From the NCBI GenBank assembly GCA_030614005.1, contig JAUWKS010000017.1:1-32000 (forward strand): a stretch of 32,000 bases of DNA, written 5' to 3'. Origin of the DNA: Candidatus Heimdallarchaeota archaeon (GTDB lineage: Archaea > Asgardarchaeota > Heimdallarchaeia > JABLTI01). The translations under genes were made by a program, and so were the position numbers. The notes under the pieces are model-generated. The model made no database searches. It had not been told where the DNA came from and saw only the letters and a list, made by a program, of their open reading frames with translations. Below, piece by piece: positions 1 to 32,000 of this stretch. How positions within the stretch are numbered: the first letter of the stretch is position 1; each line of letters opens with the position of its first letter.

Positions 1-996
1 AGTGAAGTACTTATTACAAATACAATTGTTGCTACACCATAATATATTGGCCTTTCAGAAAGTGGGATATCAAATTTAGGAGTAAAGAAATATTCTGAAA
101 GAAGTATTCTATAAGTTAATGCTGTAAAAAACCAAGCTATCCATAAAGCTGCGGTTATTGAATTAAGTGATTGCTTCTGAGAAGATTTTCTTGAAACAAT
201 AAATGCAATAGATAGCAGAATTCTCATTAAAATAATAGAAGTTTATGAATAAATCATAATCGTAGATAGTTAGAAAATTATTTATGATCACAAGCTTCGA
301 TAATTCAATTAGAGGACTGAATAGTATCCAAATTAACCAAAAAATTCCTAAGGTAATCAATGATTTCTTTTGAGTATATTTTCTTGCAAATTTGATAAAA
401 ACAATCCCAATAAATAAACCAGCAATAATTTCACCAATAATTGGTAAGTAAACCGCTAGAAAGTTAAAGAACTTTAAACCGAAAGAAATTGTTTCACCAG
501 GAAAATTATAATTTGGATTAAAAAGAAAAACTGCAAAAGATATTCCTGGAATAAGTTGCAACAAAATAACGATACACAATCCAGTAATTATCAAAATTAC
601 AGAGTCCATTTGCATGAACTCAAGAGCTTTTATGCGTGCATCTATCTCTACCTTAGAATTATCATTAATCCAAGGAAATTTTTCTTCTTTGGTTTTCCGA
701 TGTTTTACAATACTAGAATGAGTGATTATAGTAATTGGAACACTTAAACAAAGAACACACATTATCATTAACACAATAAATTCAGCTGAAGTTAGAATTT
801 TAATATATGATTCAGGCAATGCATTTGTTTGTAAAACACTATTTTTTCCCGCTAATACATTTTCTTTTTGTATAGATTAAGTACCAAAACTAGTACTTTC
901 TATGCTAATAAGCATAAAGCTTGTGATTGTAAAAAATACCATTACACCTATACAAATAGATAACTTTTCCACTTTTTCTTCAATGTTCTCCACCAC
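1..996 (-). pseudogene. Disrupted multi-pass membrane protein with an internal repeat (in-frame TAA at 877-879, frameshift near 240-245; runs off the window edge)
   Basis: GTG at 996 opens MVENIEEKVEKLSICIGVMVFFTITSFMLISIESTSFGT*, in frame with the 163..819 ORF across one TAA. After about nt 242 a second frame (SIILMRILLSIAFIVSRKSSQKQSLNSITAALWIAWFF...) stays open to nt 1 and resembles the earlier FARKYTQKKSLITLGIFWLIW segment. Confidence 0.65.
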
Positions 997-1076
997 AATG
1001 ATATTATTAAAACAGTAAGTAGCATCTCATTTAAAATATTATTACATACGGTTCAGTGAACTGTTCAGAAAGAAAT

Positions 1077-1224
1077 TGGTGCGAGGGGCGCGATTCGAAC
1101 GCACGAACCTCTACAGGAAAGGATTTCTCATCGAATCCTTAGCTTCAACGGACTATTCCTTGTTTACCGGGAGTACCGGTCGATCTTGAGTCCTTCGCCG
1201 TTGACCGAGCTTGGCTACCCTCGC
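1077..1224 (-). tRNA. tRNA-Leu(CAA) with a 60-nt intron at 37/38 (1125..1184) and encoded CCA
   Basis: Acceptor stem GCGAGGG/CCCTCGC plus A-CCA; anticodon stem AAGGA/TCCTT; anticodon CAA at 1188-1186; long variable arm; TTCGAAT T-loop. Canonical bulge-helix-bulge: CUCA/UGAG central helix, AG|A and AA|A bulges, UCGA/UCGA intron helix. Confidence 0.97.
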
Positions 1225-1365
1225 AGATTGAAATAATAATACAAGATTATTAGCTCGATTATTCTCGACAACAAACACCTTTTTATTATTTGTGCTTGAC
1301 ATCAAAATTCGTTACTTTATAAAGAAAAGAAAAAGGGAGGATTTGATTGTTATAGTAATCAAATC

Positions 1366-2790
1366 TTATTCCATACCCAGGAATCCTCGCACTGCGGGGC
1401 TAATTTCTGCTAGCCTTTCTTTTGCGATGATTTCGGTATATTGTTTTATTATTCCCGTCGTCAGCAGAATACCTGTTCCCGTTCCTAACGCACCTAGGAA
1501 GTCTGCAAAACCAGCTAAGACTCCAACAAAGAGTCCACCCAGTAATGCTGCAATGGGGATATATCTGTCTAAATATTTCTCCAATACTTTTGGATTGCGT
1601 CTGAAACCAGGTATTTGCATATCTGCGTCCAATAATTGTTTCGCTACGTCTTTTGAAGCCATACCTGCTGTTTCCAGCCAGATAGAGGAAAAGATCATAC
1701 ATGCACCTACCAAGACAAAGATGTATATTACAGACCGTATCGGTCCTTCCACGACTTGCGCTATGCCGCGCGGCGCCGTGGTATACAACGCCAAGCCTGA
1801 TATCGGCATCGGTTGATCCAGAGTGAAGTCCCATTTCCCTATGAGATCGACAATCGGGTTCCCAGGCCACTTCCGGTACATTATCTGAGAGATAAAGTAG
1901 ACGTTAGCGAATAACGCTGACGCCAGGATTACCGGTATATTCGACGTGTACAGGAATTTGATCGGATACCTAGCCGGAATCTTGTGTTTTGCATGCGAAA
2001 TCGGTATTTCTATTCTCATCGATTCCACATATATCACCAAGCCGAAGACTAGGATCGTCGCCAGAAATGCAATTATATCCGGGTTATTCGGACGGTAAGT
2101 TACGTTGATGAATTTCTCTCCGTTACTTAAACCATAAAAGAATGCTATTATTGCACCATAATATCTTCCAGATGGGGCTGCGCCAATACCATCAGTGAAG
2201 CCAAATAAACCATTTAAGATGTTGAATGATACACCTGCTGCAATGAATAACGAGATACCAGAACCTAGGCCATAGCCTTTCTGTATCAGCTCATCCATCA
2301 GCATGATCAGCAAGCCTGCTGCAAGTAACTGCAAGAAGATTAATGTTCCCAAGAGTAATCCAACGTTTTCACCGTAAGCACCACCAAAAATGTAAGCTCC
2401 TGCTTCGAAGAAGATCATCATAACGCTCAATACTTTTTGAGCGCCACTATAGAGTGCTCTTTCTTCAGGATTGTTAAAGTCAACTTTGATGATTTGACTG
2501 CCAACTAATAACTGCATAATAAGGCCAGCAGTGACAATAGGTCCTATTCCTAGTTCTCCCAAAGTTCCTCTTTGAGAGGCGAGTATTGCTCTCATAGCAA
2601 AAAATGGATCTGCTGTTCCAGTTGTTTCTTCGATACCGTAGAGGGGCACACTGATCATTATGAAGTAAACAATTAAACAAGCAATAGTCCAAATTGATTT
2701 TTCCTTGAACGAGACTGTTCTATCAGGTTTCTTAACTTCAAACGTAATATGAGTAAAAGGTTTGAAGAGTTTTAGGAATCTACTGGTCAT
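1366..2790 (-). CDS. secY: Preprotein translocase subunit SecY/Sec61-alpha (474 aa)
   Basis: GTLGELGIGPIVTAGLIMQLL, ERALYSGAQK, MDELIQKGYGLGSGISLFIAA, YPIKFLYTSNIPVIL, ADFLGALGTGTGILL; about 10 TM segments. Confidence 0.97.
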   Translation of the reverse strand: MTSRFLKLFKPFTHITFEVKKPDRTVSFKEKSIWTIACLIVYFIMISVPLYGIEETTGTADPFFAMRAILASQRGTLGELGIGPIVTAGLIMQLLVGSQIIKVDFNNPEERALYSGAQKVLSVMMIFFEAGAYIFGGAYGENVGLLLGTLIFLQLLAAGLLIMLMDELIQKGYGLGSGISLFIAAGVSFNILNGLFGFTDGIGAAPSGRYYGAIIAFFYGLSNGEKFINVTYRPNNPDIIAFLATILVFGLVIYVESMRIEIPISHAKHKIPARYPIKFLYTSNIPVILASALFANVYFISQIMYRKWPGNPIVDLIGKWDFTLDQPMPISGLALYTTAPRGIAQVVEGPIRSVIYIFVLVGACMIFSSIWLETAGMASKDVAKQLLDADMQIPGFRRNPKVLEKYLDRYIPIAALLGGLFVGVLAGFADFLGALGTGTGILLTTGIIKQYTEIIAKERLAEISPAVRGFLGME

Positions 2791-2843
2791 TTAGTTTCAC
2801 GCTCTGTTATTTTCGTTGGAATTTGTAGTACATAATTGTACCT

Positions 2844-2877
2844 ATGCCTCAAAAAAACATTTACCGTTTTTAGGCAT
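2844..2877 (-). promoter_or_regulatory. Bulged hairpin 54 nt upstream of the secY start
   Basis: Minus strand AUGCCU-AAAAAC[GGUAAAU]GUUUUU-(UUG)-AGGCAU: two 6-bp stems with a 3-nt bulge. Confidence 0.3.
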
Positions 2878-3112
2878 TTCGGATAGTCTGAGCTTTTAGA
2901 CATTAAAACCTTTTTTATAACTAGTTGAATGCCTTTTTTAGCAAAGTATTAGTTATCTGCATTTCATAGAAGAATTTATAAAAGTTTACATTTCATTTTC
3001 GAACATTACTATAAAAAAGACTAGTCTTTTTTAGGTGAACTGCGAGTTAGAACATTTGTTTTAACTTTCGATAAAAAAACCCCTAAAGCACATTAAATGG
3101 AGATCCCCCAAC

Positions 3113-3994
3113 ATGATATCAGAAGTTGATCAACTTGTTGTCAAATTGTCCGAGCAGGAAAGACAAGCCAGTGAGCTCAGAGATAAAAGAGATAAACTCA
3201 ATGGCGAAGCTCGTGCAAAAGCTGACAGACGAGATGAATTGAATAAGCAAATGGCTGAATTAATTGCCAAAGTCAAAGAACACCAGAAGGAAAGGGACGA
3301 GGAAAACACTAAAGTCCAAGATTTTAAGGTTAAACGTGAAGAAGTACGCAAAAACCTCGCCGAAGCAAAGAAAGAAGTTGACCAAATCAAAGAAGATGAA
3401 CATTTGGAACCTTTGCCTAAGCCTCCCATACCTGAAAAAGTTCTCAGACGCAACTTAAAACAGCTTGAGTGGAAGATTCAAACTGAAATTTTACCACCAG
3501 AAGAAGAGAAGAGGCTTGTTCAAGAAATAGCTACTTTACAAGAACAACTAGAAGAAGCTGAAACAATTAGAACTTTACGTCAAGAGAGAAATGCTCGGTT
3601 TAGCACATTTGAAGGATTGAAAGCTGAAATGAACCATTATCACAAAGCCGTTATCCGAACAGCTAAATCGTCTCAAAGACATCATCACGAGATGACTAAA
3701 CTTTTTGCCCAAATTGATGAAATCCGCAAAGAAGCAGATCAATGCCACAAAGATTTCATTGAAACAAAGAAAACTGCTGATGTAACTCATAAAAAGTTCA
3801 TTGAAATCATCAAAGGCAAAGAAAAATACCAGAAAGAACTTCAAGGTATTAGACAAAAAGCTCGCGTTGACCATTTCAGAGAAGTTAAAGAAACCATCGA
3901 AGCAAGAGCTGATGAAGCTTTGCGAAAATACAAAGAAGGTAAGAAACTTTCTCTTGAAGAATTTAGCATGCTAGTTGAACGAGGTTTAGTTTAA
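3113..3994 (+). CDS. Archaeal coiled-coil protein (COG1340-like, 293 aa)
   Basis: Continuous E/K/R-rich heptads, RDELN repeats at the N-terminus, LEWKIQTEIL..EEEKRLV core, KLSLEEF C-terminus; GGAGA SD. Confidence 0.8.
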   Translation: MISEVDQLVVKLSEQERQASELRDKRDKLNGEARAKADRRDELNKQMAELIAKVKEHQKERDEENTKVQDFKVKREEVRKNLAEAKKEVDQIKEDEHLEPLPKPPIPEKVLRRNLKQLEWKIQTEILPPEEEKRLVQEIATLQEQLEEAETIRTLRQERNARFSTFEGLKAEMNHYHKAVIRTAKSSQRHHHEMTKLFAQIDEIRKEADQCHKDFIETKKTADVTHKKFIEIIKGKEKYQKELQGIRQKARVDHFREVKETIEARADEALRKYKEGKKLSLEEFSMLVERGLV

Positions 3995-4029
3995 ACCTCA
4001 AAATTACCTTATTTCTATCCTTCCTCTTA

Positions 4030-4090
4030 AAAAATTTCAAGTTTGAAATTTTTATTTTAATTTCAAACAAATCCAAAAAGGATTTTTTTT
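4030..4090. terminator. Inverted repeats and T-tracts between convergent genes
   Basis: AAAAATTTCAA-GT-TTGAAATTTTT (4030-4053) and AATCC-AAAAA-GGATT followed by a T-run (4070-4090). Confidence 0.5.
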
Positions 4091-4754
4091 ATTTTAATTG
4101 ATAGAGAGTGGCAGGCATAAATTCAGATATGTAATTATTCTGAAGAATTTTTTTGAAACCATATTTTGCAAAAAGCTGCGTTTGATCAACCATCATAAAT
4201 CTTGCTGCAGAGTCATCTTCGAATATCCTCATAAAGTAGTACATAACGCGTAAGTATACTGTTGGGTTTTTTGGATATCTGAAATCAAAAACAAACAAAT
4301 AACCATTTGGTTTTAGGACACGTTTAATTTCATTCATTACTGATTTAAGTAAGCTTGTTGGTAATTCATGCAAAGCTAAAGTCGCAGTGACCACATCAAA
4401 TGAACTATCATTAAAAGGTATTTTAGAACAATCACCAACTTTGAATTTTGTATTGAAATATTCCTCTGTATTTTTTGCCTTTGCAAAGGCAATCATTCCT
4501 GGGCTAAGATCAATTCCAAAAACATTTCCTTTTGGTACTAATTTAGAAAGCATGCGAGTACCCTTACCATTTGCACAGCAAACGTCTAGAATTTTTTCGT
4601 TGCCTTTTAGCTGTAGTGTTTCTATGTAGGCTCTCTTACGAAGTATATTTTCAGTTGCTCCTCCTAAAATAAATAATGCACCAGTTACAAAACTGTAAAG
4701 ATGAGCAGTTAAATCATACTTTGGTACAAGAGGGGTAAGTGTTGGTTCGTTCAT
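4089..4754 (-). CDS. Class I SAM-dependent methyltransferase (UbiE/MenG-like fold; substrate unknown)
   Basis: ILDVCCANGKG motif I, DLSPGMI, GDCSKIPFNDSSFDVV, LHE, RVLKPNG. ATG at 4754 follows an AAGTGA SD; alternative GTG at 4763. Confidence 0.85.
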   Translation of the reverse strand: MNEPTLTPLVPKYDLTAHLYSFVTGALFILGGATENILRKRAYIETLQLKGNEKILDVCCANGKGTRMLSKLVPKGNVFGIDLSPGMIAFAKAKNTEEYFNTKFKVGDCSKIPFNDSSFDVVTATLALHELPTSLLKSVMNEIKRVLKPNGYLFVFDFRYPKNPTVYLRVMYYFMRIFEDDSAARFMMVDQTQLFAKYGFKKILQNNYISEFMPATLYQLK

Positions 4755-4859
4755 TATTTTCACTTTCTATTCTTTCTAAACAAACAAAAAGAATCTCTGT
4801 CAAAAAAGGTTTTCCATTAATTATTAAAGCAGTATTGTCTAAGAAATACTTGATTAGTT

Positions 4860-5360
4860 ATGAACAAAACTCGAGAGTCAGCTAATAATGAACCTATTAT
4901 GGTAAGTGCTTGTTTATTGGGTATAAAATGCACATATAATTGTGAAATCCGAAAGAGTGAAGAGGTCGTTAAATTAGCTCAAAGAAAAATACTTGTTCCT
5001 TTTTGCCCCGAACAGCTTGGGGGTATGAGCACACCAAGAATTGGTATGTCAATAGTTGAAGGTTCAGGAGAAGCTGTCCTAGATTTTGAAACGAAAGTAC
5101 TGAACGAAGAGAATAGTGATATTACATCTCATTTTCTTTTGGGTGCAGAGGAATCAATGAAATATGCTACTTTATTTAACGTTAGAACAGCCATTTTGAG
5201 AGATAAAAGTCCTTCATGTGGTGTATATCAAATTTATAATAAAAAAATCGGAGAGGAAAAATACCTAGTAACTGGCAGAGGCGTTTCCACTGCACGATTA
5301 AAGAGACACGGTTTGAAAATATATTCCGGAAATGATATCGAAAAAATACTAGAATTATGA
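4860..5360 (+). CDS. DUF523 / 2-thiouracil desulfurase (TudS) family Fe-S protein
   Basis: MVSACLLG.KC, FCPEQLGGMSTPR, LRDKSPSCG, G.GV signature motifs. Confidence 0.88.
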   Translation: MNKTRESANNEPIMVSACLLGIKCTYNCEIRKSEEVVKLAQRKILVPFCPEQLGGMSTPRIGMSIVEGSGEAVLDFETKVLNEENSDITSHFLLGAEESMKYATLFNVRTAILRDKSPSCGVYQIYNKKIGEEKYLVTGRGVSTARLKRHGLKIYSGNDIEKILEL

Positions 5361-5397
5361 ATCTTGTCTATATGAATCATAAAGTCAAAGATTTCTA

Positions 5398-6138
5398 TTA
5401 AAGCCCATCAGCTACTAACTTTGCAAAGTCATTGATAGTTCCGCGATACGTTGGTTTAATTTTACTAAATCTTTTCAATTCTGGTGAAACGAATAAATCG
5501 TCATTTACTGTTGGCAAAGGACAATAAAAGGTTTTCAAGCCCATCCGAGTTGGACCAACGATATCTGACATAAATTCATTGCCAACCATTATACATTCAT
5601 CCTTTTTTTTGCCAATTAAAAAAAGTACTTCTTGATAATATTCTTCTCTAGGTTTAGAGAAATGCATATTCCCTGCATGAGTAACCAATTTAAAATCAAA
5701 TATCTCCAATCCACCCCATTTCAATCGTTTTCTTATTGCAACTTCAGGAAAAACGGGAGTAGTAGCAACCACAACATTATACCCTTCTTTGAAACAATAC
5801 TTGAGCATTTTTTTCACTCCCTTAATGGGTCGAACAAAAGGATTGAGTGACTCATATTCATTGTTGTAAAAATGGAGAAGATTGTTATAGAGATCTTTTG
5901 GATCTCTTTTGTACTTTTTCGACATTTCTTTGACAAAAGTATCTAAAGTAAATTCTTTGGGGATCTTACTCAACATTACAAATCTAGTTATTTCTGTTAA
6001 AGAATCACAAAAGTAACCTAAATCAAAATCACTGAAATGGCATTCATGCAACAACTTGAAATAGGTCTTACTAAATAGAATTTCATCGATATCGATCAGC
6101 GTTGAATCCATATCAAAGAGTAATGTTGTTATTGCCAT
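5398..6138 (-). CDS. HAD-superfamily hydrolase
   Basis: LLFDMDSTL (DxD motif I), VATT (II), KPREEYY (III), MVGNEFMSDI (IV). ATG at 6138 follows an AAGGGG SD. Confidence 0.88.
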   Translation of the reverse strand: MAITTLLFDMDSTLIDIDEILFSKTYFKLLHECHFSDFDLGYFCDSLTEITRFVMLSKIPKEFTLDTFVKEMSKKYKRDPKDLYNNLLHFYNNEYESLNPFVRPIKGVKKMLKYCFKEGYNVVVATTPVFPEVAIRKRLKWGGLEIFDFKLVTHAGNMHFSKPREEYYQEVLFLIGKKKDECIMVGNEFMSDIVGPTRMGLKTFYCPLPTVNDDLFVSPELKRFSKIKPTYRGTINDFAKLVADGL

Positions 6139-6330
6139 TATTGTCCCCTTGAGTCCATAGTGATACATTGATTATCTGTTATGGAGTTGTAAACGATTCT
6201 TCATCTATATTACTTTCTTTATTATATGGATAGTATTTAAGTGTAAAAAAATAGTAAACAATACAAAGTGTTTAAATTTTCAAAGCAAAAACTCCTAGTA
6301 GAGGCTAATAGATAAACTGAGTGTGAATCT

Positions 6331-7155
6331 GTGAAAAATCAAATTGAAACACAAAATGAGAAACCTATGAATGAGATATCACTTGATTATGTAGGAATTA
6401 CCAATTTCAAGACTTTGTTGGTAATTACTCGAGAAGGAAAAACATTCCATTTAACACCAGAAATTGAAGTAACTATTAACTTGCCTGCTGAAATGAAAGG
6501 AGCTCATATGTCTCGTATTTGTGAATCAGTTGTTGAAATCATTAATGATGAGCGAAATGCTCACCATTCTGTAGAACAATTGTCATTACAAGTCTTGAAA
6601 AAGCTAAAAGAAAAGCATCCATACTCTCGCGCTCATTTATCATTAAATTTCGATTTCTTTTATGAGACGAAAACACCTGTTACAAAGAAAAAGACATTCG
6701 AAGTGACAAATGTTACAGTTGAAACTTGGATTGAAGATAATCATGAAGATTTAATCGCAATTTCAATAGAATATATTGGTAATACCGTCTGTCCTCACGC
6801 AATGGAAAATAGTCCTGAAAAAAGAACTCACGTTCAAAGAGCATTAGGAAAACTAACTGCAAAGGGAACATTGGATCAAATGCCTTCCTTTGAATCTTTG
6901 GTCGATGTTTTGAAGAAATCTTTTCCAGCAGAAACATACTCCATATTGAAAACGGATGACGAACAATATGTTATTGATTGTATGTACGAAAATCCAATGT
7001 TTGTAGAAGATGTTTGTAGAAGTATTTTAGCTCGATCAAAAGAGAGTTTTATTGATAAAAAATTAGATTTAACAGCTATTGTCAAAAGTCTCGAGAGCAT
7101 TCACAAGCACGATGTAATTGCAAAAGGATCAACCTCAACCTATAGCAAGAAGTAG
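6331..7155 (+). CDS. mptA: GTP cyclohydrolase IV / FolE2-type MptA
   Basis: KGAHMSR, TVCP, THVQR, ENPMFVEDVCR, ESIHKHD. Confidence 0.9.
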   Translation: MKNQIETQNEKPMNEISLDYVGITNFKTLLVITREGKTFHLTPEIEVTINLPAEMKGAHMSRICESVVEIINDERNAHHSVEQLSLQVLKKLKEKHPYSRAHLSLNFDFFYETKTPVTKKKTFEVTNVTVETWIEDNHEDLIAISIEYIGNTVCPHAMENSPEKRTHVQRALGKLTAKGTLDQMPSFESLVDVLKKSFPAETYSILKTDDEQYVIDCMYENPMFVEDVCRSILARSKESFIDKKLDLTAIVKSLESIHKHDVIAKGSTSTYSKK

Positions 7156-7170
7156 TTTGAACAAATATCC

Positions 7171-7191
7171 AAGTGGGTAAAAAACCCACTT
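7171..7191. terminator. Bidirectional hairpin between convergent mptA and the recJ-like gene
   Basis: Perfect 8-bp stem AAGTGGGT-AAAAA-ACCCACTT. Confidence 0.55.
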
Positions 7192-7204
7192 TCAACATTT
7201 TTCA

Positions 7205-9367
7205 TTATTTCGTTGTTGCTTCTTTTTTAACACTAAATTTCGTTTTGGCTTTTCCTAAAGCTTTCTTAAGATAATCTAAAACTTCAGTATGCATTCCAGA
7301 AACGAATTTTACTGTGCCAACGACTTCATGTCCTCCGCCATCAGCTCCCGCCTGAGGAATCTTCTTTTTGAGATTACCAATTATTTTTGGAAAGTTAATA
7401 ATAGCGTCTCTTGATCTTAGAATAACAAAATCTGGACCAACTCCTAAAGTAATAACAGCTTTCTCAGGTTCTCTTGTACAAATAGTATCATGAACTGCAC
7501 CAGTAGTTTTACCGGGATTTGGAAATTCAAAACGAGGAGAGTATGCCTCAATATCTAAAGTAACTAAAACTGCATCGTTTGGTAGTATCTCTTCTTTAAT
7601 GTGTGTCATACTAATAGCTAACTGTTTATCCATTGCTGTTTTTGCTTCAGAATAAAGAAAGTCAACAAGTTCAATATGATTTTTAGAATTGAGATCATTA
7701 ATACCAAAAATACTGTCAACGATGTTTTTCCCATCAGCAAATCTAAGGAAATATTGTTCATAATCAATCGCTAAAGCTATTTTGCGGATGAATTCTTCCG
7801 TTAAACCCTTTTTCTTGGCGATTTTCATGTATTGTTTTATTTCAGGGCCAGATACTCTATCTGCTGCACCAGCAATAGCAGCTAAATAATCGATTTTATC
7901 AGAAATTTTTGGATTGATTATTCTTGCAAGTTCTACACCTAACATTCCAGCACAAAGATTGTAGTCTCCGCCTACGTAGTAAGGATTAGCATGGATTTCC
8001 ACATTTTCTTTAATAATTTTTTCTGGAAAATGATGATCCAACACACAGACATTGATACCAAATAATTTCGCCATATTTATTGATGCAAGGCTCTCATGTG
8101 AACTACCTAAATCTAATAGAATCACAAAAGGCAGTTTATCACCAAATTTAATTGCATCTTGAAGAGCATAATCAAGATCTTTTGTCACATCAATAAAATC
8201 CCAAAAAGGTGATTTCGAGGGAGAGCGTTTTACACGGAATTTTACGGATTCGGCTTGTTCTTCCATTATCAAAGATAGAATAGCATGTTCTACCGCAACG
8301 GCACTTGAAATGCCATCTGTATCTGCATGATGCCTAAGAAGGATTGGTGTTCCATCATAAATAGCACGCCGTATTAGCTTTGCTAGCTTGTAAAGATCTG
8401 GTTTCATCTTTTCTAAAATTTCATTTTTTATTAGGAAAGGTATTTTTTCTGGTTCTGATTTCTTATTCAAAACTTGCTCAATACGTTCCAATATCACTTT
8501 GGTTTCTTCATCACCGGCTTCAATCATATCTTGAATTTCAATTTGTAACATATCACGATGTGTATTGACAGTTCCCACAACTTCAACAATATCACCCACT
8601 TCAATTGTTTGGTAAGGATTTTCTTCTGTTGGTTTGATAAATGCTGCACCAGCAATTGAACCTGTTTCGTCTGTAAAATTATACGAGATAGGTCCTGAAG
8701 TTTTTCTTATTTGTGAAACTTTTCCTTGAAGAAGCACTGTTTTATTTTGCAATCGCCTTGTAATAGAAGAAATTTTGAAGCGATCCATTTGATCTCGTTT
8801 TACACCATGCCTATATTCTTTCAAAGTGGCAGGAGTCAATTCCAATTTCCCATCTCGAGTTTTATCGTTAACGTAAACAATTATTTTCTTACCAATATCC
8901 TTTCTTTGAAGACCTTTGAGGTTTTTAGTTCGAATAAGACCTTCAACACCAGGGAAGAGTTCTGCAAAAACACCGAAATCTTTGAAATGTTTGACTTTAG
9001 CATGAAAGTATGTTCCAACTCTGATGGTTCTAGTACTACAAGGTGGTTTTAAAACAAAAACAATTGGCGATTCTTTACATTCAGAACAGAGTACATTGCC
9101 ATGTCCTTCTGGAAGGCGCTCCAGAATTTTTTTGTCACAGGAATCACAGAGGACTATCGTTCCTGTTCCATTGCAGACAGTACATTTCTTCTTTTTGATT
9201 AAGGTACCTGCTCCTTTACAAGTTTTACATTTATTATCATTTGTTGAAGACCCAAAGGAAGAGAGAACGATTTTTGTGCTTCCCAATCCTTTGCAATCTG
9301 GGCACGTTTTATCTGAAATAACTTCATTTCCTGTTCCCCTGCATGTAGGGCATTTTGTGGAACCCAT
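7205..9367 (-). CDS. Archaeal RecJ-like DHH phosphoesterase with DnaJ-type Zn finger, S1 and OB domains (COG1107-like)
   Basis: Four CxxCxGxG repeats, S1 (FGVFAELFPGVEGLI), OB fold (DETGSI), HHADTDG, LLDLGS, LDHH, GGGH. ATG at 9367 follows AAGTGA. Confidence 0.9.
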   Translation of the reverse strand: MGSTKCPTCRGTGNEVISDKTCPDCKGLGSTKIVLSSFGSSTNDNKCKTCKGAGTLIKKKKCTVCNGTGTIVLCDSCDKKILERLPEGHGNVLCSECKESPIVFVLKPPCSTRTIRVGTYFHAKVKHFKDFGVFAELFPGVEGLIRTKNLKGLQRKDIGKKIIVYVNDKTRDGKLELTPATLKEYRHGVKRDQMDRFKISSITRRLQNKTVLLQGKVSQIRKTSGPISYNFTDETGSIAGAAFIKPTEENPYQTIEVGDIVEVVGTVNTHRDMLQIEIQDMIEAGDEETKVILERIEQVLNKKSEPEKIPFLIKNEILEKMKPDLYKLAKLIRRAIYDGTPILLRHHADTDGISSAVAVEHAILSLIMEEQAESVKFRVKRSPSKSPFWDFIDVTKDLDYALQDAIKFGDKLPFVILLDLGSSHESLASINMAKLFGINVCVLDHHFPEKIIKENVEIHANPYYVGGDYNLCAGMLGVELARIINPKISDKIDYLAAIAGAADRVSGPEIKQYMKIAKKKGLTEEFIRKIALAIDYEQYFLRFADGKNIVDSIFGINDLNSKNHIELVDFLYSEAKTAMDKQLAISMTHIKEEILPNDAVLVTLDIEAYSPRFEFPNPGKTTGAVHDTICTREPEKAVITLGVGPDFVILRSRDAIINFPKIIGNLKKKIPQAGADGGGHEVVGTVKFVSGMHTEVLDYLKKALGKAKTKFSVKKEATTK

Positions 9368-9554
9368 ATTAATCACTTCATTCAGTATTTACAATAAAAA
9401 AAGCATTGTACCTATTTTCAAGCTTTCTATTTGACTAAAAAATAAGATGATGAAAACGAAATTTTTGTCCTTCTGAAAAGTATATATGAGCTAAATCAAA
9501 AGGAAATGTAGAACATCACATCTAATGGTACATTTGAAGGAGAATAATTAGTCA

Positions 9555-11600
9555 ATGGTCCCATCAAAACAAAATGGAAAAAGTGAAAAAACGGATCAAA
9601 AGGATATAGAAGAAATCCCTTCAAATGAAAAGTCAAAAGAATTAGATGAAGAAGAATTAGATACAGAAGAATTGGACGATTTCTTATTAAGTAAATGGAA
9701 GAAGACAAAAACTTTAGCTAAAAATGCTTGGCATGAATTTGTTGATGATATAAAGCACCCGAAAAAAGCTTTTGTTGAGTTAATAAAAAATAAACAATTT
9801 ATTACTACTGTTTTAGCAATAGTAGTTGGTATTATTGGCGCTCTTGCTGCCTGGGGGTTTGATTGGTTAAGTGTTGGAGCTGATTATGTTTTTATGGGGC
9901 AGCTATTCGGATTAATGAACTCTAATTTTAATAGTTGGAAATTTCTAGCGATAATTTTTACTCCATTCATTGTTTCGCTTTTTACCGCACCAATTCTTTG
10001 GAAATATAACCCCGAATCCAAAGGTTCAGGTATTCCTCATGTTATGGAATCTATTGCTTTAAATGATGGAGCTATGAGGAGAAGAACCCCTTTCATTAAG
10101 ATGGTTACATCTGCAGTTAGTGCTGGTGGTGGTTTAAGTGTTGGAAGAGAAGGACCCATAACTCAAATAGGGGCAGGTTTTAGTGCTAGCATTGCACGTT
10201 TTGTTGGACTGCATGGAAGAAATATGCGCATCATTGTTATCGCTGGCCTTTCTGCAGGAATTTCAGCTACGTTCAAATCACCAATAGGTGGAGCACTGTT
10301 TGGTATCGAAATCCTTCTTGTATCGTTAGTTGCAGATGAAATTGTACCAATAATAATCGCATCATTAACCGCATCTACTCTCAGTTCATTAATTGATATC
10401 TTGAAATTATCACCAAATAGCTCTGGATTTCCAGAGCCGTCCTTCAATGTTGAAGCGTTAAGAAATCTGGATTGGACATCATACATTTACGATTTACATT
10501 GGTTCATTTTATTTGGTGTTATAGCAGGCATTGTAGGTGTGCTTTATACTAAATTTTTCCATTTAACAAAAGCTATTTTTAAAAGATTACCAATACGGGG
10601 ATTGTTTATACCTATCCTCGGGGCATTGCTTACAGGGTTAGTGTCTCTTGGAAGTCCAAAAGATGTAAATGGTGTACCGCTTATTTTTGGAGCAGGATAT
10701 ACGACTATAACAAACATTCTCAGTAATTCAGATGAGCTTAGTACACAGAACCCGTTTAACTCAATGTTAATTTTTCTTCTCTTACTAATACTTCTGAAAA
10801 CAATTGTAACTTCATTCTCAGTTGGTTCAGGTAACCCAGGTGGGATCTTTGCTCCTGCACTATTTATCGGTGCTTGTACAGGTAGTCTCTTTGCAAATGG
10901 CATCAATTCTGCCTTTGGGGCGAATGTGAATGTCTCAGTTTTTGCACTAGCAGGTTTAGCGGCAGTTTTTGCCGGAGCAACTCGAGCTCCTTTAACAATG
11001 ATATTTATGGGCGCAGAAATGACGGGAAATATTATGTTAACAATACCCTTGATGCTTACGTGCAGTGTAAGTTATTTAATTTGCCGAGGATTGATGAAAG
11101 AATCAATTTACACAAAAGCTCTTGCAGATAAAGGACTTAAAATCACATTAGGCGGAAATGTAACGATATTATCAACTACAACTGTTAAAGATATTATGAC
11201 AACAAAAGTAATAACTGTTGAACGAAAAACCACTATGAAAGAAGTTTGTGAGTTAGTGGAATCTGATGGTCCTTTTGGTTATCCAGTAATTGATGAACAA
11301 AAGAAACTCATAGGAATGATTTCACTATCCGATATACGGAGAGCTAAAATGAAAGGTGAGTTGGAAAAATTAGCTCAAGACTTTTCTTCACGCAATGTTA
11401 TTGCTTTATATCAATATCAAACTGTTGATGAGGCAATCAATATTTTGAATCGAAGGGGTATCAAACGCGCTCCAGTACTAGATTCACCTGAGAATGGAAT
11501 ACTAGTTGGGATATTATCCAAAACTGATATTCTCCGAAGCTTCGAAAGGCAGAAATTCAAACAGATTAAAAAGAAGACTGACTGCAATCAAGGACATTAG
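9555..11600 (+). CDS. CLC-family chloride channel/transporter with a CBS pair (paralog 1, GSGIP)
   Basis: GSGIP, GREGP, GGIFAP, ESIY signature motifs; C-terminal CBS domains; acidic N-terminal extension. Confidence 0.93.
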   Translation: MVPSKQNGKSEKTDQKDIEEIPSNEKSKELDEEELDTEELDDFLLSKWKKTKTLAKNAWHEFVDDIKHPKKAFVELIKNKQFITTVLAIVVGIIGALAAWGFDWLSVGADYVFMGQLFGLMNSNFNSWKFLAIIFTPFIVSLFTAPILWKYNPESKGSGIPHVMESIALNDGAMRRRTPFIKMVTSAVSAGGGLSVGREGPITQIGAGFSASIARFVGLHGRNMRIIVIAGLSAGISATFKSPIGGALFGIEILLVSLVADEIVPIIIASLTASTLSSLIDILKLSPNSSGFPEPSFNVEALRNLDWTSYIYDLHWFILFGVIAGIVGVLYTKFFHLTKAIFKRLPIRGLFIPILGALLTGLVSLGSPKDVNGVPLIFGAGYTTITNILSNSDELSTQNPFNSMLIFLLLLILLKTIVTSFSVGSGNPGGIFAPALFIGACTGSLFANGINSAFGANVNVSVFALAGLAAVFAGATRAPLTMIFMGAEMTGNIMLTIPLMLTCSVSYLICRGLMKESIYTKALADKGLKITLGGNVTILSTTTVKDIMTTKVITVERKTTMKEVCELVESDGPFGYPVIDEQKKLIGMISLSDIRRAKMKGELEKLAQDFSSRNVIALYQYQTVDEAINILNRRGIKRAPVLDSPENGILVGILSKTDILRSFERQKFKQIKKKTDCNQGH

Positions 11601-11789
11601 TCAAACAACTTTTGATTAATATAATTAATTAAAAATAGAGTTATTTTTATCGTTAGTAATAAATTAATATATTCAACCATCATTTGAAAAACAAAAGATA
11701 GATTTAAAAAATGAAATAATTGTGAAACTAATTAGATTTTGCTAGGTTAAGCAAAAAATTATTTTTTAATTTACAAGAAGGAAAAGCTA

Positions 11790-14180
11790 TTGGATGCTGA
11801 GAATCGAAATATTAGTCCCAAGGACAGCAAAGATATTTCAAATGAAGAAAAACAAGTTATTGAGGATATAAGTAAAGAAGAAGAAGAAGCAAACACAAAA
11901 TTAGTTGAAGCTGAAGAAAGGCATGGTAAATTACAGCACTTGTTTCAAATGGGATTCATTAACACTTTGAAAACTGTTTGGTGTTCTATAAGACATCCAA
12001 AGCAATTCTTTCAAGTTTTATTTAGACAACGCTCACTTCTTATTTACATGATTGCGATTCTTTCAGGTTTAGTTGGCGCAGGCGCTGCATGGGTATTTAG
12101 TAATTATATTTCTCTTGCAAGAATTTTATTTTACGGATTAATTTACAACAATGCTGGTATTGCCCAATTGCTGATGATTGTGCTCCTACCAACTTTAGCA
12201 GCAGCAATAACTGCGCCAATACTTAATAAATGGGCTCCTGAAGCAAAAGGACATGGAATTCCAGAAGTCATGGAGAGTATCATTTTCGAAGATGGATATA
12301 TCAAAACCACTACTCCATATCTAAAAATGGCTCTATCGGGGATTTGTATAGGAGGAGGTCTGAGTTTAGGAAGAGAAGGACCTATCGCACAAATCGGTGG
12401 AGGCTTTAGTTCTTTCTTAGGCAGAAAACTGGGTCTTAGAGGTAGAAGCATTAAGACGGTTGTTGTTTGTGGACTTGTTGCAGGTATTTCTGCAACTTTC
12501 AATGCTCCAATTGGTGCAGCACTTTTTGGATTAGAAATACTAATTATTTCATTAAGTGCAGATCAGCTAATCCCAATAATTCTTTCTTCTTTAATTGCAA
12601 ATATAGTTGGTAGATTTATTCTAGACACAGGTTCTAAACCAATTTTTGAAATTCCTACAGAATTAACTCAAATAGCATTCAATGATTATATACCATATCT
12701 TCATTGGTTCTTATTATTGGGCGTTGTTGCAGGTTTAGTTGCAATTCTATATACAAAATCATTAGGTATAATTGAAAAGGTTGTTCACAAGATAAAAAGA
12801 GTACCTGTTGTTGTTTGGCCTATTGCTGGTGGTTTTCTCACAGGTTTAATAGGTCTTCTTTCGCCAAGAGTACTATCACAAGATCTACACTTCTCCCCTT
12901 TTGGTGGGGAAGGATCTGTTTTTAGTATTGATAATGTGGAAGGTATACCTAGGATTTTTGGCGTTGGTTATGAAACAATCACAGCTTTATTTGCAAATGA
13001 CCCAATTGAAAATTCTTGGACAATGTTTGGTGGCGGAGTGTTGGTGGTTTTAATTCTTTTATTATTACTGAAAATACTAGCTACAGGTTTTTCTGTTGGA
13101 ACCGGAAATTCAGGAGGTGTTTTTGCACCAGCATTAGTTATTGGTGCTACAACAGGTTATGGTTTTGCTTTTGTATTGAATTCAGTAATTCCCGCATTAA
13201 ACTTTACTAAACAGGATTTTGCCTTATTCACTTTGGTAGGTTTTGCTGCGGTGTTCTCAGGGTCGTCTCGAGCTGTACTAACAATGATTTTCATGGCTTC
13301 AGAAATGACTCATTCATATCACACCTTTATTCCATTAATGATAACATGTACCATTAGCTACTTTATGAGTAAAGCTACTATGAAAGAGAATATCTATACT
13401 CAGAAACTCTTGATTAGAGGTATAAATATTTCAATGGCAGGACCAACTGATTTATTGGAAACATACAAAGTGAAGGACATTATGACAACTAATGTAATTT
13501 GTGTTCCTGAACATATGAAAATGAGCGAGTTTGATTCGCTAGTAAATACTATGGATCATCTTGGTTATCCAATCATTAATTTGAAAGGAGAATTTCTTGG
13601 TATTGTTACTACAACGCATTTGAAGTTGGCACTAAATAACAATCTAATGGATTCAACAGTTCTAGAAGCAGGAAATGCAAAACCATATGTACTTTTTCCA
13701 GACGAAACTGTTAATCAAGCAATGAGCTTGCTCTACCGTTCGGATATTGGTCGAATAGCAATTCTCGACAATCCAAGTACAAGAAATCTTGTTGGAATAG
13801 TTTCTAATTCAGATATTATGAAATGCTTGGAAATGCAAAGACTGAAGGATCTTGAGGAACGAAGATTTGCTGATAAAAAATTAGTAGAAGCAGAATTACA
13901 AATGGTTGAAAAAGCGATTAAAAATTATCCCGAATTAGCGGAAAAAGTGAAAGTTATTAGCAGAAAGGAAAAACATCGATTTATAGAAAAGGACTTGCTT
14001 GTATTTCTTAGAGAAGAATGTGAAGAAAAAGTTATGAAAGATTGCTTAGAAGAGAAATATAAAGAGCATATCACAACAAATAAGAAAAAAATTAGAGCTA
14101 AGAAAAAAGGAAAAAGAAGAAAGAAAAATGTCCCTCCAGAACAATCTAATAAACAAGAAGAGGAGACAACAGATAACTGA
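11790..14180 (+). CDS. CLC-family chloride channel/transporter with a CBS pair (paralog 2, GHGIP)
   Basis: GHGIP, GREGP, GGVFAP, ENIY; CBS pair; charged C-terminal tail; TTG start. Confidence 0.93.
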   Translation: MDAENRNISPKDSKDISNEEKQVIEDISKEEEEANTKLVEAEERHGKLQHLFQMGFINTLKTVWCSIRHPKQFFQVLFRQRSLLIYMIAILSGLVGAGAAWVFSNYISLARILFYGLIYNNAGIAQLLMIVLLPTLAAAITAPILNKWAPEAKGHGIPEVMESIIFEDGYIKTTTPYLKMALSGICIGGGLSLGREGPIAQIGGGFSSFLGRKLGLRGRSIKTVVVCGLVAGISATFNAPIGAALFGLEILIISLSADQLIPIILSSLIANIVGRFILDTGSKPIFEIPTELTQIAFNDYIPYLHWFLLLGVVAGLVAILYTKSLGIIEKVVHKIKRVPVVVWPIAGGFLTGLIGLLSPRVLSQDLHFSPFGGEGSVFSIDNVEGIPRIFGVGYETITALFANDPIENSWTMFGGGVLVVLILLLLLKILATGFSVGTGNSGGVFAPALVIGATTGYGFAFVLNSVIPALNFTKQDFALFTLVGFAAVFSGSSRAVLTMIFMASEMTHSYHTFIPLMITCTISYFMSKATMKENIYTQKLLIRGINISMAGPTDLLETYKVKDIMTTNVICVPEHMKMSEFDSLVNTMDHLGYPIINLKGEFLGIVTTTHLKLALNNNLMDSTVLEAGNAKPYVLFPDETVNQAMSLLYRSDIGRIAILDNPSTRNLVGIVSNSDIMKCLEMQRLKDLEERRFADKKLVEAELQMVEKAIKNYPELAEKVKVISRKEKHRFIEKDLLVFLREECEEKVMKDCLEEKYKEHITTNKKKIRAKKKGKRRKKNVPPEQSNKQEEETTDN

Positions 14181-14330
14181 TATCAGGTACTCTTTCTTTT
14201 TCTAGTTTTTTCTTCAACCATCTATTTTTACACAATATTTCTGTTCGATTTTATACTAAAAAGGACATTTAAAAACCAAAAGGTTTCTTTTAAAACAATT
14301 GAACTATATTTGATAAAGGTGAAATAAAAT

Positions 14331-14723
14331 ATGAAAATAAATCAATTATTAGCAGATATGAGAAATGTTGACATTCGTTTTCGTGTAATCCAAAAAGGTG
14401 AACCTAGAGAGATTTCTTCAGCAGATGGTAAGGAGTTACAGCTAGCAGAAGTAGAAGTAGGTGATGATACAGGGAGAATTTTCCTTACGTTATGGGATAA
14501 AAGTATAGAAATGTTGGATGAAGGAGATATTGGTGAAGTTAAAAACGGATTCATAAAAGTTATTCGAAACGAATTAAGGCTAAATGTAGGCAAATATGGA
14601 GAACTTGTGAAAGTTGAAGAGGCAAAAGATTTTGTTTTAACAGAAAAAATACCAGATGATTTTCCAGCTCCACCAGATGACTATAAACCGAAATTTAAAA
14701 AACGATATCAAAGAAGATATTAA
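14331..14723 (+). CDS. ssb: Single OB-fold ssDNA-binding protein (crenarchaeal SSB / hSSB-like)
   Basis: VGDDTGRIFLTLWD and LNVGKYG match the Sulfolobus SSB-type VGDETGRVKLTLWG pattern; AGGTGA SD. Confidence 0.85.
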   Translation: MKINQLLADMRNVDIRFRVIQKGEPREISSADGKELQLAEVEVGDDTGRIFLTLWDKSIEMLDEGDIGEVKNGFIKVIRNELRLNVGKYGELVKVEEAKDFVLTEKIPDDFPAPPDDYKPKFKKRYQRRY

Positions 14724-14746
14724 TTGTTATCAAAAAAAATACCTTT

Positions 14747-14770
14747 GGGGAAATATCCCCTTTAATTTTT
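14747..14770. terminator. Hairpin and T-tract between convergent ssb and aRF1
   Basis: GGGGA-AATA-TCCCC followed by TTTAATTTTT; an A-run lies upstream. Confidence 0.45.
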
Positions 14771-14776
14771 ATTTTG

Positions 14777-16030
14777 TTATATTTCCCGAACAGGATAACG
14801 AAGTAAAGCTACTAGCCCACCAAAAGATTTGAAGAGAATCATACCTTCCTCAGTATCGATACTAATGATTTCAATTTCAGCTCCAGAATCTAATGCTTTT
14901 TTGCCAATTTCAGCAACAAAATCCTCTGTTTCATCGATGGTTAGTCTAGAGCTATTACATTCGAGACAATTGCTTTTGAGTAAATCCTCTTCGTAAGCAA
15001 CCAAACGCTTAGCTTTTACATTATCCTGCCTTGAAAAACCACACTGCGGACAGGCGACTTTAACTCGGAATACATCCATTTCTTCGCTGATTAATAACCT
15101 CTTTACAGCACCTAGTTCTATTGCTTTCAGTACTTCTTTTTGACCATAAGCAACCATACCAGTATCTTGACCTAATTCTCTAAGAAAAATTTGGACAAAT
15201 TCCTTTTCTTCAAGATATCGAACATCTTTAAGCAGTTCAGTTGACTTTTCCATCATTTCACGAATGCCTTGTTCACCAGTGTAACCAACATCAACTGTTC
15301 CAATGACTTTGTCTACTAATCGATAATCAAGATTGTTTCCTCTGACGAAAAGGTCTTTGGCGAGTGCAGGTCCACCAACAACTATACCTCTCAAATCAGG
15401 AACTTCAAGAAATAATTTGCTAGCAATAACACCTGCTCGTTTCAAATGCTCTTGAGCAAGAACCTCAGTTCCTCTTTGTATTCTCCTTTGTGACTGTCCA
15501 CCTTTGCCATGTTTTCCAGGAACAAAGGAACTCATATTCCGCAAAAAGGTCATGTGATTCCCACGGAGAAGAGCGTAAGCAGCGCTTTTACGATCAACTA
15601 CCATTAAACCATATTGCTCTTTTTCTACTAATTGCTCTCGTAAATGCTCTGTATGAAAACGTGAATCACAAACATACATTTTACGAGTAATTGGGTCTGC
15701 AGGAGTTATTGGCCAATATTCAATTTTACCTGTTTCTGTTTGGCCACAGAAAATTACTAAACCATTTTTAGGTAAAGTTTTTAGTTGTTTTAATCGACTT
15801 AAAATACTTGAAAGTGCAGCAGTAACAGCCTTACCTGTTTGTTTGCTCTTAATATTTGCAGCAGTACCTCTTTCGTCAGTCAGCTGGTTCGTAACATCAG
15901 GTAGAGAAGTTCCATGAGGCATATACAATGTTACTAAGCATGTTGCACCATTGAATGATTTTTTTCTCTCTAATCTTTCGATGCTTTGTTTTATTTTATA
16001 GATTTCAAATGATGAAGCTGAATCTGACAT
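14777..16030 (-). CDS. prf1: Archaeal peptide chain release factor aRF1
   Basis: GTAANIKS, YVCDSRF, GKHGKGGQSQRR, AYGQKEV; zinc-ribbon insert (CPQC...CLEC). Confidence 0.95.
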   Translation of the reverse strand: MSDSASSFEIYKIKQSIERLERKKSFNGATCLVTLYMPHGTSLPDVTNQLTDERGTAANIKSKQTGKAVTAALSSILSRLKQLKTLPKNGLVIFCGQTETGKIEYWPITPADPITRKMYVCDSRFHTEHLREQLVEKEQYGLMVVDRKSAAYALLRGNHMTFLRNMSSFVPGKHGKGGQSQRRIQRGTEVLAQEHLKRAGVIASKLFLEVPDLRGIVVGGPALAKDLFVRGNNLDYRLVDKVIGTVDVGYTGEQGIREMMEKSTELLKDVRYLEEKEFVQIFLRELGQDTGMVAYGQKEVLKAIELGAVKRLLISEEMDVFRVKVACPQCGFSRQDNVKAKRLVAYEEDLLKSNCLECNSSRLTIDETEDFVAEIGKKALDSGAEIEIISIDTEEGMILFKSFGGLVALLRYPVREI

Positions 16031-16223
16031 TAGTGTTCCAACTCAAACGGAGTTATTATAATTCATTTTATTATTGCTACTAGTTCCTTTATTGGACAAT
16101 ATATAAATGTTGATACTAATAATGAAGCAATCTTTTTATTTGTTTGAAGAATAATTTGAAAATGAATTCTTAAAAACACTCCTAGCTGTTTTTTTATGAA
16201 GACATATTTTAGGTGAAATCTAA

Positions 16224-16889
16224 ATGAATAGAAAAATTGGGTTAATTCCAGGAACGGGCAAACAGAGTAAAGGCATAGCACTAAGATTAGCACTGGCAGG
16301 TTGTTCAGTTATTCTTGGTTCACGAACAAAAGAAAAAGCAGTTCTTGCTGCAAAAGAATTAAGTGAAAAAATTCCGGAAGTCCAATTTGTTGGTGAGTCA
16401 AATGAAGAAGTAGTGAAACAATGCAACCTGCTTTTTTTTGCTGTACCTTATCAACATATGGTTGATACAATAGAAAAGCTAAAACCATTCCTTCAACCAG
16501 ATACTATTCTAGTAGATGTTATCGTACCTCTAACGTTTCAAGGAGGTCTTGCTCATTGCTCCGATGAGGTACCAAATAATTCTGCAAGTGAATATTTGCA
16601 AAGTCTTGTTCCAGAAGGAATAGCTGTTGTTGGAGGATTCAAAACAGTTTCTGCATCTAAATTGAACAAAATAAATGAACCATTAAATGTTGACCTTTTC
16701 TTAACTGGTGATAATAAAGAAGCAAAACAAGAAATCAAAGAGATTTTATCAAAGATAACCGGTTTAAGAGCACTAGATGCGGGTCCATTGTCTTTTTCCA
16801 GAACAACAGAACAGATGACAGCATTAGTCATAAATCTAAATAAATTGAATAAATTGAAACATGGGTCATTTCGAATCATTACTATCTGA
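16224..16889 (+). CDS. npdG: F420-dependent NADP+ oxidoreductase (Fno/NpdG family)
   Basis: GTGKQSKGIALRLA, LGSRTKEKA, FAVPY, VDVIVPL, VVGGFKTVSA, LDAGPL; AGGTGA SD. Confidence 0.85.
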   Translation: MNRKIGLIPGTGKQSKGIALRLALAGCSVILGSRTKEKAVLAAKELSEKIPEVQFVGESNEEVVKQCNLLFFAVPYQHMVDTIEKLKPFLQPDTILVDVIVPLTFQGGLAHCSDEVPNNSASEYLQSLVPEGIAVVGGFKTVSASKLNKINEPLNVDLFLTGDNKEAKQEIKEILSKITGLRALDAGPLSFSRTTEQMTALVINLNKLNKLKHGSFRIITI

Positions 16890-16903
16890 TTCTAGAATCA
16901 GCT

Positions 16904-17530
16904 TTATTCACTTGAAGTATAGTCAATAAAAATGATCGAAACTAAGTCATTTTCCTTTATTTTTTGTAAACAATTTGGACAATAGCCTTTAGCAGAAAGC
17001 CAATTTAGAATGTGCTCCTTATGAGCATAGCTTTGGCAACAAGGTGTTCTAACTATTGTATCATCTGGTGAAAGTGCAGCTTGACAAATTGCACATAAAG
17101 CCCGTGGGGAATCGCATGAAGAGCAACTTTTCGCTTTAGATTTTATTACCTCGCCACAAGTGCTACAAGTAAAGAAAGCAGCATTCTCTTTCTTAAGTGA
17201 TAGATTAGCTTTTTTCCTTCTACGGGTATCAATTTCACTTTCTATTTGAGCTTTTGTTTTTTTATCCAGAGACTTATCTTTTAATTTAAACTCTAATTCT
17301 GCATCTGCAAGTTTCTCAAATGATTTAGAGGGAGGCTTATTTTTTTTACTATAATAGACCATTAATGCGGTTAATCCAATTGCTACAATCAACAATATTA
17401 CATCTATCGTAAAACCGTTTCCAATAATAGCCCAAGATACAATATCGCCAATCCAAATTAGAGAAGTAAAAATAGAACCCAGTACTAGGAATAGAATAAC
17501 ACCCGCATCTCTTTTTGTTTCTGTTTGAAT
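16904..17530 (-). CDS. Membrane-anchored (2 TM) zinc-ribbon plus RING-variant protein, about 208 aa; start uncertain (ATT at 17530)
   Basis: The frame is open 47 codons upstream of the called TTG (17395), back to a TGA at 17539-17537. It adds TM1 (AGVILFLVLGSIFTSLIWI). CSTC..CSSC ribbon; CAIC-x14-CC-x4-H-x2-H-x3-W-x6-CPNC RING-like pattern. Confidence 0.75.
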   Translation of the reverse strand: MQTETKRDAGVILFLVLGSIFTSLIWIGDIVSWAIIGNGFTIDVILLIVAIGLTALMVYYSKKNKPPSKSFEKLADAELEFKLKDKSLDKKTKAQIESEIDTRRRKKANLSLKKENAAFFTCSTCGEVIKSKAKSCSSCDSPRALCAICQAALSPDDTIVRTPCCQSYAHKEHILNWLSAKGYCPNCLQKIKENDLVSIIFIDYTSSE

Positions 17531-17795
17531 CTTTAATCACCAATTGATGTAACTTTCAATAAAATGCATTTTACAATCTTTATGCATCGTTATTGTTCTA
17601 ATAATTATTTTGTTTTATAGCTTTTATACCTTTAGAATCTTAATTTTTAATCATTGAGCGCAGGAAAGAGCAAACATAATTACTTATTTTTTTTTACTCT
17701 ACCTATTTTTTATCCTAAATAATCGATTTATTACTTCTAAAAAAAGATAGAATGAGTAGAAAATTTTTAAATAGTATTAATTTAAGGTGCTTTGT

Positions 17796-17895
17796 AGCGT
17801 CTATCTTGTTGTATGACGTTAATATCACCTTGAAAAAATAAAGGTGATAAAAAAATATCCAATCCCTCGAGTAACAATATTGAGGTCAATTCAAA
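17796..17895 (+). promoter_or_regulatory. Putative structured 5' leader of gdhA (three hairpins, the last pairing the SD)
   Basis: TATA-like TTTAAATA at 17766-17773; AGCGTC/GACGTT (17796-17820); TATCACCTT/AAGGTGATA (17823-17849); CCTCGA/TTGAGG (17865-17885) covering the GAGG SD. Confidence 0.4.
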
Positions 17896-19263
17896 ATGGG
17901 TAAAATTACAGATCCAATCTACGAGCAAGTGGTTAAGCGAAATGCTCACGAACCAGAATTCCATCAAGCAGTGAAGGAAGTTCTTGATTCAATTGAGCCA
18001 GCTCTAGAACAACACCCAGAATTTGTTGAAGCAAGAATTGTCGAGAGACTAGTAGAACCTGAAAGAATAATTACTTTCAGAGTTCCATGGGTCGATGACA
18101 AAGGTGTTGTCCAAGTAAACAGAGGGTTCAGAATCCAATTTAATGGTGCAATAGGACCTTACAAAGGTGGAATGAGATTCCATCCATCCGTATATGACGG
18201 AATTCTAAAGTTCTTAGCTTTTGAACAAATTTTCAAAAACGCACTTACCGGTTTGCCTATGGGCGGTGGTAAAGGTGGTTCTGATTTCGATCCAAAAGGT
18301 AAATCAGATGGAGAAGTTATGCGCTTCTGTCAATCACTTATGCGAGAACTTTACAGACACATTGATGCTGACTTAGACGTTCCAGCCGGTGATATCGGTG
18401 TAGGTGGACGAGAAATAGGATATATGTTTGGTGCTTACAGAAAAATCAAAAACGTTTTCCATGGTGTTTTAACAGGCAAAGCCCCAGAATATGGGGGCTC
18501 TCTTGGCAGACCAGAAGCTACAGGTTATGGTGCCACATGGTTTGCAGAAAGTATGCTCAAATACAGAGGAGTAAAAGACGGCCTTAAAGGTAAGACTGTC
18601 GCCATTTCGGGTTCTGGGAATGTTGCACAATTTGCTACAGAAAAAGTAACCCAGTTAGGTGGTAAAGTAATTACTCTTTCTGATTCCACAGGTTTCATTG
18701 TTGATAACGATGGTATTGACAAGAAGAAATTGGAATTCGTTATGCACTTGAAGAATGTCAAACGAGGTAGAATTAAAGAATACGCAGACAAATACAAAGT
18801 TGACTATTATGTCTATAACGAACACAAAGACATCAAGAGTCCTTGGTATGTCCCAGGTATCGAAGTTGCACTTCCAAGCGCAACCCAGAACGAAGTTGAT
18901 TTAGGTGAAGCTAAAGCACTCTTAAAAAGTGGATGCTTAGCAGTGAGCGAAGGTGCAAACATGCCTTGTGTTGCTGAAGCAGTAGACTTGTTCATTGAGA
19001 AAGGAGTCTCCTTCGGTCCAGGTAAAGCAGCAAACGCTGGTGGTGTCGCTACTTCCGGTCTAGAAATGTCCCAAAATAGTTTGAGATATTCATGGACAAA
19101 AGACGAAGTATTAACCAGGCTTCACAAAATAATGGATAATATCCATGAAACTTGTGTAACAACAGCAGAAAAATATGGTAGCCCAGGAAACTATGTTATC
19201 GGAGCCAATATCGGTGGCTTCATGAAAGTTGCCAAAGCTATGCTCGCACAAGGTGTTATTTAA
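17896..19263 (+). CDS. gdhA: NADP-specific glutamate dehydrogenase
   Basis: GPYKGGMRFHPSV, KFLAFEQIFKNALTGLPMGGGKGGSDFDPKGKSD, DVPAGDIGVGGREIG, GSGNVAQ, KAANAGGVATSGLEMSQN. Confidence 0.97.
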   Translation: MGKITDPIYEQVVKRNAHEPEFHQAVKEVLDSIEPALEQHPEFVEARIVERLVEPERIITFRVPWVDDKGVVQVNRGFRIQFNGAIGPYKGGMRFHPSVYDGILKFLAFEQIFKNALTGLPMGGGKGGSDFDPKGKSDGEVMRFCQSLMRELYRHIDADLDVPAGDIGVGGREIGYMFGAYRKIKNVFHGVLTGKAPEYGGSLGRPEATGYGATWFAESMLKYRGVKDGLKGKTVAISGSGNVAQFATEKVTQLGGKVITLSDSTGFIVDNDGIDKKKLEFVMHLKNVKRGRIKEYADKYKVDYYVYNEHKDIKSPWYVPGIEVALPSATQNEVDLGEAKALLKSGCLAVSEGANMPCVAEAVDLFIEKGVSFGPGKAANAGGVATSGLEMSQNSLRYSWTKDEVLTRLHKIMDNIHETCVTTAEKYGSPGNYVIGANIGGFMKVAKAMLAQGVI

Positions 19264-19277
19264 TTCGATTTACTTTT

Positions 19278-19310
19278 AGAGGGCTTTTATGCCCTTTTAT
19301 TATCTTTTTC
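19278..19310 (+). terminator. Hairpin and U-rich tract after gdhA
   Basis: AGAGGGC-TTTTAT-GCCCTTT followed by TATTATCTTTTTC. Confidence 0.6.
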
Positions 19311-19434
19311 TTCAAATTTTCATCTACAGAATTCTGATAAATAAGCGGTTCGTTTTTATCTTGTATAATGTGCTATTGTTACAAGAATTGCTATTATTTA
19401 ACCAAGTGAAAATGTAACCATCAAGGTGTATTAG

Positions 19435-20166
19435 ATGCATGATAATATAATTGTTCAAACTTCCGATCTTAAGCGAGTCTTTGAATTTGGTGAATCTGAA
19501 ATATTTGCTTTAAACGGTGTAAAGATGGATGTAAAACGAGGTGAATTTGTTGTTGTACTAGGTCCTTCGGGTGCGGGGAAAACAACATTACTCAATATGA
19601 TAGGTGGTATTGACCAACCAACAGAGGGACAAGTTATTGTTGATGGTGAAGTTATTTCTGATTATTCATTAAGTGATTTGAATGCCTATCGACGCAAGGA
19701 TGTTGGTTGGGTTTTTCAATTCTTCAATATTGTAGCTAGCTTACGTGCTTGGGAAAATGTTGGTTTAGCTTTGGAATTTTCTGGTGGTTATACAAGAGCT
19801 GAGATTAAGGAAAAATCACTCGAGATTCTTAAACACGTTGGTTTGGAAGGAAAAGAAGATAGATTCCCAAGTCAGTTATCTGGTGGAGAACAGCAGAGAG
19901 TAGCAATCGCTCGAGCATTGATTAAAAAACCAAAAATAATTGTTGCGGATGAACCTACAGGTAATCTTGATTTTGTTACAGGGCAACAAATCGCTGAACT
20001 AATGAGGGATCTTAATGTTCAAGAAAAAACGACTTTCATTGTAGTTTCACATGACTTGAGCATCACACAGTTTGCTGACAGAGTTTTTCATTTACGAATG
20101 GGTAAAATCGAACAAATCGAAGAGCAGCCTCAAAGTAATTTTACCAAGAAAGTGCCAGGAGTTTAG
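19435..20166 (+). CDS. ABC transporter ATP-binding subunit (LolD/MacB type)
   Basis: Walker [24 protein letters not shown], Walker [14 protein letters not shown]-loop VSHD. Confidence 0.95.
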
Positions 20167-20173
20167 AAAGTCT

Positions 20174-22657
20174 ATGAGTATAATGTTTAAGAAAATTTTC
20201 AGAGAAATTTGGCTTAATAAATTCCGTTCGTTATCTATAATTGCTATAGTTGCAATAACCATTGGTATGGTTTCAGGGATGTTAGCTGCTGAACCCATGT
20301 TTTATGATACTTATCAGTTAAATCTAGATGTATCCAACACTGCAGATGGTAGATTTACTTTCACACAGCCTGTGGCTCAAACCAATGTTACTATAATCAA
20401 GAACAATACCACTTTTTTGAACGATAACAATATTGATCGAATCGAAGGTAGAATAATTTTTAACACTGAGCTTAAATTTGAGGAGGAAAAGTTTTCTGCT
20501 ATCGTTATTGGAATCGATTATCCAAATGAGGTTAATCAACTTACTATTGAGCAACGTTCTGCAAGTATTACCTCAGATTCCGACTTATTAGTAGGAAATA
20601 ATAGTTGTTTAATTGAAACTCATTTTGCAGGGAGTATACCCATTTTAGGGCAGGATATAGAAGTAGATGATCTAGTTGAAGTTAATCTTGGGGGCAGCTG
20701 GTTTTCATTTAATGCTACAGGCATTGCTCAAGATACTGATTATATTTATTGCGTTGACCCCACAACTAATATGCCTCTTCTAGGTGAGTTGGCGATTATT
20801 TGGGTTAACATTAACACAATTCAAGACATTCTCTTCTATGGTCAAAATGTTGTTAATCAGGTCTTATACACTGTCGATGAGCGGTTTGATAAGGAGATGA
20901 TATTAGCTGCTGCAGATTCATTAACAAATTATTTTTCGCAAAATAATATTGATGTTAATACATTGAAATTCGAATTGTTTGATGAAACAATCGAATACAA
21001 AATGTTTGAAAGTGATGCCGGTGCTGTTGATAAATTTGGCGTAGTTTTTGGTCTTATCTGTATCATTGTTTGCGCAATTATCATCATAAACACTTTAACT
21101 AAATTGGTAAATTCACAAAGAAAGAACATTGGTTTATTCTTATCAATGGGAGCTAAAAAAGGTAGGATTCTTTTTCATTACATAAACATTGCATTACTGT
21201 TGTCAATTTTTGGTATGTTAATCGGAATTCCGCTTGGCTACGGCCTTAGCATTGGTATGACTAAAATGGTTACTACGTTTTACGGCATTCATCTACAAGC
21301 ACTTTCGATTGATGTTATACCATATATCATAACATCTGCGATAACTTTAGGTATTTGTTTTGGTGCAGCTTTACTAAGTGCTTGGTCTATCACCAGCGTT
21401 ACTCCACGTGAAGCTATGTCCGCTACTTTTACTAGAATAAAGACAACAGGCAAGTCCATAATTGAAAAAATATTTGGTTGGATTCCACTTTTCAAACCAA
21501 TTCATATGTTAGTTCCTTTACGTGAAGTGTTTATGAATAAAAAGAAAACATTGATCACAATTCTTGCCCTAACAACTTCTATGATTTTCTTAGTTAATTC
21601 TATAGCTTTGGAATGGAATATGTATGATATTATGGTGAATAATTTCCAGGAATACAATACCTACGATGTTCAATTAAAACTTGAGGCACCTGTTCCCATC
21701 GCAGCAGTAAATGCTTTTATGGCTAATGAAAGTAATCCTACTATTGGGCAGATCACTGCATCAGAAACTTTTGTTGACCTTTATACAAAGATCAATTATC
21801 AAGATGAATTTGTTAGTTGGGCTCAGATTACTTGTTTTCAAGAAAATTCTACTATGCGTCATTTCAACGTGATTAAAGGTGATGCTATAGATAAATCCCA
21901 GCTTGATGAATCAACTGTTCTGCTAGGGAAAGCATTTGCATCCGAATACGATATTTCAATCGGAGACGAAATAACAATTGGTTTGATTGGAAATCAAACA
22001 GTCAAAGTTGGTGGAATAGTTGGTGAATTAATAGATTTTACTGTTTTTTGGACTTTGGAATCATTTTATGACAGTGAAGCAAACCTTGTATTTGGTTTAC
22101 CAGAGGGATTTGTTAATGGTATTTCAATTCAGGTTGAATCAGATGCAAATCTAATTGCATTACGTAATGAATTTGAGGAAAAGTTCTCCGTAAACGCTTG
22201 GATTGAAGCTGATGTTGCATTGAACTCTGTGTTGGCTATGATGCAATCAATGTTGAGCATTATGCTAATATTTCTTGTAATTGGTTTACTTACTGGTGTC
22301 GCTTTCAGTTTTCAAGCCATGTATATCTCTTTTGTTGATAGACAGCAAGACTTTCTAGCTTTCAAAGCGATGGGCACAAAGATGAAATATTTGCGACGTA
22401 TGATTTTCTGGGAGAATGCCATACTTAGTATCTTTGGTTTAATACTCACAGTGCCATTAGGTTATCTTTCATATATTTGGTCTCTAGATTATATGCTTGA
22501 AGGAAGTTTCTACGTTCCGAAAACAATTCCTTGGTTTACTTGGCCTATAGTACTTGTTTTATCCTTACTCGCTTTGTGGTTAGCAACTGCAAGACTTGTC
22601 CGTCGAATTAAAAAACTTGATTTGGCAAGTGAACTTCGTCAAACAGGAGCAACATAG
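20174..22657 (+). CDS. ABC transporter permease with two FtsX/MacB repeats (about 827 aa)
   Basis: FKKIFREIWLNKFRS, QRKNIGLFLSMGA and RQQDFLAFKAMG FtsX motifs; two large extracellular domains. ATG at 20174 is preferred over the overlapping ORF-track start. Confidence 0.9.
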   Translation: MSIMFKKIFREIWLNKFRSLSIIAIVAITIGMVSGMLAAEPMFYDTYQLNLDVSNTADGRFTFTQPVAQTNVTIIKNNTTFLNDNNIDRIEGRIIFNTELKFEEEKFSAIVIGIDYPNEVNQLTIEQRSASITSDSDLLVGNNSCLIETHFAGSIPILGQDIEVDDLVEVNLGGSWFSFNATGIAQDTDYIYCVDPTTNMPLLGELAIIWVNINTIQDILFYGQNVVNQVLYTVDERFDKEMILAAADSLTNYFSQNNIDVNTLKFELFDETIEYKMFESDAGAVDKFGVVFGLICIIVCAIIIINTLTKLVNSQRKNIGLFLSMGAKKGRILFHYINIALLLSIFGMLIGIPLGYGLSIGMTKMVTTFYGIHLQALSIDVIPYIITSAITLGICFGAALLSAWSITSVTPREAMSATFTRIKTTGKSIIEKIFGWIPLFKPIHMLVPLREVFMNKKKTLITILALTTSMIFLVNSIALEWNMYDIMVNNFQEYNTYDVQLKLEAPVPIAAVNAFMANESNPTIGQITASETFVDLYTKINYQDEFVSWAQITCFQENSTMRHFNVIKGDAIDKSQLDESTVLLGKAFASEYDISIGDEITIGLIGNQTVKVGGIVGELIDFTVFWTLESFYDSEANLVFGLPEGFVNGISIQVESDANLIALRNEFEEKFSVNAWIEADVALNSVLAMMQSMLSIMLIFLVIGLLTGVAFSFQAMYISFVDRQQDFLAFKAMGTKMKYLRRMIFWENAILSIFGLILTVPLGYLSYIWSLDYMLEGSFYVPKTIPWFTWPIVLVLSLLALWLATARLVRRIKKLDLASELRQTGAT

Positions 22658-22658
22658 G

Positions 22659-22674
22659 CATACTAATTAGTATG
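22659..22674. promoter_or_regulatory. Perfect 16-bp palindrome CATACTAATTAGTATG upstream of the Stn/Nso-like operon
   Basis: Exact self-reverse-complement with no loop; 186 nt upstream of the NuoE-like ATG. Confidence 0.35.
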
Positions 22675-22859
22675 ATCTAAAATGAAGATTTTTTTCCTCA
22701 CTTTTTTCTATTTGTTAGATTCAATGGACTTTTTATTGGATTATTTGTTTCCTAATAGCTGTTTTAGAATTCTTGTTTGGTAAAAATTACTTTCCAACTA
22801 AAATGGTATACCAATCAAAAATCTTAAAGAGGAGAGGGATTAAAATTTCGGCGATTCAA

Positions 22860-23330
22860 ATGGTAATAGAAAAAAAGGACTTGGATTTCTTCAAAGAATA
22901 CACAACTGAGAGTAGTTCCATTATCCCTTTACTGCAACAAATTCAAGATAAATTTGGTTATTTGCCTAGTGAAACTTTAGGTGAACTAGCCGATTATTTG
23001 GATGTTCCTTTGAGTAGAATTTATGGAGTAGCGACATTCTATTCCCAATTCAATTTTACTCCTCTTGGAAAATATGTAGTAAAGGTTTGTCATGGTACTG
23101 CTTGTCATGTCAATGGTGCGGTTGATATCGCAGATGAATTGATAGACATTTTTGGTATCAAAGAAGAAGAAACTACTTCGGATGGTTTAATCACACTTCA
23201 ATCTGTTGCTTGTTTAGGTTGTTGTAGCCTGGCACCTGTTGTTAGTGTGAATGATAAGGTTTACGGAAATTTGACGCGAGCAGATGTTCGACGTATAGCT
23301 AAAAAAATAGTTAAGGATGAATTTGAATGA
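22860..23330 (+). CDS. NuoE/HydC-like [2Fe-2S] subunit (StnA/Nso small-subunit-like)
   Basis: IPLLQQIQDKFGYLP, YGVATFYSQF, VCHGTACHVNG, ACLGCCSLAPV. ATG at 22860 is preferred. Confidence 0.92.
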   Translation: MVIEKKDLDFFKEYTTESSSIIPLLQQIQDKFGYLPSETLGELADYLDVPLSRIYGVATFYSQFNFTPLGKYVVKVCHGTACHVNGAVDIADELIDIFGIKEEETTSDGLITLQSVACLGCCSLAPVVSVNDKVYGNLTRADVRRIAKKIVKDEFE

Positions 23331-25107
23331 TCAAGAGAATTTGTGTTGGAATGAATTCTTGTGGTATTGCAGCAGGTGCTGAAGAGATAAAAGAATTCAT
23401 TGAGACTGAGTTTAAAGAACAGAACATTGAGCTAGAGATTAAAAATGTCGGTTGTACCGGTATGTGCTATCGTGAACCTTTAGTAGATATTGTTACAGAA
23501 GATATGATCTACACTTACGGTGATTAACAACCAAAAAGATGAAACAAATCATCGATAAGCATGTCGTCAAAGGAGAAATTGTTGAAGAGTTTCTCGTTAA
23601 AAAAGACGAATTTAAGTCCAAACCAGTTACCGTTTGGGATGTTGACAACTTTTTCTCGAAACAAGTCAAGATTATTTTAGAAAATTCAGGTTATATTGAC
23701 CCTGAGAAAATTGAAGAATACCTTGAAGTCGATGGTTACAAAGCGCTTGAAAAAGCTCTAAACATGACTGCTGAAGAAATTATTGATGTCCTTTCTAAAT
23801 CGGGTTTGCGTGGTAGAGGTGGTGCTGGTTTTCCAACCGCATTAAAATGGAAATTTACCAGACAAGCACAAGGTGCCCCTAAATATATTGTCTGCAATGC
23901 AGACGAAGGAGATCCCGGTGCTTTTATGAACAGAAATGTTTTGGAAGGGGACCCACACAAGGTTCTTGAAGGGATGATCATTGGCGCATATGTAATTGGC
24001 GCTCATCATGGTTTCATTTATTGCCGAGCTGAATATCCTCTTGCAATTAAGAGATTAGATATTGCAATCAAACAAGCACGAGAAAAAGGCTTCCTTGGTA
24101 AAGACATTCTTGGTTCTGGTTTTGATTTCGATATATCTATTATGGAAGGAGCAGGTGCTTTTGTCTGTGGAGAAGAAACGGCATTACTCGGTTCTCTTGA
24201 AGGCAAACGAGGTATGCCAAACCTTCGACCTCCCTATCCCTCAACAAAGGGTTACAAAGGTAAACCAACTAATATCAATAATGTAGAAACTTGGGCCAAT
24301 GTTCCTTGGATTTTACTAAATGGTTGGCAGAAATATATTACCATGGGATCTGAGAAGAGCAAAGGAACAAAAGTTTTCGCTTTAGCTGGAAAGATTAAGC
24401 GTGGTGGAAACGTAGAAGTTCCAATGGGTATGACCATCAAAGAAATCCTCATAGATATTGGTGGAGGAACAAAATCCGGCAAACCACTTAAAGCAGTGCA
24501 AATGGGTGGTCCTTCTGGCGGCTGTATTCCACTAGCTCTATTCGATACACCAGTTGATTATGAATCCATTAATGCTACCGGTGCTATTATGGGCAGTGGT
24601 GGAATGGTTGTAATGGACGAAGATTCCTGTATGATCGATATTGCGAAGTTCTTTTTAGATTTCACTGTTTTAGAATCGTGTGGTAAATGTGTCTACTGTC
24701 GACTTGGTACCAAAAGATTGTGGGAAATTCTTGATAGAATCTCAAAAGGAGAAGGTAAAATAGAAGACATTGACAAATTACTTGATTTATCTCCTAAAGT
24801 TAAAACAGGTTCTCTCTGTGGTTTGGGTCAAACAGCTCCAAATCCAGTTCTAACGACTATTCGATATTTCAGAGCTGAATATGAAGCACATATCAATAAC
24901 AAAAAATGTTCTGCCAAAGTTTGCAAACCATTGCTCACTTATACAATAAATGATGCTTGTACTGGTTGTCGCGCTTGTGCTAGAAAATGCCCAACAGATG
25001 CCATTACAGGAGACAAGAAAGGCATTCATGTTATTGATCAAGATAAATGCATTCAATGTGGTGCATGCTATCTAGCTTGTCGTTTTGAAGCAATAGATGT
25101 GGAGTGA
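23327..25107 (+). CDS. NuoF/HydB-like FMN/NADH subunit (StnB-like), split by a 1-nt frameshift at about 23522-23527 (593 aa if joined)
   Basis: N-terminal Trx-like [2Fe-2S] cysteines; SGLRGRGGAGFP, CNADEGDPGAFM, GAGAFVCGEET, GGPSGGC, ESCGKCVYCR, SLCGLG; C-terminal 2x[4Fe-4S]. GGT GAT TAA + CAA...; adding one T gives GDLTTKKMKQII in frame with 23539. Confidence 0.9.
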
Positions 25108-25114
25108 ACAGCAA

Positions 25115-28048
25115 ATGAAAGTTAAAATAAATTCTGAAGAAAAAGAGTTCCCAGAAAAAACATCAATTATGGACTATTTGTTGCAAAACAACCGTCATAT
25201 TGCCGGAGTTTGCAAAGTGAAAGAGCTTGATCCTTATGGCTCTTGCAGATTATGCTTAGTTGAAATCAACGGTCGTCTATTACCTGCTTGTGCAACCTAT
25301 CCAAGAGAAAATGATTCTATAAATATCAATAACAATGTTGTGATTAATAGTAGAAAAACTGCTCTCGAATTGATGCTCTCCGACCATTTTGGAGATTGTA
25401 TCGGACCCTGTAATGATGGATGTCCATCAAAAAGTGAAGTTCAAAACTATCTCGCATTAATTGCAATGGGTAAACATCACGAAGCCGTTGCTCTAATGAA
25501 GCAAGATTATATTTTACCTGCCGCACTTGGTCGTGTCTGTCCAGCATTCTGCGAAGATGCTTGCAGAAGGAATCTAGTTGAAGGTCCAGTCGCAATTCGC
25601 GAAGCAAAACGATTTGCAGCGGATTATGATTTAGAACATGGACCTTGGATGCCTGACATTCCAAAAGAAACTGGTAAAAGTGTTGGTATTGTTGGTGGTG
25701 GACCTGCAGGTCTTGCAGCTGCATTTTATCTACGCGTCAAAGGACACAAAATTACTATCTATGAATCTCTCCCAGAACTTGGCGGTATGTTGCGATATGG
25801 TATACCTGAATATCGTTTACCAAAAGCAATTCTAGATAAAGACATCGATACAGTAATTAAAACAGGTATTGAAGTAAAAACTAACACAACGGTCAGTGTA
25901 GATATTACACTTGAAGAGTTACAAATGAAACACGATGCTGTTTTTGTTGGTATTGGTGCTTGGAAAGTCTACAAACCAAGAGTTGACAATTGTGAAATAG
26001 TAGGTGTTTTAGATGCAATTGATTTCTTAAAACGAACAGCAATGGGTGAGAAAATCGATATCGGTAAAAACGTAATGGTTGTCGGTGGAGGCAACAGTGC
26101 AATGGATGTTGCTCGAACTTGCATACGACTTGGAGCAAACGTTTCACTTTCTTACAGCCGAACCAAAAATGAAATGCCAGCACGACAAATCGAAATCGAA
26201 GAAGCAGAAGATGAAGGTGTTAATTTTCTTATTCTATCTAATCCAGTAAATATCATTGGCGATGGAAAGATCCAAGAAGTAGAATTAGTTAGAATGGAGC
26301 TTGGTGAACCAGATGAAAGTGGTCGGTGTCGACCAATTGTTTGTGATGGGTCAAATTATTGCGTTGATGTAGACACAGTCATCTTTGCAATTGGACAAAG
26401 ACCAGATTATGAGCTCTTAGCTCAACATGGTTTGGAACATCATAGCTGGGGTGGTGCAAGATATGATGAAATCACATATGAAACAAACCTCCCAGGAGTG
26501 TTTGTTGGTGGAGATGTAGCAATTGGTGCAGCCACCGTCATTGAAGCAATTGCAACGTCTAAAAATGCAGCGCAAATGATTGACTTTTACCTCAAAGGTA
26601 CTCTACCTAAAATCCGAGAGATTATTAAAGAACCTTCGAAACATCTTGATGAAATTTATTCTGATGAAAAGCTCAAAGAATTCCTCTTGAAATATTATCC
26701 CTATAATCATTGGAAGAAAGTTACTGAAGAAGATTACAAAGATAGAAAACGACAAGAAAGAGCAAAAACAAAGCTCCTTCCAGCAAAGGAACGAGCAAAA
26801 ACGTTCGATGAAGTTGAACTAACTCATTCAGAAGAAGACATTTTGAAGGAAACTGAAAGATGTATGTCTTGTGGTTGTCTTGATTCTTTTGATTGCAAAT
26901 TGAGAGAATACTCTATGATGTATAATGCTAAACAAGATACTTTTGAAGGAGAATTACAATCCGATGTTGTAGATGAATCACATCCTCATGTTATTCTTGA
27001 TAACAACAAGTGTATTTTGTGTGGCAGATGTATTAATTTAACTCACGAAATAACTGGCGAAGGGTTAATTGATAATCTCAACCGAGGATTTACAACTAAA
27101 AATGGCCCCCCTCCAGGAACTAAGCTTGGTGAAGTTAAAGGTGATTTCATCGGTCAATTTGTTGATGAATGTCCAACAGGTGCATTTGCACTTACAACTC
27201 CTTATCCAAAAGATGGTCCTTGGAATGTTACTCCCAAACCAACTGTCTGTAATGACTGTGGTATGGGTTGTGAAATGAATATTGATATCTACAAAGGAAT
27301 CCCAGTAAACGTTTCAACTATTGATAACTCTTGGAATCATGGTTTAGTTTGTGATAAACCAAGATTTGGCAGAAGTTGGGAGAAAAGCGTAGAAAAGCCT
27401 ATGCAAAAAGATGGCAGTAAATTCAAAGAAATCTCTGATGATAAAGCTAAAGCTATTCTCAAAGATCATCTCGAGAGTTTAGCCATTGTATTAACTCCCA
27501 GTGTAACGAATGATGAAGCACAAGAGTTAATGAAATTTGCAAAGGAACATAATTTTGCTATTGGAGCTATCTACGACGAAGGTATTTCTACAACCAAATT
27601 TGCTACTATTTTTACTAGCAAACGTATACAATTGGATGTTGATTTATCAGACTATCCCGTATTGAAAACATTTATCCACATTGCAAAGAAACAAGGTGCA
27701 ATCATTACTAACGAAGAACCAGATATTGCTATAGTTAATGCACCAGCAAAACCAAAAGACATTCCAACAATTATTATGCACAAAGGACTGAATGAAGTAG
27801 GACTTATGCAGCTCGGTTTGAAAATGATTCCAAAAGCAAAGAATTACCTTGTTATTGGATCATCTGATAAAAAGTTCAAAGGATTCACCATATCTATGGG
27901 TGAAAACAAGAACGCCGATTTAGTCTTACCCCTACCAGCTTGGTTGAATAGAACCGGCAAAGTAGTTACTTCAGAAGGTCGTGAATTAGAAGTTAAACAG
28001 GTCTTAGATGGACCGTCCATTATGAAGATTTTGCAATCTTACTTCTAA
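25115..28048 (+). CDS. Large GltD-like plus NuoG-like Fe-S flavoprotein with a truncated molybdopterin-oxidoreductase tail (StnC/NsoC-like, 977 aa)
   Basis: N-terminal [2Fe-2S] (C..GSCRLC..C); GltD clusters (DCIGPC..CP, GRVCPAFCEDAC); GGGPAG (FAD); GGGNSAMD (NADPH); RCMSCGC; CILCGRC; CNDCGMGC..C; short Mo-domain remnant. ATG at 25115 follows GGAGTGA. Confidence 0.85.
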   Translation: MKVKINSEEKEFPEKTSIMDYLLQNNRHIAGVCKVKELDPYGSCRLCLVEINGRLLPACATYPRENDSININNNVVINSRKTALELMLSDHFGDCIGPCNDGCPSKSEVQNYLALIAMGKHHEAVALMKQDYILPAALGRVCPAFCEDACRRNLVEGPVAIREAKRFAADYDLEHGPWMPDIPKETGKSVGIVGGGPAGLAAAFYLRVKGHKITIYESLPELGGMLRYGIPEYRLPKAILDKDIDTVIKTGIEVKTNTTVSVDITLEELQMKHDAVFVGIGAWKVYKPRVDNCEIVGVLDAIDFLKRTAMGEKIDIGKNVMVVGGGNSAMDVARTCIRLGANVSLSYSRTKNEMPARQIEIEEAEDEGVNFLILSNPVNIIGDGKIQEVELVRMELGEPDESGRCRPIVCDGSNYCVDVDTVIFAIGQRPDYELLAQHGLEHHSWGGARYDEITYETNLPGVFVGGDVAIGAATVIEAIATSKNAAQMIDFYLKGTLPKIREIIKEPSKHLDEIYSDEKLKEFLLKYYPYNHWKKVTEEDYKDRKRQERAKTKLLPAKERAKTFDEVELTHSEEDILKETERCMSCGCLDSFDCKLREYSMMYNAKQDTFEGELQSDVVDESHPHVILDNNKCILCGRCINLTHEITGEGLIDNLNRGFTTKNGPPPGTKLGEVKGDFIGQFVDECPTGAFALTTPYPKDGPWNVTPKPTVCNDCGMGCEMNIDIYKGIPVNVSTIDNSWNHGLVCDKPRFGRSWEKSVEKPMQKDGSKFKEISDDKAKAILKDHLESLAIVLTPSVTNDEAQELMKFAKEHNFAIGAIYDEGISTTKFATIFTSKRIQLDVDLSDYPVLKTFIHIAKKQGAIITNEEPDIAIVNAPAKPKDIPTIIMHKGLNEVGLMQLGLKMIPKAKNYLVIGSSDKKFKGFTISMGENKNADLVLPLPAWLNRTGKVVTSEGRELEVKQVLDGPSIMKILQSYF

Positions 28049-28285
28049 TTTCTTTTTTCATTTAATTGAAAGGACATCATTGTGATTTCCTTTCATAAAA
28101 TCTTTTATTCTAAAAATCAAATTTTTCCTATTTTAATAAGTTTAGAGTTAGTCTTTTTTAACTAGAAAGCATTATTTATTTAATTAATTCATTTTAAGGA
28201 ATTGATATTTCAACATTTGATTAAGTAAACCAAATCTTTAATGAACATTCTTGAGATTAATGAATATATTACGAAGTGAAATTAA

Positions 28286-29893
28286 ATGGCAGAAGAAGTA
28301 AACCTTGATTTATTGGATTTAAAAGTGATGTATCCAAATACAATGCTATTAGATTATATAAATAAAAAAGAATCAATGTCAAAATTCTTTGGAGGCGTTT
28401 ATGATAAAATGCATCCAGTCAAATTCCGAGGAGATCGAGGAATAATAAAGGATATTTTAATGAAATATAATAAATCAATTAATGCTCAAAGTAAGGTTTT
28501 CGAAAATATTGAGTCAATTGAAAACGAAGATGTAAAATTTGTTATTACTGGTCAACAACCAGGCCTTTTCACTGGGCCCATGTATACCATCTATAAAACA
28601 TTCTCAGCAATAAATTATGCAAAAAAGTATTCTACTGATGATGTAAAGCTTGTACCATTATTTTGGAATGCTTCTGAAGATCACGATGTTGAAGAAGTAG
28701 ATAATATTTGGATTTTAAATAAAAAAAATGATGTTAAGCATATTAAATTCGATAGTAGTGCTTTATTAGGAAAGAGTTTGGAGAATGTCCAAATTGAACA
28801 TAACCATTTTGATACTCTTCTTACTAAAATGAAAAGTTCGTTTGTAGAAACAGAATTTTCTGACTCCATTTTTGATATGTTAAGTGGCATACTCAAGAAA
28901 TCAGAAAAATGGGGCGAGTTCTTTAGCAGGACACTTTCTTTCTTGATGGGAGAATGGGGCCTTATTTTACTTGAGCCTAAAATTCTACGTCCTCATTTGA
29001 AAGATTATTTCACGGTAGTTCTTAATAACACAGTAAAGTATAACTCTATCTTCCAAAAAACTACTGATGGTTTGACAGATTTAAGTTACAAACCTAAAAT
29101 GCATAAGAAAGAAAATATCGCAGGATTATTCTACATTGATGAGGAATTAAATAGATTAACTATAACACTTAAAGAAAAAGGAATGTATGAATTATCTGAT
29201 GGTAAAACATTTACTCGAGAAGAAATTCTTAATGAAGTTCAAACTCATCCTGAGCAATTCAGTACTAATGCTATTTTTCGACCACTTGCTCAAGATATAA
29301 TGATTCCAACACATGTTTTTGTTGGAGGTCCATCAGAAATTGGTTACCATATCCAAATCAAAGATTTGTATAAGGAGTTTGATTTAACTCAACCTAATGT
29401 TGTTTTTAGAATGGGTGCAACAGTAATTGAAAGGCATATTAATAAAATAATTGAGAAATACAACTTTTCAATCACGGAATTGCGCGATTTGAATAGATTG
29501 AGCTCAAAGCTTGTTGCTAGTGAAAGCGAATATAAATTGCAAGGGCATTTCAATAATATTTCTGAAATATTAGATACGATGAATACAGAGCTAAATGATT
29601 ATAATAAAGAACTTGGCTCTCGAGTTCAACATCGTAAAAAATCCATAATGAAAGAATTAGAAAATATTGAGAAGATGTATATTAAATATGTCAAAAATGA
29701 CAACCAACTTTTGACCAATCAATTAACTAAGACTCGAGCTTATTTATTCCCAAGTGATAAACCTCAAGAACGAATGTTTAATATCTTCCAATATCTTAAC
29801 AAGTATTCATTAACTCTCCTAGATTGTATGAGAAATCTCTTAACAAAAGATCAACCAGGAAAACATGTGGTATTAAAATGTTGGATGTTTTAG
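28286..29893 (+). CDS. bshC: Bacillithiol cysteine-adding enzyme BshC
   Basis: ITGQQPGLFTGPMYTIYK, FWNASEDHD, STNAIFRPLAQD, FVGGPSEIGY, coiled-coil insert, KPQERMFN. Confidence 0.93.
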   Translation: MAEEVNLDLLDLKVMYPNTMLLDYINKKESMSKFFGGVYDKMHPVKFRGDRGIIKDILMKYNKSINAQSKVFENIESIENEDVKFVITGQQPGLFTGPMYTIYKTFSAINYAKKYSTDDVKLVPLFWNASEDHDVEEVDNIWILNKKNDVKHIKFDSSALLGKSLENVQIEHNHFDTLLTKMKSSFVETEFSDSIFDMLSGILKKSEKWGEFFSRTLSFLMGEWGLILLEPKILRPHLKDYFTVVLNNTVKYNSIFQKTTDGLTDLSYKPKMHKKENIAGLFYIDEELNRLTITLKEKGMYELSDGKTFTREEILNEVQTHPEQFSTNAIFRPLAQDIMIPTHVFVGGPSEIGYHIQIKDLYKEFDLTQPNVVFRMGATVIERHINKIIEKYNFSITELRDLNRLSSKLVASESEYKLQGHFNNISEILDTMNTELNDYNKELGSRVQHRKKSIMKELENIEKMYIKYVKNDNQLLTNQLTKTRAYLFPSDKPQERMFNIFQYLNKYSLTLLDCMRNLLTKDQPGKHVVLKCWMF

Positions 29894-30561
29894 TTTTTGG
29901 CCCCCATCCTGATGATGCCGAACTTGGTGCAGGTGGAGCAATAGCAAAAGCTGTTGCAGAAGGATTGAAAGTAGGCATTATTGATCTAACTGCTGGTGAA
30001 ATGGGTACACTCGGTACTAAGGAAATTCGTTTGAAAGAAGCAGAAAGTGCTTCAAAAATACTTGGTGTGAAATTCAGAGAAAATCTAGGATTACCAGATG
30101 GATATATTGGTTTAGATATTTCACAAGAAGACATTTTTGCAGTAGCAAAGAAAATTCGTCAATATCAACCTAAAATTGTCTTAGCACCATATTGGGATGA
30201 CAGGCACCCAGATCATGCTGCTAGTTCGGAGATAATCACTAAAGCAGCTCATTATGCAAAATTGAAAAAATTTAATCTTGAACATCCGCAACATAAAATT
30301 CAACAACTTATCTATTATGAATTAAATGGTCAATTTACTCCATCATATATTATAGATGTAAGCGACTTTTTTGAACAAAAAAAAGAAGCAATAATGAGTC
30401 ATAAATCTCAATTTAAAGAGTTTTCAAAAGAATATCTTCCTTTTCCTTTAGTTGAAAGATGTGCCTATTATGGGTCATTAATTAATGCCTCTTATGGTGA
30501 GGCCTTTATGGTAAAAGGCTCGTTAAAAGTTGATAAATGGGAAGTCATTATAAATAAATGA
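29878..30561 (+). CDS. bshB1: GlcNAc-malate deacetylase BshB1 (PIG-L family)
   Basis: VFGPHPDDAELGAGG, DLTAGEMGT, RENLGLPDG, DRHPDH. ATG at 29878 overlaps the end of bshC by 16 nt. Confidence 0.9.
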   Translation: MLDVLVFGPHPDDAELGAGGAIAKAVAEGLKVGIIDLTAGEMGTLGTKEIRLKEAESASKILGVKFRENLGLPDGYIGLDISQEDIFAVAKKIRQYQPKIVLAPYWDDRHPDHAASSEIITKAAHYAKLKKFNLEHPQHKIQQLIYYELNGQFTPSYIIDVSDFFEQKKEAIMSHKSQFKEFSKEYLPFPLVERCAYYGSLINASYGEAFMVKGSLKVDKWEVIINK

Positions 30562-30588
30562 TAATTTACTATATCCGAGGATATTACG

Positions 30589-31683
30589 ATGAAAATTGGT
30601 ATAATTAATTATCCCACATTTGGTGGTAGTGGAATTGTTGGTACTGAGTTGGGATTAGAGCTTCAAAAAAGAGGACACGAAGTTCATTTTATTTCCTATC
30701 AAATACCTGAACGATTAAAACTAGAAGAGGATTACATTTTTCATGAAGTCAATATTTTATCCTATCCTCTCTTTAAGTATAAACCTTATACGATTATCTT
30801 GGCATCTCTATTGCACAAGTTAGTTAATGAACATGAATTGGACATTCTCCACGGCCATTACGCAATCCCCCATGCGACATCATTGTATCTTGCAAAATTA
30901 AGTAATGATAAAGCGAAAATTATATCGACAATTCATGGTTCTGATATGCATCTTCTAGGTCTTGATGATGCGTACAAACCGATTTTAGTTAATAGTTTAA
31001 ATAATCATGATGCATTAACGACGGTATCCAAATGGATGAGACAATTCGTAGTAGACAATTACGATATGGAAAAAGATATTGATGTAATATATAATTTCGT
31101 AAACCCCAAGAAATTTTCCAACATTAAAAAACCAGTAAAAGAGGAAGTTGTTTTTTGCCATGTTTCTAACTTTAGAAAAGTCAAGCGCTCACCAGATATT
31201 GTTAAAGCATTTGCAATCGAAGCAGAGAAATATAATCATATCAGATTAGAAATGATAGGAGAAGGTCCTGAACGAGAATATTGTCGAGATTTAGCAATAT
31301 CTTTAGGCATTAATGATAAGGTTGTGTTTAGAGGGAGCCTTCTTAATGTCCCTCGTGTTTTATGTTTTACTGATGTTTTTGTTATTCCCTCAGAAAAAGA
31401 AAGTTTTGGTTTGGCTGCTTTAGAAGCAATGGCTTGTAGTATACCAGTTATTTCTTCAAACGCAGGTGGTTTACCTGAAGTTGTTGAACATGAAAAGACT
31501 GGTTTTGTTATTGAACCGGGAGATATTGATGCTTTAGCGAAATATATGAACATTATGATTGAAGATGAACCTTTAAGAAAGAAATTAGGAAAAGCTTCTG
31601 CTCAACGTGCTAAGGGAGTATTCCATCCTGATAAAATCATCCCTCAATATGAATCATTATACAAGAAAGTGATTGAAAAATAA
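30589..31683 (+). CDS. bshA: GlcNAc-malate synthase BshA (GT4)
   Basis: YPTFGGSGIVGTELG, HGHYAIPHA, TIHGSD, VSNFRKVKR, KESFGLAALEAMAC. Confidence 0.93.
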   Translation: MKIGIINYPTFGGSGIVGTELGLELQKRGHEVHFISYQIPERLKLEEDYIFHEVNILSYPLFKYKPYTIILASLLHKLVNEHELDILHGHYAIPHATSLYLAKLSNDKAKIISTIHGSDMHLLGLDDAYKPILVNSLNNHDALTTVSKWMRQFVVDNYDMEKDIDVIYNFVNPKKFSNIKKPVKEEVVFCHVSNFRKVKRSPDIVKAFAIEAEKYNHIRLEMIGEGPEREYCRDLAISLGINDKVVFRGSLLNVPRVLCFTDVFVIPSEKESFGLAALEAMACSIPVISSNAGGLPEVVEHEKTGFVIEPGDIDALAKYMNIMIEDEPLRKKLGKASAQRAKGVFHPDKIIPQYESLYKKVIEK

Positions 31684-31701
31684 AATATTAAATGGAAACA
31701 A

Positions 31702-32000
31702 TTATCGTTTCCATAAAGTTATTTTTGTAATTACAATGACGATTAGTGGGACACCAACTATTATTCCTCCAGCCAACCACCAAGTCCAATTTTGAGGTGC
31801 TTGCTGTGGTATATCCAAACGGGGCGTTGAAGGTACCGGTGATATTTCAAATGAAAATGCTTGTCCAATAAAAGTTTCCCATTCATTGTTATGATAGTAG
31901 GAAACATTCAAATTATTAATTCCAACAAAACCTTCTTCTGTACAATTTGCTGCAAACCAGAATGAGTGAAAAGAATCAGGTACGATTTTTGCCCAAGTGA
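31702..32000 (-). CDS. C-terminal fragment of a membrane-anchored surface protein (5' end outside the window)
   Basis: The frame stays open to nt 32000 (TWAKIVPDSFHSFWFAANCTEEG...). It ends in a Pro-rich linker, a TM segment WTWWLAGGIIVGVPLIVIVIT and a basic tail. Confidence 0.7.
   Translation of the reverse strand, partial: TWAKIVPDSFHSFWFAANCTEEGFVGINNLNVSYYHNNEWETFIGQAFSFEISPVPSTPRLDIPQQAPQNWTWWLAGGIIVGVPLIVIVITKITLWKR

Follow-up and report, generated by a model that had tools for sequence, protein, structure and literature searches.

Does an Asgard archaeon of the Heimdall group carry a complete pathway for the synthesis of bacillithiol (BSH) in its own chromosome and, if so, how did it come by the genes and what do they make? 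Archaeal homologues of these genes were already known. For instance, Rawat and Maupin-Furlow (2020) reported 39 archaeal InterPro matches each for BshA and BshC, mostly in Asgard archaea, and BSH itself has never been detected in archaea (PMC7278568). Additionally, the PGAP/GenBank annotation already gives Bsh names to the proteins described here, so the initial annotation was right in supposing that surveys had flagged bsh homologues in Asgard genomes. A 2025 RefSeq-based survey listed no archaea with the full BSH pathway (PMC12719100); this archaeal absence reflects the choice of database, not biology.

In the window (the whole 32,000-nt stretch of DNA that was analysed), three co-directional open reading frames form the locus, together with the following signals:

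28049..28285, + strand: intergenic spacer 5′ of bshC, 237 nt, AT-rich, with A/T-rich TATA-like stretches (read directly); presumed promoter region of bshC
28275-28279, + strand: AGTGA, Shine-Dalgarno-like motif, 6 nt before the bshC ATG
28286..29893, + strand: bshC, 535 aa, putative cysteine-adding enzyme
29878..30561, + strand: bshB1, 227 aa, Zn-dependent GlcNAc-Mal N-deacetylase of the PIG-L/LmbE fold, by homology
30577..30581, + strand: GAGGA, Shine-Dalgarno-like motif (presumed function), 7 nt before the bshA ATG, within the 27-nt spacer
30589..31683, + strand: bshA, 364 aa, GT4 retaining glycosyltransferase, by homology

The 16-nt bshC/bshB1 overlap and the 27-nt bshB1/bshA gap described in the initial annotation are both exact. 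The first arises because bshB1 starts at ATG 29878, where its reading begins MLDVLVFGPHPDD, and the bshC stop codon occupies 29891-29893; TTG 29824, which the ORF tool listed as the start of bshB1, was rejected. The second lies between the bshB1 stop codon (30559-30561) and the bshA ATG at 30589. As the next gene (31702-32364) is convergent, bshA is the last gene of the operon. The three genes would be transcribed as a single RNA, probably from a promoter in the AT-rich spacer. The overlap, which is kept in congeners, makes translational coupling of bshC and bshB1 likely, and bshA, preceded by its short spacer, may be served by the GAGGA motif.

The identity of the three proteins is supported by equivalog-level models, full-length alignments and conserved motifs, in agreement with the complete operon and intact diagnostic motifs originally described. 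BshA scores 406 bits on TIGR03999 (cut-off 274) and has both domains of the GT4 architecture (Glyco_transf_4 and Glycos_transf_1). Its residues 1-362 align with B. anthracis BshA (2JJM/3MBO, 286 bits), with which it shares the blocks GGSG, HYAIPHA, SNFRKVKR and EKESFGL..LEAMA (EX7E), and it also aligns with the B. subtilis (5D00) and S. aureus (6D9T) enzymes. BshB1 reaches 237 bits on TIGR04001 (cut-off 182.5), compared with 66 and 32 bits on the sister models BshB2 and Mca, and aligns with TT1542 (1UAN, 177 bits), BC1534 (2IXD) and BshB1 6P2T. In the alignments, 1UAN and 2IXD share its motifs HPDD (9-12) and HPDH (110-113), which contain the residues that we take, from BC1534, to be the His/Asp/His zinc ligands of the PIG-L fold. 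BshC scores 386 bits on TIGR03998 (cut-off 266), has both the Rossmann-like and the coiled-coil domains (PF10079, 278 bits; PF24850, 75 bits) and aligns over its full length with B. subtilis BshC (4WBD, 177 bits). It carries the motifs common to canonical BshCs, GQQPGLFTGPMYTIYK (89-104), FWNASEDHD (126-134) and RPLAQD...GGPSEIGY (332-354), which agree with the B. subtilis signatures GQQxGLxTGPxYTxxK, EDHD and RPxxQ...GPxEIxY.

The operon is not a general feature of Asgard archaea. Of 399 Asgard genomes, 11 have a canonical BshC, essentially all in one family, and the canonical operon is a family-level trait rather than an Asgard-wide or ancestral one. About 134 other genomes of the same sample, corresponding to about a third of the sampled Asgard species and including sister families of the same class, carry another cluster, in which BshA is accompanied by a PIG-L deacetylase and a strongly divergent BshC-like protein. 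This cluster contains the same three folds as the canonical operon but differs from it in gene order and orientation. The BshA of this cluster scores above the TIGR03999 cut-off (285-398 bits), the deacetylase falls below the BshB1 cut-off, and the BshC-like protein (about 20-25% identical, 20-112 bits on TIGR03998) lacks the EDHD and RPxxQD motifs. In Candidatus Heimdallarchaeaceae, NCBI uses the name “bacillithiol biosynthesis protein BshC” for it. The operon-bearing genome analysed here showed no trace of the divergent cluster, and canonical BshC was absent from genomes with the divergent cluster; the two were mutually exclusive among the genomes examined.

Nor is the contiguous C-B-A order peculiar to this genome, as it is also found in a Bathyarchaeota genome (CP070835.1), in a TFB-bearing unassigned archaeal contig and in a MAG labelled Actinomycetes; in Melioribacter, bshC is solitary. 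In the complete genome CP070835.1 the order is the same, the genes overlap or abut and the flanks are archaeal, and Bathyarchaeota-type BshC is the nearest non-Asgard clade, although it belongs to a different archaeal phylum and, at about 34% identity, is deeply diverged. One relative has an IS200/IS605 element between bshC and bshB. In the BshC tree, the Heimdall clade (support 100/100) is nested in a starred group that also takes in sequences labelled Bathyarchaeota and unnamed ones. Sequences of the Ignavibacteria type fall outside this group, and a branch of about 3.5 substitutions per site leads to the other Asgard BshC-like proteins. These relationships apply to trees built without BshC from Firmicutes, Deinococcota, Chlorobiota and named Bacteroidota. 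A scan of genome contigs returned only 6 Heimdall-type loci.

The initial annotation had suggested phylogenies as a means of finding the donor and of following vertical spread in Asgard archaea. Vertical inheritance holds within the genus and the family, to which the canonical form is essentially confined. That Bathyarchaeota and a single MAG with a bacterial label share the C-B-A order points to the transfer of the three genes as a unit, and the operon belongs to a BshC subclade with this common order that comprises Bathyarchaeota, other uncultured archaea and that MAG. Phylogeny alone is no proof of lateral transfer, because AU tests did not reject trees in which the genes of the family group with their divergent Asgard counterparts (BshC, p=0.17; BshA, p=0.50). 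The canonical operon might instead go back to an ancient Asgard paralogue, or represent the ancestral form, and have survived in this family alone, with a fast-evolving second version retained by the other Asgard lineages. Together with the AU tests, this reading is favoured by the trichotomy in the BshA tree and by a fully native codon usage (bshC, bshB1 and bshA lie at the 34th-78th percentile of distance from the genome mean). We nevertheless consider it unlikely. The divergent clade joins sister families of the same class and two or more further groups of the phylum with 98-100% support, so the split would predate the class, and the canonical form would have to have been lost many times independently; in addition, canonical BshC is confined to those few genomes, and the family's BshC groups with Bathyarchaeota and other sequences of the same gene order.

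We hold, with fairly high confidence, that this is a genuine and functional-looking C-B1-A operon of a Heimdall chromosome, encoding the bacillithiol pathway by homology and inherited vertically within the family, which was most likely acquired as a unit, replacing a divergent Asgard-type cluster. A more speculative extension, which we put forward only tentatively, is that Asgard archaea harbour two non-orthologous pathways to cysteinyl-glucosamine thiols: an old, Asgard-wide cluster, making an undescribed BSH-related thiol or using other cysteine-activation chemistry, and the canonical operon, which would have come from a Bathyarchaeota-like donor and displaced the old cluster in one Heimdall family, its thiol being recycled by a non-Bdr reductase.

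As for the product, the function of the operon is most likely the synthesis of bacillithiol or a close derivative, judging from the encoded proteins. By homology to the Bacillus enzymes, BshA would join UDP-GlcNAc and L-malate to form GlcNAc-Mal, BshB1 would deacetylate this intermediate through its His/Asp/His zinc site, and BshC would add cysteine to GlcN-malate, giving bacillithiol. In vitro reconstitution of the BshC step is still awaited even in Bacillus, as is the identification of the activated cysteine donor (PMC5790435); for this reason, the last step is assigned from bacterial genetics and homology. We likewise infer the product and its possible physiological roles (thiol buffering, detoxification, or metal or Fe-S handling).

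The proposal in the initial annotation that BSH serves as the redox buffer of this archaeon is weakened by the search for its usual partners in the family. Bdr/YpdA (TIGR04018) was not found in 12 family genomes (64-92% complete), in which the best match reached 89-92 bits against a cut-off of 340, while the same search was positive in the B. subtilis, Thermus and Deinococcus controls. BrxA/B (PF06491) and BrxC/YtxJ (TIGR04019) gave no match at E<=0.001 in the same 12 genomes, and thus neither the Bdr nor the bacilliredoxin component of a complete Firmicutes/Deinococcus-type BSH redox system was detected. TrxR-like flavoproteins of 309-310 aa are candidates for the reduction of BSSB; one is encoded on contig C11 of the operon-bearing genome, by an ORF that includes positions 1830-2492. 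Regarding other thiols, gamma-glutamylcysteine ligase was not found in the operon-bearing genome (90% complete): PF04262 had zero matches, and PF04107 (GshA-type) matched only a 49-residue fragment inside a 1081-aa ORF.

A different or modified thiol could also be the product. N-methyl-BSH, for instance, occurs in Chlorobiota and many Bacteroidota, and a cysteinyl-glucosamine built on another hydroxy-acid acceptor can equally be envisaged. The nearest bacterial relatives of this BshA are in fact those of Bacteroidota (45-48% identity), a group in which 63% of the species with the BSH pathway have NmbA (PMC12719100), and the lack of Bacillus-type recycling enzymes, which means that the downstream biology differs in any case, points in the same direction. 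By contrast, all three proteins pass equivalog-level BSH models, and the only methyltransferase in the window has no match to the NmbA structure 9RI2 at E<=1e-5. On balance, a product other than BSH seems to us distinctly improbable.

All these considerations presuppose that the genes belong to the archaeon. The operon occupies a central position in its 58-kb contig, between archaeal genes, and the closest relatives carry the label Candidatus Heimdallarchaeota. That the DNA is archaeal, as initially stated, is borne out by aRF1 (442 bits), archaeal SecY, a HAN nuclease and an RPA-like SSB in the window, and by Roadblock, UppS and Hef 3′ of the operon. Two other items cited as archaeal context fared less well: neither ARAGORN nor Rfam (at the gathering threshold and at E<=0.1) found a tRNA in the window, where a BHB tRNA had been proposed, although an intron-containing tRNA could escape both; and the supposed MptA is a FolE2/MptA-family GTP cyclohydrolase that scores 189 bits against an MptA equivalog cut-off of 220. 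The suggested check of synteny in related genomes was clearly positive: 7 further species of the genus have the operon between the same flanks, on contigs of up to 362 kb, with BshC identities of 57-87% and flanks that have diverged to a similar degree. Upstream, a 983-aa fusion adjoins the operon in four of these congeners; in the remaining three, its place is taken by a shorter (about 485-aa) GltD-like gene, either directly upstream or one ORF away. The upstream NuoE/NuoF/GltD-NuoG genes were considered as a functional partner of the operon and rejected as unsupported; the 237-nt spacer separates the 983-aa fusion from bshC.

Independent metagenome contigs from public runs (Logan contigs) bridge the junction at about 28.1 kb: one of 5.8 kb, from a different study, covers 26500-28755 and another, of 674 nt, covers 27710-28383, with no change in depth where the two sides meet. 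Bacterial contamination or a chimeric join near 28100, which the initial annotation had raised against its own reading and which could be suspected from the dip in GC to 0.28 at 28001-29000 and from BSH being classically a bacterial thiol, is excluded by the mid-contig position between archaeal genes, the identical synteny in the seven congeners, the bridging contigs from other studies and the native codon usage, and we give it practically no weight. The operon is genuine and resides in the chromosome of a Heimdall-group Asgard archaeon of marine-sediment or cold-seep communities.

Should BSH really be produced, this lineage would be the first among archaea to have a dedicated sugar-thiol redox cofactor, and it belongs to the class that is usually placed closest to eukaryotes; BSH would also prove able to work in the absence of Bdr and the bacilliredoxins, which are thought to go with it. 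Three points limit the significance: the genes had already been annotated and reviewed, the canonical operon is restricted to one family, and the product is predicted from the genes. The relevance initially proposed for the lineage closest to eukaryotes is likewise weak, since the canonical form is so rare and looks laterally acquired as a unit. The more useful lead is the contrast between the canonical operon and the widespread divergent Asgard cluster.

Among known systems, the mycothiol pathway of Actinomycetota (MshA, MshB and MshC) follows the same logic, with a GT4-made GlcNAc conjugate, PIG-L deacetylation and cysteine addition. However, the proteins of the window fall far below the Msh models (MshA, 76 vs 462 bits; MshB, 29 vs 224), and BshC is unrelated to the CysRS-like MshC. 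The BSH pathway of Bacillus and S. aureus is much closer: it has the same three families at equivalog level, with the zinc-site, EX7E and BshC motifs in common, and the solved BSH enzymes (2JJM, 5D00, 2IXD, 6P2T and 4WBD) give full-length alignments of 177-286 bits with the Heimdall proteins. The Heimdall family differs in that Bdr/YpdA, BrxA/B and YtxJ, which accompany BSH in Firmicutes and Deinococcus, were not found in its 12 genomes. It also differs in gene arrangement: in B. subtilis, as the initial annotation correctly stated, bshC is apart from the other two genes, located with panE, while bshB1-bshA are in the mgsA operon (PMC5790435), whereas in Heimdall the three genes form one C-B-A operon in an archaeal host.

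The window carries a canonical bacillithiol (BSH) operon in an unusual host, one that had already been flagged before, and the public PGAP names of the corresponding proteins are BshC and BshA. The three-gene operon described in the initial annotation was recovered with every protein above the cut-off of its TIGR family, while the sister models scored far more weakly on the same proteins (BshB2, 66 bits; MshA, 76; MshB, 29). The features involved are the following:

28286-31683, three open reading frames in the same direction, in the order bshC-bshB1-bshA (C-B-A)
bshC, BshC, 386 bits on TIGR03998 (cut-off 266)
bshB1, BshB1, ATG at 29878 and stop at 30561, 237 bits on TIGR04001 (cut-off 182.5)
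bshA, BshA, ATG at 30589, 406 bits on TIGR03999 (cut-off 274)
31702-32364, minus strand, gene 3′ of bshA and convergent to it

The TTG at 29824 proposed by the ORF tool as the start of bshB was ruled out, as the conserved N-terminus MLDVLVFGPHPDD begins at the ATG at 29878. With this start, the overlap with the bshC stop is exactly 16 nt and, as the start and stop codons also give a 27-nt gap (containing a GAGGA motif) between bshB and bshA, both previously reported spacings are exact. Since the next gene is convergent, the operon terminates with bshA. The product of that gene, a 220-aa protein without a family match, keeps its position in all congeners (the seven other species of the genus) and evolves fast, with 27-40% identity in most of them, compared with 57-87% for their BshC.

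The enzymes also appear intact when aligned to solved structures. BshA residues 1-362 align with B. anthracis BshA (2JJM/3MBO; 286 bits), as well as with the B. subtilis (5D00) and S. aureus enzymes, and keep the GGSG, HYAIPHA, SNFRKVKR and EX7E blocks. BshB1, alignable to Thermus TT1542 (1UAN), B. cereus BC1534 (2IXD) and BshB1 6P2T, retains the HPDD and HPDH motifs, and BshC, which can be aligned from end to end with its B. subtilis counterpart (4WBD; 177 bits), shares the signatures GQQ..GP.YT..K, EDHD and RP..Q...GP.EI.Y with canonical BshCs.

The 32-kb window opens a contig of 58 kb, part of a 3.6-Mb genome (90% complete, 3.4% contamination). The archaeal context originally described was borne out by SecY, HAN nuclease, an RPA-like SSB and aRF1 upstream, and by Roadblock/LC7, UppS, an HD protein and the Hef helicase-nuclease downstream; ARAGORN and Rfam detected no tRNA in the 32 kb, the one mentioned in the initial annotation included. 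A chimeric contig at about 28100 is ruled out by synteny and by independent assemblies. The bsh genes lie between the same neighbours, with the 16-nt overlap kept, in the seven congeners (contigs of up to 362 kb). Additionally, Logan contigs (assemblies of public runs) from independent cold-seep and marine-sediment studies carry this stretch, and the junction is bridged by a 5.8-kb Logan contig (26500-28755) and by another (27710-28383), with even depth on either side. In codon usage, the three genes do not stand out from the rest of the genome. In one sequencing run (X1), a single low-depth contig (2.4) joins 30394 back to 28103 through 11 foreign letters, with loose ends at 28123 and 30375; every other contig is colinear, and this join probably reflects faulty assembly or a rare variant.

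Directly upstream of bshC lie NuoE-like and NuoF-like genes and a 983-aa [2Fe-2S]/GltD/NuoG-like fusion (22773-28048), and nothing found ties them functionally to the bsh genes; the fusion is kept in four of the seven congeners, the other three carrying a shorter GltD-like gene (~485 aa). Further upstream, an NADP-specific glutamate dehydrogenase gene (17896-19263, plus strand) may have been laterally acquired: the general (non-archaeal) model PRK09414 gives it 720 bits, versus 217 for the archaeal GdhA model, and its GC content (0.41) and codon usage fall in the 99th and 91st percentiles of the genome, respectively.

Of the closest BshC and BshA homologues and the six related genome loci, most are labelled Candidatus Heimdallarchaeota archaeon, and sister families of the class are labelled Heimdallarchaeaceae. 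Public labels are nevertheless inconsistent for this genus, as Bsh relatives of the same clade in congeneric MAGs (P0018/L026, P0007, P0123, P0124; 58-80% identical) are labelled Bathyarchaeia, Thorarchaeota or Zixibacteria.

BshC above cut-off is present in 11 of 399 Asgard genomes, ten of them (the window's included) in this genus; in the only other genome of the family, from genus g2, the copy breaks off at a contig end and scores just under the cut-off. The eleventh, on the 5331-bp contig C95 of G285 (locus L038), belongs to a MAG of another Asgard family; no other canonical bshC-bshB-bshA lies outside the window's family. This operon is 49-68% identical and basal to the Heimdall clade, and it may result from mis-binning or from a distinct transfer. 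A BshA that passes the TIGR03999 cut-off is much commoner (145/399), with carriers in the majority of sister families and in two or three further groups of the phylum; it was found in none of 135 genomes of the largest sampled family and none of 22 of another family of the class.

Outside the window's family, BshA adjoins, in the genomes examined, a divergent BshC-like protein of 535-605 aa, named "bacillithiol biosynthesis protein BshC" at NCBI, which shows only ~20-25% identity, reaches 20-112 bits on TIGR03998 and has neither the EDHD nor the RPxxQD motif. Next to the pair there is usually a PIG-L deacetylase. Loci of this divergent cluster, with BshA above the TIGR03999 cut-off, are:

L029, 2864-5643 and 16059-16763
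L034, 2501-6198
L051-L058, for instance L052, 2590-6293

Both clusters are mutually exclusive in the genomes examined, and no trace of the divergent one was found in the window's genome.

BSH synthesis proceeds from UDP-GlcNAc and L-malate through deacetylation to cysteine addition (PMC7278568, PMC5790435), although the BshC reaction has not been reconstituted in vitro to date (PMC5790435). A predicted capacity for BSH synthesis in this archaeon is well supported. A 2025 RefSeq-only survey reported the full pathway in no archaeon (PMC12719100), and none of the papers searched offers an experimental link of bacillithiol with Heimdallarchaeia. The operon of the initial annotation is confirmed and its interpretation supported in part; a role of BSH as the main redox buffer is not well supported: among the 12 genomes of the family, with positive controls, neither YtxJ nor BrxA/B was found, and no Bdr/YpdA exceeded the cut-off (best, ~90 bits versus 340). 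The window's genome also yielded no GshA-type ligase, so that BSH may nevertheless be its sole dedicated thiol.

Regarding its origin, we consider it rather probable that the canonical operon was acquired as a unit, displacing the older divergent cluster. In the BshC tree, the Heimdall canonical clade (support 100/100) lies inside a starred group that also contains unnamed sequences and others labelled Bathyarchaeota, with Ignavibacteria-type BshC outside, and a branch of ~3.5 substitutions per site leads to the divergent Asgard clade. The BshA tree splits three ways without resolution (family clade, divergent Asgard clade, and Bathyarchaeota plus Bacteroidota), and a union of the first two is not rejected by AU tests (p=0.17 for BshC and p=0.50 for BshA). 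The divergent clade brings together sister families of the class and further groups of the phylum and, taken together with the trees and the recurrent C-B-A order, this favours acquisition as a unit over ancient paralogy with differential loss.

That order is shared by a TFB-bearing archaeal contig and an Actinomycetes-labelled MAG, and a related operon (L060:5001-10807; GCA_027491455.1) is interrupted between bshC and bshB-bshA by an IS200/IS605 element (Y1 transposase and OrfB/TnpB) and a metallo-beta-lactamase-fold gene. The complete Candidatus Bathyarchaeota genome CP070835.1, although from another archaeal phylum, has the same overlapping bshC-bshB-bshA operon as the window (L049:8001-11403, on a 1.92-Mb contig), flanked by DNA polymerase B (PolB), ribosomal proteins S12 and S7, and EF-1alpha. 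By contrast, bshC is solitary in Melioribacter, as it is in B. subtilis (PMC5790435).
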